Source: Patescibacteria group bacterium (GTDB taxonomy: Bacteria > Patescibacteriota > WWE3 > 2-01-FULL-39-13). Taken from it: a stretch of 64,000 bases of DNA. The DNA is taken from NCBI GenBank assembly GCA_048499955.1, contig JASNYX010000003.1, forward strand, positions 21,785 to 85,784, read 5' to 3'. A model generated the notes under the pieces. It searched no databases. It saw only the letters and a list, made by a program, of their open reading frames with translations, and was not told where the DNA came from. How positions within the stretch are numbered: the first letter of the stretch is position 1; every line of letters begins with the position of its first letter. The translations under genes were made by a program, and so were the position numbers. Shown in pieces: positions 1-64,000 of this stretch.

Positions 1-22
1 TGGTCGTAGTCAGGATAAACTC

Positions 23-691
23 TTGCCTACCGAATTTATATTGGCATTGCTCAAACATGCTATTTCGAAACACCAGGGTAAGTCTTTGTTTATTGATGGG
101 CTTCCTCGCGACTTAGATCAGATTTCTTATGCATTGTATTTTCGTGATTTGATTAATTACAGAGAAGATCCCGATGTTTTTGTGTTGATAGATATTCCCG
201 AGAATCTAATTAATGAACGAATTAAATATCGGGTGATTTGTCCTGTATGTAAAACGCCGAGAAATGTTCGGTTGCTTGCAACCAAAGAAGTCGGGTACGA
301 CAAAGATAAAGGCGAATTCTATTTACTGTGCGATACGCCTGAGTGCAAGGGAACAAGAATGGTTGCCAAAGAAGGTGACGAATTAGGAATCGAGCCCATT
401 AGATCTCGTTTGGAAAAAGATGAAGAAGTCATGAAGATGGTTTTCAACATACACGGGGTTCCTAAGATTTTATTGAGAAATAACGTTCCGGTAACTGAAA
501 AACAGAGGTACGACGATTACGAAATCACTCCCGGATTTAGCTATGAGTTAGACGAAACTACAGGTAAAGTGAAAATAAAGGAAGAAGCGTGGACATTCAT
601 TGACGACAACGGAGTTGAATCTATCAGCCTTATGGCACCCCCTATGGTTGTAATCTTTATTAAACAGCTAGTGGACGCACTGGAATTATAA
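23..691 (+). CDS. Adenylate-kinase-like protein (NMP-binding DGLPR motif plus Cys4 LID zinc ribbon); no P-loop within the window, and an in-frame TAG lies at 8-10
   Basis: LFIDGLPRD resembles the adenylate kinase DGFPR motif. CPVC...(16)...CDTPEC matches the LID zinc-knuckle spacing. TTG start. The expected N-terminal GxPGxGKGT is absent. Confidence 0.4.
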   Translation: MPTEFILALLKHAISKHQGKSLFIDGLPRDLDQISYALYFRDLINYREDPDVFVLIDIPENLINERIKYRVICPVCKTPRNVRLLATKEVGYDKDKGEFYLLCDTPECKGTRMVAKEGDELGIEPIRSRLEKDEEVMKMVFNIHGVPKILLRNNVPVTEKQRYDDYEITPGFSYELDETTGKVKIKEEAWTFIDDNGVESISLMAPPMVVIFIKQLVDALEL

Positions 692-733
692 AAGAAATAA
701 CTTAAGTGGTGTCCATATGTAAAAGACCGACAT

Positions 734-1129
734 CTACATAAAGTTCACTTCAAAGTTGTACATTCCCATGCTACAAAGCCCTTGAATTGTTCCGGCTTGG
801 GGAGTACCTAGATCAATAATTTCCTCACCCATCTGGGGCAGAATTTTTTGATAACCAATTGATTTGATAACCAAAGCCGCCGAACAATCGTATGTGCCAT
901 TTGTCTTAACGACCAATTTTGTTGGGACGTTTGCTTGTGCTGTAGATATCTTGGGCGAATATCCGCCTTGAGCGTTTATCGTGATATACTGAACGCCATC
1001 TCTTGTTTCAACGTTTTGTGCAAACTCGATGTCGGTCGAGTTGGGATCTTTTTTTGACTGTCCAAAAAACATAATGCCAATACCTACGAGAAGTGCGATC
1101 GTGATGATAATTGAGGCAGTTTTATTCAT
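734..1129 (-). CDS. Membrane-anchored secreted protein, possibly copper-binding (Cys/Met-rich C-terminus), last gene of the copper operon
   Basis: N-terminal TM helix. C-terminal GLCSMGMY motif. Co-oriented directly downstream of copA and the HMA-permease gene. Confidence 0.35.
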   Translation of the reverse strand: MNKTASIIITIALLVGIGIMFFGQSKKDPNSTDIEFAQNVETRDGVQYITINAQGGYSPKISTAQANVPTKLVVKTNGTYDCSAALVIKSIGYQKILPQMGEEIIDLGTPQAGTIQGLCSMGMYNFEVNFM

Positions 1130-1136
1130 ACGTTAA

Positions 1137-2144
1137 TTATATATTAAATAGCGGATTAATAACTCCGAGTCCGGCAAGTCCTCCAAGAAGTGCAAATAAC
1201 CCAAGTCCGATTACAACCACGCCTGCGGATTTAAAAAATAACGTTGCGTGTTTTCCGTGAGCGAATGATGCCGACCCAAAGGAAAGAAGTACAAGCATTG
1301 GTAACGTTCCAAGAGCGAATGCAAGCATAATAAGTAGTCCAGAGATAAATGATCCGCTTCCTAGCGCAGAAATCTGCATTGATTGAGTAAAGCCGCACGG
1401 CAAGAAAAATGTAGCGAAGCCGATGATGAGTGGTGTGAAAGTTTTGTGCTCTATTTTTCTGAAAAAATTAAAGATGCCTGTGGGTAACGCAATTTTATTT
1501 TTTGCAAACACTCCAACCAAATTTAAACCGAGCAATAACATTACGATAGAAGCCAGAATTCCCAGAATTGCCGTAAAAGTAAAATTGACACCGATAGCAC
1601 TGCCGACAGCTCCGAGAACCCCGCCCAATACTGCAAAACTAACTAGCCGCCCAACGTGGAAAAGTAGGAAAGTTTTTGTATCGCTTACATTGTCTTGGGA
1701 TACTTTTACCGATAGAGAAAGCACAAGCCCTCCTACTATCGCCAAACAGCTTGATACTGAAGCAATAAGACCGATGATAAAACTTGTTGTTGGAGTTGTT
1801 TGGCCTCCAATACCAAGATTTAGAATTCCTGATTTTTGCAACAAAAAGAATAGGATAAGGAACGCAAGCCCGATCGGTAGGGCTTTCCAAATAACATCAT
1901 TGTCTTGTTTTCCTTTGATTGATTTTTCTACCGACAGTGCATAGCCATTCGGTTTTATTTTATCTGTAAGCGTTTGTGCTAATTCTTCGGGGCTTTGATC
2001 ATTATTGGTCTGGATTTCAATAGTCTCTCGTTTTAAATTGACGCAAGCATTTTTTATAAAACTTTGTTCACTCAAAACATCTTCAATAAAAATTTTGCAT
2101 GAGGGGCAATGCGTACCGGAAACGTGGAATGTGTATGTTTTCAT
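1137..2144 (-). CDS. Heavy-metal-associated (HMA) domain fused to a DsbD_2/CcdA-like transmembrane permease
   Basis: N-terminal GTHCPSCK (the HMA GMxCxxC-type motif) followed by a multi-TM region. One Cys sits in each of two TM helices (VSSCLAIV and FLPCGF), as in the DsbD/CcdA fold. Confidence 0.6.
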   Translation of the reverse strand: MKTYTFHVSGTHCPSCKIFIEDVLSEQSFIKNACVNLKRETIEIQTNNDQSPEELAQTLTDKIKPNGYALSVEKSIKGKQDNDVIWKALPIGLAFLILFFLLQKSGILNLGIGGQTTPTTSFIIGLIASVSSCLAIVGGLVLSLSVKVSQDNVSDTKTFLLFHVGRLVSFAVLGGVLGAVGSAIGVNFTFTAILGILASIVMLLLGLNLVGVFAKNKIALPTGIFNFFRKIEHKTFTPLIIGFATFFLPCGFTQSMQISALGSGSFISGLLIMLAFALGTLPMLVLLSFGSASFAHGKHATLFFKSAGVVVIGLGLFALLGGLAGLGVINPLFNI

Positions 2145-2146
2145 AT

Positions 2147-4441
2147 TTATAATTTTTTCGCCTTAATTCGAAGGGAATTCGACACTACTGATACTGACGA
2201 CATCGCCATGGCAAAGCCAGCAAACACAGGATTCAAGAGCCAACCGAATACTGGATACAAAGCTCCGGAGGCAAGAGGAATACCGACGATATTATAGATA
2301 AATGCCCAGAACAGGTTCTGCCTGATTCCTTGCATGGTGATTTTCGAGAGCTTGATTGCTTTAACAAGCTTTGAAATATCTCCACCAAGAAGTGTGATCC
2401 CGGCTGATTCTATTGCTACATCCGTTCCGGTTCCCATGGCGATACCTACATCCGCTTGAGCGAGTGCGGGTGCGTCGTTTACTCCGTCACCAGCCATTGC
2501 TACCATTCGACCCTGCGACTGAAGCTCTTTTACCTTTTCGAGTTTGTCCTGAGGTAGTACATGAGCCACAACATCATCGATGCCAACCAGCGATCCGATA
2601 TATTTGGCGGCCTTTTCATCATCACCGGTAAGCATAACAACTTTAATGCCAAGAGCATGGAGGTTTTTTACTGCTTCAACTGATTCTGTTTTTATTTCAT
2701 CCGCGACCATCACAAAACCAAGCACTCTCTCCGATGTTGCAAGAATGACCGGTGTTTTGCCCTGCGAAGTAAACTCGTTAAGTAAAGCTCTATCAAAAGG
2801 AATATTGAGATCACTAACAAGCTTTGCATTTCCGACAAAGTATTCCGTGCCGTTAATTTTCCCCTTAAGCCCTTTGCCCTGCATGATTTCGAAACCTGAA
2901 GACTCGGAGATAAGAATGTTCTTCTTCTCGGCATAGTTCACGATCGCGTGGGCAATTGGGTGTTCTGATTTCTTTTCAAGTGACGCTAGAATCGATACCA
3001 GTTCATCATCTTTTTGATTTGAAAGGTTTTGAATATCGACGAGCGTCGGCTTGCCACGGGTTAATGTTCCTGTTTTATCAACTACGACCGTATCAACCTT
3101 ATGTAGTTTTTCAAGCGTGGCGGCATCTTTAATAAGGATGCCTTCTTTTGCTCCTTTGCCTACTCCAACTATGATCGCCGTTGGTGTGGCAAGGCCGAGG
3201 GCACACGGACATGCAATGACTAGAATACCCATGAACGAAACGAGACCGAATGATAAAGCCTGGGAGAATCCAAGATATTGTGATCCAACAATGAGCCAGG
3301 CACTGAGCGAAAGAAAGGCGATCACCAAAACAATCGGCACAAAGACTGACGAAATTTTGTCTGCGAGTGCCTGTATCGGAGCCTTGCTTCCCTGAGCCTC
3401 CTCAACCATCTTGATGATTTGGGCGAGTAGTGTTTCTGATCCGACTTTTGTTACTTTAAATGTAAACGATCCACTATTGTTTATTGTTCCGGACACAACA
3501 CTGTCTCCGATCTTTTTCTGTACAGGCATCGGTTCTCCAGTGACCATAGATTCATCAACAAAAGAACTACCGTCAGTTATTACACCGTCCACGGGAATCT
3601 TTGCCCCCGGCTTTACGATGATTAGATCGCCGTGCTTTACGTCATTGATTGATATTTCTGTTTCTTTACCATTGCGGATAACAAGTGCAGTCTTGGCTTG
3701 CAAATTAAGGAGTTTCTCTATGGCGTCACCTGTTTTTATTTTTGATCGAGCTTCCAAGTATTTGCCGAGCGCAATGAAAGTGATAACCACGATCGTCACG
3801 TCGTAGTATTGATAATCGACGTTTATAAAAGGTCGAAGAGTTTCTTCAAGTGCTGTAACTGCAAAGCTGTATAAAAAGGCTGCGGTAGTTCCAATACCAA
3901 TGAGCGTATCCATGTTTGCCTTGCCGTGTCTTATAAATCTATAAAAACCAAGTAGGTATGGTTTACCTACGACAAAAAGTATATAGGTGGCTAAGATGGG
4001 CAGGAGATGATGAAAAAATTCTTTTACCACATAACCCATTTCTGATATGATGCCGTACTCCGCAAGAATATCCCAACCCATGACAAAAGCGGCAAAAATA
4101 GCGATAGGAACAGCCGAAAACACTTTTGCTCGCATGTCCGAAACCTCGGCGAACTTTTCCTTTTTAGATTGATTTAGTCCTAAATGAGAAGCATGTTCTT
4201 CTGCTGACATACCCATTTCCTCGGCAGTGGAAGGAATGTCCAACAAATAGCCAAGTGGCTCGATGTGCTTGGAAAGATCATGAGGATTCGTTTTTGACGG
4301 ATCGAAAGAAACTTTGGCTTTTTCTGTAGCATAGTTAACTTCCGCAGATTGTACTCCCGGAACTTTTTTAAACGTTTTCTCGATGACTGATGAACACGAA
4401 ACACAGTGCATGCCTTTTACTTTGTATATTTGTGTATGCAT
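2147..4441 (-). CDS. copA: Copper-translocating P1B-type ATPase
   Basis: N-terminal HMA motif GMHCVSCS. The CPC motif ([12 protein letters not shown]). DKTGTLT phosphorylation site. [10 protein letters not shown] hinge. 764 aa. Confidence 0.9.
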
Positions 4442-4453
4442 ATTATTTTCTCT

Positions 4454-4723
4454 TCAGCTTATATACTTTGATAATTTCTTCGCTAGCTTTTTTTGTTTGA
4501 CCCGATTGCATCTGATGAAAAACGCAATGACCAAGGTGTGAAGTTTCAGAAGTAGCAGGTTTTCTACGCTAGACAAACCTTGTTTTACTGCCGATGTCTG
4601 CGTGATCACGTCGATGCAATACGTGTCGCTTTCGACCATTTTTTGAAGCCCACGTAGTTGTCCTTCAAGAAGTTTGAGCCGTCGAATGACTTTTGCCTTA
4701 TTTTTATCGTCCATGTATTTCAT
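4454..4723 (-). CDS. csoR: CsoR/RcnR/FrmR-family metal-sensing transcriptional repressor
   Basis: RLKLLEGQLRGLQKMVE...YCIDVITQ matches the CsoR family signature. Start trimmed to the MKYM Met, because the longer ORF would translate through the operator palindrome. Confidence 0.7.
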   Translation of the reverse strand: MKYMDDKNKAKVIRRLKLLEGQLRGLQKMVESDTYCIDVITQTSAVKQGLSSVENLLLLKLHTLVIAFFIRCNRVKQKKLAKKLSKYIS

Positions 4724-4731
4724 GTAAGTAA

Positions 4732-4752
4732 GCATACCCCCTGGGGGTATGC
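4732..4752 (-). promoter_or_regulatory. Putative CsoR operator overlapping the cop operon promoter: GCATACCCCC-T-GGGGGTATGC, with a -35 TTGACA at 4754-4759 and a -10 TATGCT at 4731-4736
   Basis: Perfect 10-bp inverted arms around one central base. GC-rich core with AT flanks, like known CsoR boxes. 17-nt spacer between the -35 and the -10. ATG lies 7 nt after the -10. Confidence 0.6.
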
Positions 4753-4952
4753 GTGTCAATGATTCGAAAACCTGATTGGAAGCTCAGTACACTGTTCAAA
4801 TACCGGGGCTCGGTGAGAGAATCGCGTCTATGATGCAGATATCTGTATGACATGGAAAATATTTGTGGATTCTGAGTCTGGTGGTGGTGAATGTATTAAT
4901 GTTGAGCCATTTGGATAACATTAATTCGGTTCTGAAATTTGATTTTGGTTTC

Positions 4953-5041
4953 TGGCGGAGAGGACAGGGTTCGAACCTGCGCGGAGCTTACGCCCCAACG
5001 GTTTAGCAAACCGCCGCTTTAGACCACTCAGCCACCTCTCC
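4953..5041 (-). tRNA. tRNA-Ser (anticodon GCT), long variable arm, CCA encoded
   Basis: Cloverleaf with 7-bp acceptor stem GGAGAGG/CCTCTCC. Anticodon loop TTGCTAA. Long extra arm. T-loop GTTCGAACC. Confidence 0.85.
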
Positions 5042-5119
5042 ATATGAGTTGAGAATAATTCAATAAAATGAATCATTGCCATTTTAACATGTTTTGCACC
5101 GTTTCATCTTCTGTTAAGA

Positions 5120-5695
5120 TTGAATTATATGGCGAGATTTTTCTTTGTAAGACACGGCGATGCATTCGATGAAAATGGAGTTCAGCTTGATCATTATCCC
5201 CTTAATAATAACGGACGAATACAGGCCCTACAGTTAGCAAAAAGGCTTAGGGACAATAAATTCAACTCTATTTATTGTAGTCGTATTAAACGGTCTATGC
5301 AGACCTGCGAGATTGTTAATGATGTTCATAAGATGGATGTGATCTACACGGCTCAACTCAACGAGGTGGGAGGCCAAATCTGGCCTCAGCCGGGAGTAAA
5401 GGCCGGTGAAGCTGAGCTTGAAAATTATGACATGGCACTCGAGAAGATTTCAAAGTTTTTCGGAAAGCTGGCACTTAACCACAAAGGTGAAGAAGTTGCG
5501 GTTTTTTCGCACGGGAACTGGATACGTGTGTTGTTAAGCTATATTCTGGCAAACGGATCGCCTGAAACTTTTTTCCATTTTGTGATACATAATACTTCGT
5601 TAACAATTGTTGATGTTGATGATATTACCGGGTACCCGAGCATAATTTCCGTTTCGGATGCTGCCCATACCCATTTATATGATTCACATATATAA
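5120..5695 (+). CDS. Histidine phosphatase (phosphoglycerate mutase) superfamily protein
   Basis: N-terminal FFVRHGDA catalytic RHG motif. About 190 aa. Confidence 0.65.
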   Translation: MNYMARFFFVRHGDAFDENGVQLDHYPLNNNGRIQALQLAKRLRDNKFNSIYCSRIKRSMQTCEIVNDVHKMDVIYTAQLNEVGGQIWPQPGVKAGEAELENYDMALEKISKFFGKLALNHKGEEVAVFSHGNWIRVLLSYILANGSPETFFHFVIHNTSLTIVDVDDITGYPSIISVSDAAHTHLYDSHI

Positions 5696-5750
5696 GTTGA
5701 TATTCTTAACGCCATCGTCTAAGTCTTGTGCTAAAATCTAGCTATTAAAT

Positions 5751-6305
5751 ATGAGTCTGCAATCCGTTACCGAAGCCTTTTTAAATAAGCCTAAAGAAAC
5801 TCCGCCTGGTGAGATTCTGCGTCCCTCAGTCACACTTTTTGAGTGGGAAGCCCCTGATCGTGTTTTCAAAAAGCATTCGCGTGAATTTTACCGAAGATTG
5901 GCCGTTATAATAACTTTTTTCGCTCTGATGTTGATTTTTATAAAAGATTTTGTTGTGGTGGTAGTTCTAGGTGTGGTTTTCTTTGTTGTGTATGTTTTTA
6001 ATACTGTTCCACCTAAGCGGGTTATCCATAAAATTACAACAAACGGTGTTATCTTTGGGTCTGAGCACAGCTACGCATGGAGTGAGCTTAAAAGCTTTTT
6101 TATTGAGAAACGTGACGGTTTAGATATGTTGGTAATTGACACTCAAGATCCGCTTCCAGGTAGGATTTATTTTATTCTGGATGCTGCAGTCGACAAGCCT
6201 AAGTTGATTGAGGAAATTAATAAGCATATATCTTTTCAGGAAAATCCCCAAAAGAACATTTACGAAGAATTCGTGAGACGCATCGGTTCTCGGATGCGTA
6301 TATAG
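5751..6305 (+). CDS. Hypothetical membrane protein
   Basis: Long ORF with two predicted TM helices. No recognisable motif. Confidence 0.4.
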   Translation: MSLQSVTEAFLNKPKETPPGEILRPSVTLFEWEAPDRVFKKHSREFYRRLAVIITFFALMLIFIKDFVVVVVLGVVFFVVYVFNTVPPKRVIHKITTNGVIFGSEHSYAWSELKSFFIEKRDGLDMLVIDTQDPLPGRIYFILDAAVDKPKLIEEINKHISFQENPQKNIYEEFVRRIGSRMRI

Positions 6306-6403
6306 TAACCCTAAGATCTTTGTTGATAAAAATTCCACTTATAAAATATCAAACTGAGTTATTAGTTTTAACTGATTTCTAAGCTGTATAGAATGTCTTT
6401 TGT

Positions 6404-6491
6404 TGGCGGAGAGGGAGGGATTTGAACCCTCGTGCCCTTTCGGACGCAGGCTTTTCGAGAGCCGCCAGTTCAACCGCTCCTGCACCTCTCC
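6404..6491 (-). tRNA. tRNA-Ser (anticodon CGA), long variable arm, CCA encoded
   Basis: Acceptor stem GGAGAGG/CCTCTCC. Anticodon loop CTCGAAA. Extra arm. T-loop GGTTCAAATCC. Confidence 0.8.
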
Positions 6492-6543
6492 AATGGATGT
6501 AATTTTAGCAAAAAATCTTGATATAATAACGGTATTCTTTTGA

Positions 6544-6620
6544 GTACCCGTAGCTCAGTCGGATAGAGCGCAACTTTGCGGAAGTTGAGGCCACAGGTTC
6601 GAATCCTGTCGGGTGCACCA
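6544..6620 (+). tRNA. tRNA-Arg (anticodon reads GCG), CCA encoded
   Basis: Cloverleaf: acceptor GTACCCG/CGGGTGC, D-loop with A20, anticodon stem CAACT/AGTTG, loop TTGCGGA, T-loop GTTCGAATCC. Confidence 0.7.
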
Positions 6621-6671
6621 TAATATTAAATCTGCCCTCATTTGTTAATTTAGTTATTATATAAAAACACT

Positions 6672-7046
6672 ATGAATCCAACCGATAATACTGAATCTTT
6701 CGTAGATGAAAGAAAACAAATATTGGAAAGTTTGCTGAGGCCACCAGTTATTTATAAGGAAAGTAAAGCTCCATTTGATCCGGAGGTCACATATAGTTTA
6801 CTGGATTTTCATCAGGGGGAAGTTCCATTTGAGGATGATGAACCTCTACCATCAGCAGAGGATATTTTGGGAAACCCGAGCATGGATGGGGTTGTCGTAG
6901 ATACTCATCTTGAGCGTGCAGTGATCATAATGTATGGTGATGGCGAAAAATCACTTATTACCTGTGTTGGAGGTGCTCGAAAAATAGTTTTTTTGCGGGG
7001 CAACCTACATACTAGGCAACAAGCTGCAAGTAGATGGGGGCAATAA
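6672..7046 (+). CDS. Hypothetical protein
   Basis: ORF only. Confidence 0.3.
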   Translation: MNPTDNTESFVDERKQILESLLRPPVIYKESKAPFDPEVTYSLLDFHQGEVPFEDDEPLPSAEDILGNPSMDGVVVDTHLERAVIIMYGDGEKSLITCVGGARKIVFLRGNLHTRQQAASRWGQ

Positions 7047-7217
7047 TGGTAGCAAACTCTTGGTTTTAGCAGAGAGTGCGAGAATTCGATCTTCAGCTAT
7101 GACGCATGTTGTAGAAACTGAAAGTGGTAGATTGTATCCATATTGTGTTAGTGATGTATTTTTGGGTGAGGTTCCGCACGAAGAGTAATTTCAGTTTACA
7201 TAAGGCCGGTTATATTA

Positions 7218-7922
7218 ATGAGCAATATCTTAGTTACAGAACATTCCGAAGAAAACTCATCCCATGAGCTTGCTGCAGGACTCGATCTATTGTTTGGTGA
7301 TCCCATTGCTAATTCACCATATTTCAAAAAAATATGGTGGAAAGAGTTAGGACTTGGATCAAGGGAATACAATATAGACCCTCAGGTGTTTCTTGAAGAT
7401 ATGTATACGACATTAGCTACTCACAGGATTAATGAGCAAGGTGAACTTGTAGTTACTGATTCAGGGTTGGAATCTCCCGAAAGAATTGCCGAGGCGAGAG
7501 TACTTATTGATCACTTCGTGCAACGTGAGCTTTCTCAAATTTTAGAAGGGCAGTTAAGTGTGTCGCCATCGGATACAGAAAGTGAAACTCTTACGGTTAA
7601 CCCGCAAGCTACTGCGCAAGGGATTTTAATGGCAGTTGGAATATACGATGATATGCTTTATTGGGGTTTGAGAACCGGTGTTGAAGAATTTAGAGTAATA
7701 CGAAGGCAGGTTCTTCAGGAAATTGTTTGGGCATACGAACGATATGCTTCAAATACTGAGGGTATTTACGAACTTGTTATGGAACGTATAAAAAGTCGAT
7801 TCACTTCTAAACATATATCTCAGCCTAATATACATAAAGTTAATCCCGAGGTTGCTCGTTGGTATGGAATTAAGAATAAAGTAAAGATGATTCCGACTGA
7901 TAAATTCGGGAGTTATATATAA
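7218..7922 (+). CDS. Hypothetical protein
   Basis: ORF of 234 aa with coding-like composition. No motif recognised. Confidence 0.4.
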   Translation: MSNILVTEHSEENSSHELAAGLDLLFGDPIANSPYFKKIWWKELGLGSREYNIDPQVFLEDMYTTLATHRINEQGELVVTDSGLESPERIAEARVLIDHFVQRELSQILEGQLSVSPSDTESETLTVNPQATAQGILMAVGIYDDMLYWGLRTGVEEFRVIRRQVLQEIVWAYERYASNTEGIYELVMERIKSRFTSKHISQPNIHKVNPEVARWYGIKNKVKMIPTDKFGSYI

Positions 7923-7974
7923 ACTTTGAACCGAAGAATTTGCGAAACTTGTTGTACGCCTATAGAATCGCCTT

Positions 7975-8184
7975 ATGGATGGGATCTCAGAAGTTAAAGA
8001 TAAAATAAATATTGTTGATTAGTTATTGGCGGGTACGTGCAGTTAAAAACGAACCGGAAAAAAATTTCCGAGGGTTGGCGTCTTTTTTTCATAAAGAAAA
8101 AATCCCTCTTTTATCGTTACCGAAGAACTTCAAAGATACAAATGTTTTGGATGTGGCAAAAGCGGAGATATTTTCAATTTCATA
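7975..8184 (+). pseudogene. dnaG: Degenerate 5' portion of dnaG (zinc-binding domain) interrupted by in-frame TAG (8020) and TAA (8044, 8092)
   Basis: In one frame the translation MDGISEVKDKINIVD*LLAGTCS*KRTGKKFPRVGVFFS*RKNPSFIVTEELQRYKCFGCGKSGD aligns co-linearly with the primase N-terminus (..DIVD..KKQG.N...CPFH.EKTPSF......HCFGCG). The first Cys/His ligand pair is lost. Confidence 0.5.
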
Positions 8185-9780
8185 ATGGATTATGAAGGTC
8201 TCGAATTCGGTGAAGCCTTAAAACTTCTTGCAGAAAAAGCTGGTGTGGAATTGAAAGTTGATCCTCAGTTTAAACTTGCAAAAAGTTCTACGGATAACAT
8301 TGAAAGAGTTAACAATCTTGCCGCTACTTTCTATCATAATCTTTTAATGAATCATGATTATGGAAAAATCAGTCGCGCATATTTAAAAAAAAGAAATCTA
8401 ACTCCTGAAATAATTCGTGAATTTAAATTGGGGTACTCTCCGAACTCATGGGATAGTTTGTCTAAAACTTTAATTAAACGGGAATATAAGCCTGACGATT
8501 TAGTTAAGGCCGGGTTAGCAAGATATAAAAAGAACGGCACTGAAGTTTATGATGTTTTCAGAACAAGATTAATATTTCCGTTGGTTGATTATTTAGGTAA
8601 AACGGTAGGATTTGCCGGTAGGTCATTGCTTGAAGGGCAGATTCCAAAATATTTAAATACACAAGAAACGCCTCTTTATCATAAAGAAAAATTTCTATAC
8701 GGTTTGCATTTATCAAAAAAGCATATACATGAAAAAGATGCTGCCATTATTGTCGAAGGTTATTTCGATATGATTTCCCTTTATCAGCACGGATTTAAAA
8801 ACGTAGTTGCTTCAAGTGGAACAGCTTTGACATCAGGTCAACTTGGTTTGATCAAAAGGCTTAGCACAAACATTATTCTGGTGTTCGATGGCGATGCCGC
8901 GGGAGTTCAGGCTGCAATTAGAGGAATTGATGTCGTTCAGAATGCCGGATTAAATTTGAAAATCGTAACTCTTCCCTCAGATGTGAAAGATCCCGATGAA
9001 CTAATGCAAAAAGAGCCGATGCGGTTTTATGAATGTCTCAATAGAGCTTTGCCTGTTTGGGATTTTTATTTTTCGTATGTGTCAAAAACATATAAGTTTG
9101 ATGATGTGTATGAAAAGAAGAGAGCCTCAGATTTTCTCTTAGGAATTATTAGTCAGATAAGCGATGAGGTTTTGAAAAATCAGTATATTAAGAAATTCGC
9201 CACCATGTTCGAAGTTTCTGAGGAGGCGGCAGTTGCACAATTAAACAAGACTCCGGATAAAGTGGTTACAAGATTCGAAAGGCAGGAATCTGAGAGAGCC
9301 GAAGGCAAAACGACCGAAAAAGCTGTTTTAAGCCCTGATTTATACCTAATGTATTTGCTTTTTCACTCTCCTGCAGGCGATATTTCTGAGAATATCTCTA
9401 GGATTGAGCCGGAATACCTTGGGCAGGAAGAGCTAAAAGAGCTGTACAAGGCATTTGAGGAACATTTATCGTCCGGGCAAGAAAGTGTTGATATTAAAGC
9501 ATTTTATGATAAACTTCCTGAATATAATCCCGATATCCATAAAATGTTCGAAAGAATATATCTAGTTGATATATCAACTAATCTAGAGGATCATTCCGTA
9601 TTTGAATCGGAATTTCGCATTACCCTACGAAGGGTACAGTTCAACTATTTGAATAGAAAAATCAAAGAAAAATCAAAAGAACTAAAAATGGCGGAAAATT
9701 CCAAGAATCTCGATCTCTCTAAAAATCTTCAAGACGAAATAAATATATATATAGGCAAATTGAAAGAACTCAAAGCTTAG
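8185..9780 (+). CDS. dnaG: DNA primase, from the first stop-free Met (end of zinc-binding domain, RNA-polymerase core, TOPRIM, C-terminal helicase-binding region)
   Basis: YKCFGCGKSGD lies immediately upstream in the same frame. TOPRIM EGYFD...VFDGD motifs. Directly upstream of rpoD, the usual operon arrangement. Confidence 0.8.
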   Translation: MDYEGLEFGEALKLLAEKAGVELKVDPQFKLAKSSTDNIERVNNLAATFYHNLLMNHDYGKISRAYLKKRNLTPEIIREFKLGYSPNSWDSLSKTLIKREYKPDDLVKAGLARYKKNGTEVYDVFRTRLIFPLVDYLGKTVGFAGRSLLEGQIPKYLNTQETPLYHKEKFLYGLHLSKKHIHEKDAAIIVEGYFDMISLYQHGFKNVVASSGTALTSGQLGLIKRLSTNIILVFDGDAAGVQAAIRGIDVVQNAGLNLKIVTLPSDVKDPDELMQKEPMRFYECLNRALPVWDFYFSYVSKTYKFDDVYEKKRASDFLLGIISQISDEVLKNQYIKKFATMFEVSEEAAVAQLNKTPDKVVTRFERQESERAEGKTTEKAVLSPDLYLMYLLFHSPAGDISENISRIEPEYLGQEELKELYKAFEEHLSSGQESVDIKAFYDKLPEYNPDIHKMFERIYLVDISTNLEDHSVFESEFRITLRRVQFNYLNRKIKEKSKELKMAENSKNLDLSKNLQDEINIYIGKLKELKA

Positions 9781-9907
9781 TACTTTAACTTAGTTAGTTT
9801 GAGTTCCGTTTATCCGGATTCGGGTAAGATCGGCAAATTCATAGGTCGAATACACTACTGACCTAAGGCCGGTTGAGTTTCATTAGTTATAGTGTGAGAA
9901 GAAAATT

Positions 9908-11173
9908 ATGGCAGATCAAATAAAGGATAATCCTTTAGTAAAAAATCTATTAAGCAAAGGTATCAGCAAAGGTTTTATCTCTTATGAAGAGATCTTGAAA
10001 GCTGTCCCGGATGCGGAAGAAAACATCGAGCTTCTTGATAAGCTTTATTCTTTGTTCCTTGAAAATAAGGTTGATGTTGTTCAAGAGGAAGCTATCCCTG
10101 AAATTACAGATACCGAATTGATTGAGCTTGAATTAGAACTCAAGAATACTACATTGCAGGCGACTCTTGATCGTGCGGTTACCGGCGATCCTGTACGAAT
10201 GTATTTGCGTGAAATTGGTAGAGAAAATCTATTAACAGGTCCCGAAGAAATCGAATTGGCAAAAATGGTAGAAGCTTTAAAGTACCAGGAAACCATAGCC
10301 ATGTTAAAAAAGAAATTGAAAGTAGAGCCGACCGCTAAACAAATATCCGAAGAGTTGTTTGATGGCGAAACAGGTCCTGACATGGCTCGTGTGAAAGAAT
10401 ATAAAAAACAGCTCGAAGACATTCTTGCACGAAGCAAAAAGTTTGCAATGAAAAGATCTCGTAACCGATTGATTAATGCAAACCTTCGTTTGGTAGTATC
10501 AATTGCGAAAAGATACATGAATAGAGGTTTAACATTCTCTGACCTTATTCAGGAAGGAAACATGGGGCTTATGAGAGCGGTTGATAAATTTGACTGGAGA
10601 AGAGGTTTCAAATTTTCAACTTATGCTACATGGTGGATCAGACAGGCAATTACTCGTGCTATTGCGGATCAAGCAAGAACCATCAGAATTCCTGTACACA
10701 TGATTGAAACCATTAACAAGTTGAAAAGAATCCAAAGAGAGCTTGGGCAAAAACTTGAAAGAGAACCTACGGCAAAAGAAATCGCCAGGGTTATGAAAAT
10801 TGAAGCACAGAAGGTCGAAGAGATCATAAAGATTTCTCAAGAGCCAAGTAGCTTACAATCTAAGGTTGGTGCAGAACAAGATACAGAGCTTCAGGAATTC
10901 ATCGCTGATGAAATGTCGAATAGCCCTGAAGATTTTGCTTCTTACGAATTGCTGAAAAATCACATCGAAGAAGTATTATCGAGCTTGAGTGAAAGAGAAC
11001 GGAAAGTTTTAGAATTAAGATTTGGTTTGAAAGATAACAAACCAAGAACACTTGAAGAAGTCGGGAAAGTCTTTGGTGTAACCAGAGAAAGAATCAGACA
11101 AATTGAAGCAAAGGCTTTGCGTAAGTTAAAGCACCCTTCAAGAAGTAGAAAACTAAAAGACTACTTGTCTTAA
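9908..11173 (+). CDS. rpoD: RNA polymerase primary sigma factor (sigma-70 family)
   Basis: Region 2 [18 protein letters not shown]...[15 protein letters not shown]. Region 4 [27 protein letters not shown]. Confidence 0.9.
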
Positions 11174-11182
11174 GTTAAAATG

Positions 11183-11211
11183 AAGCCCCGGTTGCTCGGG
11201 GCTTTTTTTTC
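11183..11211 (+). terminator. Rho-independent terminator after rpoD
   Basis: AAGCCCCG-GTTGCT-CGGGGCTT hairpin followed by T8. Confidence 0.7.
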
Positions 11212-11254
11212 TATTCAAAATGTAAAACGACACGCTTAAGTTACAAGCCGGTGT

Positions 11255-12061
11255 TTATCGTTGTTGTTCGTAGCCCTTTAGTTTAATTTGGGTAACATCG
11301 ATGAAACGAGTTTCTGGAGATTCAAAGTTTGCTCTTGAATCCCCCATGTACCAGGCAAGGTTGACTCCCATAGATATTTTGGCTTTCTCATTAGCTGTAA
11401 TAAATTCAAAAGGGAAATCAATCGATGATTGATAACCGACTGTAGGGTACTTGGCACCTTTTTCTTTCCCTCTCAATATAAAATGAATACCATCGATGTT
11501 CAGGCGTTGAGTAACTTGCGGCGGCAGTAGTATTGATTCATTTTCGACACCAGGTAATACCCAATATATACATTGACGTTTACCTCGAAGTTCACGCCCT
11601 CCACACATATGGTGTGTACCAAAAGTTTGAATGTAATGTTGTGCTTTTAAATCTAAGCCAGCCCGTGTAGAAATATCCTTTTCAGCAGGAAACTCCCATA
11701 TGGGGTATTTAAACATATAAGTTTCAGGTGGTCGGCCAGCGTTAAGGTATTGCATTACCCCTGGAACAACAAGCCCGATTTCCGGCATCTGTAAATTGGC
11801 AATTTCAACAGCACCAATTCTATGCGGATCGTTTACAGCTCTGTGAAGCACTAGTGTTTGATCTCCAAGTCCGTTAAACAACAAAGACTCATTTACCGGC
11901 TCATTTGTTTCGCCCAAACTCCTATAAGAAGTTGTCGTTTGCTCGTCTGGTTTTATTCCTGCCGATTGTAGTGCTTCAAGCAGGTCATCCCATTGGTCTT
12001 GAGATTGTTTTTCGACAGTAATACTTTCTTGCACTGTGGGATCCGGTGTTAAATCAGACAT
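11255..12061 (-). CDS. Hypothetical protein
   Basis: ORF of 268 aa. No recognisable motif. Confidence 0.4.
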   Translation of the reverse strand: MSDLTPDPTVQESITVEKQSQDQWDDLLEALQSAGIKPDEQTTTSYRSLGETNEPVNESLLFNGLGDQTLVLHRAVNDPHRIGAVEIANLQMPEIGLVVPGVMQYLNAGRPPETYMFKYPIWEFPAEKDISTRAGLDLKAQHYIQTFGTHHMCGGRELRGKRQCIYWVLPGVENESILLPPQVTQRLNIDGIHFILRGKEKGAKYPTVGYQSSIDFPFEFITANEKAKISMGVNLAWYMGDSRANFESPETRFIDVTQIKLKGYEQQR

Positions 12062-12223
12062 ATTATTTGCAGGAAATAAATAAGTTAACCGGAGTGTGTG
12101 ATAGTTTTACCTTTTGGTTTTAAAAATCGCTACCGGTACTGGAATGATCGATCGAATTAGATTCTTTGTCAATAATTATTGTTGAGGTTGGAAAGTATTT
12201 CTAATTGTGTTGAGACCGGTTCG

Positions 12224-12751
12224 TTACTCCATAAGAAACGGAGCACTTATGCTTCCGACAAGGTAAGCGGCAAAGGCTGCAGCTCCTCCGATTACAAGTG
12301 TTTCAACAATGCTTCCGATTGGGCCCCTCTTTGTGTAGTGACTTCTGGCGTACCCGAGTATCGATAGAGTTGTTACCATAAGCAACAATGAGAAGTAGAA
12401 ATTTCGAGGTTCTATTGTACCGAGAAAATATGGTATTAGCGGAAAGACTCCTCCAATAATGAATGAAAAGAAAGTCGTTATGCTATGCTTTAACGCTCTT
12501 GGGTTTACAACGGGTTCAGCTCTGTGAGTGTGAAGCATTTCTTCTTCACTTTTGGTTCCGATGTAATTGCCCGAGGCCATGGATATTCCATCGGCCAGCA
12601 AATTGGCGATTCCCAGCACAATTACTATTTTAGGGCTAAGGTTCGCCCCATATGCCCCTGCTACTACTGCGAAGGTCGTAAGGATGCCGTCGTTGGCTGC
12701 AAATACGAAATCTTTGACGATTGAGGCTTTTTCGATCATAGAAGGCTTCAC
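12224..12751 (-). CDS. VIT1/CCC1-family (DUF125) membrane protein, putative Fe/Mn transporter
   Basis: FAANDGILTTFAVVAG and LLADGISMA match the VIT family signature. Multiple TM helices. Confidence 0.65.
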   Translation of the reverse strand: MKPSMIEKASIVKDFVFAANDGILTTFAVVAGAYGANLSPKIVIVLGIANLLADGISMASGNYIGTKSEEEMLHTHRAEPVVNPRALKHSITTFFSFIIGGVFPLIPYFLGTIEPRNFYFSLLLMVTTLSILGYARSHYTKRGPIGSIVETLVIGGAAAFAAYLVGSISAPFLME

Positions 12752-13002
12752 TCCGTAATGTTAACAGATATTGAAGAGTTATAGGAAATTTATGCATCAG
12801 GAATATGATTTATGAGGATTCTCGAGGTTTTCAGATAGCTTCTAGACGTTTGGGTGCGATATGGGAATTCGATAAAAAATTGATATATTTCAAGGTTTTT
12901 TGTAAACTATTCACAGTCGAAATATCGGCTGAACGCTAGGGGGTGATTCCTAGAGCTTGTGAAGCAAATTTGGCTTAATGCCAATGTGCCCTTATATTAT
13001 AT

Positions 13003-13077
13003 TCCGCGGTAGCTCAACGGTAGAGCAGAAAGCTGTTAACTTTAAGGTTCCTGGTTCGAATCCAGGCCGCGGAGCCA
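13003..13077 (+). tRNA. tRNA-Asn (anticodon GTT)
   Basis: Acceptor TCCGCGG/CCGCGGA. Anticodon loop CTGTTAA. T-loop GGTTCGAATCC. No encoded CCA; ends GCCA. Confidence 0.85.
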
Positions 13078-13142
13078 ATTACTTTAATAATAATCGTTCG
13101 GTCGATGTCGCAAAAAACCATTAACAATGCTATATTTTCATT

Positions 13143-13379
13143 ATGTCAAACGTAAATGATTCAAGTTTAACTTCCTCAAAATTTGAGGTCCCTCAGCCAT
13201 TTATGGATATAGCCGAGTTTTATAATCGAAATATTGGTTATATAGCTTATTTTAATGAAGCGGCTGAACTCATTGAGCAGGCTGGGAATGGGGATATGGG
13301 AGCTAATGCACGATTATTAGCTGCAGAATCTGATGACGAAGATCCGATAAATATTGCCTTAAGAGAGCGAGTGTCATGA
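13143..13379 (+). CDS. Small hypothetical protein (78 aa)
   Basis: ORF with an ATGA overlap to the next small ORF, directly downstream of tRNA-Asn. Confidence 0.3.
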   Translation: MSNVNDSSLTSSKFEVPQPFMDIAEFYNRNIGYIAYFNEAAELIEQAGNGDMGANARLLAAESDDEDPINIALRERVS

Positions 13380-13609
13380 ATAGCAATTGGATCCTGGGTG
13401 GTGCTTATTATGATCCTCGGGAAGATTTTGCACTTTTGAATTCAGGGGTCAGTTTACGCAATGAAAAGCTATTGAGAAAAATTCAGGCTGGTATTAGTGC
13501 TAACTTTCGAGAGTCTCGTAAAAGACTGTTGGAGGCTATTGGTGCTGATGTAGAGCTAAACGAGAAGTTTAGTGGTTTGCTCAGATTATTTGAATATCGA
13601 TCAGTATAA
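13376..13609 (+). CDS. Small hypothetical protein (77 aa)
   Basis: Translationally coupled to 13143..13379 through the ATGA overlap. Confidence 0.3.
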   Translation: MNSNWILGGAYYDPREDFALLNSGVSLRNEKLLRKIQAGISANFRESRKRLLEAIGADVELNEKFSGLLRLFEYRSV

Positions 13610-14219
13610 GGTTATTCTTCGTGTTAGTCTTGATATCTATCCTATTCTCTCCCGTTCCGGTATTTCCCACTTCACGTTTCTTTACCGATATCAGAATCAC
13701 ACATGCTAGCAAAGAAAACGCTAATAGTACGATTGCCATTGGGCTTAGATAAGTGTTACTGGGTTTTAGTTCTATGCTCAAGATCCAAGCATGTTAGTCA
13801 AATAAATATTTCTTGTCACAACAATATAATTTAAGTTCTAACTTAAAACCCGGTGCGTTAGAACTAATGCGTGGAAATGTTTGCATTTTTCTTCGTAATT
13901 ATTGGGATGCTAAACCTGCATCCAAAAACGAGAAATTACCTCATAAAATTTTCAAATGCTGCTACGGGATTAAAAACGGAGATTACTAATACCACAATTA
14001 CCCTATGCAAAATTTCGCGGATTATTTCGCTCTTAATGGGATTATATTTACTACTAGGATAGTCGCATCTTCTAGTTTCGTTTACCGCAGAAGCTCATAC
14101 CTCACAACCTCAGTATTTCAAAATCTTATCAAGAAATTTGTCTATACCAAGATGTGCTAGAGATATATATCTAATAGCCACATGCCGAATAACGATAACT
14201 ATATATTGACAAACGGCAA

Positions 14220-14750
14220 ATGGCCATTCAAAATAACGATATGAAAAAAGGATCAGTACTATTTCTGAAAGTTGTTATTTTTCTTATCGCCATTGTGGCG
14301 CTTGCCTGTTTGGTTTGGTTTCCTCAAACTGAGGGACGGGCTGTTAAATTAGATCTAGTGAGCATTTACACTGATCCGCTTATTATCTATGGTTATATTG
14401 CTTCAATTCCGTTTTTTGTTGCTCTGTTTCAGGCATTTAAATTGCTTGGATACATTGAGCAGAATAAGACATTCTCAAAAATGGCTGTGAAAGCGGTGAG
14501 AAATATAAAGTACTCTACAATTGGGATTCCTCTTTTTATTTTTGGCGGAGTGCTGTTTATTATCTTAAATTCTGATGGTGATGATGCAACCGGTCCTATT
14601 GCTTTGGGCATTTACACTACATTTGCGTCTGTGGTAATAGCTACGGCTACTGCAATTTTCGAAAGACTTTTACAAAATGCTATAGATCTAAAATCTGAAA
14701 ATGATTTAACAGTATGCATTCCTATTTATGGCCATAATAATAAACATTGA
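14220..14750 (+). CDS. Membrane protein (DUF2975-like), partner of an XRE regulator
   Basis: Four predicted TM helices. Followed 4 nt later by a small XRE-HTH gene, the YozG-type pairing. Confidence 0.45.
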   Translation: MAIQNNDMKKGSVLFLKVVIFLIAIVALACLVWFPQTEGRAVKLDLVSIYTDPLIIYGYIASIPFFVALFQAFKLLGYIEQNKTFSKMAVKAVRNIKYSTIGIPLFIFGGVLFIILNSDGDDATGPIALGIYTTFASVVIATATAIFERLLQNAIDLKSENDLTVCIPIYGHNNKH

Positions 14751-14754
14751 TGTC

Positions 14755-14943
14755 ATGTTGGCAAAACGAAAAATGAGCGTTACTGAGCTTGCGGAAAAAG
14801 TCGGTATAACCATGGCTAACCTTTCTATTCTTAAAAACGGAAAGGCAAAAGCAGTACGTTTCTCAACCCTGGAAGCAATTTGTAAGGCTTTAGACTGTCA
14901 ACCGGGAGATATTTTAGAGTATAAAGATGAACGTAAAGCTTAG
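14755..14943 (+). CDS. XRE-family HTH transcriptional regulator (YozG-like)
   Basis: MSVTELAEKVGITMANLSILKNGK helix-turn-helix. Start moved to the internal Met after the upstream stop. Confidence 0.7.
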   Translation: MLAKRKMSVTELAEKVGITMANLSILKNGKAKAVRFSTLEAICKALDCQPGDILEYKDERKA

Positions 14944-14961
14944 TGATAAACGATTTTAGAA

Positions 14962-15687
14962 TTATCCTCTCACGCCGAAGAACAACATTACACTTGCGAA
15001 CAATAGCCCAAAGCCGACTATGTATCTGAACTTATCCTGTGGAACCTTGTTTACTAATTTTTTTGCAAAATATGCACCAAAATAAGAAACCAGTATTGCA
15101 ACAAACAATAAAGTGATTGAAAAATCTTTGATTTCCACACCGCCTTGGTAGTATCTGATCAATCTGGTGCTATCTATCAAAAAAGCAATCGCCCCGGAAG
15201 TAAAGATATATGTAGATTTCGGCAAATTAAATGCACCTAGGAATGCACCCCTGACTGCTCCTCCTACTCCTAGTAACCCGGCAAAAAATCCGGATAAGAC
15301 ACCTCCGACTAAAGCGTTTCGGTTGTTTTCAGCCAATTTCCATTTTGATGGAAAAATTATGAACAAAGTGTAACCTGTTAGAAATACTGCAAGAACCCTC
15401 TTTAATATTATCGGATCGGCTGAAAGGGGTATTGAAGCTCCCAAGTAGCTCGCAATAATTCCGGGGATGCCGAATAACAAAATTAACTTCCAGTTTATTC
15501 CTTTTTTAAATAGCAATATCTTCCATATATCTCCAAACCAATGAATGATACCTACAAACAACAAAACCTCAGGCAAAGAAAACCAAATAGCCAATGCAGA
15601 AACCATTATTGTTGATGTACCAAAACCGGTTATTGTTCCAAAGAATGCGGCAATGAATGTCAGAAAAAGAATTAAGAAAAATTCCAT
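14962..15687 (-). CDS. TauE/SafE (DUF81) family membrane exporter
   Basis: Glycine-rich TM repeats (GFGTSTIMV, GLLGVGGAV) typical of TauE/SafE. Confidence 0.65.
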   Translation of the reverse strand: MEFFLILFLTFIAAFFGTITGFGTSTIMVSALAIWFSLPEVLLFVGIIHWFGDIWKILLFKKGINWKLILLFGIPGIIASYLGASIPLSADPIILKRVLAVFLTGYTLFIIFPSKWKLAENNRNALVGGVLSGFFAGLLGVGGAVRGAFLGAFNLPKSTYIFTSGAIAFLIDSTRLIRYYQGGVEIKDFSITLLFVAILVSYFGAYFAKKLVNKVPQDKFRYIVGFGLLFASVMLFFGVRG

Positions 15688-15749
15688 GCTTTATAAAGTA
15701 TACCTCTATGAGACACGCTTTCTGAGCATAAAACTATTCGGTTTCGTAT

Positions 15750-16190
15750 GTGACTCGGTTACAATATACTTATCATATGCAAATAACTTCTACCGATAAC
15801 TCTGTACCCAAGGTTGGGGAACTTCTATACCTCGAATCATCCCACGAAACAGATATGGCTCAGTCTGCGAGCCTAATTTTTATTGACGAAGAAATTGTTG
15901 AGGGATCTCAATGGATGTATACGCAAACTGCTATCATTGGAGATTTCGGAAACGGCCAAGAAGTATATACACGTTTTGAATCCGGTGGTATTTCTCCGCA
16001 ACATATTAGAGCTGCTACTAACGAAGATATTTTAAAATTCATAGATTTAATGAAACAGAACAAGATAACTGAAGATTCTCATGATCTTAACGAATGGCTA
16101 GTAGAAATAGAATCTGATCAAGTTCTGCTTGCTGAAGAAAAAGAAAGAATAAGAACACTGGCGAACACTAACTCGCATGAACTCTCCTGA
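15750..16190 (+). CDS. Hypothetical protein
   Basis: ORF only. Confidence 0.35.
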   Translation: MTRLQYTYHMQITSTDNSVPKVGELLYLESSHETDMAQSASLIFIDEEIVEGSQWMYTQTAIIGDFGNGQEVYTRFESGGISPQHIRAATNEDILKFIDLMKQNKITEDSHDLNEWLVEIESDQVLLAEEKERIRTLANTNSHELS

Positions 16191-16202
16191 TATAATTTCT
16201 AT

Positions 16203-17222
16203 ATGGCTGAATTGAAAACAAAAGCTACAAACCAGAACCCAGTCGAATTTTTGCATACTATCGAACCTGAACAAAAACAAAAAGACGGTTTCGCACTTCT
16301 CGAAATGTTTCAGAAGATTACCGAAGAAAAAGCCGTTATGTGGGGAACAAGTATTGTCGGTTTCGGCAAATATCATTACAAGTCGGAACGAAGTTCTCAA
16401 GAAGGTGATTGGCCTTTAGTTGGATTTTCTCCTCGTAAGCAAAATTTAACACTTTATATTATGAGCGGTAATGAAGGGAGTACTGACCTCTTAGATCGCC
16501 TCGGTAAGCATAAAAAAAGTGTAGGTTGTTTATATATCAACAATCTTTCAGATGTAGACCAGTCTATTTTAGGTAAATTAATAAAGAAATCTTTTCAATA
16601 TATGAAAACTCAAAATAAAACATCAACTGATACCGGTACAAGCCAACGTGTTTCAAATGTTAATACAAAAAAAGAATTGAGTAACGATCAACGTAAAGAG
16701 TTATTGGAAGTTTTGAAATCACGTTTTGAAAACAACATGAGTCGACATAAAGAAATTACATGGACAAAAGTATTGTCTAAGCTTGAAGCAAATACCCAAA
16801 AATTATGGTCATTAAATGAAATGGAAAGAACCGGAGGCGAACCCGATGTTATTGGTTATGACAAAAAGTCAGATGAATATATTTTTTATGATTGTTCAAG
16901 TGAAAGCCCCTCAGGCCGTCTTAGTCTTTGTTACGACCGAGATGCATTAGAATCAAGAAAAGAACATAAGCCTGTAGGTAGTGCAATTGGTATGTCAGAA
17001 GATATGGGTGTTGAACTTTTAAATGAAGCACAATATCGTGAATTACAGAAGCTCGAAAAATTCGATACCAGAACTTCAAGTTGGGTGTTAACACCAACGG
17101 CGATTAGGAAGCTTGGAGGTGCTTTATTTTGTGATCGAAGATATGACCATGTTTTTACTTATCATAACGGTGTTGAATCTTATTATGCTTCAAGAGGGTT
17201 TCGTGCTGTGTTAAGGGTTTAA
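16203..17222 (+). CDS. Hypothetical protein, DUF1801 (YdhG-like) N-terminal region plus a second uncharacterised domain
   Basis: NPVEFLHTIEPEQKQKDGFALLEMFQ...MWGTSIVGFGKYHY resembles the DUF1801 family. Confidence 0.4.
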   Translation: MAELKTKATNQNPVEFLHTIEPEQKQKDGFALLEMFQKITEEKAVMWGTSIVGFGKYHYKSERSSQEGDWPLVGFSPRKQNLTLYIMSGNEGSTDLLDRLGKHKKSVGCLYINNLSDVDQSILGKLIKKSFQYMKTQNKTSTDTGTSQRVSNVNTKKELSNDQRKELLEVLKSRFENNMSRHKEITWTKVLSKLEANTQKLWSLNEMERTGGEPDVIGYDKKSDEYIFYDCSSESPSGRLSLCYDRDALESRKEHKPVGSAIGMSEDMGVELLNEAQYRELQKLEKFDTRTSSWVLTPTAIRKLGGALFCDRRYDHVFTYHNGVESYYASRGFRAVLRV

Positions 17223-17234
17223 GCCTTCGCCTAT

Positions 17235-17561
17235 TTGTCTCAAAGTATAGATTATGTTATTATTTGTGCAATTATGGACCGTTCCCAAACTCCTGAAACC
17301 GAAGAGATTGCTCCTATCTACTTTAAGTTCGACAATTCCGAAGATGCTTGGGAGGCAGCAAGGGCATTTTGGCGGTGGCAAAATGAAACAGATGTATCAC
17401 CAAGTACGTTTATAATTAACGCCGCAGATTTTGCGGAAGTTTCACTTGGTCCTGGTAGTTTAGCTGATCAGGAGCTTTTCGCCAAATTTTGTGCCGAACA
17501 TTTTCCGGGAACATTCACAAGTCACGATAAACCACAATCTGATCCTGATCAATTTATATAG
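17235..17561 (+). CDS. Hypothetical protein
   Basis: ORF only. Confidence 0.3.
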   Translation: MSQSIDYVIICAIMDRSQTPETEEIAPIYFKFDNSEDAWEAARAFWRWQNETDVSPSTFIINAADFAEVSLGPGSLADQELFAKFCAEHFPGTFTSHDKPQSDPDQFI

Positions 17562-17710
17562 TTATCCTCAATAAACTTAGTTACCCACGATATATAACAT
17601 CGGATAAATCAGCCAAATTGAGTTAAGACGGTTATTAAGGTCAATAATATTTGCTAAAATCTACATGTTAAGAAGTTTATATAGCAATATGCAGTTGTTT
17701 TAATATAAGT

Positions 17711-18511
17711 ATGAGTTCATACGCTGTCTCGGGTATAGCCGCTAAGAGAGATACCACGGAATCGGCCATGATGGAGGGGGTCGTTAGTAGTGAATACACG
17801 GCGGAACAACAAAGTTACTTATTAAGTTTAGGTGAGCTCGTAGAGTTTTTAGATGAAGGTTTGGGACAGGATAGCTGGTGGGTAGTGGGCGGACTAAGTC
17901 GGGATGCACATCTTGGGAAAAAAGATTTTACTGTTAAGTATCAAGATGGCGGATTACGGGATGTTGATATATTAGTTCGGGAAGATAAAAAAAGATTATA
18001 CTATCATAAACTCGCTCCTTTGTATCAGGGGCCTCTGAGACTTGCGGGAGAAAGTCTTGGGACAAATATTCAGATAGGTGATAACCGAGTTGATTTGAGA
18101 TTTGGCAAAATCCTTGTTGGTGTTCCTCCTGAAACCTTCAATACTGAAGTTCTGTCCGTGGGTGATGTGAAGTTTCCTAGCGTGCCATTGAACACACTCT
18201 TTCACCTATACGCAGTTGGTGATAGGCCATTTGGAAAAATGCGTCAAAAAGATTTTCTAAACGCGCTTTTAATCGGAAGATTTATGATGGAGAATCCAAG
18301 CGATAAGTATCCGGAAAGTATGTATGAAGGATTTCATGAATTTGCTTATAGAAAAAACCAACTAAGAGAAGATCAGTTTATGCTTCGCCTTAGGGATCTG
18401 GCTCACGCTTATTCAATTTCCCCATTAAATAAAATTTTACCGATGAGTGACCCGACAACAAGAGAAGCCTTAATTCATCTTTGGTCGATGTTGACAGAAA
18501 TTCGATCCTAA
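17711..18511 (+). CDS. Hypothetical protein, possible nucleotidyltransferase fold
   Basis: VVGGLSRDAHLG...LRDVDILV resembles the hG[GS]...DxD minimal NTase motif. Confidence 0.3.
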   Translation: MSSYAVSGIAAKRDTTESAMMEGVVSSEYTAEQQSYLLSLGELVEFLDEGLGQDSWWVVGGLSRDAHLGKKDFTVKYQDGGLRDVDILVREDKKRLYYHKLAPLYQGPLRLAGESLGTNIQIGDNRVDLRFGKILVGVPPETFNTEVLSVGDVKFPSVPLNTLFHLYAVGDRPFGKMRQKDFLNALLIGRFMMENPSDKYPESMYEGFHEFAYRKNQLREDQFMLRLRDLAHAYSISPLNKILPMSDPTTREALIHLWSMLTEIRS

Positions 18512-18615
18512 ACTGTAGTAAGTGAATACATTCGAAGAAGTTGAAACCTCCTTACTATGCTTCAAGATGATTTCGCACGGTGTTAAGGGTTTGAAACTTT
18601 TGATAATATTAGGGC

Positions 18616-19518
18616 ATGCAAAAAATAACTCCACACTTATGGTTTGATAAAGAAGCGAAAGAGGCCGCAGAGTTTTACGCTTCTGTATTTTCTAATTCTA
18701 AAGTCACAAAGGTGACGACTTTGCACGACACCCCATCGGGCGATTGCGACATCGTTAGTTTTAATATTCGTGGATTCGAGTTCATGTCTATTAGTGCCGG
18801 ACCGATGTTTAAAATTAATCCTTCGGTATCTTTCATGATTAACTTTGATCCGTCTCGGGAAGATAACTCTGCCCAAAGCCTTGATGCTGCGTGGGCAAGA
18901 CTTATCGACGGCGGAAAAATTCTCATGCCGCTTGATAAATATCCATTTAGTGAAAAATATGGCTGGGTAGAAGACAAATATGGTGTTTCTTGGCAGTTAA
19001 TATTAACGAATCCGGAAGGTGAAGAACGTCCGCCGGTTATTCCATGTTTATTGTTTACTCAAAGTGTTTGCGGAAAAACTGAGGAAGCAATTAATTTTTA
19101 CCTTGACGTATTCAAAGAATCAAAACTAGGCGCCATGATGAAATACCCTGCAGGCATGGAACCTGAAAAAGAGGGAACAGTAATGTTCGCCGATTTTAAA
19201 CTGCATGATGTTTGGATCGCTGCTATGGATAGTGCCCGTGAACACGCATTTCAATTCAATGAAGCTGTGTCATTCATGGTGAATTGTGATACTCAAGAAG
19301 AAATTGATCACCTCTGGGAAAAATTATCTGCTGTTCCTGAAGCTGAACAATGCGGATGGCTGAAAGATAAATTCGGACTTTCTTGGCAGGTAACGCCAAC
19401 ACGCATGCAGGAATTTATGGAAAACAGTAATCCTGAAGCTGTAAATCGGGTTACACAAGCATTTCTGAAAATGAAAAAATTCAATATTGCAGAACTTGAA
19501 GAAGCTGCTAAGGGATAA
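18616..19518 (+). CDS. Tandem PhnB-like / VOC (glyoxalase-fold) domain protein
   Basis: Two internal repeats, each starting with KITPHLWF.. / PVIPCLLF.. and containing YGVSWQL/FGLSWQV, as in PF06983-like proteins. Confidence 0.55.
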   Translation: MQKITPHLWFDKEAKEAAEFYASVFSNSKVTKVTTLHDTPSGDCDIVSFNIRGFEFMSISAGPMFKINPSVSFMINFDPSREDNSAQSLDAAWARLIDGGKILMPLDKYPFSEKYGWVEDKYGVSWQLILTNPEGEERPPVIPCLLFTQSVCGKTEEAINFYLDVFKESKLGAMMKYPAGMEPEKEGTVMFADFKLHDVWIAAMDSAREHAFQFNEAVSFMVNCDTQEEIDHLWEKLSAVPEAEQCGWLKDKFGLSWQVTPTRMQEFMENSNPEAVNRVTQAFLKMKKFNIAELEEAAKG

Positions 19519-19523
19519 TCAGA

Positions 19524-21032
19524 TTAATTAACTTCAGGTAAAGGTTTTTTCGCAGGGCCGGTTATGACTTCGCCTTTTTTGTTGAATCTGCTTCCGTGGC
19601 AGGGGCAATCCCAGGTTTTTTCGGTAGAATTCCAATTTACTAAGCATCCTAGGTGAGTACAGCTTGCAGAAAGTTTTGTTGTTTTGCCTTCGCGATTCTT
19701 GTAAACTGCAATCTTTTTTCCCTTAGTTTCGACGATTTTACCTTCATTAATTTTTATTGATGATTCATCAAAGGTTTCAAAAGAACCAAAGTATTTTTTC
19801 GTATAAGCTTTTACGGCAGTTGCGAGTTTTTGAAATAAGCTTTTCGTAACTATTACTCTGGCTAAAGGATAAAGTTTTGTTAATTGGTTTTCTTTTCCTG
19901 TTACAAGATCTGTAATGATTCTTGCGGATATTGTTCCGAATGTTATTCCTGTACCAGCAAACCCAGTGGCAACAAGCACCTTGTTATTTTCAGGAAGAAA
20001 ACCTATAAACGGTAGTCCGTCAGTTGTTTCGATTACTTGTCCACTCCACTTATATAATATTTTATATTGGGCTTGTGGAAGATGTTCTTTGAGATAGTTT
20101 TCGAGTTGTTGATATTTCTTTTCACTGTTATGAATATTTCCGCCGGTATCATGGTCGCCACCTCCGATTGCCAACATTGGTTTGCCGCTGTTAGTTTTAT
20201 CTACTCGAATGTAATTGTATGGATCTTCTGTATCCCAATATAAGCAATCTTCAAGATCCAGGTTTTGGATTTCGGTATAAATTACATATGTGTTTCTCTG
20301 TATAAGTTGGTTTTGGATCAGATATGGCCCACCGAACGGATTATGTGTTGCTATAACTGCATAGTCTGTGGTTATATTGCCTGTTTCGGTTTTAACTATT
20401 ACACCTTTGTTGGTATTTTCAGTTTCTATTTCTAAGGCTTTTGTATTTTCGAAAATCTGAACTCCATTTTGTTTGATGACCTCGGTTAAACCCACCAAGT
20501 ATTTGAGGGGGTGAAATTTTGCCTGATTAAGAAATTCAATGTATCCGTGATTTTTAATTATTACCCGATCGTCTGTTTTGAACGGGTAGTTAAAGCCGGC
20601 TTCTCTTGCAACTTCAGATTCTTCTTTTAGAAACTCGACATCTTCCGGATGTAAAGTATATCCGTAAACGCTGGTTCTCATGAATTCACATTCTATCTTT
20701 TCATATGTAGAAATATTTTCGATGAGTTGAATTGCATCTTCCTGAGATCTAAGTACCCATTTCACCTTTTCGATATCCCACCTATTTTTTATTTGTGTTA
20801 ATGCGGTATCAGGGTAGGTACTTAGAAAGGCCGTTGTATACGAAGTTTCTCCTGAATATATTTCCCCTTTATCTATAAGAATCACTTTTTTACCTGTCTT
20901 GTTAAGCAAATAAGCTGTTGTGATGCCTGTTATGCCGGCACCAATGACGACAACTTCTGAAGTAGTGTCTTGCTGGAGCATGGGAAAGTTGGGCTTTTGT
21001 GTAGCAGATTCAGACCAGTAGGTGTCTTTCAT
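19524..21032 (-). CDS. FAD-dependent oxidoreductase fused to a C-terminal Rieske [2Fe-2S] domain
   Basis: N-terminal VVVIGAGITGITTA dinucleotide-binding motif. C-terminal CTHLGC...(17)...CPCHGSRF Rieske boxes. Confidence 0.75.
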   Translation of the reverse strand: MKDTYWSESATQKPNFPMLQQDTTSEVVVIGAGITGITTAYLLNKTGKKVILIDKGEIYSGETSYTTAFLSTYPDTALTQIKNRWDIEKVKWVLRSQEDAIQLIENISTYEKIECEFMRTSVYGYTLHPEDVEFLKEESEVAREAGFNYPFKTDDRVIIKNHGYIEFLNQAKFHPLKYLVGLTEVIKQNGVQIFENTKALEIETENTNKGVIVKTETGNITTDYAVIATHNPFGGPYLIQNQLIQRNTYVIYTEIQNLDLEDCLYWDTEDPYNYIRVDKTNSGKPMLAIGGGDHDTGGNIHNSEKKYQQLENYLKEHLPQAQYKILYKWSGQVIETTDGLPFIGFLPENNKVLVATGFAGTGITFGTISARIITDLVTGKENQLTKLYPLARVIVTKSLFQKLATAVKAYTKKYFGSFETFDESSIKINEGKIVETKGKKIAVYKNREGKTTKLSASCTHLGCLVNWNSTEKTWDCPCHGSRFNKKGEVITGPAKKPLPEVN

Positions 21033-21151
21033 ATGGAAAGTATAATGCGAAATTATTTAAAACACACTTTTATGAGAGATAGAAGTTTTTGGGATTTTGC
21101 GGTGTATCACTAATCATTGAAGTGATATAATGACTTATAGTTAATTTCTCG

Positions 21152-21763
21152 ATGTTCGACAGTTCTGTTAAAATAAATCTACTATTAATACCTCTGCTCA
21201 TCATTATTTCCTTATTTCACGCACGGGATTCTTACGCACATCCGGGAGGCACGGCTGCAGATGGTTGTCACTATTGTCGAACAAATTGTTCTAAGTGGGG
21301 GGAAATTGATGGTGCTCGACATTGCCATGGAGCTACTTCAAACCAATCTGCACCAAAGCCAAAGCCGACTGTTGTTTTGACACCCATCCCTACATCAGGT
21401 GCGAAAAGCACGATAAGCCCTACCAATATTTCAACTCCAACACCGACCCCATCTCCTCTAATATGCCCTGAAAATTCGACGTATAGTTTTGTTACAGATA
21501 CTTGCCAGTGTGATGAGAGCTATGAACAAGATGGAAACACATGTAAATATGTTACGCCAGAAAATAGCCAAGCGACACCAGTAGTTGAAGCAGTTGATGA
21601 TGCTATAGGTGGTGAAAAAGTATTAGGATCGGAAGATAGAATTCTAAACGAAGAAAGTTCTGGAGAAGAGACTAGCCTCGTGTCGTTGCTATTAGGTGGA
21701 TTAACAGTAGTGGGGGGAGCATATTTTGGGTATAAGTTGGGTCGCAGAAAAACCACTGAGTAA
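21152..21763 (+). CDS. Secreted Cys/His-rich protein (YHYH-like motif) with Thr/Pro-rich linker and C-terminal TM anchor
   Basis: Signal peptide, HPGGTAADGCHYCRTNC..HCHG, a PTP-rich linker and a C-terminal hydrophobic segment plus RRK. Confidence 0.4.
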   Translation: MFDSSVKINLLLIPLLIIISLFHARDSYAHPGGTAADGCHYCRTNCSKWGEIDGARHCHGATSNQSAPKPKPTVVLTPIPTSGAKSTISPTNISTPTPTPSPLICPENSTYSFVTDTCQCDESYEQDGNTCKYVTPENSQATPVVEAVDDAIGGEKVLGSEDRILNEESSGEETSLVSLLLGGLTVVGGAYFGYKLGRRKTTE

Positions 21764-21836
21764 AACAGGATCTCTAATCTTCCAACCTCTTCGATATTCA
21801 AAGATAAAACATATCGCCCTCACGTATAATGAGTGA

Positions 21837-22499
21837 GTGTTAAAGAATAAACAAATAATAGATATTTTCAAATTACTGGCAATTCTTGCGGCATTTTATT
21901 TGGTGCTCAGATTTGTGCTGCTTCCTGTTGTTACCTCTGCTGAGTTTCGAGATTTCACGGAAAATGCAGGCTTATTCGGATATCTATTAGTAATTGGGTA
22001 TATTGCGATTTCTCAAGTATTCATTCCATTAGCCGGAACCCCGGGAGTAGTTTTGGGTGTAACCATCTATGGAATTGATACCGGTATGTGGCTTCTTTAC
22101 TTTGCTGGGCTAATCAGTGCTACTATTAATTTCTATATTTCCAGAAAGTTTGGAAGAGCTTGGGTCGAAAGATTAACAGGCAAGAAGGCTTTAAAAGAAA
22201 TTGATACGTTTGCCGCTGTTGAAGGTAAAGAAATTCTTATTGTAAGCAGGCTGATAGGTTTTGCCATCTTCGATTTTATTTCGTATGCTGCAGGGTTAAC
22301 AAACTTGCGGTTTCGAGATTATTTTATAATAACTGCTTTAGTGAGCATTATTCCTAATATGATATTCAAGTTTTTCTTCAGAGATATTGATATGGAAAGC
22401 GAGCAGGGAGTTATGCTCTGGGTCGGAACTATCATTTTAGCGGCAATCATTTTCGGATTCTTCATCAAATTATATATTAAAAGAAGGAAGAAATTATAA
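21837..22499 (+). CDS. DedA/TVP38-family membrane protein
   Basis: Multi-TM with FIPLAGTPGVVLG and GR motifs typical of the SNARE-associated/DedA family. Confidence 0.6.
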   Translation: MLKNKQIIDIFKLLAILAAFYLVLRFVLLPVVTSAEFRDFTENAGLFGYLLVIGYIAISQVFIPLAGTPGVVLGVTIYGIDTGMWLLYFAGLISATINFYISRKFGRAWVERLTGKKALKEIDTFAAVEGKEILIVSRLIGFAIFDFISYAAGLTNLRFRDYFIITALVSIIPNMIFKFFFRDIDMESEQGVMLWVGTIILAAIIFGFFIKLYIKRRKKL

Positions 22500-22536
22500 G
22501 TTGTTCGATTTGAGTTGAATGCTTAAGATTTTAAAA

Positions 22537-22563
22537 AGGCGCTCTGTGAGCGCCTCCTTTGGG
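22537..22563 (+). terminator. Probable terminator hairpin after the DedA gene
   Basis: GGCGCTC-TGTG-AGCGCC followed by a TCCTTT run (weak T tract). Confidence 0.4.
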
Positions 22564-22755
22564 AACCGGAAAAGATGATACATCTCTCATAAATCCTCTC
22601 TTCCGCTTAAACTAAAAACTGATCCCGAGCATTTACAAGAGTTCAAAAACTCTTTAAGCACTTGAAAATGCCCGGGATTTGTAACTAATGCTCCTGTGGT
22701 TGTTTTGTATTTGTATCTCATGCTCATAATATAGCCCTAAAGCTAGAGTATGTAT

Positions 22756-22847
22756 TGACAATAAACTAACCATTTCATAACAAATACCTGACAATACGCA
22801 TTTTTCTAGCCTGTTAATAATCTGACAATAAGGTGATAAAATTATCA
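22756..22847 (+). promoter_or_regulatory. Three direct TGACAATA repeats (22756, 22789, 22823; 33-34 bp apart) plus palindrome TGATAA-AA-TTATCA (22834-22847) upstream of the ATPase-wHTH regulator gene
   Basis: Direct reading of the 365-bp intergenic region. The helical-turn periodicity suits a direct-repeat-binding winged-helix protein. Confidence 0.3.
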
Positions 22848-22864
22848 GGTACTGCCCAAGCGAA

Positions 22865-23878
22865 ATGGCGACATTAAATACAGAACCCGAGGGTATGTAC
22901 CCCGAATATAAATCAGATATCACAGAGGCTTTTGTCAGGATAATGAAAAGTGGAGAAAGCTTCAGATTCACCTCTGAATCGGGGATGGGCAAGAGCAAGT
23001 ATCTTCGTTATATTTCCGCTTCAAAAACTATTTACTCACGATTTTTTTCTAAAGATAAAATTAAACTGGTATATATCGATCTAAATGGTGTGTATAGACG
23101 TAATGCCGAAGATCTGATTTTACAGTTCAACAAGGCTTTAGGGATTAAAGAGTCATTGCCGGATAGTGATCGGTTAATGGCTGAGGTTTTCAAAGTATTA
23201 GAGGAATATGAAAAAATATATTTCTTAGTTGATCAGGCAGAGATATTATCCGGATTTTCAGATGAAGCCATACATTTGCTACGTTCATGGCGTGATACTT
23301 ATAAGAATAAAATGTCGTATGTGTTTTCATTTGAGAAAGGATTACCGATTGACCAAATGAAGTTAAGATACTTGCTAAATATTACTTACATCGATATTTA
23401 CTTCCGTGCATTGAATCTTGAAGAATCCCATGCCTGTGTTATGCAGGAAGTTGCCAAAATGGGAATAAATATTTCTAATGATGAAAAACTAAAGATCATA
23501 GAGTTGGCAAATGGAGTTCCACGCGAAATTAAGCGTTTGGTAAGTGATTTATTTTCAGGAAAAGAACTTCGCGCTCTTGAGATACAGGACAAACCGATTG
23601 AAACTCCTAATTTTCCACAACAAGAAGATTTACTAGAGGTTGCACAACGAAGTCTGACTAAAAACGAGTACCTATTCTTTAGTAAACTATGTTCGATGAA
23701 AGATAACCGTGTTTTGCACAGAGATGAAATCGCAAATATTATAAGCCCTGAAAGTAGCGGGGCAGGTGTTAGTAATGAAGCCATTGACCAGTTGGTTAGT
23801 AGAACTCGAAAGGCATTAAGTCTGATTAACCCTGATATAGAGATAAAAACAAAAAGAGGTTTGGGATACTATATTTAA
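22865..23878 (+). CDS. P-loop ATPase fused to C-terminal OmpR/PhoB-type winged-helix DNA-binding domain
   Basis: Walker A SESGMGKSK. Walker-B-like IYFLVDQAE. C-terminus ...LVSRTRKALS...KTKRGLGYYI matches the trans_reg_C ending. Confidence 0.6.
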   Translation: MATLNTEPEGMYPEYKSDITEAFVRIMKSGESFRFTSESGMGKSKYLRYISASKTIYSRFFSKDKIKLVYIDLNGVYRRNAEDLILQFNKALGIKESLPDSDRLMAEVFKVLEEYEKIYFLVDQAEILSGFSDEAIHLLRSWRDTYKNKMSYVFSFEKGLPIDQMKLRYLLNITYIDIYFRALNLEESHACVMQEVAKMGINISNDEKLKIIELANGVPREIKRLVSDLFSGKELRALEIQDKPIETPNFPQQEDLLEVAQRSLTKNEYLFFSKLCSMKDNRVLHRDEIANIISPESSGAGVSNEAIDQLVSRTRKALSLINPDIEIKTKRGLGYYI

Positions 23879-24879
23879 AAATCAAAAATCTTGGTCCAGA
23901 AATTTACCGTAAATTCGACAACCGAAACAAAGATTTTGACTACCGGGTTGAGTATCTTACTATACAGATTCTCGAAAACCGATGGTCCTTCGTTATCGGG
24001 TGTATTGTCTCCTAAAACTTTTGGTTCTTCGTCATAAAGAATAAGCTTAGGGGTTTCTGAAGTTTGACTGCCCAGAACAGGACTTGAAAAAACTGTTTCC
24101 TGGAGGTTTTGTTCTATTGTTGATACACGTTCGGGAAGTATTAAATAAGCAGCTTTGGCAAATTCTTTTAAAGTATTGGTTCCTTTGCCGTCATTTGCCA
24201 TCACCATGCTTGTCGGTAAAAATTCTACTTGTGTTAGTCCGGGAAGTAATCCGGTCAGAAGAACAGTTGCAAATAGTCCTTCTTCGCTGTTGTATCCCGG
24301 GTTAGGAAGGCCTCCTGTGATTCGGGCAAACCCTTTTTCATTGTCGATTTCTTTTTGGAGAAAAACTTCAGCAAACGAGTTGTGTGTTGTTATTTCAACG
24401 ACATTAATTTCATTGGGATCAAAAGATAAATCTGCTTGTATTGCGTTAACCGAGGTTTCTATTCCTTTGATTTCTATTTTTAAGGGGAATATTTCGCCAA
24501 GCTTATATTGTTGGCGTGCAGGTGTATCGAAGTATGCGGTTTTTCTAGTTGCGGTGAAACCCAGCTTTTGCAGAATAAGATGTTCTCCATAAACAATCAA
24601 TAAAGATAGACTCGAAATGCATATCAGTATTAAGAAATTATAAAAAGCGGATCTAAGATTGCGTGGAGATTTACTTTTACTAGCGTTGGTTCTGCATATT
24701 TCACAATATTCGTCTTCCCCGACTTTATTGCAGATTAGGCATGGAGGGTAATTACTGGTTGTGAAGTAAATGATTAAATAAGCGATAGAAATAAAAATTC
24801 CGGCGAGTGCAAAAACATGCACGATAATAAAGGCGATTAGAGGTAGTAATAATAAAAGTATTTTATTAGTTGTATTCAT
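23875..24879 (-). CDS. Membrane protein with N-terminal Cys4 ribbon and a cohesin-like extracellular domain
   Basis: TM segments, CLICN..(8)..CEIC, then a beta-rich domain PLKIEIKGIETSVNAIQADLSFDPNEINVVEITT...FARITGG resembling type-I cohesin modules. Confidence 0.4.
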   Translation of the reverse strand: MNTTNKILLLLLPLIAFIIVHVFALAGIFISIAYLIIYFTTSNYPPCLICNKVGEDEYCEICRTNASKSKSPRNLRSAFYNFLILICISSLSLLIVYGEHLILQKLGFTATRKTAYFDTPARQQYKLGEIFPLKIEIKGIETSVNAIQADLSFDPNEINVVEITTHNSFAEVFLQKEIDNEKGFARITGGLPNPGYNSEEGLFATVLLTGLLPGLTQVEFLPTSMVMANDGKGTNTLKEFAKAAYLILPERVSTIEQNLQETVFSSPVLGSQTSETPKLILYDEEPKVLGDNTPDNEGPSVFENLYSKILNPVVKIFVSVVEFTVNFWTKIFDF

Positions 24880-25574
24880 TATTTATTTATGTGGTGCAAT
24901 AAAATTGAAAAATCTATTGAATCGCATTCGTTATCACTGTTTAAATCGCACATATTCTTTTCTTTTGTTTTCCAATATGAAGCCCAGCCTAGTAAGGCTA
25001 TCTCCATCTCATCCGTACTAATAATATTATCATTGTTTAAATCATAAATTTTCAATTTCTCGGGAAGTCCCGGTACGGTAAATATCGTGAGGTTATCTGT
25101 TCTTGGTTGTTGTTGGATATTTTGATTAAAGGTGTTTTCCTTATCGCTCAGATCTTGTTGTTCTGAATCGGATGATTCTTCTTGGTTTGAAGCATCGTTT
25201 GAGGTTTTCTTAACTGTATAACATTGTTGGGTGCTGAATGAACAATCCGGATTGCAGGTAAGTGTTCCGTTAGTGTGACCGAAAGAAGTACAACTTTTTG
25301 AGTTTAAGTCTGAGTTATCGCATTCCTCGCCGCCTTCTTTTATTCCGTTGCCACAGATACTGATTTGTATTGTTGCCTCAATATCCGCAGTTTGTGCGTT
25401 AGCAGTATGCAGAAAAATTGTCGTAAACAGTATGGCAACAATAGTAATAATTCTTTGATATTTCTGTTTGGCCGGTTTAGCTTTGGGGGACTTTGAATCT
25501 AATGTTGTGGCTCGCCTGCTCAGTTTAATTTTCATGAGAATTAATATGGATGCCGCGCCCGAAGTATAGGGCAA
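24879..25574 (-). CDS. Secreted protein with Cys-rich CGNGxxExGEECD repeat and C-terminal dockerin-like Ca-binding repeats
   Basis: Signal/TM. CGNGIKEGGEECDN matches the Myxococcus-type Cys-rich repeat. DLNNDNIISTDEM and DLNSDNECDSIDF are dockerin-like 12-residue loops. Confidence 0.5.
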   Translation of the reverse strand: MPYTSGAASILILMKIKLSRRATTLDSKSPKAKPAKQKYQRIITIVAILFTTIFLHTANAQTADIEATIQISICGNGIKEGGEECDNSDLNSKSCTSFGHTNGTLTCNPDCSFSTQQCYTVKKTSNDASNQEESSDSEQQDLSDKENTFNQNIQQQPRTDNLTIFTVPGLPEKLKIYDLNNDNIISTDEMEIALLGWASYWKTKEKNMCDLNSDNECDSIDFSILLHHINK

Positions 25575-25586
25575 AAGGTTTCAGAT

Positions 25587-26195
25587 CTATGATTTTTTAT
25601 TTACCTCAATCTTAATATTTAAATGCTTTTTTAGGAAGATAATGAGGATAATACCGAATAATATTACTGCCGAGACAGTGCTCCACGGTTGATTAGTATT
25701 CCAAAGTGATTTCAACCTAAAATACATTCCTTGGAATATATTCGCGGGGGATATCGTAAAATAAAGTTTCGCAGCTGCAGCAATGCTGATCGCAGTTTCC
25801 CCATCATCTGAAGCAACTTGTATTGGGTAACCTTCAAGGTAAGTAAAATAGTCAGCCGGAACAGCATTTATAGGCAAATTTAATGTTATATCCACTTTTT
25901 GAGCTTGTCCGGGTTCAAGATAAAATCTTGTTGGCTTGAATGTAAACCATGTATCACCGGGTTGCATTTGAGGTTGTCCTTCGTGAAACGCTAGCCTGAC
26001 ACCGTATTCTCCCGCGACATCGCCTGTATTTAAAACTGTTAATGGTGGAAGTTCGTAAATAATTCCGGGGGCAAGTTTATCGTCGACCTGAATTTTTCCT
26101 GTACCTACTCCAACTCCAATGGCGGCCAATATAGGGTTAGCAAAATAAAGCAGAAAAGATAAAACACCAAGTGAAAAAATAAATTTTATGAGCAT
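25587..26195 (-). CDS. Membrane-anchored secreted beta-rich protein (signal peptide plus C-terminal TM)
   Basis: Hydrophobic N- and C-termini. Pro/Gly-rich beta-strand-like core. Confidence 0.4.
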   Translation of the reverse strand: MLIKFIFSLGVLSFLLYFANPILAAIGVGVGTGKIQVDDKLAPGIIYELPPLTVLNTGDVAGEYGVRLAFHEGQPQMQPGDTWFTFKPTRFYLEPGQAQKVDITLNLPINAVPADYFTYLEGYPIQVASDDGETAISIAAAAKLYFTISPANIFQGMYFRLKSLWNTNQPWSTVSAVILFGIILIIFLKKHLNIKIEVNKKS

Positions 26196-26296
26196 AGACT
26201 AGAGATCGCATTTCAGCCAAAAAAGTTTTGAAGTGGGATCTAAGAACAATGTTAACATACCGTAATATTTAGCAATATTCTTAATTTCTTGTCGGA

Positions 26297-26809
26297 TTAA
26301 TCTGCAGAAGCTTGTACAGTCACGTTGACTGATTGCTGTGTATAACTGGTTGATGATGTAGGTACTCCGATTTGTAAATCGAATACTTGTGATCCGCTGG
26401 ATGCAACAGATCCTGATAGAGTTTGATAGTTAGTAGTTAATGCTGTCCATGTTGGTGATGAATCGCAATCTGAGGTACAGAACTTATGAAAGTATTGATC
26501 TGTACTCTGAGTGGCTGCAAGAGTCCAAGCTGCAGAGTTTTGGCCTCTGATATTAATATCGGCGGTCACATTACCATTATTAGTTGCGGTTTGTGAATCG
26601 TTTACGCCATTTGTGGTTGTATCTTCAGTTCCGCTTGCGGCCATAGTTCCATATGAAACGCTACCATCTGATACTGAAACTGAAATATTTTGAACTGTAA
26701 CAGTTGCACTAACCGTCGCCGTTTCGGCTGCATCAGCATTAAATGAAGTCAAAAAGAATGATAATAGTAGGACTAAAACGACAGGGGCAGCTGGAATTTT
26801 CATATTCAT
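26297..26809 (-). CDS. Small secreted protein consisting of the roughly 130-aa domain shared with the C-terminus of the 761-aa neighbour
   Basis: Signal peptide. Co-linear similarity to 26844..29129 residues about 625-761 (SVSYGT/ISYGT, GQN..WTL, DQY.H.F, W..LTT.YQTL, QQSV.VT.QA). Confidence 0.45.
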   Translation of the reverse strand: MNMKIPAAPVVLVLLLSFFLTSFNADAAETATVSATVTVQNISVSVSDGSVSYGTMAASGTEDTTTNGVNDSQTATNNGNVTADINIRGQNSAAWTLAATQSTDQYFHKFCTSDCDSSPTWTALTTNYQTLSGSVASSGSQVFDLQIGVPTSSTSYTQQSVNVTVQASAD

Positions 26810-26843
26810 TATTCTGACATCATCTTTATCTATGTCAACGGTT

Positions 26844-36041: not shown

Positions 36042-37083
36042 ATTGCCTTCTTATTTCCAAACCCCTATGAGTATCTTCTTCTTCCTTATGGGAATTGTAT
36101 TCATTGTTTTTGTTTTTACCTTTACCTACGTAGCAGATAAAGATGCGTATGTGCAAAAAATTAACGCAAATAGAGCTGGTTCTTTAAATGCACTGGATTC
36201 ATTTAAGACTGATTTTGGCAAAGCGAGTATAAGCCTGAGTTCTTTAGTGCACGGAGGCCCAGGTAAAGATGGTATTCCTTCTTTAAGTCAGCCTTCATTT
36301 TCAAGAATATCCGACGTGACAACACAAGTGGAAGATCGCGGATTGTTAGTGACTTCCGGAGATGAAGTTAAGTTCTACCCTTTGAATGTTATGGTTTGGC
36401 ATGAGGTTGTTAACGATGAAATCGATGGCGTTCCGGTTGTGGTTTCATATTCCCCTTTAACAGGTACTGCAGTTGCATATGACCGATCCGTTGGTGACGC
36501 AGTGTTAGATTTTGGTGTAACCGGTTTATTATATGAAGCAAATCAGATTATGTATGATCGCAAGAGTGAATCCTTTTGGGTTCAAAATTCAGGTGTTTCA
36601 GTTGCGGGGTTTTATAATGGAACTTCATTAAAACGAAGAGATGTCCAGATTCTGGATTTTGCAATGTTGAAGAAGTTGTACCCTAATGCCTTGGTATTAA
36701 ATACAGACACCGGATATTCTCGCGATTATACTCGTAATCCTTACGAAGAATATATGTCATCGGATGTTTTGTATCCTGAGTTCAGGATATCCTATATAGA
36801 CAATAGAAATCATCCTAAAGATTTGGTTTACGCGTTTCCTGTTGGTAATGTTGTCTTTGCAATTCGCGAGAATGATGTGGTAAAGGGCAAACCATTAGTA
36901 TTTAACGAACATGGATACGAATTGAAGGTAGAAAGAAAAGATTCAGGACTGGAGGCACACGTTCTTGGATTAGATCCTGATACAGATCGGCCTAGGTATT
37001 ATAAGATGCCGGGGTATTATGAGATGTGGTTTTCTTGGTCTGTCGCTCGTGTCGATGACGGAATTCTTCTTGAAATAAAATAG
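36004..37083 (+). CDS. Membrane-anchored DUF3179-like protein
   Basis: N-terminal TM. WHEVVNDEIDGVPVVVSYSPLTGT resembles the DUF3179 core. Confidence 0.35.
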   Translation: MSPAPETLEIKSKLPSYFQTPMSIFFFLMGIVFIVFVFTFTYVADKDAYVQKINANRAGSLNALDSFKTDFGKASISLSSLVHGGPGKDGIPSLSQPSFSRISDVTTQVEDRGLLVTSGDEVKFYPLNVMVWHEVVNDEIDGVPVVVSYSPLTGTAVAYDRSVGDAVLDFGVTGLLYEANQIMYDRKSESFWVQNSGVSVAGFYNGTSLKRRDVQILDFAMLKKLYPNALVLNTDTGYSRDYTRNPYEEYMSSDVLYPEFRISYIDNRNHPKDLVYAFPVGNVVFAIRENDVVKGKPLVFNEHGYELKVERKDSGLEAHVLGLDPDTDRPRYYKMPGYYEMWFSWSVARVDDGILLEIK

Positions 37084-37180
37084 CCCCACTTTTTGCTAAC
37101 ATAACTGCATGATAGAATTGCTCAGATTAATGTTCTCAGTGAAGGCATTGGGCACCTCTAGTTAGCCTATTATTTACTAT

Positions 37181-38152
37181 ATGAAAATTTTAGCCACAGG
37201 AGCCGCCGGATTTATCGGTTCCAATATTTGTGAGTACCTATTAGAAAAAGGTCACGAGGTTGTAGGTTTAGATAATTTCAATGATTATTACTCTCCAAAG
37301 CTTAAAGAATTTAATATCAGCTCGTTTGTAAATCATCCCAAATTTAAACTTTACCGCACAGATCTAACCAATATTGCTGATACAGACCGTGTATTTGAAT
37401 CTGAGAAACCTGAGTCCGTTATACACCTTGCTGCCTGGGCAGATGTTACATATTCCGTTATAAACGCACATGTTTATGCTGTGGAAAATTATGTAGTAAC
37501 CAGCGATTTAGCAGATTTGTCTGTGAAACATAATGTAAAGTCTTTCGTTTTTGCTTCTACTTCTTCTGTTTATGGAAACAAAAATGAAGTCCCATTTGCT
37601 GAGGACTCAAACACTGATTTCCCGGCTGCACCTTATCCGGCTAGCAAGAAATCAAGCGAAATTCTTTTGTACACATATAATTTGAATCACGGTCTTAATG
37701 TGTCTGTTCTGAGATTTTTTAATCCTATTGGCCCTAGATTAAGACCTGATATGGCAACTCCAAAATTAGTAAGAGCTGCTGAATTCGGCTATGAGTTTCC
37801 CCTTTATCAAAACCCTACAGCATCATCGCGTGATTACACATATATAGGTAATATGTGCGAAGCTATGGAAAAAGCGGCAGGAATGCAATTAGGATACGAA
37901 GTTATGAATCTTGGTAACTCCGAGCCTGTGACCTTAATTGATTTATTAAATACTGTCGAAAAAGTTTCCGGGAAGAAAATCAAAACCGTGGAAGATCCTC
38001 GAATAGGTCAGATGAGTATTACATGTGCTGACATCACTAAGGCTAAGAATATATTAGGATATAATCCTTCTGTGAACTTGGAACAAATGATTGAAATCTA
38101 CTACAAGTGGTTTATTGAACAGCCCGAGTGGTATCAGACACTAAAGGTTTGA
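37181..38152 (+). CDS. NAD-dependent nucleotide-sugar epimerase/dehydratase (SDR family)
   Basis: ATGAAGFIGSN Rossmann motif. YxxxK (YPASKKSSE). Confidence 0.8.
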   Translation: MKILATGAAGFIGSNICEYLLEKGHEVVGLDNFNDYYSPKLKEFNISSFVNHPKFKLYRTDLTNIADTDRVFESEKPESVIHLAAWADVTYSVINAHVYAVENYVVTSDLADLSVKHNVKSFVFASTSSVYGNKNEVPFAEDSNTDFPAAPYPASKKSSEILLYTYNLNHGLNVSVLRFFNPIGPRLRPDMATPKLVRAAEFGYEFPLYQNPTASSRDYTYIGNMCEAMEKAAGMQLGYEVMNLGNSEPVTLIDLLNTVEKVSGKKIKTVEDPRIGQMSITCADITKAKNILGYNPSVNLEQMIEIYYKWFIEQPEWYQTLKV

Positions 38153-38184
38153 ATGCCTTCCGGCAACGGAACTATTAAATAAAC

Positions 38185-39189
38185 ATGAAAGCTGACTATT
38201 TATCTAGACAAAAACCTTCGGGGAATTTGGTTTCGATTGTTATTCCTTGTTATAACGAGGAAAAAAACATTAACCGTACGCTTGAAGGTCTTTTGGAAGA
38301 GGAAAAAAAATCTCCTTATAAATTCGAAATTATTGCTGTCAACGATGGCAGTAAAGATGGCACCTGGAGTGTAATTTCCGAATACGCGGAAAAACATCAA
38401 AATATAGTTGGTATTAACCAAATGGGGAATTTTGGGCAGTCTCAAGCATATCAGGCCGGTTTCGATACTGCTTCAGGCGGATATGTACTAATATGTTCCG
38501 CGGATCTTGAAACTCCTTTACATCACATTCACGACGTTATCAGCTATCTCGATAGCGGATACGACTTTGTAAACACCAACCGTGAAGGACGTTGGGGCGG
38601 AGATCGTGCAGCAAAAAGCGGAATGGCCAATAAAATCATTCAGAGGATTTCGAAGATCGATATTAAAGATCGAGGAAGCGGAATGAAAGGTATGATTTCA
38701 CCTATCGCTAAGACGATTAAATTTTATGGAGAAATGCACAGGTTTATTCCGGATTATGCCAGTGTTTATGGTGCGAAAATCAAAGAATTCGATACTGAAT
38801 TTAAAGATCGTGATGCCGGAGTTTCAGCTTATCAAGGTCATAAAAGAACAATCAAGGTGTTGCTCGACTTAGTAACGTTATATTTTATGTTGTATTTTTC
38901 ACGAAAACCTTTCACTGCTATGCCGGGAAGGCTATTCGGATTCTCAGGTGCCGTCATGGCGGTTATTGGCTTCGGTATTACCTCAGTCTTAATTTTCGAG
39001 AAAATCTTTTTCGTTGAAAATCTTGCTGATCGTCCACTTTTTACCTTAGGAATTTTTATGCTGCTACTTGGAATTATTATGACAATGTTGGGAATGCTTG
39101 GTGAATTACTTATGCGAATCTATTTCGAATCTACAGGAAGAAAACCCTATATGGTTCGGAATACTATAAATGGTAAAAGTGCATCGTAA
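38185..39189 (+). CDS. GT2-family glycosyltransferase with C-terminal TM helices (polyprenol-phosphate sugar transferase, DPM-synthase/GtrB-like)
   Basis: SIVIPCYNEEKNI and VNDGSKDGT. C-terminal hydrophobic segments. Confidence 0.8.
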   Translation: MKADYLSRQKPSGNLVSIVIPCYNEEKNINRTLEGLLEEEKKSPYKFEIIAVNDGSKDGTWSVISEYAEKHQNIVGINQMGNFGQSQAYQAGFDTASGGYVLICSADLETPLHHIHDVISYLDSGYDFVNTNREGRWGGDRAAKSGMANKIIQRISKIDIKDRGSGMKGMISPIAKTIKFYGEMHRFIPDYASVYGAKIKEFDTEFKDRDAGVSAYQGHKRTIKVLLDLVTLYFMLYFSRKPFTAMPGRLFGFSGAVMAVIGFGITSVLIFEKIFFVENLADRPLFTLGIFMLLLGIIMTMLGMLGELLMRIYFESTGRKPYMVRNTINGKSAS

Positions 39190-39198
39190 CTCATAATA

Positions 39199-40089
39199 AT
39201 GAATAAACACTTTTCTCTTTTTGTAAAAGTATTAATAAGCGTTTCTTTGATTTCATATCTGATTTATTCACAGGATATAGCATCTATAAGAGAGGGTTTG
39301 GCTAGTTTTTCTATCATATTTTTAATTTTTGCGGTTTGCATCCAATTGTTGGGAACTCTATTTTCTGCTTATCGTTGGCAGTTGATTTTGAAAACTTCGG
39401 ATGTAAATGTTTCAACAAGATACCTATATATTCTGTATTTGAAGGGTTATTTTTATAATAACTTTTTGCCTACTCAAATGGGCGGCGATGTTTATAAGTC
39501 TATCAGTCTAGGTAAAAAAATTGACGATCAAAGCACGTCTCTTTTCAGTGTTTTTATGGATAGGTTCGGCGGTTTACTTATTTTGCTTTGCGTAGGTTTG
39601 ATCGGTGTATCTTCTTTATTCGGTACGAGTGGATTGATAACTGCATTATTGATTCTATTTGTTTCGACTTTGGCTTATTTTCCTATTTTGGAATTGTCGG
39701 ATAAATATTTAGGGAAAAAAATAAAGCTGATTTCGAAGTTTAAAAAGGCGAGCTCACTATTCATGACAAACAGGAAGTCTGCAGTTAAAGTGTTGCTGTA
39801 TTCGCTTTTAATACAACTATGTTCTTTCGCCGGACTTTATATTATTTTTATCGGATTCGGTATTTTTTTACAGATGTGGGATGTAATCGCTTTTATGCCT
39901 ATTGCCTCACTATCTTCACTTATACCTTCTTTTAATGGCTTAGGTGCACAGGAAACCGTTTATGCATTTTTATTTTCAAATGCCGGAGTAACGGTTGGGA
40001 TTTCTATTGCGGCATCAATCATTATGCATTTAATGAGAATAATAATGAGCTTTTTTGGCGGAATTTTAATTCTTTTTGGAATTGAATAG
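39199..40089 (+). CDS. Flippase-like (UPF0104/AglD-type) integral membrane protein
   Basis: Eight or so TM helices. Sits between GT2 and GT4 genes. Confidence 0.45.
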   Translation: MNKHFSLFVKVLISVSLISYLIYSQDIASIREGLASFSIIFLIFAVCIQLLGTLFSAYRWQLILKTSDVNVSTRYLYILYLKGYFYNNFLPTQMGGDVYKSISLGKKIDDQSTSLFSVFMDRFGGLLILLCVGLIGVSSLFGTSGLITALLILFVSTLAYFPILELSDKYLGKKIKLISKFKKASSLFMTNRKSAVKVLLYSLLIQLCSFAGLYIIFIGFGIFLQMWDVIAFMPIASLSSLIPSFNGLGAQETVYAFLFSNAGVTVGISIAASIIMHLMRIIMSFFGGILILFGIE

Positions 40090-41278
40090 TATGAAAATAC
40101 TGAGAATTGTTTATGACTGGCCTGATTTAAATAATATTACAGAGGGTTTGGCTCCTGCACCATATGAATTGTCTTTAGCTCAGACACGACTAGGTCACGA
40201 AGTGTATGTTCTTTGTGGAAATCTTAACGGACGTAACCTTAAAGCAGGGAAGTTTTCGTATGATTTAGCGGACGGTAAGATTCATGTTTATAATCTGCCA
40301 AGAGCTATTGGAGGATTCGGGCCATTTTTGAGCACTTCAATTTTTGTTCTGATCTACTATTTCTATTTGAGATTGTTTCGGCGGATTGATATTGTGCATA
40401 ACCACGGTCATTTAGGGCTTTGGTTCTTGCTGTATAAATCGATTTTTGGATTTGTAGATAAGATTCCGGTGATCGGGCACTTCCATATTACAGCAAGAGG
40501 TAGAGAGAAAGCGTTAATTGAATCAGGGCAGAAAATCGATTCTTTTTCAAAGTTCTTTGAATACCCTTTGCATAAATTTTCAGATTTTTTGATGACTAAA
40601 GTATGTTTCCATTTGGTAGCCGTGAGTAGGGATATCGTTCATGAGGTGCAAACTTTCTATGGTGTGAAAGATTCAAATATCACAATACTCGAATCCGGAG
40701 TTGATGCGAACAGATTTTCGGAATCAGGTAAAAAGGCTTCACTAAATTTTAAAAATACCGACATCATAATCGGAAATGGCGGAAGACTTAGCAAAAGGAA
40801 AAATATTGATGTTCTTGTAAGTGCCGTGTCGTTGCTTCCTGAAAACTATAAATTGGTTCTCTGGGGGCCGTGGGATGAGAAATTCAAGCCGGTTGTAGAC
40901 CGGATTATTAGTAGCAAAAATATGTCACATAGGGTGCATTATGCGGGTGTAGTTTCTTATTTTGATGTTGATGATTACTACCGGGCAACAGATATTTTTG
41001 TACTCCCTTCATCGTATGAAGGGCTTCCCAAAGTTGTTCTCGAGGCTTTAGCTTGCGGATGCAAAGTTATTGCTAGTGGGTTTAGTATAGATCATGAACT
41101 TCCTGAGCTTGTGCTTATTAAAGAAGTGAATGAAAAATCTTTAGCAGATTCTATTATTTCAGCATCGGGTAAAGTTAAGAATCGCGAAGTAACCCGAAAG
41201 ATTGTTGAAAAATTTTATAGTTGGGATTCTAAGGCCTTGTCAGTAGACGAAATAATGAATACTTTAGTAAATCGATAG
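40076..41278 (+). CDS. GT4 (GT-B fold, family 1-like) glycosyltransferase
   Basis: C-terminal E..A.GC.VIAS and FVLPSSYEGLPKVVLEALACG motifs. Confidence 0.7.
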   Translation: MELNSMKILRIVYDWPDLNNITEGLAPAPYELSLAQTRLGHEVYVLCGNLNGRNLKAGKFSYDLADGKIHVYNLPRAIGGFGPFLSTSIFVLIYYFYLRLFRRIDIVHNHGHLGLWFLLYKSIFGFVDKIPVIGHFHITARGREKALIESGQKIDSFSKFFEYPLHKFSDFLMTKVCFHLVAVSRDIVHEVQTFYGVKDSNITILESGVDANRFSESGKKASLNFKNTDIIIGNGGRLSKRKNIDVLVSAVSLLPENYKLVLWGPWDEKFKPVVDRIISSKNMSHRVHYAGVVSYFDVDDYYRATDIFVLPSSYEGLPKVVLEALACGCKVIASGFSIDHELPELVLIKEVNEKSLADSIISASGKVKNREVTRKIVEKFYSWDSKALSVDEIMNTLVNR

Positions 41279-41332
41279 CACTCTGGGTATCTCAAGACAA
41301 CTAAGCTCATCCGTGCTATCTTCGTAAAGAAT

Positions 41333-42592
41333 ATGACCACAAAGATACTAAAATTTCCAAACGGTTTCTTATGGGGAACCGCAACCTCTGCACATCAAAT
41401 TGAAGGCAATAATAAAAACTGTGATTGGTGGAAGTGGGAACAAAGCAAAAAATATCCGGATGGAGTAAATGTTCATTCATCTGACGACTCAATTTTCGAG
41501 GAACGAGAGTGGCCGCTTGAGCCATCAAATGATGCGTGTGATTCGTTCAATAGATACGAGGAAGATTTTGATTTGTGCGTGAAAATGAACAATAATGCCG
41601 TTAGATTTTCGATCGAATGGGCACGAATTGAACCTGAAGAAGGCAAGTTTGACGAAGAAGCATTGAATCATTATAAAAAAATGATTTTGGCTGCGAAATC
41701 GAGAAATCTCCAGACCTTTGTTACTCTTCATCATTTCACCAGTCCTGTATGGTTTATGAATAAGGGTGGATTTGCAAATTGGAATGCACCGTATTATTTT
41801 TCACGTTATGCGAAAAAATGTGCTGAAGTTTTTGGAGCGGATATAGACGCCTATTTAACGATAAACGAGCCTCAGGTTTACATTTTTATGTCATATATAA
41901 ACGGAATTTGGCCGCCGGCTAAGAGAAATCCCTTTTCCGCGTCATGGATAAACGTTAATTTCACCAGAATTCATCGAGCTGCATATGATGCAATCAAAAG
42001 TGTCAGTTCCGACTACAAGGTTGGTATCGTACGACATATAGTATGGAGAGAAGCTTTTTCGCGCAATCATATTTTGTATCCGGTAGATTGGTTTGTAGCG
42101 AAGGTAATGTATTTTCTCAACCTCGATTTTTTTATGATGCTGGTAGGAAAGAAAAACGACTTAATTGGTCTAAATTATTACTTTACTGAAATAGTTAAGA
42201 ACTTTTTGCCTAATAATCCTGATGATAGAATTTCTGATTTGGGGTGGTGGATATGTCCTTGGGGATTGGAAAAAGTGTTATTAAGCTTGAAAAAATACAA
42301 CGTGCCGATTTACATAACTGAAAACGGGATTGCGGATGCCAAAGATCAGCTTAGAAAGGAATTCTTGTTCGAAATGATTCATGCCTGTCATGTGGCGATT
42401 GAACAGGGTGTAGACCTTAAGGGCTATTTTTACTGGTCTTTATTGGACAACTACGAGTGGCATCACGGCTTTTGGCCAAGATTCGGGCTTATCGAAATTG
42501 ATAGAGAAAATAATCTTGAAAGAAAACCGCGTGCTTCAGCCGACTTTTATGGAAAAATTGCCCAAGAAAACGGTTTAGAGATTATCTCGTAA
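41333..42592 (+). CDS. Glycoside hydrolase family 1 beta-glucosidase/beta-galactosidase
   Basis: FLWGTATSAHQIEG N-terminal signature. TINEP acid/base. ITENGIA nucleophile motif. Confidence 0.8.
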   Translation: MTTKILKFPNGFLWGTATSAHQIEGNNKNCDWWKWEQSKKYPDGVNVHSSDDSIFEEREWPLEPSNDACDSFNRYEEDFDLCVKMNNNAVRFSIEWARIEPEEGKFDEEALNHYKKMILAAKSRNLQTFVTLHHFTSPVWFMNKGGFANWNAPYYFSRYAKKCAEVFGADIDAYLTINEPQVYIFMSYINGIWPPAKRNPFSASWINVNFTRIHRAAYDAIKSVSSDYKVGIVRHIVWREAFSRNHILYPVDWFVAKVMYFLNLDFFMMLVGKKNDLIGLNYYFTEIVKNFLPNNPDDRISDLGWWICPWGLEKVLLSLKKYNVPIYITENGIADAKDQLRKEFLFEMIHACHVAIEQGVDLKGYFYWSLLDNYEWHHGFWPRFGLIEIDRENNLERKPRASADFYGKIAQENGLEIIS

Positions 42593-42637
42593 TCTTTTAC
42601 TATGGCGTCGTAGTTTCCGAAACGGTACTATATTAAT

Positions 42638-43735
42638 ATGAACTTTCTGCCCGATTGGTTCAGACCCAAAAAGAAGACCCAACTCAGTGAGGCGTTTAGC
42701 CTCTTTTTAAAATTCTTTTCGTTAAGGATTATTCAGATTTCTCTCATAGTATTGTTGTTACTGATTGTTATTCCTCTAGTGTTTTTCATAATTCACAGGC
42801 CCACTCGTCAGAATGATATTTCGTATGGTGTGACTTTTAGCAACCGGTATGCAACTGAGCTGGGTTTGGACTGGCAAGATGCCTATATTAAGTCCCTCGA
42901 TGACCTACAGGTTAAGAATTACAGATTGGTAGCTTATTGGGACGACATTGAGCGAGTTAGAGATACTTATGACTATACGGACATTAAATGGCAACTCGAT
43001 GAAGCAGAAAAGAGAGACACAAATATTATTTTAGCTGTGGGTAAAAAGGCACCAAGATGGCCTGAATGTTTTGAGCCTGATTGGTGGAAAAACATCAGTC
43101 ACTACGATGAACGGGAACTTGAGCTATTGGAATTTGTAAAGCTTACAGTTAACGAGTTAAAAGGTTACGACAGCATTAAAATCTGGCAGGTGGAAAACGA
43201 GCCGTTTTTCCCTTTTGGGGAATGCTCAAGATTTAAAGAAACTACTCTTGAGAAGGAAATTAACTTGGTTAGAAGTCTCGATTCCCGACCGATACTAACA
43301 CAAGATAGCGGAGAGGGTGGCTTATGGTTCAAAACCTATTCATACGGTGATTTGATGGGTATCTCAATGTACAGAAAAATCTGGTATGACTTTTGGGGAG
43401 TGTTTTTAGGTCGATCTATTTACTTTCAGTACCCACTGGCACATTGGAGCTATAAGATTAAGGCTGCCGTATTAGGAATCCCTTACGATCGAATTTATGT
43501 TACAGAGTTACAAGCAGAACCTTGGGGGCCGGGAATAAATTCCGAGTTGTCGCAAGAAGAGAAAAATAAAACGATGTCAGTTGGAGATTTTGTTTCTACC
43601 ATAAGTTATGCTCAAAACGCAGGGTTTAAACACCTATACTTTTGGGGTGTCGAGTGGTGGCTATGGGAAAAAGAAGTTAATGGAAACTCGTTCTACTGGG
43701 ATACTGCCAGGGCATTATTTGCCACAGGTAAATAA
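42638..43735 (+). CDS. Membrane-anchored TIM-barrel glycoside hydrolase (GH5/clan GH-A-like)
   Basis: N-terminal TM. WQVENEPFF (NEP acid/base motif). Confidence 0.5.
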   Translation: MNFLPDWFRPKKKTQLSEAFSLFLKFFSLRIIQISLIVLLLLIVIPLVFFIIHRPTRQNDISYGVTFSNRYATELGLDWQDAYIKSLDDLQVKNYRLVAYWDDIERVRDTYDYTDIKWQLDEAEKRDTNIILAVGKKAPRWPECFEPDWWKNISHYDERELELLEFVKLTVNELKGYDSIKIWQVENEPFFPFGECSRFKETTLEKEINLVRSLDSRPILTQDSGEGGLWFKTYSYGDLMGISMYRKIWYDFWGVFLGRSIYFQYPLAHWSYKIKAAVLGIPYDRIYVTELQAEPWGPGINSELSQEEKNKTMSVGDFVSTISYAQNAGFKHLYFWGVEWWLWEKEVNGNSFYWDTARALFATGK

Positions 43736-43736
43736 T

Positions 43737-44555
43737 TTAGATAAAAGTCTTCAAGTATTCTAAACCTCCGGTTAGCCCGTTTGTATCTCCAAGTGCAGAT
43801 ATCCTGATTTCCGGCGTGTAAGCCGGTAACGATTTATCTAATGCGGATATAAGAGGCTTCAGGAAAAGATGAGATTTTTTCGACATACTTCCACCGATCA
43901 CAATTACTTCAGGTTGCCACAATAGTGTCAGGTTATGGAAACCAACCGCCAAGATTTCTCCATACTCTGCCCACAGAGCAGGATCATGGTAATCGATCGG
44001 ATTTACACCATATCTTTTGGTGAAACCTGTACCTGAAGAGAAGCTTTCCCAGGAACCTTTAATATTGCGGACAGCTAGCTCATTACCATGAAAGTTTATG
44101 ATGTGGTGTCCCGGTTCGTAGTTATACCGTGTATCGGGAATTTTTCTATCGACAATCAATGTACCGCCGACTCCTGTGCTGATAGTTACATAGGCTACTC
44201 GGTTGAAGTTTTTTCCTTCTCCTGAGGTTGCTTCTGCAAGTCCAGCGAGCGTGGCGTCGTTCTCAATTTTTATTTCACAGTCCAAATCGGGGAAAATGTC
44301 TTTTACCGTTTTTCCATCAAGATAGGGAATATGAGGAGCTTTAATGACCTTATTTTCGTGGTGATCAACGAATCCTGCAACTCCGAATAAGATTGACTTG
44401 TGTTGGCCGAAAGATTTTAACGTTTCACATAATTTTTTAGAAAACTCAGGAAAAGTTTGAGGTGTGGAATACCTTATTACTTCCTTGAACTCTTTGGCGT
44501 GTGTTGTGATTCCGATTCTGGTATTAGTGCCTCCGGCATCGATTATTGCGTACAT
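43737..44555 (-). CDS. ROK/BadF-type sugar kinase (putative glucokinase)
   Basis: MYAIIDAGGTNTRIGI N-terminal ATPase motif. ISTGVGG. Confidence 0.6.
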   Translation of the reverse strand: MYAIIDAGGTNTRIGITTHAKEFKEVIRYSTPQTFPEFSKKLCETLKSFGQHKSILFGVAGFVDHHENKVIKAPHIPYLDGKTVKDIFPDLDCEIKIENDATLAGLAEATSGEGKNFNRVAYVTISTGVGGTLIVDRKIPDTRYNYEPGHHIINFHGNELAVRNIKGSWESFSSGTGFTKRYGVNPIDYHDPALWAEYGEILAVGFHNLTLLWQPEVIVIGGSMSKKSHLFLKPLISALDKSLPAYTPEIRISALGDTNGLTGGLEYLKTFI

Positions 44556-44556
44556 A

Positions 44557-45834
44557 TTATTCAGCAGTGTCTTTTAAATAATTAATAACCGGTAGCTGAT
44601 TTCCTGAGAGGAATTCAATTGTTGCACCTCCGGCAAGGCTAACATGAGAGATATTTTCTGCATTCCCGAATTGGTTAAGAGCATCAATAGTATCGCCTCC
44701 TGCAATTATTGTGTTTCCGGCATGGTTTGAAAGCTCTTCAGCAACGGTTTTGGTTCCCAGTGAGTAATTGGGCTGTTCATATACCCCAAGAGGGCCTGCC
44801 CAGAAAACTGTTTTTGATTGTGAAATGATTTCTTTAAACAAGTTTGTTGTCCTTGGGCCAATATCGTAGGCTGCCCATCCATCTTGTATTGTTTCCGAAG
44901 ATTCAGTTACGTTTACAACTTGATGTTCGCTATCGTTATCAATTTGCTTACCTACCACAAAATCAATTGGGGTTACTATTTTCCCTAGGTTCGTGTTTTC
45001 TGAAATTTCAAATAAATCGGGTGTGTTTTTATGACCTTTCTCTATAAGTTCATGTGCAATAGCCAGTATGTTTTTATCACTATCTTTTGTGGAGGAGACT
45101 TTTTCTTCCACATAGGAATTTCCCAGATTTTTACCTTCAGCTTTTAGGAAAGCGTTTGCTAGTCCACCTCCTACGAGTATTATGTCGGCAATGTTATAGA
45201 AATTGGTAATAGCATCAATTTTGTCTGAGATTTTGGCTCCGCCTATGACCACGGTAAAAGGTTTTTCCGGTTTATCGAGAAGTTTTTGGAGTGAGTTGTA
45301 TTCTTCTTCAAAGTACATACCGGCACATGAGGGCAGTATTTTTAGAATGCCTGATGTGGAAGATACCGCTCGATGTGCCTGGGGGAAACCGTCAAAAACA
45401 ATATAGTCACATCCTTCGCAGAGTTTTTCTGCAAATGAATGGTTCTCTTCGTAGTCTTCTTTATAGAATCTGGAATTTTCCAACATCAGAATTTCTCGGT
45501 CTTTTAGTGCTCGGATTTTACTGTTGATTTCGGGCTCAATGCATCCATTTACATGGATTACCGGTTGTTTAAGCATTATAGATAATGCTTCGGCATGCGG
45601 CTTGGTAGAGAGATCATTTTCAAATCCGGATTTAGGTCTGCCGACCCAAGTTAAGATTACTATTTTGCAGTTTTGAGAAAGTAAAAAATTGAGAGTAGGT
45701 AGAGTCCGTTTTATTCTGGTGTCATCTTTTATTAGGTATTTGTCGTCTTTTAACTGTGTCTCGATATCGTAGGGTGCTCTATATAAAACTGTTCTTCCGT
45801 TTAAGTTTTGCCCTGATAATGATTTTAAACGCAT
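44557..45834 (-). CDS. pgk: Phosphoglycerate kinase
   Basis: VLYRAPYDIE, FDGFPQAHRAVSS(T), VFWAGPLGVYE and C-terminal LAGGATIEFL motifs. Confidence 0.9.
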   Translation of the reverse strand: MRLKSLSGQNLNGRTVLYRAPYDIETQLKDDKYLIKDDTRIKRTLPTLNFLLSQNCKIVILTWVGRPKSGFENDLSTKPHAEALSIMLKQPVIHVNGCIEPEINSKIRALKDREILMLENSRFYKEDYEENHSFAEKLCEGCDYIVFDGFPQAHRAVSSTSGILKILPSCAGMYFEEEYNSLQKLLDKPEKPFTVVIGGAKISDKIDAITNFYNIADIILVGGGLANAFLKAEGKNLGNSYVEEKVSSTKDSDKNILAIAHELIEKGHKNTPDLFEISENTNLGKIVTPIDFVVGKQIDNDSEHQVVNVTESSETIQDGWAAYDIGPRTTNLFKEIISQSKTVFWAGPLGVYEQPNYSLGTKTVAEELSNHAGNTIIAGGDTIDALNQFGNAENISHVSLAGGATIEFLSGNQLPVINYLKDTAE

Positions 45835-46087
45835 ATGTTTATTATATATGCGAATTTACTAAGTAGAACAAGCAAATCGCCTTTTTTAAATTAATAGAAC
45901 GATTTAAGTCTGCAGGGAGGGTCTTACAAAAATCTTACAAGTTTTTGCATTTTTTTTGTGAGGCCTAATCTAGTCTATTTTTATAGATCACATAGTTTAA
46001 TCGTTTAGTTAAGGGGATGTGCGAATTATTTTATGTGATTCAATCAGCCAGTCTGCCGTCACTAGGTGGCTGGCTGAGTAAAAAGAA

Positions 46088-46912
46088 TTATTCAAAAATA
46101 GTGGAGAGTTCTCTCATTCTTTCGACTCCGATGGTTTTAATATAGTTTTCGATGTCATTCCACTCTTTGTAATTTGATACCTCTTGCCATACGGATCTTC
46201 CTACTGCGTAACCTTTTGATCCATACTCTCTAGATAATTCCAACGCTTGTTGAAATGAGTCGTACTCCATTCCACGACTGAGTACAATCCAAGGTATTTG
46301 TACCTGGCTTTTGATTTTCTCTAAATACCGTCGGGAACTATCGACATTGCTAGTGTCGTTTAACGGAAATTCGATTTTTAATATATCTGCATATTCTTGT
46401 AATGCAATGGTAGATTCTACGATGTCATGAGCTTTATCAAAAGGATCTGTTTCATTTAGCGGATACACAATTGGCTCAATAAGAAAGGGAAGTCCCGCAT
46501 TGTGGGCTTCTTCGCGAGCTTTTTTTAATGTGTCCATTTTTTGAAAATGACCGGAGGCGTTATCGTTATAGTAAACAAGAATCTTAATAGCATTTGCACC
46601 CATTTCTTTTAATTTCTCTGCATCGAATTGTTCATACAGTTTTAATTCACGATTTTGGTCGCCTTCAGTGTAGCCTGAATGTTCACGACTTAGCATCACT
46701 CCTATATTTTTCTCCTTAGCCGCAGCAATTGCCGGTTTTCCGTATTCGGGATCGACTAAAATTGCAGTAATTGTCGAAGCAAACTCCTTTGCTAAGAGCT
46801 CTTTGAACGCGATTAGCTTATCTGCGGGAATAAATTTCTTAAGAGAGTCACGATGGTCGAATGCGGCAATTTTAATAAAACCTTTTTGGTCGGTAATGGA
46901 AGAAAGATTCAT
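46088..46912 (-). CDS. Class I aldolase of the LacD/DhnA family (tagatose- or fructose-bisphosphate aldolase)
   Basis: IAAFDHRDSLKKFI resembles the LacD N-terminus. Adjacent to pgk. Confidence 0.6.
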   Translation of the reverse strand: MNLSSITDQKGFIKIAAFDHRDSLKKFIPADKLIAFKELLAKEFASTITAILVDPEYGKPAIAAAKEKNIGVMLSREHSGYTEGDQNRELKLYEQFDAEKLKEMGANAIKILVYYNDNASGHFQKMDTLKKAREEAHNAGLPFLIEPIVYPLNETDPFDKAHDIVESTIALQEYADILKIEFPLNDTSNVDSSRRYLEKIKSQVQIPWIVLSRGMEYDSFQQALELSREYGSKGYAVGRSVWQEVSNYKEWNDIENYIKTIGVERMRELSTIFE

Positions 46913-46944
46913 ATGGTGATATGTTACCTGATTTACATTTAAAT

Positions 46945-49900
46945 CTATAGGAGATAGGGAACTGTTGCACTTTGGCCATTAGTTCGGTTATTTGTTAATG
47001 ATGCATCATATGCAGCTCGTTTTGCAGGGTTTCTGAGCGTGGAAAAAGCTTCATTCATGGCTCTTACTCTATCGGATTGTGCCTGTTGTTCGGCATAAGG
47101 TAGTTCAGCAAAGTCTCTCAACGTCGCTTCGAATTGACTATATGAATCAAGTATTTCGGCATCTGTTGCATCCGGGGATACTCCAAGCCTTTCATAATAA
47201 TTGCGAGGGTCGCTGTTTTGAAGTTCTAACCGGTCGCGTGCTTGTTTGGCCATTTGTTCAACTGTTAGAGGTTGACTTGCCGATGGATTTAGTACGTTCG
47301 AATTCGGGGGTGATATTGTGCTTACAGCAGATGGTGGAATAGTCGGACTAGGTGGTACCACTACTTGTGCAGGTGCTACCGGGTTAGACTGATTGGTTGG
47401 GTTAGCTGGTACCGTCGGAGGAGTTACAACCGAGTTAGGCGAGATAGTAGGATTAGGTGGTGTTATCGGTGGCGTTGCAGCTTGGCTAGGTGGAACAGTC
47501 GGGTTCGTCGGTGTTATCTGAGGTATTACAACCTGGCTAGGTGAAATAGTTGGATTAGCCGGTGCTACCGTGGAGTTTGAAGTCGGATTGGGTTGAGAAA
47601 CCGGATTAGACGGTGTTATCGGTGGCGTTGCAACTTGGCTAGGTGGAACAGGCGGATTAGCCGGTGCGACCGTAGAGGTCGGAACCGAATTGGGTTGAGA
47701 AGGCGGAGTAGTTGGTACAACGATGGGGGCTCTTGGTGGCCTCGAGTTTCCTGATTGCAGGTTACCGGCAATAGGTCTTTGAGATTCTTTCACTTCAGCT
47801 GACATAAGTTTTAATGCGACAAGATCAGGAATCGCACCAAGTACAAGTCCGGCCTCGCTTTTTATGAAGCGATGTAATACGTCGAATAGAGTTGGATTAG
47901 CCGGGCTCTTTTCAAATGCTTCAAGTTGGCTCATAAGTAAATCCAGCTCAGACCTATGAGCAATTAGATCTGCTTGATGTACAAGGACTTCCTGCAATTT
48001 GAGTGCTTCAACGAATCGGGAAATTTTCAGTACCTCTACGTTAGGATGACCCCTCGCATTTCTTGCTGCGTTAGTAATGGCAGCGATTTGATCTTCATTT
48101 AGCCCAATATTCTTGGCAGATTGTGTGACCGGGCTTACATTTTCAGGAGAAACTGCCCACTCGATTAATTTTTCCCATCTGGGGTCTGTATTATTTGCTG
48201 CCGCAAGACCTTGTTCAAGGTTTCCTGTGAATAAATCATTTGAAATGAGTGCCACTATTTGTTCATAAGCTCCTATCTCATTACCACCCGCATATTGGCC
48301 CCTCATGATGATTGCTTTCCACATGTCCATTACCGGCCAACCTTTTTCCTCTGCCAACCGAGCTACTGTATCTCTCATATGAGGTTTAAATTGCAGATCC
48401 TCATATAATTTCGCAATGTTTTGAAGGCGATCCCACCTGCTTCCCGCACCCTGGCCTCCTGCATCAAGGTATTCTTTCCAGTTGTCTCCAAATATTTGCT
48501 GTGTTTGATCTATCACATCTTCGCTTTTGTAGGTTAATCCGTCTAAAAATCTTCTGGCGACATGTCTTACTTTCTCTGATCCTTCTCCCAATTGTTCGGT
48601 GATATTAGAAAAGGGATCTTCAATGCTTAAGTCAGGTAATGGGGTATTTGATCCGTCTGATCTTGGCAAATTATCCAAAATTAATTGCCTTATATCGATT
48701 TCATTGCCATTCACGGTAACCTTTAACTCATGAGGTAAGAGATTTTTGAGATTTTCCAGATGAATGTTTAAATCTAAGTCTTCTTCTGATATTCCCCATT
48801 GTTCGAGCAGGTTATCTGAAGACTTAATTTGAGCCACCAGTTTTTCGATTGCATCTGTTGCGGTTTCAATATGATGTGAATTATCTTCAATAGCGGTATT
48901 TACATGTTCCATAACATTTTGAACATGAGGTTTTAGAGCTTCGTATGTACTGTCTATGTAGTTTCTGTCCCCTGTGAAAACATCCATCCATCCTGGGGCA
49001 TTTTCAACAACCGATTGTAAGGTTTGAGCGTAGATTAAAGATTTTGCAGCCCTATCGATCGCTCCGGCTCTTGAATATGCGACTCCGGTTTCCTTTATGA
49101 TTCGAGTGGCTTCGGTTCTAGCTGCTTTGAAAATATAATTGTTAAATTGGTCGTCGATTTCTTGGTCAGTGCTCCCGACCATTTGGTTTGCGATTTGGGT
49201 TCTTATGGCAGCACTTGAAGTTACAAGCAGATTTGCTCGTTTGGCAATTATTTCAAAGTCGGGTTCTCTTTCAAATCCTGAAAGAATTGATTGTACGTAT
49301 AATTTTTTTGCAATTTCAGACATTCCGACGGGATCACTGACGGCAAGTGCTTCGATTTGTGGATATAACGGTGTGTTAAGGTCGATGTTTCTATCTTGTA
49401 GGTATTGGTCAATTTCGGTATCACGCTCTACGATTCTAAATCCACCTTTACCCATGAATCCTGATTCTAGTGTTCTTGTTTTGAGGCCGGATTTCACCAC
49501 ATAGTTCCATACGTTAGAAATAGTTCTTCGGAAAACATTCTTATTCTTGTTTTCTTCGGCTGTTTTGCTTCGTTCTATTTCTTTTCGGTATAAGGTAGCT
49601 GCTCCTTCTCCTGTTTCTGCGTTTATCTTTGAGTATTCTTGTTTGGCTTTCCATTGACCCAGAAGGGCTCCGGCAGCTACACCAACTAAGGGTCCTGAAT
49701 ATTCAAGTGCTTGTGCACTGGCTTCGATTCCGGTGCTAATCGCTACAGGAACGGCAACTTCTACGAGTTTTCTACCAACTTCAATTTTACTAGGCCGGTC
49801 ATGTTCGACTGGGGGTCTAGTGTATGAAGATTCCAACCCTCGTAAAAAGCTATCAAATGAGGCATTTGCAGATCCTCCGGGCAAAAGACCTTCTTGTCTG

Positions 49901-49995
49901 ACTATTTCAGTGCCGATGCTTCTGACCGCATTTCCATTTGCAGGAGTTTTTTCTTCCTTATGTATAAGGTCTGAAAGGTGAGTCCTATATTCCAT
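46945..49995 (-). CDS. Large (1016 aa) mostly alpha-helical protein with a Pro/Thr-rich tandem-repeat region and a C-terminal J-like domain lacking HPD
   Basis: C-terminus NYYERLGVSPDATDAEI...RNPAKRAAYD matches J-domain helices I-II and III-IV, but HPD is replaced by ELP. Confidence 0.5.
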   Translation of the reverse strand: MEYRTHLSDLIHKEEKTPANGNAVRSIGTEIVRQEGLLPGGSANASFDSFLRGLESSYTRPPVEHDRPSKIEVGRKLVEVAVPVAISTGIEASAQALEYSGPLVGVAAGALLGQWKAKQEYSKINAETGEGAATLYRKEIERSKTAEENKNKNVFRRTISNVWNYVVKSGLKTRTLESGFMGKGGFRIVERDTEIDQYLQDRNIDLNTPLYPQIEALAVSDPVGMSEIAKKLYVQSILSGFEREPDFEIIAKRANLLVTSSAAIRTQIANQMVGSTDQEIDDQFNNYIFKAARTEATRIIKETGVAYSRAGAIDRAAKSLIYAQTLQSVVENAPGWMDVFTGDRNYIDSTYEALKPHVQNVMEHVNTAIEDNSHHIETATDAIEKLVAQIKSSDNLLEQWGISEEDLDLNIHLENLKNLLPHELKVTVNGNEIDIRQLILDNLPRSDGSNTPLPDLSIEDPFSNITEQLGEGSEKVRHVARRFLDGLTYKSEDVIDQTQQIFGDNWKEYLDAGGQGAGSRWDRLQNIAKLYEDLQFKPHMRDTVARLAEEKGWPVMDMWKAIIMRGQYAGGNEIGAYEQIVALISNDLFTGNLEQGLAAANNTDPRWEKLIEWAVSPENVSPVTQSAKNIGLNEDQIAAITNAARNARGHPNVEVLKISRFVEALKLQEVLVHQADLIAHRSELDLLMSQLEAFEKSPANPTLFDVLHRFIKSEAGLVLGAIPDLVALKLMSAEVKESQRPIAGNLQSGNSRPPRAPIVVPTTPPSQPNSVPTSTVAPANPPVPPSQVATPPITPSNPVSQPNPTSNSTVAPANPTISPSQVVIPQITPTNPTVPPSQAATPPITPPNPTISPNSVVTPPTVPANPTNQSNPVAPAQVVVPPSPTIPPSAVSTISPPNSNVLNPSASQPLTVEQMAKQARDRLELQNSDPRNYYERLGVSPDATDAEILDSYSQFEATLRDFAELPYAEQQAQSDRVRAMNEAFSTLRNPAKRAAYDASLTNNRTNGQSATVPYLL
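47298..47793 (-). repeat. Imperfect tandem DNA repeats (period about 150 nt) encoding PPxxPTxP / ATPPITP motifs
   Basis: GGTGTTATCGGTGGCGTTGCA(G/A)CTTGGCTAGGTGGAACA recurs at about 47461 and 47611 (plus-strand text). Confidence 0.7.
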
Positions 49996-50470
49996 ACTTA
50001 AGCTTAAATTCTGAGTACCTATTTAATGCATCTTTTAGGTTTTGCAGATTATCATCAATATAGGAGCTTTCAATATCAAAAATAATTTTTTCGCCTTCGT
50101 TTTGAACAGGTTCTTCTCTATGTTGTATTAGTTGGAAAACATCTTTTAGCTGTTGAATAAACGCTTGTTTTTTTACGGTTGCGGCAGATTTATCGACATA
50201 GTCGTTAAAATCAGGAAACAGCTCGAGTATGTACGTTTGGATTTCGATAGGGTCGGGAGATGTATCGAGTTTCTGCTCGATTTCAGTGATAACTTTAGGG
50301 CTAATATTATTTAATGTTAAATAAGCAGTAAAGGCTTTATGTATTGAGGCTTTAGTAAGTGTAGTAAGTGCCAGTGATTTTTGTTCATCTGAGAGCTTCA
50401 CTCCCAATAAATCAAAAATATTTTGTTCCAGAAAAAACTTTTCAACTTCGGTTAAATTTGGGGCAGGCAT
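49985..50470 (-). CDS. Hypothetical protein (161 aa), translationally coupled upstream of the 1016-aa gene
   Basis: ORF overlaps the start of 46945..49995 by 11 nt. Confidence 0.35.
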   Translation of the reverse strand: MPAPNLTEVEKFFLEQNIFDLLGVKLSDEQKSLALTTLTKASIHKAFTAYLTLNNISPKVITEIEQKLDTSPDPIEIQTYILELFPDFNDYVDKSAATVKKQAFIQQLKDVFQLIQHREEPVQNEGEKIIFDIESSYIDDNLQNLKDALNRYSEFKLKYGI

Positions 50471-50512
50471 ATACCATCTATCTTAATACAGGTACGAGTA
50501 TTTCTAAACCTT

Positions 50513-51658
50513 CTAATCTTCAACAAGTTTTGGGTCTAGAATAGCCGGTTCGATACTAACAATTTTTGCTTCCGGTCCTATTTCTTTCATTCTATCTAGC
50601 GTATCTATACGTGAGCTAAGTTTCTCGAAGTTTCGATGAACCTCATCTGATTTATTTTTTGCGTTATTTAGATGTTGTGACATTACTCTAAGGGATTCAC
50701 CGAAGTGGCCGGAATCTTCTTTTATGCTCTTAATTGCCGCGAGTATTTCTCTTGCTCGTGATTCAACTTTTTTGCCTTCGAGTCCGATTAAAATTGCCTT
50801 AAGATATGAATAAAATAGGTTAGGAGAAACAGGAAGAACACGTTTGTTCCAGGCATATTTGCCTAATTCCTCTGAATTGTTTACAACTACTTCATAATAT
50901 ATGGCTTCGCTTGGAATATACATGAGTGCAAAATCTAAGGTTCCTTCGTTGGGGAGAATGTATTTCTTGCCGATATCATCGATATGTTTTTTTACGTTTC
51001 TCACAAACTCTCTTTTTGCTTGATCTCGTTCTGTCTGCAACTCTTTTTGAATCATTGCATTAAAGTTTTCTAGGGGGAATTTCGCGTCTACACAAACGAA
51101 ACCCTCCTCTACTTTTAGTAGGGCATCAACGATGTCTCCCGATCTGAATTTATGTTGTAAAACATAATTTTCTGCGGGAATCATCTGTGAAAGTAGGTCT
51201 TTCAGGACTTCCTCTCCGATATTTCCCCGAAGTTTTGGAGATTTTAAGAAGTCTTGCAGGTCTCTCATGCCTCTTCCTATTTCGCTCATAGAGCCAAGCT
51301 CTTTATGTACGTTCCCGATGACCTCGGCGGCTTTATCGAGTCTGGTATTTAGTGAACGGGAATTTTCATCAACCCTCTTGTTTAAACTGTCTGATGTTTG
51401 GTGTAGTTCTTCTTGAACATGTCGAAGTCGGTTGTCTACGACTCCTTGGACATCTCGCAATCGATCATTCAAAGTTGATTGGACATTATTCAGGTTTCCC
51501 TGCATATTTTCGATCCATTTCAACAGAATTTCTTCCGATTTGTCGTCTGTTTTTTCCTCTTTTAGTTTTTTTATTTGGGAATATAGAAAGTAGCAGATAA
51601 ATCCGCTGGCTCCAACTGTTATTAGGGCTGAAATTGTTATTATTAAGGCAGAATCCAT
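50513..51658 (-). CDS. rmuC: DNA recombination protein RmuC
   Basis: N-terminal TM, long coiled coil, C-terminal LPNEGTLDFALMYIPSEAIYYEVV RmuC core. Confidence 0.7.
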   Translation of the reverse strand: MDSALIITISALITVGASGFICYFLYSQIKKLKEEKTDDKSEEILLKWIENMQGNLNNVQSTLNDRLRDVQGVVDNRLRHVQEELHQTSDSLNKRVDENSRSLNTRLDKAAEVIGNVHKELGSMSEIGRGMRDLQDFLKSPKLRGNIGEEVLKDLLSQMIPAENYVLQHKFRSGDIVDALLKVEEGFVCVDAKFPLENFNAMIQKELQTERDQAKREFVRNVKKHIDDIGKKYILPNEGTLDFALMYIPSEAIYYEVVVNNSEELGKYAWNKRVLPVSPNLFYSYLKAILIGLEGKKVESRAREILAAIKSIKEDSGHFGESLRVMSQHLNNAKNKSDEVHRNFEKLSSRIDTLDRMKEIGPEAKIVSIEPAILDPKLVED

Positions 51659-51710
51659 GCTGATACTTAATATCAGTTCCTCATTTGTGAAGCTGATATA
51701 TACTAACTAA

Positions 51711-52001
51711 ATGGAATCGAATTTTATCGTTACGATTATTATCTTAATATCGATCCTGCTCTCATTGATAGGCCATTTGTTGCTAAATGTCAAACCTAAC
51801 GGGTGGAATATATATTTGTTGGCAGCAATTATTTCGTTACTCCTTGCCCTGATATCCGCAACGATGCTTTATTTGTTTAAAAGACAGGGAATAGGCCAGA
51901 CAAAAAAAGAATTATTTAGAGCTTGTTTTAAGAAGGGATTAATTTTTGGGGCAATTGCCTTCGTGTCTATAATTTTGCAGATCCAATACGATTACATTTA
52001 A
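51711..52001 (+). CDS. Small membrane protein (96 aa)
   Basis: Three hydrophobic helices. Low confidence. Confidence 0.3.
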   Translation: MESNFIVTIIILISILLSLIGHLLLNVKPNGWNIYLLAAIISLLLALISATMLYLFKRQGIGQTKKELFRACFKKGLIFGAIAFVSIILQIQYDYI

Positions 52002-52071
52002 CGTGTAATGCTATAATTTCAGTATATTTTCCTGCACAAAATCAACGAGAAAAATTATTTAGGAACAAAAA

Positions 52072-53457
52072 ATGTCTGATAACAAATATTATATTACTAC
52101 CCCCATATACTATGCGAATGATGTTCCCCATATAGGACACACAGGGACAACTGTTTTTGCAGATATTATTGCAAGATATCAAAGAATTAGTGGGAAAGAA
52201 GTATTCTTTTTAACAGGAAACGATGAGCATGGTGAAAAAGTCGCATTAGCGGCTCAGAAGGTCGGAGAATCTCCTCAGCAATTTGTTGATGAATTAGCTC
52301 TTGAGTGGCAGAAATACTGGGAAAAACTGAACATAAGTAATGATCATTTTTTCAGAACTACAGCCGAAGGGCATAAAAAAGTTGTTCATGATTTATTAAC
52401 CAAACTTTGGGAAAAAGGTGACATTTATAAGGATGTATACAAAGGTATCTACTGTGTTGGATGTGAAGAATTTAAAGCAGAGAAAGACTTGGTCGACGGA
52501 AAATGCCCTGAACATAGACCCGACCAAGTTTACTACCGGGAAGAAGAGAACTACTTTTTCAGAATCACCAAGTACCTACCAGAAGTGAAGAAGTTAATCG
52601 AATCCGGAGAATTTATTGTCGAACCCGATAACAAAAGAAACGAAATGTTGTCGCGTTTGAGTGGTGATATTAACGATCTGTCGATTTCCAGGCCCAACTT
52701 GAAGTGGGGGATAACGATTCCTTGGGACGAGAATCATGTTACATACGTTTGGGTTGAAGCCTTAATGAACTATTACTCTGCAACTAAAATTTGTAATAAA
52801 GAGGATTTTTGGCCTGCAAATGTACACTTCGTCGGCAAAGGCATTAACTGGTTCCATTCAGTAATTTGGCCATCGATGTTACTTGCATTGGAGTTGCCTC
52901 TTCCTAAAAAAGTATTCGTTCACGGATACTACAATGTTGACGGTAAAAAGATGGGTAAATCTTTAGGTAACGTAATTTCTCCTCAAGATCTTCTTGAAAA
53001 ATATGGAGTTGATGGGACGAGGTATCTTCTTTGTGCAAGTATGCCTTATGAAAACGATAGCGATGTGAGCTTCACTTGGTTTGATCAAAAATATAATGCT
53101 GATTTAGCTAATGGGTTGGGAAACCTTGTTTCCCGAGTGGCCAAGCTGGCTGAAGGGCAGACATTTGAGGTTGTGACAAGTGTTGATTTAAGTATTTACG
53201 AGAAATTCAAGTTACACGAAGTTGTATCGTATTCAAGTAGGTTGGTTGCTGAAGCAAACGAATATCTAAACAAAGAAGAACCATGGAAGAAGTCCGGTGA
53301 TCAAAAAAACACGGTGCTTAAAGAAGTTATTGGGAAAATTGTCGATATTGCCAGACTATTGGAACCTATTACTCCCGAGGCCTCCGGAACGATTATCAGA
53401 ACCTTCTCAGGGAAACTATCTATTTCGCCCGTATCGGCACTGTATTTGCGGATCTGA
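52072..53457 (+). CDS. metG: Methionyl-tRNA synthetase (compact form)
   Basis: HIGH (PHIGHTGT). KMSKS (KMGKSLGN). CxxC...CPEH zinc knuckle in CP domain. Confidence 0.9.
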   Translation: MSDNKYYITTPIYYANDVPHIGHTGTTVFADIIARYQRISGKEVFFLTGNDEHGEKVALAAQKVGESPQQFVDELALEWQKYWEKLNISNDHFFRTTAEGHKKVVHDLLTKLWEKGDIYKDVYKGIYCVGCEEFKAEKDLVDGKCPEHRPDQVYYREEENYFFRITKYLPEVKKLIESGEFIVEPDNKRNEMLSRLSGDINDLSISRPNLKWGITIPWDENHVTYVWVEALMNYYSATKICNKEDFWPANVHFVGKGINWFHSVIWPSMLLALELPLPKKVFVHGYYNVDGKKMGKSLGNVISPQDLLEKYGVDGTRYLLCASMPYENDSDVSFTWFDQKYNADLANGLGNLVSRVAKLAEGQTFEVVTSVDLSIYEKFKLHEVVSYSSRLVAEANEYLNKEEPWKKSGDQKNTVLKEVIGKIVDIARLLEPITPEASGTIIRTFSGKLSISPVSALYLRI

Positions 53458-53988
53458 GAATTCTCTCGTTTTGTAGTGCTCTATTACCTCTTTAGCAATT
53501 GCATCAACGTCGAGAAGGGGAATACTCCAAGCTCCCTGAGTCATTGGTAATATTAGTCTTTCGTTAGCGATTGTAACCTGATAGTTGATTTGCGTAGCAC
53601 ATCTGATCAATCCGGTCGGATTTCGACTGCGATGACTTAGACCTATTAAAACTTCGGAACAACCGCCATTATTAACACTTTGGGGGTCTTCAAGAATATC
53701 GAAAATGTAACCCGGCCTATGTGTGCCATTTACCAGACAAACCATCTTTAAGGATTCGGCACAAGCTTCGCCGAATTTTGTGTCAACTTCGGGATTTACC
53801 TTGTAAATGAAGGTTATTAATGGTGCTTCACTAGGAAGACAAACGCCATTCGCTTCCACGCAATAGAAACCCGGTGCTATTACAGGAACTAACCCGTATT
53901 GGTGAACAGGTGCAGTTTCTGTAGTCTGTAAACTATTGTTTAGAGTTGGCTCGACGAGTGCGAGACCTTCTATGGTGTTTGTATTCAT
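53416..53988 (-). CDS. dCTP deaminase/dUTPase-superfamily protein
   Basis: GLSHRSRN..GL and RPGYIFDIL resemble Dcd GRSS.ARLG and DPGF.G motifs. Converges on metG with a 42-nt overlap. Confidence 0.45.
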   Translation of the reverse strand: MNTNTIEGLALVEPTLNNSLQTTETAPVHQYGLVPVIAPGFYCVEANGVCLPSEAPLITFIYKVNPEVDTKFGEACAESLKMVCLVNGTHRPGYIFDILEDPQSVNNGGCSEVLIGLSHRSRNPTGLIRCATQINYQVTIANERLILPMTQGAWSIPLLDVDAIAKEVIEHYKTREFSDPQIQCRYGRNR

Positions 53989-54118
53989 GAAATTAAGTTT
54001 GAGAGGTGTATTTCAGAAATTTATATTGGAGAAATTTTACCACTAGGCCGTCGTTTTTTCTAGGGAAACTGTTTAGGTTGTTGCATGGATCTTCCCCGGC
54101 TTTGTTATACTTGCTACA

Positions 54119-55411
54119 ATGAATGATTCTGTCCAATCTATTTCAGCAAATGGTCGCTCCGGTGGCTTAGATATTAATAAACAAATGGATGATTTAACTA
54201 CACAACCAAATTCGAATACATCAGATGATCAGAATGACGTTCCTGTGATGGCGCCGATTGATCCTGATGCTCCTAATACTAATTATCAGCTTGATGACAT
54301 CGCGGACTTAAATAAAGGTGCAAAGCAGGTTTCGTCTGCGTCGGATAATCTATACTCGGCTAAAGAGCAGGAGGAAATCAAACGGCTTTATGAAAAGGTG
54401 ATGGCTTCTGCTTGTCCTGAAGAATTGAAGAACAGCGTATCAAATATGATCCGGCGTCTGGAGAAAATGACCCGAACAGGCGTTTACTCAAGAGAATACG
54501 ATATTTTGAGTACATATATTGACTGGGTAGTAGATTTCCCATGGACTAACGAAGCAGAAGAAATTCTTGATTTGGATAGAGTAAAAAGCACACTCGACGA
54601 GGCTCACTATGGCCTGGAGACTGTAAAAGAAAGAATCATGGAGTACCTAGCAGTTAGGAAACTTCTAGTAGATAAAAAAGATTTCAAATCAGTTGAAAAA
54701 TCACCTGTTATTTGTATGGTAGGTCTTCAAGGTATTGGTAAAACCACTACGGCGAAGAGTATTGCAAAGGCTTTGAATCGGCCATTCTATCGTATTTCTA
54801 TGGGAGCCATCGGGTCGGTTCTTGAAATTCGTGGTCGCAATAAATCAAATGAAGGTGCGGAACCGGGGCAGATCATCAAAGCTATTGTTAGAACTGGTGT
54901 CAGAAATCCGATAATCCTGCTTGACGAGCTTGATAAAGCCAGCGGTCAGTCAGGATTACTCGCAGATGTTATGGCAACAATGCTTGAAATTCTTGATCCT
55001 GAACAAAACACTTCTTTTAGAGATCATTATCTCGACTATCCGATTGATTTATCGAAAGTGATGTTTGTTGTTTCTGCGAATAAAATCGGAACTTTTAGTG
55101 CAGCACTCATGGATCGTATGGAATTGATCAGAATGCCATCGTACACAGATGAAGAAAAACAGGTTATTGCCAGAGATTATTTGCTTCCAAGGGTTCGTGC
55201 GAATACGGGAATTGAGGAATCTCAACTTGAGTTCTCTCCTGATGTTTGGGCGCTTCTAATAAGACCGCTTGGTTTTGATAGCGGTATTCGTTCACTCCAA
55301 AGAATTGTAGAAAGTATGGCAAGAAAGGCGGCTTTATTGATAGTGAGAGGTCAGACAACCAAGGTTATTATCACACCTGAAAATTTTAGGGATTTTCTGC
55401 CAAAGTATTAA
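54119..55411 (+). CDS. Lon-like AAA+ ATPase lacking N-terminal LON domain and C-terminal peptidase domain
   Basis: YIDWVVDFPWTN...LDEAHYGLETVKERIMEYLAV. Walker A GLQGIGKTT. Walker B ILLDELDK. LEILDPEQN. The ORF stops where the S-K protease domain would begin. Confidence 0.7.
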   Translation: MNDSVQSISANGRSGGLDINKQMDDLTTQPNSNTSDDQNDVPVMAPIDPDAPNTNYQLDDIADLNKGAKQVSSASDNLYSAKEQEEIKRLYEKVMASACPEELKNSVSNMIRRLEKMTRTGVYSREYDILSTYIDWVVDFPWTNEAEEILDLDRVKSTLDEAHYGLETVKERIMEYLAVRKLLVDKKDFKSVEKSPVICMVGLQGIGKTTTAKSIAKALNRPFYRISMGAIGSVLEIRGRNKSNEGAEPGQIIKAIVRTGVRNPIILLDELDKASGQSGLLADVMATMLEILDPEQNTSFRDHYLDYPIDLSKVMFVVSANKIGTFSAALMDRMELIRMPSYTDEEKQVIARDYLLPRVRANTGIEESQLEFSPDVWALLIRPLGFDSGIRSLQRIVESMARKAALLIVRGQTTKVIITPENFRDFLPKY

Positions 55412-55587
55412 TTACCAAGTTCTTCTGCGATTTCTTCGTGAGCTTCAAGTGCCCCCGGAATATCTGGATTTCCAGTACCGAATTTATCTTCAACTTCAGC
55501 TAATGCATGCTCAAGTGGATCTTGTTTGGCCTCTTCGGGATTGACCGGGTCTTTTGTTTCCTCGGCTTCATAATATGTTTCAGACAT
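55408..55587 (-). CDS. Small acidic protein (59 aa), not on the supplied ORF track (below its length cutoff)
   Basis: ATG to TAA with coding-like composition (MSETYYEAEETKDPVNPEEAKQDPLEHALAEVEDKFGTGNPDIPGALEAHEEIAEELGN). Confidence 0.25.
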   Translation of the reverse strand: MSETYYEAEETKDPVNPEEAKQDPLEHALAEVEDKFGTGNPDIPGALEAHEEIAEELGN

Positions 55588-55651
55588 AAAGCCATGATAC
55601 TATAAGGACGTTTTTTAGTCCAATTTCTTTCATTCCTGATACACTTAGAAA

Positions 55652-56260
55652 ATGGATGCTGCCCATTATAACTCGGGTGAAAATAGTACCCGTGAAACTT
55701 TTTCGCCCGAAGCCGATCAAATTCGTGCTGCTTTTCAAACAAGATACTCCGAGACTTACGGCTCAGGGGACATGGTCGATAATTTAATACAGGTAGGCAG
55801 TAATACCGTTGTTGTCGAATCAGATTTGAATTGGCTACGTAACGAAGCGGTAAGGGTTTATCAACAGAAACTTGCAGAAAATCATTCAGGTATAAGCGAT
55901 GAAGATTTGCAAGATCAGGTACTTCTCTATATGCAAGAAGCCCTTTCATTAGATGCGATGCTTAGAATGGAGGTGGAATTTCCTCAAATAACCCGTTTCG
56001 GTATGAGCAACATAACTGCGTTGAATGTTCTGGACAATCATGGATTGTTATTTAGTGAGGGGGATTTGGGTGCTCAAATTATGGAAAAGCAAAGAGCACA
56101 TAACGCTACAACCAGTGTTCCACCGCATTATAAAGTAGCTCCGGTTGTTGCCGGAATAAGGAGCATCTCTAACGATAATAGCCCAAGCACGGATAGCAAG
56201 CAGACCCAAGGTGGTTATGGTCGAAGGCATCCGTTCAGTGGTGCTTATGAAACTCAGTAG
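55652..56260 (+). CDS. Hypothetical protein
   Basis: ORF of 202 aa. Confidence 0.35.
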   Translation: MDAAHYNSGENSTRETFSPEADQIRAAFQTRYSETYGSGDMVDNLIQVGSNTVVVESDLNWLRNEAVRVYQQKLAENHSGISDEDLQDQVLLYMQEALSLDAMLRMEVEFPQITRFGMSNITALNVLDNHGLLFSEGDLGAQIMEKQRAHNATTSVPPHYKVAPVVAGIRSISNDNSPSTDSKQTQGGYGRRHPFSGAYETQ

Positions 56261-56309
56261 TCGTTCTTTAGCCATTGATTAGTTTTTCAATGAGACTTAC
56301 ATTCTTTCT

Positions 56310-58262
56310 ATGCCTAATTTCTTGGATTCACTAAATGAAGAACAAAAGCAGGTAGTAATTAATAATTCTACTCCGGCTCTTGTACTCGCCGGGCCGGGTA
56401 GTGGCAAAACTCGGGCACTAACACATAAGATTGCATACATGATTCGGGAACTTCATGTTCATCCGGATAATATATTGGCAGTCACATTTACTAATAAAGC
56501 TGCCAAAGAAATGAAAGAGCGAGTGTCTGCTCTGTTGAAAGAAATTCCTGCAGATACAAACACGCCGTCGGATTATTCCGAAGAAAAGGCTGTATTGGGT
56601 GATTCATATGTGAGGGTTCCTTCATGGATAGGCACATTCCATTCTATTTGTGCAAGGATTTTGCGAATCGATGGGCACTACTTGGAAATAGATCGCAATT
56701 TTGTCATTTATGATACAGACGAGTCACTAAGCTTAATAAAGTCTGTTTTGTCTGATCTGGGAATTCCTCCAAAAAACTTTTCACCGACGGCAATAATGTC
56801 GGCAATTTCCAAAGCAAAGTGCGAGATGGTGACCCCAGCTCAATTTAAAGCTCAGGTAGAAGGAGGCTATTTTTTCGAAACAGTTGCTCAAATTTATCCG
56901 TTATATCAAAAGAAACTCAGGGATAATAATGCACTGGATTTTAACGATTTGCTTTCAGATGTTGTTAAGTTGTTTAACACTACACCTGAAGTTCTCGATA
57001 AATATCAAAATATGTTCCAATATATTCTCGTTGATGAATACCAGGATACAAATAGAGTTCAATACTATTTGATTAAACTATTAGCACAGAAGCATAGAAA
57101 CTTGACGGTCGTTGGTGATATATCTCAATCCATTTATTCATGGAGAGGTGCAGACTACCGTAATATGACACAATTTCAGGAAGATTACCCTGATGCTTTA
57201 ACTCTACAGTTGGCGACCAATTACAGATCTACGGCCAATATTCTTAATGCGGCAAAAACGCTTATACAAAATAACTCAACTCATATTTCAATTGATCTTC
57301 ATACTAATAATCCGGAAGGTGAAAAAATTATCTTGTTTGAAGGTGAGCATGAAAAGATCGAGGCTGCGTATATAGCAAGAATTATCTCTAACGCCGCAGG
57401 AAAGAATACCGAGTACGAAGACTATGACTATCAAGGTGAAAGTTATTCATCTTACGCGATACTATATAGAACAAATGCTCAATCTCGTGCTTTGGAAGAA
57501 TCTTTGCTTGCATATGGTATTCCATATCGAATTGTCGGGGGATTAAGGTTCTATGATCGCAAAGAAATAAAGGACGTACTTTCGTATTTGAAAGTCTTTT
57601 ATAACCCTAAAGATTCGGTTTCTTGGATGAGATGTATTAATAATCCGCCCAGAAAAGTTGGCCCGAAAACTTTTTCAAAAATTGAGGCCGCCGGATTTGA
57701 TATTGAAATGATAAACGAACTGACTAAGCTAGATTGGTCCAGATGCATAAGTATGGCTCAAGATGAGAGTGCACGCCCAATTGAATTGCTCGATGAAGTA
57801 TTGAAAACTTTCGGATATCTTGAATATCTTAATGATGGTACTGAAGAAAGCCTTGCACGCATTGAAAACTTAAAAGAGCTTAGGTCCGTGGCAAAACAGT
57901 ACGAATCTTTAGGGCAGTTCCTGGAAAATATTGCATTAATCGAGTCTTCAAATAGAGCCGATCAAAGTGATAGTGATGCAGTAATAATGATGACTTTACA
58001 CGCGGCAAAAGGTTTGGAATTTGATAATGTATTCCTAGTTGGGCTGGAAGAGGGAATACTTCCACATTCAAGAGCCATGACTGATCCGGGAGAGCTCGAA
58101 GAGGAACGACGTTTATGCTATGTAGGTATAACCAGGGCTCGCAAATCGCTGTATATGACTTACACAAGACATAGAAGTTTTTACGGAGGAACCGGATCCA
58201 GTTTGGTATCCCGATTTATTTCAGAGATTCCGGAAGACTTACTTGAGTTCAGATATGGGTGA
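56310..58262 (+). CDS. uvrD: UvrD/PcrA-type superfamily 1 DNA helicase
   Basis: LVLAGPGSGKTRAL (motif I), VDEYQDTN (II), TVVGDISQSIYSWRGA, LYRTNAQSR, TLHAAKGLEFD, VGITRAR. Confidence 0.85.
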   Translation: MPNFLDSLNEEQKQVVINNSTPALVLAGPGSGKTRALTHKIAYMIRELHVHPDNILAVTFTNKAAKEMKERVSALLKEIPADTNTPSDYSEEKAVLGDSYVRVPSWIGTFHSICARILRIDGHYLEIDRNFVIYDTDESLSLIKSVLSDLGIPPKNFSPTAIMSAISKAKCEMVTPAQFKAQVEGGYFFETVAQIYPLYQKKLRDNNALDFNDLLSDVVKLFNTTPEVLDKYQNMFQYILVDEYQDTNRVQYYLIKLLAQKHRNLTVVGDISQSIYSWRGADYRNMTQFQEDYPDALTLQLATNYRSTANILNAAKTLIQNNSTHISIDLHTNNPEGEKIILFEGEHEKIEAAYIARIISNAAGKNTEYEDYDYQGESYSSYAILYRTNAQSRALEESLLAYGIPYRIVGGLRFYDRKEIKDVLSYLKVFYNPKDSVSWMRCINNPPRKVGPKTFSKIEAAGFDIEMINELTKLDWSRCISMAQDESARPIELLDEVLKTFGYLEYLNDGTEESLARIENLKELRSVAKQYESLGQFLENIALIESSNRADQSDSDAVIMMTLHAAKGLEFDNVFLVGLEEGILPHSRAMTDPGELEEERRLCYVGITRARKSLYMTYTRHRSFYGGTGSSLVSRFISEIPEDLLEFRYG

Positions 58263-58348
58263 CCTTTTATAATAATCAGAAATGTCGGATACCGGTTTAA
58301 TGAATTGTGGATTCAGGTTTTTAATTGGGATTTTAGTATACTCTAAAT

Positions 58349-60697
58349 ATGGCTAGACGAGGACGCAAGCCAAAATTTAAATTCGATCTTGAGAATTATA
58401 AAGAAACTGTAATCTCAGGAGTTTCCCTGCTTTCGATTATTGCGGGTGGTGTGTGTTTTCTTGCGGTAATTACGGCGTTCTTTTCTCCCGATGCGACTTC
58501 CTTTCTTTCTAGAGTGGTTACCAATAATTTCGGCTATTCTTCACTTTGGCTTTCTGCCTTACTTATATATTTCGGGTTGTTGTTTATAGGCACACTAAAA
58601 TGGGAATTTCTTAACTACCGTTTTCTTATCGGAATGGTTTTGTTTTTCTTAGGTTTGCTTGGGTTATTAGGCTCAGGGGCGGGAACCGTCGGTGCTTTTG
58701 TCCAGAATAATTCTTCTGTTGTAATTTCTTTCTTGGGATCAATGTTTTTATATTTTGCATTTCTTGCTATTGGTATTGGAGTGATGATAAACAGAGGGTT
58801 TGGACAAATTTTGGAGTATCTCTTTGAATTTTTCCCTAATTTCATTAAACGATTTACGAAAGTAGATTTGCCCGAAGAACAGGAAGAAGAAACCGAGCTA
58901 GCCCTATTAGAACCGGGACATCAGGCACCTACCTATAAAGTTAATCAGGCAATTGCTTCAGAAGAAGCGGAGGTTGAAGACATAGAAGATGACAATTCGG
59001 AATCAAATGATTTTAAAGTTAGCCATTCAATGTCTGAAGATAAAGATGACGGAATCATGGTTCACCCTAAATACCAAGATGTCGAAATTGTTAAACTGCC
59101 ATCTTCTCCTGTAGGAGAAGGTAATGAGCTATTAGACGATTCATCGAGCGAAGAGCTGGAAGCCGAGTACGAAGAAGAGGTTGAAGAAGTAACGTCGGGT
59201 AAAGAAAAGGGGATTCCTAAGTTACCTTTCTCTAATAGAGTATGGGAATATCCTTCATTGGATCTATTATCAAATGCTCCTACTCAGGGGCCTGATGCCG
59301 GAAATGTTCATGAAAGAGCAAAGGCCATAGAAGAAACTTTAGGAGCTTTTGGAGTTAAAGCCGGGGTTGTGGATATCAATCCGGGACCTGCTGTTACCCA
59401 ATATGCTTTAAGCCCTGCTATCGGCACTAAAGCCAGCAAAATACAGAATCTTTCAACAGATTTGGCATTGAGAATTAAATCTCCTAGTGGAAGTGTTCGT
59501 GTGGTTGCACCTATTCCGGGAACAAATCTTATTGGTATTGAAGTCCCTAACTTTAGTCCTGCTTCGGTTACGCTTCGAAATGTATTGAATTCGAATGAAA
59601 TGCGAAAATCACGTTCAAAGCTGACGGTGGCGGTCGGACTTGATGTGCAAGGAAACCCGGTAGTGCAAGATATGACCAAATGGCCACATGCATTGGTGGC
59701 AGGTTCTACCGGATCAGGAAAATCAGTGATGTTAAATGCAATTATCGCTAGCTTGCTTTTCAGATGCTCTCCTGCTGAATGTCGATTTATCATGATCGAT
59801 CCCAAAATGGTTGAAATGACACAGTATAATGGGATTCCTCACTTACTGACTCCTGTTGTTACGGATGTCGAACAGAAAGCTGTTTCTGCTTTCGCATGGG
59901 CAGTATCGGAAATGGAACGCCGATATAAGGTTTTTGCTGCTGCGGGAGTGCGTAATATTGAAGGTTATAATGCACAATCGGGATTTCAGGCAGAACCATA
60001 TATTGTCATTATCGTTGATGAGTTATCTGACATGATGATGGTTGCCCCTGCAGATGTAGAAAGATATATTGCGCGTTTGGCACAAAAATCTCGTGCTGTG
60101 GGAATACATCTGATTTTAGCTACTCAGAGGCCATCCGTTAATGTATTAACAGGTATCATCAAAGCAAACATTCCCACTCGAATAGCATTCAAAGTTACAT
60201 CAAATGTGGATTCGCGTGTAATTATTGATCAATCAGGAGCTGAAACTTTAATTGGACGAGGAGACATGTTATTTGTTCCTCCGACTGATTCGAAGGCAAC
60301 TCGTATTCAAGGAGTTTGGGTTTCGGATCCTGAAATTAACGCATTGGTCCAAAAACTAAAAGATTCCGGAATAGAACCGGATTATCGTGAAGAAATAGTG
60401 CAACAAAAGGTTGCAGCTAATTCGGGAACAGGTGAATCAAAGAATTCTATTGAAGATATTGATGAGAAGATGATGGATGCACTGGAAATCATTGTCAACG
60501 AAGGAAAAGCATCGGCTTCTTATTTACAAAGAAGGCTTGGTTTAGGGTACTCGCGAGCTGCCAGAATCATAGACGAACTTGAAAGTATGGGTATAATAGG
60601 ACGTGCCAACGGAAGCAAACCACGCGACGTTCTTGTTGGTAGCGTACAAGAAGCTGTGACACGATTTAGTGGCGGTACTTCGGATGAAAACAGTTAA
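58349..60697 (+). CDS. ftsK: DNA translocase FtsK/SpoIIIE
   Basis: N-terminal TM segments, acidic linker, Walker A GSTGSGKS, DELSDMMM Walker B, gamma-domain wHTH YLQRRLGLGYSRAARIIDELE. Confidence 0.85.
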   Translation: MARRGRKPKFKFDLENYKETVISGVSLLSIIAGGVCFLAVITAFFSPDATSFLSRVVTNNFGYSSLWLSALLIYFGLLFIGTLKWEFLNYRFLIGMVLFFLGLLGLLGSGAGTVGAFVQNNSSVVISFLGSMFLYFAFLAIGIGVMINRGFGQILEYLFEFFPNFIKRFTKVDLPEEQEEETELALLEPGHQAPTYKVNQAIASEEAEVEDIEDDNSESNDFKVSHSMSEDKDDGIMVHPKYQDVEIVKLPSSPVGEGNELLDDSSSEELEAEYEEEVEEVTSGKEKGIPKLPFSNRVWEYPSLDLLSNAPTQGPDAGNVHERAKAIEETLGAFGVKAGVVDINPGPAVTQYALSPAIGTKASKIQNLSTDLALRIKSPSGSVRVVAPIPGTNLIGIEVPNFSPASVTLRNVLNSNEMRKSRSKLTVAVGLDVQGNPVVQDMTKWPHALVAGSTGSGKSVMLNAIIASLLFRCSPAECRFIMIDPKMVEMTQYNGIPHLLTPVVTDVEQKAVSAFAWAVSEMERRYKVFAAAGVRNIEGYNAQSGFQAEPYIVIIVDELSDMMMVAPADVERYIARLAQKSRAVGIHLILATQRPSVNVLTGIIKANIPTRIAFKVTSNVDSRVIIDQSGAETLIGRGDMLFVPPTDSKATRIQGVWVSDPEINALVQKLKDSGIEPDYREEIVQQKVAANSGTGESKNSIEDIDEKMMDALEIIVNEGKASASYLQRRLGLGYSRAARIIDELESMGIIGRANGSKPRDVLVGSVQEAVTRFSGGTSDENS

Positions 60698-60717
60698 TTA
60701 ATTATTCTGGATATACA

Positions 60718-61164
60718 ATGGATTTTTCTCAAATTAACCTCGAAACAATTTTAGTAGTAGTTATTAGCTTGATAACATTAAATCTTCTTTTTATCGGTTT
60801 TTATATCATCAATGTTTTAAGAGAACTCAAAAAGACGATTTCGAAAGCACATGAAATGATTGATGATGTTGATCGAAGTGTAAAAGACGGTATTGATAAA
60901 GTAGTTTCCATTGAAAAGCCACTACAAGCGTTAACTCATACGGCGAATGCGATCGCCGGATTCTTTAAAGGTGCGGATGCGATAAAGCAGGCAACGCAGT
61001 CGTTCCAGCATCATAAAAGCGAATCGTCAGAGGGGAATTACAGCTCAACTTCGGTTTCAAGTATTGATCTTGAAGTATCAAATGACTCAAACGATGAAAT
61101 ATCTGCAGAGAAAAAACCACCAGAAAAGCCACGCTTATTCAAGTCATTAAGAAAATCCCGTTAA
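60718..61164 (+). CDS. Membrane-anchored coiled-coil protein (DUF948-like)
   Basis: N-terminal TM then a helical region. Size and layout match the DUF948 family. Confidence 0.35.
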   Translation: MDFSQINLETILVVVISLITLNLLFIGFYIINVLRELKKTISKAHEMIDDVDRSVKDGIDKVVSIEKPLQALTHTANAIAGFFKGADAIKQATQSFQHHKSESSEGNYSSTSVSSIDLEVSNDSNDEISAEKKPPEKPRLFKSLRKSR

Positions 61165-61226
61165 GTCGGATCCCGGTGTATCCTATGCATATAATCGCAA
61201 TGATTATAAATTATTAGATAATTATC

Positions 61227-62306
61227 ATGTTTCAGCCGGAGTTTCGCATTAACAATAAAATCCTAAAATACATCAGTGAAGTTGAAGCTTGCAAAGAAGT
61301 GATAACTAACTCACCATTATTGCCATTATATGAGAGACAGTTCAAAACCGATGCAGTAGCAAGGAAAGTCCATTTTTCTACTGCCATTGAAGGTAATTAT
61401 CTTAACATTAATGAGGTGCGAAAAATTGTTGACGGAAATATAGGTGATTTCAAACAAAACGGTGAGCAAGTAATTTCGCGAAAAAGAGATTTGTATGAAG
61501 TAATAAATTACCGGGATTTAGTTAAGTATATTGAAAGCCTGACAAAAAAGCACAAAAAAGAACACTCCTATTACAATTTCGATTTAACAGAACCAATTAT
61601 CAAGGAAATGCATAGAATGTTGCTCAAAAACATATATGAACCAGCAGGCCAATACAGAGTTGGTACTGCGATCTCTGTTAACTATTTAACAGGCGAAAAA
61701 CTATATCCATACGAAGATGTGGGAAATGTGGAAACACGCCTAAGAGAGCTCATTTATTGGTACAACAACTCTCGTGTAGAAGACGTGAACCCGATTATTA
61801 AGGCGGGAATACTACATCTCGAGTTTGTAAGAATACACCCATTTGAAGAGGGTAATGGTAGGTTAGCGAGGGCTTTGGCCACGTTATCATTATCTGTTGA
61901 TAATTATGATGTTGAACACTTTTTTTGTCTTGATGAATACTATGACTCAAATGCAGAAGAATATTATCACCACCTTGGGGTAGGGTTCCTAAATTTAACT
62001 ACTTGGCTGGAATATTTTTGCCTAGGGATGGCAATAGAATTTAAGCGTGTCAAAGAACGTGTATTAAAGATTTCAAAAGATGCCACGATTAAAACAAAGG
62101 TTGGGCAACTATATATATCAGAAAGACAGGAAAAAATAATAGAATGGCTCAATCATTTCGGATTTATCAGGAATCAGGATTTCAATGCCATTTTCCCGGA
62201 TATATCTGACGATACAGTGCTTCGGGAGCTAAAAATTTTGGTCGATAATGGTGTGCTTACAAAAAAGGGTCGTACAAAATCTGCCAGATATGAATTTGCG
62301 GACTAA
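61227..62306 (+). CDS. Fic/Doc-family protein (class II, N-terminal inhibitory helix) with C-terminal winged helix
   Basis: HPFEEGNGRLARAL FIC motif. N-terminal STAIEGN matches the (S/T)xxxE(G/N) inhibitory motif. Confidence 0.8.
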   Translation: MFQPEFRINNKILKYISEVEACKEVITNSPLLPLYERQFKTDAVARKVHFSTAIEGNYLNINEVRKIVDGNIGDFKQNGEQVISRKRDLYEVINYRDLVKYIESLTKKHKKEHSYYNFDLTEPIIKEMHRMLLKNIYEPAGQYRVGTAISVNYLTGEKLYPYEDVGNVETRLRELIYWYNNSRVEDVNPIIKAGILHLEFVRIHPFEEGNGRLARALATLSLSVDNYDVEHFFCLDEYYDSNAEEYYHHLGVGFLNLTTWLEYFCLGMAIEFKRVKERVLKISKDATIKTKVGQLYISERQEKIIEWLNHFGFIRNQDFNAIFPDISDDTVLRELKILVDNGVLTKKGRTKSARYEFAD

Positions 62307-62400
62307 ATATAAGTTCATAAACCATTAGGTCTCCAAAATATCGTTTTTCTAGGATTTATTGGAAAATGATTGTAGTGTCTTTTAGCTTATAATTATAAGT

Positions 62401-63288
62401 ATGGCTATTTCCAGTATTTTATCTCGAAATGAATCTACACCTGACGGAGTTTTGAAATTGCGGCGTCCGGAAGAATTGTCTAGCGGTTATGAACTTTCCG
62501 GGTGTTTGTTGAATGCACAGGAAGGTGAAGATGGAATTTATAAACGTGTCGAGATGGGACCTCCGTTTGGTAAAGTAACTGCTTTGTGTTTGGGTTCAGA
62601 AGATCATCTGGCACAAGATGCAATATATTTCGGTAGAAACTCATCAAATACTGCTATGCGGATTGCTGTTGTAGATGGAACAACAGGTTACAACTCGAGA
62701 ACCGGAAAGTATGAGGGTGACTACTCAGCATGGATCGCAAGTTCTATTGCTAGAATGATGAATGATTTCCCTAGAGTAAACAATCGAAGAAGCTTAACCG
62801 CAAATATGCGTCAAACCCGAGAGGAAATATTTATGATGGCAGAGCAACATGCCGTTGATTTAGTGTCTGGAGCGAACGATGCTGTTGTTACAGCTTTGCA
62901 AATTGAAAAAAGCACAGGTGGTTATGAAATTTGTGTTGCAAGAGTAGGTAGTTCAACAGATTTAGGTCATATTATTTTTGTTGACCCTGAAAGGGGAGTG
63001 CTTAAGCCCGGAGATATAACCTCTAATGGTAGGTTCATCGCAGGTGATCTAGCTGTAAGAGAGGAATACTTCGAGGTTTCTAGAGGCACTAGAGTCATCG
63101 TGACTTCTGATCCATATAAGCAGTTGTATAGAAGTGCTCAGGATTTTGCTGAACTCGTAGATAGGTATGTTCCGGATCATGGCAAACTTCAAATTACTCC
63201 TGAAAAACTCGCATATCAACTACAACCATTAAATGGACAAGGTGTTAGATGGGATGATGCCAGCATAGTCATTGCTGATCTTACTTAA
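62401..63288 (+). CDS. Hypothetical protein, possibly a divergent PP2C-type phosphatase
   Basis: AVVDGTTGYN, VARVGSSTD and VTSDPY are loosely PP2C-like (DGHGG, GDSR, SDG motifs). Low confidence. Confidence 0.3.
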   Translation: MAISSILSRNESTPDGVLKLRRPEELSSGYELSGCLLNAQEGEDGIYKRVEMGPPFGKVTALCLGSEDHLAQDAIYFGRNSSNTAMRIAVVDGTTGYNSRTGKYEGDYSAWIASSIARMMNDFPRVNNRRSLTANMRQTREEIFMMAEQHAVDLVSGANDAVVTALQIEKSTGGYEICVARVGSSTDLGHIIFVDPERGVLKPGDITSNGRFIAGDLAVREEYFEVSRGTRVIVTSDPYKQLYRSAQDFAELVDRYVPDHGKLQITPEKLAYQLQPLNGQGVRWDDASIVIADLT

Positions 63289-64000
63289 TCATTTCAATAA
63301 ATTGTTGCTCGGTTATTATTTTTACGCCTGATTCCTGAGCTTTGAGTAATTTGCTTCCACCATCTTCTCCTGCGATTAGATATTGTAACTCTTTGGTGAT
63401 TGAGGGCTTAAATTCACCTCCTGATTCTTGGATCATCTTGATTAACTCATCTCTCGAAAACTGTCCCTTTTTGCCTGTAATCGCGAAGGATAATCCGTTT
63501 AGCTTGTTATCTTTTTTCGATTGTTTAAATTTTAGCCCTTTCGATTGTAGTCCTTCAACGATATGCCATTTTTCTTTAACTTCTTCAATAAAGTTTTTTG
63601 CCTTAATAGGGCCAAGTCCTTTTACTTTTGATAAATCATCGAGAGACAGTGAGTTTAGTTGGTCGAAACCGAACTCGTTTATTATCCAATTGCTTGCTGC
63701 AGATCCGATGTTCTTAATGCCTAGAGCCTGGAGTAGCTTTGATTGCGTAATTGACTCCTTAAGCGTATTTTGAATGTTTAAGGTTACTACCTGAGCACTG
63801 CGTGCTCCGAATCCTTCGAGTTCTGCAATTTGATCCGGTTTGAGATCATAGAAGTCTAAGATTGATTTAAGTTTTAACTCGTTTATGAATCTTTCTATGG
63901 TTTTAATCCCCAGTTCTTCTACCCCGAGTGTCTTGAAAAAGTATTCTATTGATTGCGTGAGGCGGGCAGGGCAGTTTTGATTCGTACATTCTAGGTATTT
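63281..64000 (-). CDS. ligA: NAD-dependent DNA ligase, C-terminal part (Zn finger, HhH, BRCT); 5' end beyond the window
   Basis: Reverse strand translates to CTNQNCPAR Zn finger, HhH repeats (LEGFGARSA...) and a BRCT domain ending GVKIITEQQFIEMIK*. The plus-strand ORF 63342..63773 is its shadow. Confidence 0.8.
   Translation of the reverse strand, partial: KYLECTNQNCPARLTQSIEYFFKTLGVEELGIKTIERFINELKLKSILDFYDLKPDQIAELEGFGARSAQVVTLNIQNTLKESITQSKLLQALGIKNIGSAASNWIINEFGFDQLNSLSLDDLSKVKGLGPIKAKNFIEEVKEKWHIVEGLQSKGLKFKQSKKDNKLNGLSFAITGKKGQFSRDELIKMIQESGGEFKPSITKELQYLIAGEDGGSKLLKAQESGVKIITEQQFIEMIK

Follow-up and report, generated by a model that had tools for sequence, protein, structure and literature searches.

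In a 64,000-nt window of DNA from a Patescibacteria group bacterium (GCA_048499955.1 JASNYX010000003.1:21785-85784), we found two overlapping genes, orf161 and a gene for a 1016-aa helical protein, which by sequence comparison constitute a rare and conserved two-gene module. We give about even chances to the interpretation that these genes form a lineage-restricted, translationally coupled orf161/scaffold module, in which the scaffold tethers a type IV J-like interaction module that would not stimulate DnaK. All features described below lie on the minus strand, and positions are counted from the first nucleotide of the window.

ORF calling placed three genes exactly where an earlier note on this DNA had reported them, in the order rmuC, orf161 and the large gene. 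The rmuC product (50513..51658, 381 aa) comprises an N-terminal TM helix with a Kyte-Doolittle hydropathy (KD) of 2.2, a coiled coil and an RmuC nuclease-like domain, and it matched Pfam RmuC PF02646 over model positions 2-286 of 291 (181 bits, E 3.3e-53, cutoff 26). Following a gap of 42 nt is orf161 (49985..50470), which encodes a small acidic putative partner protein (pI 4.7) without a hydrophobic segment. The large gene (46945..49995) overlaps orf161 by 11 nt at 49985-49995, as the sequence itself shows (...AAGTATGGAATATAG), and the same overlap occurs in the sister-strain contig L008. Homologues whose alignment begins at residue 4 back its start codon. The earlier note called the product giant, a word that 1016 aa does not merit. 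A DeoC/LacD-family class I aldolase gene (46088..46912; Pfam PF01791, E 3.3e-30) lies 32 nt downstream of the large gene, and no terminator-like site was found in the gap between them. The transcription unit therefore probably runs past the end previously given to it, with the aldolase gene probably on the same transcript as the large gene.

The three genes had been described as one operon. While they are adjacent here, rmuC adjoins the pair only in the window and in L008 (about 93-95% protein identity), and the remaining neighbours vary by locus; ClpB, for instance, is encoded two genes from the module in L001-L003. The link between the large gene and the 161-aa gene fared better, since a gene for an acidic helical protein of ∼157 aa abuts the large gene, or overlaps it, in eight further family-member loci (L001-3, L004, L005, L006/7, L009, L010, L011 and L013/14). 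The orf161 homologues (154-162 aa, pI 4.7-5.5) immediately precede each full family member that we examined and share the N-terminal motif NxFDLLGLxxLSxEE. On this comparative evidence orf161 and the large gene make up the conserved unit, without rmuC, and the gene order and overlap point to a probable physical pairing of the two products. Searches of Pfam, NCBIfam, PADLOC, PHROG and PDB returned no match for orf161. For the large protein PADLOC was likewise empty, PHROG gave only noise for either protein (E > 0.05), and neither the large protein nor its family matched a chaperone, effector or toxin family in Pfam. The family comprises 10 clusters among 1.84 billion representative proteins. 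Over the 314 codons compared between the window and L008, the large gene shows 69 synonymous versus 22 non-synonymous differences, which indicates a real gene under selection.

The large protein was thought to be largely helical, and DSSP analysis of a full-length AF2 model agrees, the model itself being of low confidence overall (pLDDT 47.8). Family alignments delimit a conserved N-domain at aa ∼64-323 (49027..49806) with invariant P83, G101, P102, G109, G113, G129, R191, Q235, F241 and K318 and a QSxLSGFSE motif; its pLDDT reaches about 80 for aa 190-310 only. No sequence relative of this domain was found in the PDB, and the best profile match there, to the influenza HA2 fusion peptide plus coiled coil, was non-significant (E 0.16). 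Within the N-domain, a Gly/Ala-rich helix-GP-helix segment (aa 76-121, 49633..49770) is weakly hydrophobic by the Kyte-Doolittle scale (KD 1.0-1.2 here, 1.3-1.7 in homologues) and contains charged residues; it is possibly a membrane-interacting or tight-packing hairpin. Next comes a central region of long helices (aa ∼331-480, 48556..49005) whose length differs among family members, with AF2 helices predicted at 277-331 and 345-400 at low confidence. It is followed by a conserved mid-domain (aa 482-647, 48055..48552) with invariant Y509, R520 and R523, confidently modeled as a compact 10-helix bundle for which no fold relative was found. A second Gly/Ala-rich hydrophobic helix (aa ∼705-737, 47785..47883) directly precedes the linker, with a KD of 1.6 here and of 1.2-1.9 at the equivalent site in seven of eight homologues (1.0 in P0007). 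Since the hydrophobic segments are weak (KD 1.0-1.9), bear charges and show no positive-inside bias, membrane association is uncertain. The protein has no signal peptide.

From aa 745 to 910 (47266..47763) runs a low-complexity linker of Pro, Ser, Val, Thr and Asn (28% Pro) that is predicted to be unstructured and is free of charged residues over aa 761-905. Its periodic part (aa 761-896, 47308..47715) occupies ∼135 aa within a 165-aa uncharged tract and consists of ∼7-8 diverged units of 51 nt, or 17 aa, with the consensus PxNPxxxPSQVxxPPIT. Tandem Repeats Finder reported periods of 51 (4.3 copies, 66% matches) and 102 (1.9 copies, 80%), and a separate repeat search gave a start-to-start spacing of 51 nt. 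The autocorrelation was 0.56, 0.62 and 0.55 at lags 51, 102 and 153; codon shuffling yielded a maximum of 0.475 over all in-frame lags, and none of 2000 shuffles reached the observed level. The tandem Pro/Thr tract noticed earlier is thus real, with a basic unit of 51 nt and not of ∼150 nt, which corresponds to three units; units 1 and 4, which lie 153 nt from each other, share 90% identity. Because the units are diverged, with a mean identity of 53% and a longest exact repeat of 21 nt, the tract does not qualify as an assembly artefact or as a strong hotspot of slippage, and the proposal that it is prone to length variation is weak on a slippage timescale. A search for another assembly covering the tract, against which copy number could be compared between strains, came back empty. 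Across the family, the linker is nonetheless the part that varies most in length and composition. Every homologue has a low-complexity linker of differing composition, that of P0009 carrying three GENVAAGQSPS copies, and repeats arose independently within the family.

Behind the linker, the protein ends in an acidic J-like domain with helices I-IV (aa 932-997, 47005..47202), in agreement with the earlier reading. Pfam PF00226, whose cutoff is 27.8 bits, aligned over all its positions (1-63 of 63) at aa 932-997; the full-length sequence scored 27.9 bits, and the C-terminal fragment on its own reached 34.5 bits (E 2.2e-8). Of the 33 matches returned by a search of PDB sequences (best E 7e-6), nearly all were J-domain or DnaJ-like chains, and the NCBIfam DnaJ models matched only this part of the large protein. 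Neither HPD nor H-x-D occurs anywhere in the 1016 residues. At the site where HPD is expected, the helix II-III loop reads DFAELPYAEQ (aa 961-970, 47086..47115). The claim that ELP replaces HPD holds as far as the loss is concerned, but the replacing tripeptide depends on the alignment: ELP in the AF2/DSSP loop (964-966), FAE by HMMER and YAE against P0003.

For residues, charge and pI we compared the domain with the E. coli DnaJ sequence. Helix I is identical to it at 7/8 positions (YYERLGVS) and helix IV at 6/6 (KRAAYD). The equivalents of DnaJ R22, K26 and R27 are L949, S953 and Q954, the net charge of helix II is -4 versus +3, and the domain pI is 4.6 versus 8.1. In DnaJ, these three helix II residues contact the Hsp70 nucleotide-binding domain, and type IV J-domain proteins (JDPs), in which HPD is corrupted and helix II is less positive, are ones whose engagement of Hsp70 has been questioned (PMC10349383). 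The domain combines the J fold with both of these type IV features and lacks the HPD loop and basic helix II face of canonical class A, B and C proteins. The earlier expectation that it would not stimulate DnaK in the usual way is strengthened by the Leu, Ser and Gln in helix II and by the acidity of the domain; on residue identity, the case that it could not do so canonically is supported. This does not establish that Hsp70 is uninvolved, as J-like proteins that lack HPD can nevertheless bind to Hsp70 or to J-proteins. The C-terminal domains of different family members do not align with one another. PF00226 matched only the window protein and, below threshold (17 bits), P0003, which keeps HPD (IAHPD) and an apparently basic helix II, and in most members profile searches detected no J domain.

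Taken together, we propose that the large protein would be an acidic, all-helical scaffold that runs from the N-domain with its helix-GP-helix through variable long helices and the 10-helix mid-domain to the second Gly/Ala-rich helix, and that is possibly membrane-associated. A disordered, fast-evolving low-complexity tether would follow, and then a small exchangeable helical domain at the C-terminus. Here, that domain would be a degenerate type IV J-like one that keeps the DnaJ-type structural core and has lost both Hsp70-activating elements, namely the HPD loop and the basic helix II face. The long flexible spacer may present it for protein interaction rather than for activation of the DnaK ATPase, and the small acidic orf161 protein probably binds the scaffold. 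Uncharged Pro/Thr linkers are found more typically in regions that are extracellular or span the wall than in cytoplasmic tethers, which counts against a cytoplasmic placement of this tether but does not fix the topology.

The linker also bears on an unlikely alternative, namely that the large protein is surface-exposed or secreted, with orf161 as its dedicated export chaperone, Gly/Ala segments that insert into its own or a partner cell's membrane, a repeat that spans the wall and a variable C-terminal domain as an exchangeable head, either extracellular or an effector. HPD might then have been lost because there is no Hsp70 or ATP outside, or because a host chaperone is targeted. The small acidic helical gene lying upstream and translationally coupled, the two conserved hydrophobic segments, the uncharged Pro-rich linker and the non-significant HA2 match all fit such a protein, as does a conserved N-terminal part followed by non-alignable C-terminal domains, a layout that resembles polymorphic effectors. 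However, we found no signal peptide, no secretion-system gene in the flanks of any locus examined, no conserved immunity-like gene downstream and no match to chaperone, effector or toxin families in Pfam, PADLOC or PHROG. The two segments are weakly hydrophobic and include charged residues, and the HPD and apparently basic helix II of P0003 suggest that at least one member has an Hsp70 partner in the cytoplasm. A bolder version, which we regard as a long shot, would make the pair an undescribed two-component system of uncultured bacteria. In it, a small chaperone would deliver a membrane-inserting helical scaffold to the envelope, where a wall-spanning repeat stalk would display exchangeable heads that engage another cell or chaperone system; the head here would be a decoy J domain, and the mid-domain a new fold with its own activity.

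We consider it distinctly unlikely that the protein is a cytoskeletal, cell-division or polarity scaffold akin to ZipN/ARC6 or to TopJ of the Mycoplasma terminal organelle, although its long helices, possible coiled coils, Pro-rich spacer and J-like domain invite the comparison. In cyanobacteria and plastids, ZipN/ARC6, whose J-like domain lacks HPD, organises FtsZ, and the NCBIfam TopJ models weakly match the J part. Yet these matches (17 and 10 bits) fall far below the cutoffs of 512 and 300, there is no sequence similarity outside the J domain, TopJ and ARC6 carry that domain at the N-terminus and not, as here, at the C-terminus, and division genes are not consistently adjacent. Moreover, this reading offers no mechanism separate from that of the proposed scaffold, of which it is a sub-case. 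Very unlikely in our judgment is a DjlA-type tethered co-chaperone whose J-like domain recruits and activates DnaK at the scaffold through a non-canonical interface. The retained J-fold core of helices I and IV, the HPD of P0003 and the nearby ClpB gene in L001-L003 are what it would explain, but HPD and the basic helix II are both gone and the domain is acidic. No J domain is detectable in most members, so the core function of the family cannot be Hsp70 activation. Lastly, the whole-protein Pfam score lies just 0.1 bit above its cutoff, but there is next to no chance that the J match is fortuitous similarity in a helical tail or the repeat a product of assembly collapse or expansion, given the fragment score over the entire model, the J-domain matches in the PDB, diverged in-frame units that short reads easily resolve, an intact ORF and an architecture common to homologues.

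Among known systems, the preferred reading of a scaffold with a tethered J-like module is closest to type IV JDPs, such as E. coli DjlB, human DNAJB13 and P. falciparum RESA (PMC10349383), and to further HPD-corrupted J-like proteins such as Pam16/Tim16/Magmas (PMC8605242). Like type IV JDPs, the domain has the four-helix fold, no HPD and a helix II that is not positively charged. Unlike them, it sits at the extreme C-terminus of an unrelated ∼900-aa scaffold, behind a Pro/Thr repeat, with no sequence relation beyond the J part. Pam16 has a partner J-protein, Pam18, whereas no counterpart is known for the large protein. The domain resembles DnaJ (class A; TIGR02349, PF00226) in its near-identical helices I and IV, and bacterial DnaJ models are its best NCBIfam matches; it differs by lacking the G/F region, CXXCXGXG zinc finger, C-terminal substrate-binding domain, HPD and basic helix II. 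DnaJ proper was rejected, as TIGR02349 scored 26.8 bits against a cutoff of 377 and matched at model positions 1-72 of 354 only. TopJ is likewise large and likewise combines a J domain with a proline-rich region, but has its J domain at the N-terminus with HPD; the models TIGR03835 and NF037946, at 17.2 and 9.7 bits, matched the J part only, which is C-terminal here. DjlA and ZipA have a membrane anchor, a flexible Gly- or Pro/Gln-rich spacer and a C-terminal interaction domain. In DjlA, a protein of about 270 aa anchored by a true N-terminal TM helix, the interaction domain is a J domain whose HPD is intact, whereas ZipA has no J domain. The large protein follows the same order of hydrophobic segment, long low-complexity spacer and small C-terminal domain but departs from both in its weak hydrophobic segments and large novel helical body, and no sequence similarity to either was detected. 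By analogy, the module here would be comparable to Pam16/Tim16 and further J-like proteins lacking HPD, set in the anchor-spacer-head layout of ZipA and DjlA.

On the minus strand, the ORF listing placed rmuC (50513-51658, 381 aa), orf161 (49985-50470) and the large gene encoding 1016 aa (46945-49995) exactly where the earlier note had put three co-oriented genes. Reading the sequence directly, we found that the orf161 stop codon TAG (49987-49985) falls within the first codons of the large gene, whose ATG is at 49995, giving the 11-nt overlap that had been claimed. This start codon is credible since the alignment to the closest homologue begins at residue 4 and the contig of a sister strain (L008, reads SRR23332755) carries the identical 11-nt overlap. 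rmuC and orf161 are spaced by 42 nt, and a DeoC/LacD aldolase gene begins 32 nt past the large-gene stop. Because no terminator-like site was found between rmuC, orf161, the large gene and the aldolase gene, co-transcription of all four is plausible, and the transcript probably reaches past the point at which the operon had been taken to end. Divergent from rmuC and 52 nt away lies a 96-aa ORF (51711-52001, +) with a hydrophobic product and no Pfam match above threshold.

Upon comparison across loci, only part of the proposed rmuC-orf161-large gene unit was retained. At every recovered locus of full-length homologues (L001-3, L004, L005, which a contig end cuts, L006/7, L009, L010, L011 and L013/14), a gene of 154-162 aa lies directly upstream of the large gene, abutting or overlapping it. 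BLASTP (E 2e-15 to the closest) and alignments A3 and A5 identify the small proteins as homologues of orf161; they are acidic (pI 4.7-5.5) and matched no family in Pfam, NCBIfam, PADLOC, PHROG or the PDB. The remaining neighbors vary by locus, being SWIB and ClpB, Rho and a LysM-peptidase, glycosyltransferases, or integrases. rmuC adjoins the pair only in the window and in the sister strain, whose RmuC and large protein are 95% and 93% identical to those of the window. Thus orf161 and the large gene form a conserved unit, and the meaningful association is with orf161 and not with rmuC.

Several identities for the small protein and the module were considered and rejected. An NIFDLLGV..LSDEQ motif and a weak HscB match (E 0.007) led us to consider orf161 as a J-like protein, which was ruled out by an hhalign probability of 0.15% and the lack of J matches in a PDB profile search. 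A weak precomputed match of the L004 small protein to DUF5663 was not reproduced by hmmscan, and no literature on it was found. A phage tape-measure protein with its chaperone was set aside given no PHROG match and the surrounding housekeeping genes, and a Chlamydia-like Inc protein or type III effector given that the window shows neither such taxonomy nor such an apparatus. In L001, the gene for ClpB, an Hsp70-dependent disaggregase, precedes the module by two genes and faces the other way (3850-6369, -), and a cut gene occupies its position in L002. Large tyrosine recombinases (Phage_integrase; 502 and 585 aa) are encoded just downstream of the module in L005 (3252-4760, -) and L010 (8957-10714, -), with a 110-aa gene intervening in the latter, which hints that the module sometimes sits on or beside a mobile element.

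The large protein belongs to a rare family. When 1.84 billion cluster representatives were searched exhaustively with aa 1-772 (phmmer), only 10 relatives were obtained at E ≤ 0.001, all from metagenomes or MAGs; scans of genome, metagenome and viral contigs added none, and word-indexed searches with the N-domain alignment and the J-like fragment returned zero matches. The family alignment defines a conserved N-domain (aa ~64-323; invariant P83, G101, P102, G109, G113, R191, Q235, F241 and K318 among others), a helical center that varies in length, a conserved mid-domain (aa 482-647; invariant Y509, R520 and R523), a second Gly/Ala-rich helix, a low-complexity linker and a C-terminal helical domain of ~100 aa. 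Every member is acidic (pI 4.6-5.8) and none has a signal peptide. The two Gly/Ala-rich segments are only weakly hydrophobic (Kyte-Doolittle 1.0-1.9), include charges and lack a positive-inside bias; they may insert into a membrane. Over 314 codons compared with L008, the large gene has 69 synonymous and 22 non-synonymous differences and is therefore under purifying selection. The full-length AF2 model has a pLDDT of 47.8 and its Foldseek matches are noise; the mid-domain gave a confident model with no fold relative, and PDB-sequence profile searches with the N-domain, mid-domain and small protein found nothing significant. One homologue, P0008 (467 aa, L012 533-1936), may be a split or frameshifted gene because it has only the mid-domain and C-terminal part and a cut 139-aa ORF lies upstream. 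Within the window, an unannotated 761-aa ORF (26844-29129, -) had no Pfam match at E ≤ 1e-5 and, with an hhalign probability of 0.04%, was rejected as a paralogue of the large protein.

In the window protein the linker is a low-complexity tract at aa 745-910 (47266-47763, -) with 28% Pro and the remainder mostly Ser, Val, Thr and Asn; aa 761-905 contain no charged residue. The repeat unit had been put at ~150 nt, the one element of the earlier description that proved inaccurate. TRF reported periods of 51 (4.3 copies, 66% matches) and 102 (1.9 copies, 80%), a direct-repeat search gave a copy spacing of 51 nt, and DNA autocorrelation in the periodic part (aa 761-896, 47308-47715) reached 0.56, 0.62 and 0.55 at lags 51, 102 and 153. 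None of 2000 codon shuffles attained these values (maximum over all in-frame lags, 0.475). The unit thus has 17 aa and comes in two alternating forms, PxNPxxxPSQVxxPPIT and the variant PxxPxSQPNxxxxSTVA, and ~150 nt corresponds to three units; units 1 and 4, which are 153 nt apart, are 90% identical. Since pairwise identity between units averages 53% and exact direct repeats reach 21 nt at most, the assembly is unlikely to have collapsed here and slippage during replication should be rare. The hotspot for length variation that had been suggested is therefore not a strong one as regards slippage. Linker composition differs from member to member, with Gly/Pro, Asn/Thr/Gln, Pro/Glu/Arg or Gly/Ser/Asp in place of Pro/Thr. 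The C-terminal linker of P0009 (L011 585-2723, assembly GCA_964635995.1) has three perfect tandem copies of GENVAAGQSPS, so this region has gained repeats independently in different family members.

The C-terminal domain of the window protein is homologous to J domains, as the earlier note proposed. Pfam PF00226 covers aa 932-997 over its full length (model positions 1-63 of 63), scoring 27.9 bits when the whole protein is scanned, against a cutoff of 27.8, and 34.5 bits (E 2.2e-8) with the C-terminal 106 aa alone. NCBIfam DnaJ models matched only through their J part, and nearly all of 33 phmmer matches among PDB sequences were J-domain or DnaJ-like chains (best E 7e-6). A full-sequence scan found neither HPD nor H-x-D anywhere in the protein. 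The helix II-III loop reads DFAELPYAEQ, in which the reported ELP replacement holds for the DSSP loop of the AF2 model; the HPD position falls on FAE in the phmmer alignment to the PDB and on YAE against the homologue P0003. Compared with E. coli DnaJ, YYERLGVS in helix I and KRAAYD in helix IV are near-identical, R22, K26 and R27 correspond to L949, S953 and Q954 in an ungapped register through helix II, the net charge of helix II is -4 versus +3, and the domain pI is 4.6 versus 8.1. HPD is critical to Hsp70 ATPase stimulation, and R22, K26 and R27 are crucial in contact with the DnaK nucleotide-binding domain (PMC10349383). In type IV J-domain proteins the HPD is corrupted and helix II carries less positive charge, and their association with Hsp70 is hence debatable (PMC10349383). 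Judged by its sequence, the C-terminal domain fits this description, and with both HPD and the basic helix II gone, the claim that it cannot stimulate DnaK canonically gains stronger support than it originally had.

Other family members differ at this end. Their C-terminal domains do not align with one another, and the window protein alone gave a significant PF00226 match; P0003 scored below threshold (17 bits) and has IAHPD after a basic helix, and P0002 gave no J-domain match. The idea that all are degenerate J domains was dropped because they are mutually unalignable and PF00226 matches only the window protein and P0003. In P0002, the closest homologue (L001 8001-10460), residues ~719-788 of the C-terminal domain instead matched the contractile-injection sheath protein Afp3 (6rao_D residues 112-178, E 4.6e-4) around an NGGGP..LY motif.

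We weighed other readings against these data. The linker chemistry, polymorphic tail and chaperone-like partner would suit an exported or surface protein whose uncharged Pro/Thr stalk spans the wall and for which orf161 is the export chaperone, but this is unlikely given the missing signal peptide, apparatus genes and family matches and the HPD in P0003. We find it rather improbable that the protein is a division or cytoskeletal scaffold like ARC6/ZipN or TopJ, as similarity is nil beyond the J domain and TopJ models score far under their cutoffs. An active tethered co-chaperone is quite improbable with HPD and the basic helix II both lost and most family members lacking a J domain. Finally, an artefact of repeat assembly or a chance J match is hardly credible in view of the ORF, repeat and J-domain evidence, all of which oppose it.

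Elsewhere, no rRNA was found in the 64-kb window. A tRNA-Arg (6544-6620, +; ARAGORN) has the anticodon GCG and may be informative on lineage; bacteria usually read CGN codons with an ACG (inosine) tRNA. A 190-aa ORF without a Pfam match (53416-53988, -) has a 42-nt antisense overlap with the 3′ end of MetRS (52072-53457, +). A Fic/DOC-domain protein (61227-62306, +; PF02661, E 7e-19) is encoded after FtsK and an ORF of 148 aa that lacks annotation.

HPD-less J-like domains are known mainly in eukaryotes and parasites, and bacterial descriptions are few. The window protein is a clear bacterial case, and P0003, which appears to keep HPD, is its natural counterpart for work on J-domain repurposing. 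Type-IV J-like proteins are already known; what is new here is that one is borne by a scaffold family that lacks annotation and has a conserved partner and a mid-domain with no fold relative. The two-gene module is the more useful result, with just those 10 unannotated clusters among 1.84 billion, and its mid-domain adds to its appeal as a small target for structural or interaction work. With no assignable function, its immediate significance is modest.

The data themselves establish the gene structure, the repeat, homology to J domains, the missing functional residues, conservation of the pair and how rare the family is. Interaction between the partners, a membrane association if there is one, what the J-like domain does and which cellular process is served are what we infer. 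The module would consist of a helical scaffold and a co-expressed small partner; at its C-terminus, beyond a long disordered spacer, the scaffold would present a domain that can be exchanged. In the window protein that domain is descended from a J domain of the DnaJ type, with the residues that determine the fold retained and both elements that activate Hsp70 lost. In its proposed succession of anchor, spacer and head the large protein is reminiscent of DjlA and ZipA, a likeness in how it may work and not in family membership. By analogy with Pam16/Tim16 and type-IV J-domain proteins, the J-like domain is most likely a binding module rather than an ATPase activator.

Follow-up and report, generated by a model that had tools for sequence, protein, structure and literature searches.

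The window, a stretch of 64,000 nucleotides from a Patescibacteria group bacterium (lineage WWE3), contains a gene for a stand-alone Lon-type AAA+ ATPase. The gene order is metG, a 190-aa ORF, the Lon ATPase gene, a 202-aa ORF, uvrD and ftsK, and the gene is surrounded by housekeeping genes with no defense-island context. The features of the locus are listed below. Counts refer to related Patescibacteria proteins with the same truncated architecture (the short forms), and Ec marks residues of E. coli Lon.

53999..54027, + strand: sigma-70-like promoter match, TTGAGA-17-TATATT, 10/12, about 90 nt upstream of the ATG (consensus scan; matches in the region equal chance expectation)
54119..55411, + strand: coding sequence of the Lon-type ATPase, 430 aa, ATG start, TAA stop at 55409-55411 (ORF list)
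54119..54142, + strand: N-terminal peptide MNDSVQSI, clade consensus M-x-[DE]-x-V-[QR]-S-[IL], common to close relatives P0002-P0020
54119..54328, + strand: disordered Asp/Asn/Ser-rich N-terminal extension, aa 1-70 (AlphaFold pLDDT <50)
54338..54688, + strand: helical region, aa 74-190, corresponding to the end of the LonA coiled-coil helix and the three-helix bundle (NTD3H) above the AAA+ ring
54722..54748, + strand: Walker A, GLQGIGKTT, with K208 (from the translation; Lys in 179/179 short forms)
54830..54868, + strand: remodeled pore loop 1, RGRNKSNEGAEPG (canonical Lon, RGHRRTY[IV]G[AS]MPG)
54911..54937, + strand: Walker B, IILLDELDK, with D269 and E270 (from the translation; Asp and Glu in 179/179)
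55079..55081, + strand: sensor-1 Asn321, aligned with Ec N473 (invariant, 179/179)
55115..55117, + strand: arginine finger Arg333, aligned with Ec R484 (invariant, 179/179)
55139..55408, + strand: AAA+ lid (small) domain, Pfam Lon_lid at 362-415, with sensor-2 Arg391 at 55289-55291 (R391 in 178/179)
55408..55587, - strand: convergent acidic 59-aa ORF, overlapping the stop codon of the ATPase gene by 4 nt
55534..55549, + strand: terminator-like hairpin followed by TCTTTTGTTT, 123 nt past the stop codon (consensus scan; 3 found, 2.1 expected)

The first-pass annotation had given the span as 54119-55590, which contains the whole gene but at its end also takes in the convergent ORF. That ORF exists where it was reported. 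It is not conserved, has no homologue adjoining any related gene, and is probably irrelevant. The terminator-like hairpin sits within it, on the opposite strand. We considered the 59-aa, 190-aa and 202-aa ORFs as conserved partners and rejected all three: there were no homologues in related loci, even at E values up to 10 in the closest ones, and Pfam finds nothing in any of them. The start codon of the ATPase gene is confirmed, because the N-terminal motif is shared by close relatives. The stop codon is TAA, so read-through under code 25 does not apply.

The similarity of the 430-aa protein to Lon is confined to the middle of the canonical protein. The tblastn alignment covers only E. coli Lon residues 250-579, that is, the NTD3H helices and the AAA+ module, and the protein ends approximately 5 residues short of the expected start of the S16 protease domain. 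The earlier claims that the alignment runs from the end of the N-terminal helical region through the AAA+ module, and that the protein stops where the Ser-Lys protease domain would begin, are thus borne out. In Pfam, AAA (PF00004; residues 198-337, E 1.7e-18, 67.8 bits with a cutoff of 21.2) and the Lon-specific lid (Lon_lid, PF22667; residues 362-415, E 1.2e-7, 31.7 bits with a cutoff of 27) both exceed their gathering scores, which identifies a Lon-type AAA+ module of the HCLR clade. Neither LON_substr_bdg (PF02190) nor Lon_C (PF05362) was matched in this search. The NCBIfam model TIGR00763 ('lon') was matched only at profile positions 249-570 of 795, with 355 bits (cutoff 608), and NF008053 with 244 bits (cutoff 891), so the protein does not reach the curated equivalog cutoff. 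The closest sequences in the PDB are B. subtilis LonA (3m6a) and human LONP1 (E ~1e-81, query residues 85-429). The AlphaFold model has a pLDDT of 84 overall and above 90 for most of residues 80-430. All of the top 50 Foldseek matches to it are Lon, with LONP1 and LonA the best; the target-normalized TM-score to the E. coli Lon AAA+ fragment (6n2i) is 0.89, with an rmsd of 2.6 Å. As modeled, the protein folds like the ATPase module of Lon, NTD3H included.

Judged from the alignment, the residues for ATP binding and hydrolysis are intact, including the trans-acting Arg finger. The equivalents of Ec K362, D423, E424, N473, R484 and R542 are retained in 178-179 of 179 family members, and 46 alignment positions are conserved in the short forms with the same residue as in canonical Lon. 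The Walker A signature differs, being GL[QVAP]G in the short forms and GPPG in canonical Lon. All of the motifs quoted previously are present: GLQGIGKTT at 202-210, IILLDELDK at 265-273, DRME at 332-335 and GIRSL at 389-393. The tail of the window protein, ...ENFRDFLPKY, stops where the ATPase-protease linker of LonA lies, and 150 of 164 family sequences end 2-4 residues past the motif N-F-x-x-Y-L. We looked at this tail as a possible HbYX-like docking motif and rejected it: the position is conserved but the final residue can be Y, W, L, K or Q.

The N-terminal region has no counterpart of the LON domain. As reported earlier, the protein starts with low-complexity sequence; there are 13 Asp, 10 Asn and 10 Ser in the first 80 residues, residues 1-70 are predicted to be disordered, and there is no N-domain match. 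The extension is confined to the clade of the window gene, in which it is approximately 50 to 300 aa long, and is missing from the ~350-aa forms of the family. In the close relatives P0002-P0020 the motif MxxxV[QR]SI precedes an otherwise unalignable linker; this conserved motif had been overlooked before. The helical region that follows aligns with residues ~250-350 of E. coli Lon and with B. subtilis Lon, its five helices (74-96, 101-117, 123-139, 152-162 and 167-185) are modeled with pLDDT above 90, and Ec Y294 and W297 are retained as Y133 and W136. A manual alignment had suggested a family-specific Tyr at the NTD3H pore residue Ec M284. This was dropped, as MAFFT places a variable T/L/S/M there.

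Pore loop 1 is remodeled, including a Tyr that is otherwise invariant, a feature not recorded in the first reading of the sequence. Ec R395, T397, Y398 and G400 are retained in 92-93 of 93 canonical Lons and are replaced or variable in the short forms. Tyr at the Y398 position was found in 93/93 canonical Lons and in 10/167 short forms. The window protein has N244 at this position and E245 at that of I399, so the aromatic-hydrophobic pair is absent, and some close relatives have Asn, Ser or Gly in place of the Tyr. The position of Ec M402 is Glu in 174 of 179 short forms. In Lon, Y398 and I399 of this loop drive substrate translocation (PMC7239648). That the Tyr is not conserved argues against classical threading by the short forms. 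Because the Tyr-(Ile/Val) pincer and the tandem Arg have been lost and a fixed Glu gained, the grip on substrate is probably altered, through an acidic pore, or weak. Such a pore would possibly favor basic clients.

We found more than 170 Patescibacteria relatives with the same truncated architecture and the same end point, in WWE3, Saccharibacteria, Microgenomates lineages and Nomurabacteria. The best 120 database matches are all 260-628 aa long and contain AAA and Lon_lid only. In 50 GTDB species genomes, the forms are 314-472 aa long, one of them truncated by the end of its contig, and lack N and P domains. The short forms constitute one clade in 100 of 100 neighbor-joining (NJ) bootstraps, and the p-distance within them is 0.48, compared with 0.46 among the canonical Lons sampled. 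We define here this unnamed Patescibacteria family of stand-alone Lon-AAA proteins by a core of ~350 aa, a Walker A of the form GL[QVAP]GxGKT[TS], a pore loop ending in [AS]-E-P-G, and a C-terminus that follows N-F-x-x-Y-L by 2-4 residues. The window protein fits this definition, with GLQGIGKTT, ...GAEPG and ...NFRDFLPKY. There was no contiguous intact lon at this locus among the relatives. On these sequence comparisons, the window gene is an intact member of an ancient Patescibacteria (CPR) family and not a broken lon.

The ancestral position of the gene is rpsO-pnp-[stand-alone Lon ATPase gene]-rnj-ftsK. The order rpsO-pnp-[gene]-(nudix/udg)-rnj-ftsK was found on one strand in approximately 35 of 55 loci, with median gaps of 48 nt from pnp to the gene and 24 nt from the gene to rnj. 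This conserved pnp-rnj position had also gone unnoticed. The clade of the window gene is rearranged, and of the ancestral surroundings it retains only ftsK and a small membrane-protein gene after ftsK. Other subclades have the gene beside groESL, in one subclade divergent from groES-groEL, or beside a sugar kinase gene. In WWE3-like relatives, a gene for a zinc-ribbon membrane protein is translationally coupled upstream of the ATPase gene. We looked for such a partner in the window and rejected it, since tblastn and a scan for Cys motifs revealed no counterpart near the gene. In the Saccharibacterium Southlakia epibionticum, the gene appears to be absent from the pnp-rnj position and a different gene occupies that slot, so at least one CPR lineage can do without the ATPase gene. 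An assignment to the AAA+ proteins of anti-phage defense was also rejected; PADLOC gave only weak generic AAA matches, the best being DolB (E 2.6e-7) over the P-loop region.

We searched for the missing domains using P- and N-domain HMMs built from 30 canonical Lons, considering matches up to an E value of 1. No coding sequence for a Lon protease or N domain was found in any frame of the 64-kb window, by the HMMs or by tblastn with E. coli Lon, and the HMMs found none in 1.03 Mb comprising the window and the ±10 kb flanks of 62 related loci. The earlier statement that no peptidase-domain ORF is present on either strand is therefore correct for the window. In the complete genome of S. epibionticum, ComM/YifB is the only protein listed with PF05362, and PF02190 is absent from the same listing (PMC10633639, Table S2). 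Canonical Lon can thus be missing from a CPR genome.

By a modest preference, we regard these proteins as a functional CPR family, vertically inherited and descended from LonA, that would act as stand-alone hexameric ATPases remodeling proteins without degrading them. LonA would have lost its N-terminal substrate-binding domain and its C-terminal S16 protease, leaving NTD3H, the AAA+ large domain and the lid. The Arg finger works across subunits, implying a ring oligomer. From this invariant residue only, we infer a Lon-like hexameric ring that hydrolyzes ATP, and we assume that it forms without a protease ring. Since there would be no proteolytic chamber, the protein would be an ATP-dependent remodeler or chaperone (a holdase, a disaggregase, or an unfoldase without degradation) and not a protease. 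Substrate choice might be delegated elsewhere: in the clade of the window gene to the disordered N-terminal tail with its MxxxV[QR]SI tip, and in WWE3-like relatives to the coupled zinc-ribbon membrane protein. Protease-independent chaperone roles are documented for LONP1 (PMC7801493). The subclade with the gene divergent from groES-groEL favors a role in protein quality control, whereas the products of the conserved neighbors (pnp, rnj, udg, ftsK and uvrD) have nucleic acids, not proteins, as their targets, which counts against a chaperone.

The first-pass annotation had left open whether the gene was a lon that had been split or had decayed, or instead encoded a stand-alone ATPase derived from Lon. 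The probability that it is a pseudogene or an assembly artifact, a lon truncated in this genome by mutation, frameshift or misassembly, is close to negligible. Only the middle third of Lon is matched and the NCBIfam lon score is under its cutoff, which speaks for this reading, but the identical 430-aa protein is carried by an independent Logan contig, more than 170 homologues have the same ends and invariant catalytic residues, and there is no P- or N-domain remnant in any frame. The shared architecture, the invariant ATPase residues and the lack of an intact lon at the locus in relatives together refute a degraded lon, and the evidence supports the stand-alone option. A split lon has no local support in the window or the flanks of the 62 related loci. 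It seems quite unlikely that the ATPase belongs to a split Lon in the broader sense of feeding a separately encoded protease (a stand-alone S16 protein, ClpP or FtsH), on which it would dock and to which it would hand unfolded substrates, in the manner of ClpX and ClpP. Separate peptidase partners are common for AAA+ unfoldases, ClpP and FtsH occur in CPR genomes, for example that of S. epibionticum, and the end of the protein coincides exactly with the ATPase-protease linker, its tail (...[FY]LP-x-[YWL]) being fairly conserved. Against such a partnership, neither the ±10 kb around the gene in the 62 loci nor the window contains a Lon P domain, no conserved neighbor is a protease gene, and the sole Lon_C-like domain in the one complete CPR proteome inspected is that of ComM. 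In addition, the C-terminal residue varies, with ...LPK or ...LPQ at the end of many members, and the family does not conserve the pore-loop Tyr that threading requires.

The nucleic acid context points to another alternative, which we consider unlikely: a non-threading, ATP-dependent switch or assembly factor for RNA/DNA turnover in place of a general chaperone, co-transcribed with PNPase and RNase J and with a degradosome-like complex, nucleoid proteins or ribosomal proteins as its target. The one-strand pnp-rnj arrangement with its short gaps is in its favor, as is the continued presence of uvrD and ftsK downstream in the window. A role without translocation would agree with the degenerate pore loop, and DNA binding is known for the lid domain of Lon. 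However, Firmicutes and Actinobacteria have the pnp...rnj...ftsK backbone without a stand-alone Lon ATPase gene, and in S. epibionticum the backbone persists with its different gene in the slot. Because the backbone exists without the gene, the position of the gene may be a matter of inherited order rather than of function. The fixed Glu residues of the pore would be unfavorable for nucleic acid binding, and in other subclades the gene lies beside groESL or the sugar kinase gene. A related proposal, which we offer tentatively, is that the Lon motor has been kept across CPR for neither proteolysis nor classical threading, as an ATP switch with an acidic, Tyr-less pore that is co-transcribed with PNPase/RNase J and remodels a specific basic client or complex. 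Equally tentative candidates for this client are ribosomal or nucleoid proteins, or an RNA-decay assembly. If confirmed, such a switch would add a new functional class to the ATPases derived from Lon, and may be the sole Lon relative that these minimal cells have.

The CPR radiation possibly accounts for a quarter of bacterial diversity. By definition, Lon is an ATPase fused to a protease, and to our knowledge all described Lon subfamilies (A, B, BA and C) retain the protease domain. Literature searches on Lon in CPR, Patescibacteria or Saccharibacteria, and on protease-less Lon, found nothing relevant, and it appears that the role of such a Lon motor alone has been described by nobody. Because the catalytic residues are frozen while the substrate-gripping loop varies, this motor-only family across CPR is a natural experiment on Lon ATPase function without proteolysis, and it bears on how protein quality control is organized in minimal, host-dependent cells. 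The genes are presently labeled 'ATP-dependent Lon protease' (JGI) or 'AAA family ATPase' (NCBI), and with such labels metabolic reconstructions of CPR may wrongly credit Lon proteolysis.

Among known systems, the family is closest to LonA (E. coli Lon, B. subtilis LonA, human LONP1; MEROPS S16), with which it shares the fold, 38-42% identity over NTD3H, the AAA+ large domain and the Lon-type lid, and the Walker A and B, sensor 1, Arg finger, sensor 2 and PS1-beta-hairpin Tyr. Unlike LonA, it has neither the LON N-terminal domain nor the Ser-Lys protease domain, it has lost the R395/T397/Y398/G400 signature, and it has Glu for Met402 and GL[QVA]G for GPPG. Its gene lies beside pnp and rnj, whereas canonical lon usually adjoins clpX. 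ClpX and HslU are likewise single-ring AAA+ ATPases of the HCLR clade that are encoded apart from their peptidase and can act alone as chaperones. The similarity to them is marginal (NCBIfam ClpX, E 3e-5; HslU, E 4.5e-3), and they keep an aromatic pore-1 loop and dedicated ClpP/HslV docking elements; no docking motif was identified in the window protein. The tandem-AAA Lon proteins recovered in the same search (for example P0127, Candidatus Dependentiae) also have a non-canonical Lon architecture without the N domain, but they contain two or three Lon AAA+ modules, keep the protease domain and a GPPG-type Walker A, and fall outside the short-form clade in the tree. LonB, LonBA and LonC are also Lon-family variants with altered accessory elements, and LonC has been described as a Lon relative that keeps a chaperone-like role after losing one activity (PMC13069640). 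LonB is distinguished by a membrane insert and LonC by a dead ATPase, whereas the family of the window gene combines an intact ATPase with the loss of the protease.

The ATPase gene of the window (54119..55411, + strand) is one uninterrupted ORF of 430 codons from ATG to TAA. Pfam identified an AAA domain at residues 198-337 of the product, the Lon-specific lid at residues 362-415, and no other domain. The NCBIfam lon equivalog aligned only over positions 249-570 of 795, and its score of 355 bits fell below the cutoff (608). The closest solved structures were those of B. subtilis LonA and human LONP1 (E ~1e-81, window protein residues 85-429), and E. coli Lon aligned in tblastn over its residues 250-579, stopping approximately 5 residues short of the protease domain. 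The AlphaFold model, for which 51 family sequences were used, had high confidence over residues 74-430, with residues 1-70 disordered. All of the top 50 Foldseek matches to this model in the PDB were Lon, and the target-normalised TM-score to the isolated E. coli Lon AAA+ fragment (6n2i) was 0.89. HMMs of the Lon protease and N domains, made from 30 canonical Lons (full LonA with a protease domain), had no match in any frame within the window. The first-pass annotation had described a Lon-like AAA+ ORF that lacks the LON N domain and the peptidase domain and stops just before the latter would begin; the Pfam, tblastn, HMM and structure results agree with every element of that description. Its range of 54119-55590 holds at the start, and its end takes in a convergent ORF of 59 aa.

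The same architecture was found across a family. The best 120 matches in a collection of 5.8 billion proteins were all 260-628 aa long with AAA and Lon_lid domains only. Those with a name were called 'AAA family ATPase [Patescibacteria / WWE3]' or carried the erroneous label 'ATP-dependent Lon protease'. Scanning GTDB species genomes yielded at least 50 short forms (relatives with the NTD3H helices and AAA+ module and neither flanking Lon domain) of 314-472 aa, one ending at a contig edge. Among the lineages named in their titles are WWE3, Saccharibacteria, Nomura-, Shapiro-, Ames-, Levy-, Roizman-, Davies- and Woesebacteria. This breadth is a lower bound, and the closest GTDB relatives of the window are not among the matches listed. 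After the short forms, the matches shift abruptly to canonical LonA of 765-876 aa from other phyla, at ≤43% identity. A phylogeny of the AAA+ module, proposed in the first-pass annotation, was made by neighbor joining on corrected p-distances, without an outgroup, from 99 non-redundant short forms, 80 canonical and 47 tandem-module Lon AAA+ sequences. The short forms were set apart from both other groups in 100 of 100 bootstraps. The p-distance within them (0.48) was on par with that among the canonical Lons sampled (0.46), and one clade with such divergence suggests that both flanking domains were lost once, long ago.

The RpoD encoded in the window shares 71% identity with its counterpart from a WWE3 bacterium, which places the organism among the Patescibacteria as a WWE3-related member. 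About 20 short-form records bear the title 'uncultured Gammaproteobacteria/Pseudomonadales', and one is labelled 'Methanoperedens'. Because the proteins in these records share 54-79% identity with proteins of named CPR (Microgenomates) lineages and lie in the CPR-type gene order, the titles are most likely wrong and the bins mislabelled. The GTDB species-representative MAGs with doubtful titles carry short-form loci L024, L026, L028, L031, L034, L036-L040, L043, L044, L047, L049, L051, L053-L055, L058, L060, L065 and L068.

The catalytic residues of the motor are conserved. Equivalents of E. coli Lon K362 (Walker A), D423 and E424 (Walker B), N473 (sensor 1), R484 (Arg finger) and R542 (sensor 2) were kept in 178-179 of 179 short forms and in 93 of 93 canonical Lons, and 46 alignment positions were conserved and identical between the two groups. 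This pattern indicates that the short-form motor is under strong purifying selection, and the retained Arg finger, which acts in trans, suggests that the motor forms a ring oligomer. Pore loop 1 is different. R395, T397, Y398 and G400 are near-invariant in canonical Lon (92-93 of 93); Y398 and I399 form a pincer on the translocating chain in Lon structures, and the adjoining arginines are braced by the PS1-beta-hairpin (PMC7239648). Short forms have Ser, Asn or Asp in place of R395, Pro or Glu in place of I399, and Glu at the Met402 position in 174 of 179. At the Tyr398 position we found Phe (35), Ile (32), Leu (25), Val (15), His (13), Tyr (10) and polar residues. In the clade of the window protein the loop reads RG[RK][ND][KR][AS]-x-EGAEPG, with Ile, Val, Leu, Asn, Ser, Phe or Gly at x; the window protein has Asn there, and one member of its 90% cluster has Ser. 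As judged from these alignments, the pore-loop framework is fixed, acidic and family-specific, and the residue that does the mechanical work of Lon is unconstrained. This clade also gained an N-terminal extension, which opens with a conserved octapeptide (M-x-[DE]-x-V-[QR]-S-[IL]; MNDSVQSI in the window) followed by a polar low-complexity linker of 50-300 residues.

In approximately 35 of 55 loci the gene lies on a single strand in the order nusA-infB-x-rpsO-pnp-[Lon-type ATPase]-(nudix)-(udg)-rnj-ftsK-rodZ-like-small TM protein, with median gaps of 48 nt from pnp and 24 nt to rnj. Firmicutes and Actinobacteria also have the pnp...rnj...ftsK backbone, without the ATPase gene. We therefore take the synteny as a sign that the gene is vertically inherited and probably co-transcribed with its pnp-rnj neighbours, and not as a sign of function. 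In the GLQG subfamily (WWE3-like), a protein of 300-344 aa, carrying a C4 zinc ribbon at its N-terminus and a single transmembrane helix, is encoded between pnp and the ATPase gene. In WWE3-like genomes its stop codon lies -14 to +15 nt from the ATPase start, the two being translationally coupled, and the protein could serve as a membrane tether or adaptor. The zinc-ribbon family overall spans 300-409 aa, has a C-terminal domain of ~200 aa without a Pfam match, and is always encoded just downstream of pnp. In one Roizmanbacteria-like subclade, divergent groES-groEL upstream of the short ATPase replaces the pnp-proximal position.

Loci with zinc-ribbon membrane proteins or divergent groES-groEL
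L004:9057-10001 (+), zinc-ribbon membrane protein
L009:5024-5998 (+), zinc-ribbon membrane protein
L011:5094-5996 (+), zinc-ribbon membrane protein
L015, L016, L019, L020, zinc-ribbon membrane protein
L002:13431-14660 (-), distant relative of the zinc-ribbon membrane protein
L031:3154-5142, divergent groES-groEL
L032, L035, L036, L044, L051, L061, divergent groES-groEL

The clade of the window is rearranged, with the order rmuC, metG, 190-aa orphan ORF, Lon-type ATPase, 202-aa orphan ORF, uvrD, ftsK; all that it retains of the usual neighbours is ftsK and the gene for a small membrane protein that follows it. No counterpart of the zinc-ribbon protein was found near the window gene. The three small ORFs around the gene had no Pfam match and no counterpart at any related locus, and may be lineage-specific genes or miscalls. 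A terminator-like hairpin (+ strand) lies inside the 59-aa ORF, such matches occurring at chance frequency, and promoter matches near the gene were no more frequent than chance.

ORFs in the window
53416-53988 (-), 190-aa ORF sharing 42 nt with the 3' end of metG
55408-55587 (-), 59-aa acidic ORF overlapping the ATPase stop codon by 4 nt
55652-56260 (+), 202-aa ORF
46945-49995 (-), 1016-aa protein, an unusually large J-protein for a reduced genome, with a DnaJ (J) domain at the C-terminus (residues 932-997) and no other recognisable domain
49985-50470, 161-aa ORF after the J-protein gene, overlapping it by 11 nt
26844-29129 (-), 761-aa ORF without a Pfam match at E ≤1e-4

The window protein is almost certainly a conserved, active Lon motor without a protease. 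The first-pass annotation had also considered a degraded lon. This was not borne out: the truncated architecture is common to the family, and the C-terminus lies 2-4 residues past the motif N-F-x-x-Y-L in 150 of 164 members. We give a pseudogene practically no credence. A protease partner acting in trans seems distinctly improbable; HMM searches found no Lon P or N domain across 1.03 Mb (the window and 62 short-form loci), and there was no peptidase gene among the conserved neighbours of these loci. Indirect evidence comes from Southlakia epibionticum, a cultured Saccharibacterium whose complete genome encodes ClpP, a ClpC-like ATPase and FtsH (PMC10633639). In this CPR genome PF05362 is found only in ComM/YifB and PF02190 is never listed (PMC10633639), which indicates that it has no canonical Lon. 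In strain ML1, pnp, a membrane protein gene, rnj and ftsK are consecutive (SEML1_0093-0096) with no short Lon ATPase there, and the slot between pnp and rnj holds a non-essential DUF4064 membrane protein (PMC10633639 Tables S1, S2). The window protein also matches PF07724, a family listed in S. epibionticum for two Clp-type ATPases only (PMC10633639); the short ATPase was thus probably lost there and is not universally required.

As the most likely mechanism, we favour a stand-alone hexameric ATPase of the Lon type that would spend ATP on remodelling protein clients without degrading them, and we put this function at about an even chance for the window protein. Lon ancestry and the groESL neighbourhood in one subclade point towards proteostasis, as does the chaperone activity documented for LONP1, which does not depend on its protease (PMC7801493). 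The unconstrained pore-loop residue, acidic pore and nucleic-acid-enzyme neighbours argue against classical threading. A non-threading switch linked to RNA or DNA turnover is unlikely in our view.

The short forms represent a clean, widespread case in which the Lon motor persists and the protease is gone; protein quality control in these organisms has barely been studied. Their fold and enzymology are familiar, and it is their function that we infer. We found no curated NCBIfam or Pfam family for this architecture and no account of it in the literature searched; the described Lon subfamilies A, B, BA and C all keep the protease domain (PMC9569914). Our protein searches also recovered Lon-like proteins of 889-1829 aa, none from the window (P0127-P0144, P0149, P0151, P0166, P0170, P0175), with two or three Lon AAA+ modules followed by one S16 domain and no LON N domain. 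P0127, with three modules, is from Candidatus Dependentiae, and such a multi-ring Lon appears unusual. These tandem-module Lons fall outside the short-form clade. The window protein has its machinery in common with LonA, but differs in lacking the S16 domain, the LON N domain and the pore-loop Tyr, and it scores below the LonA equivalog cutoff.
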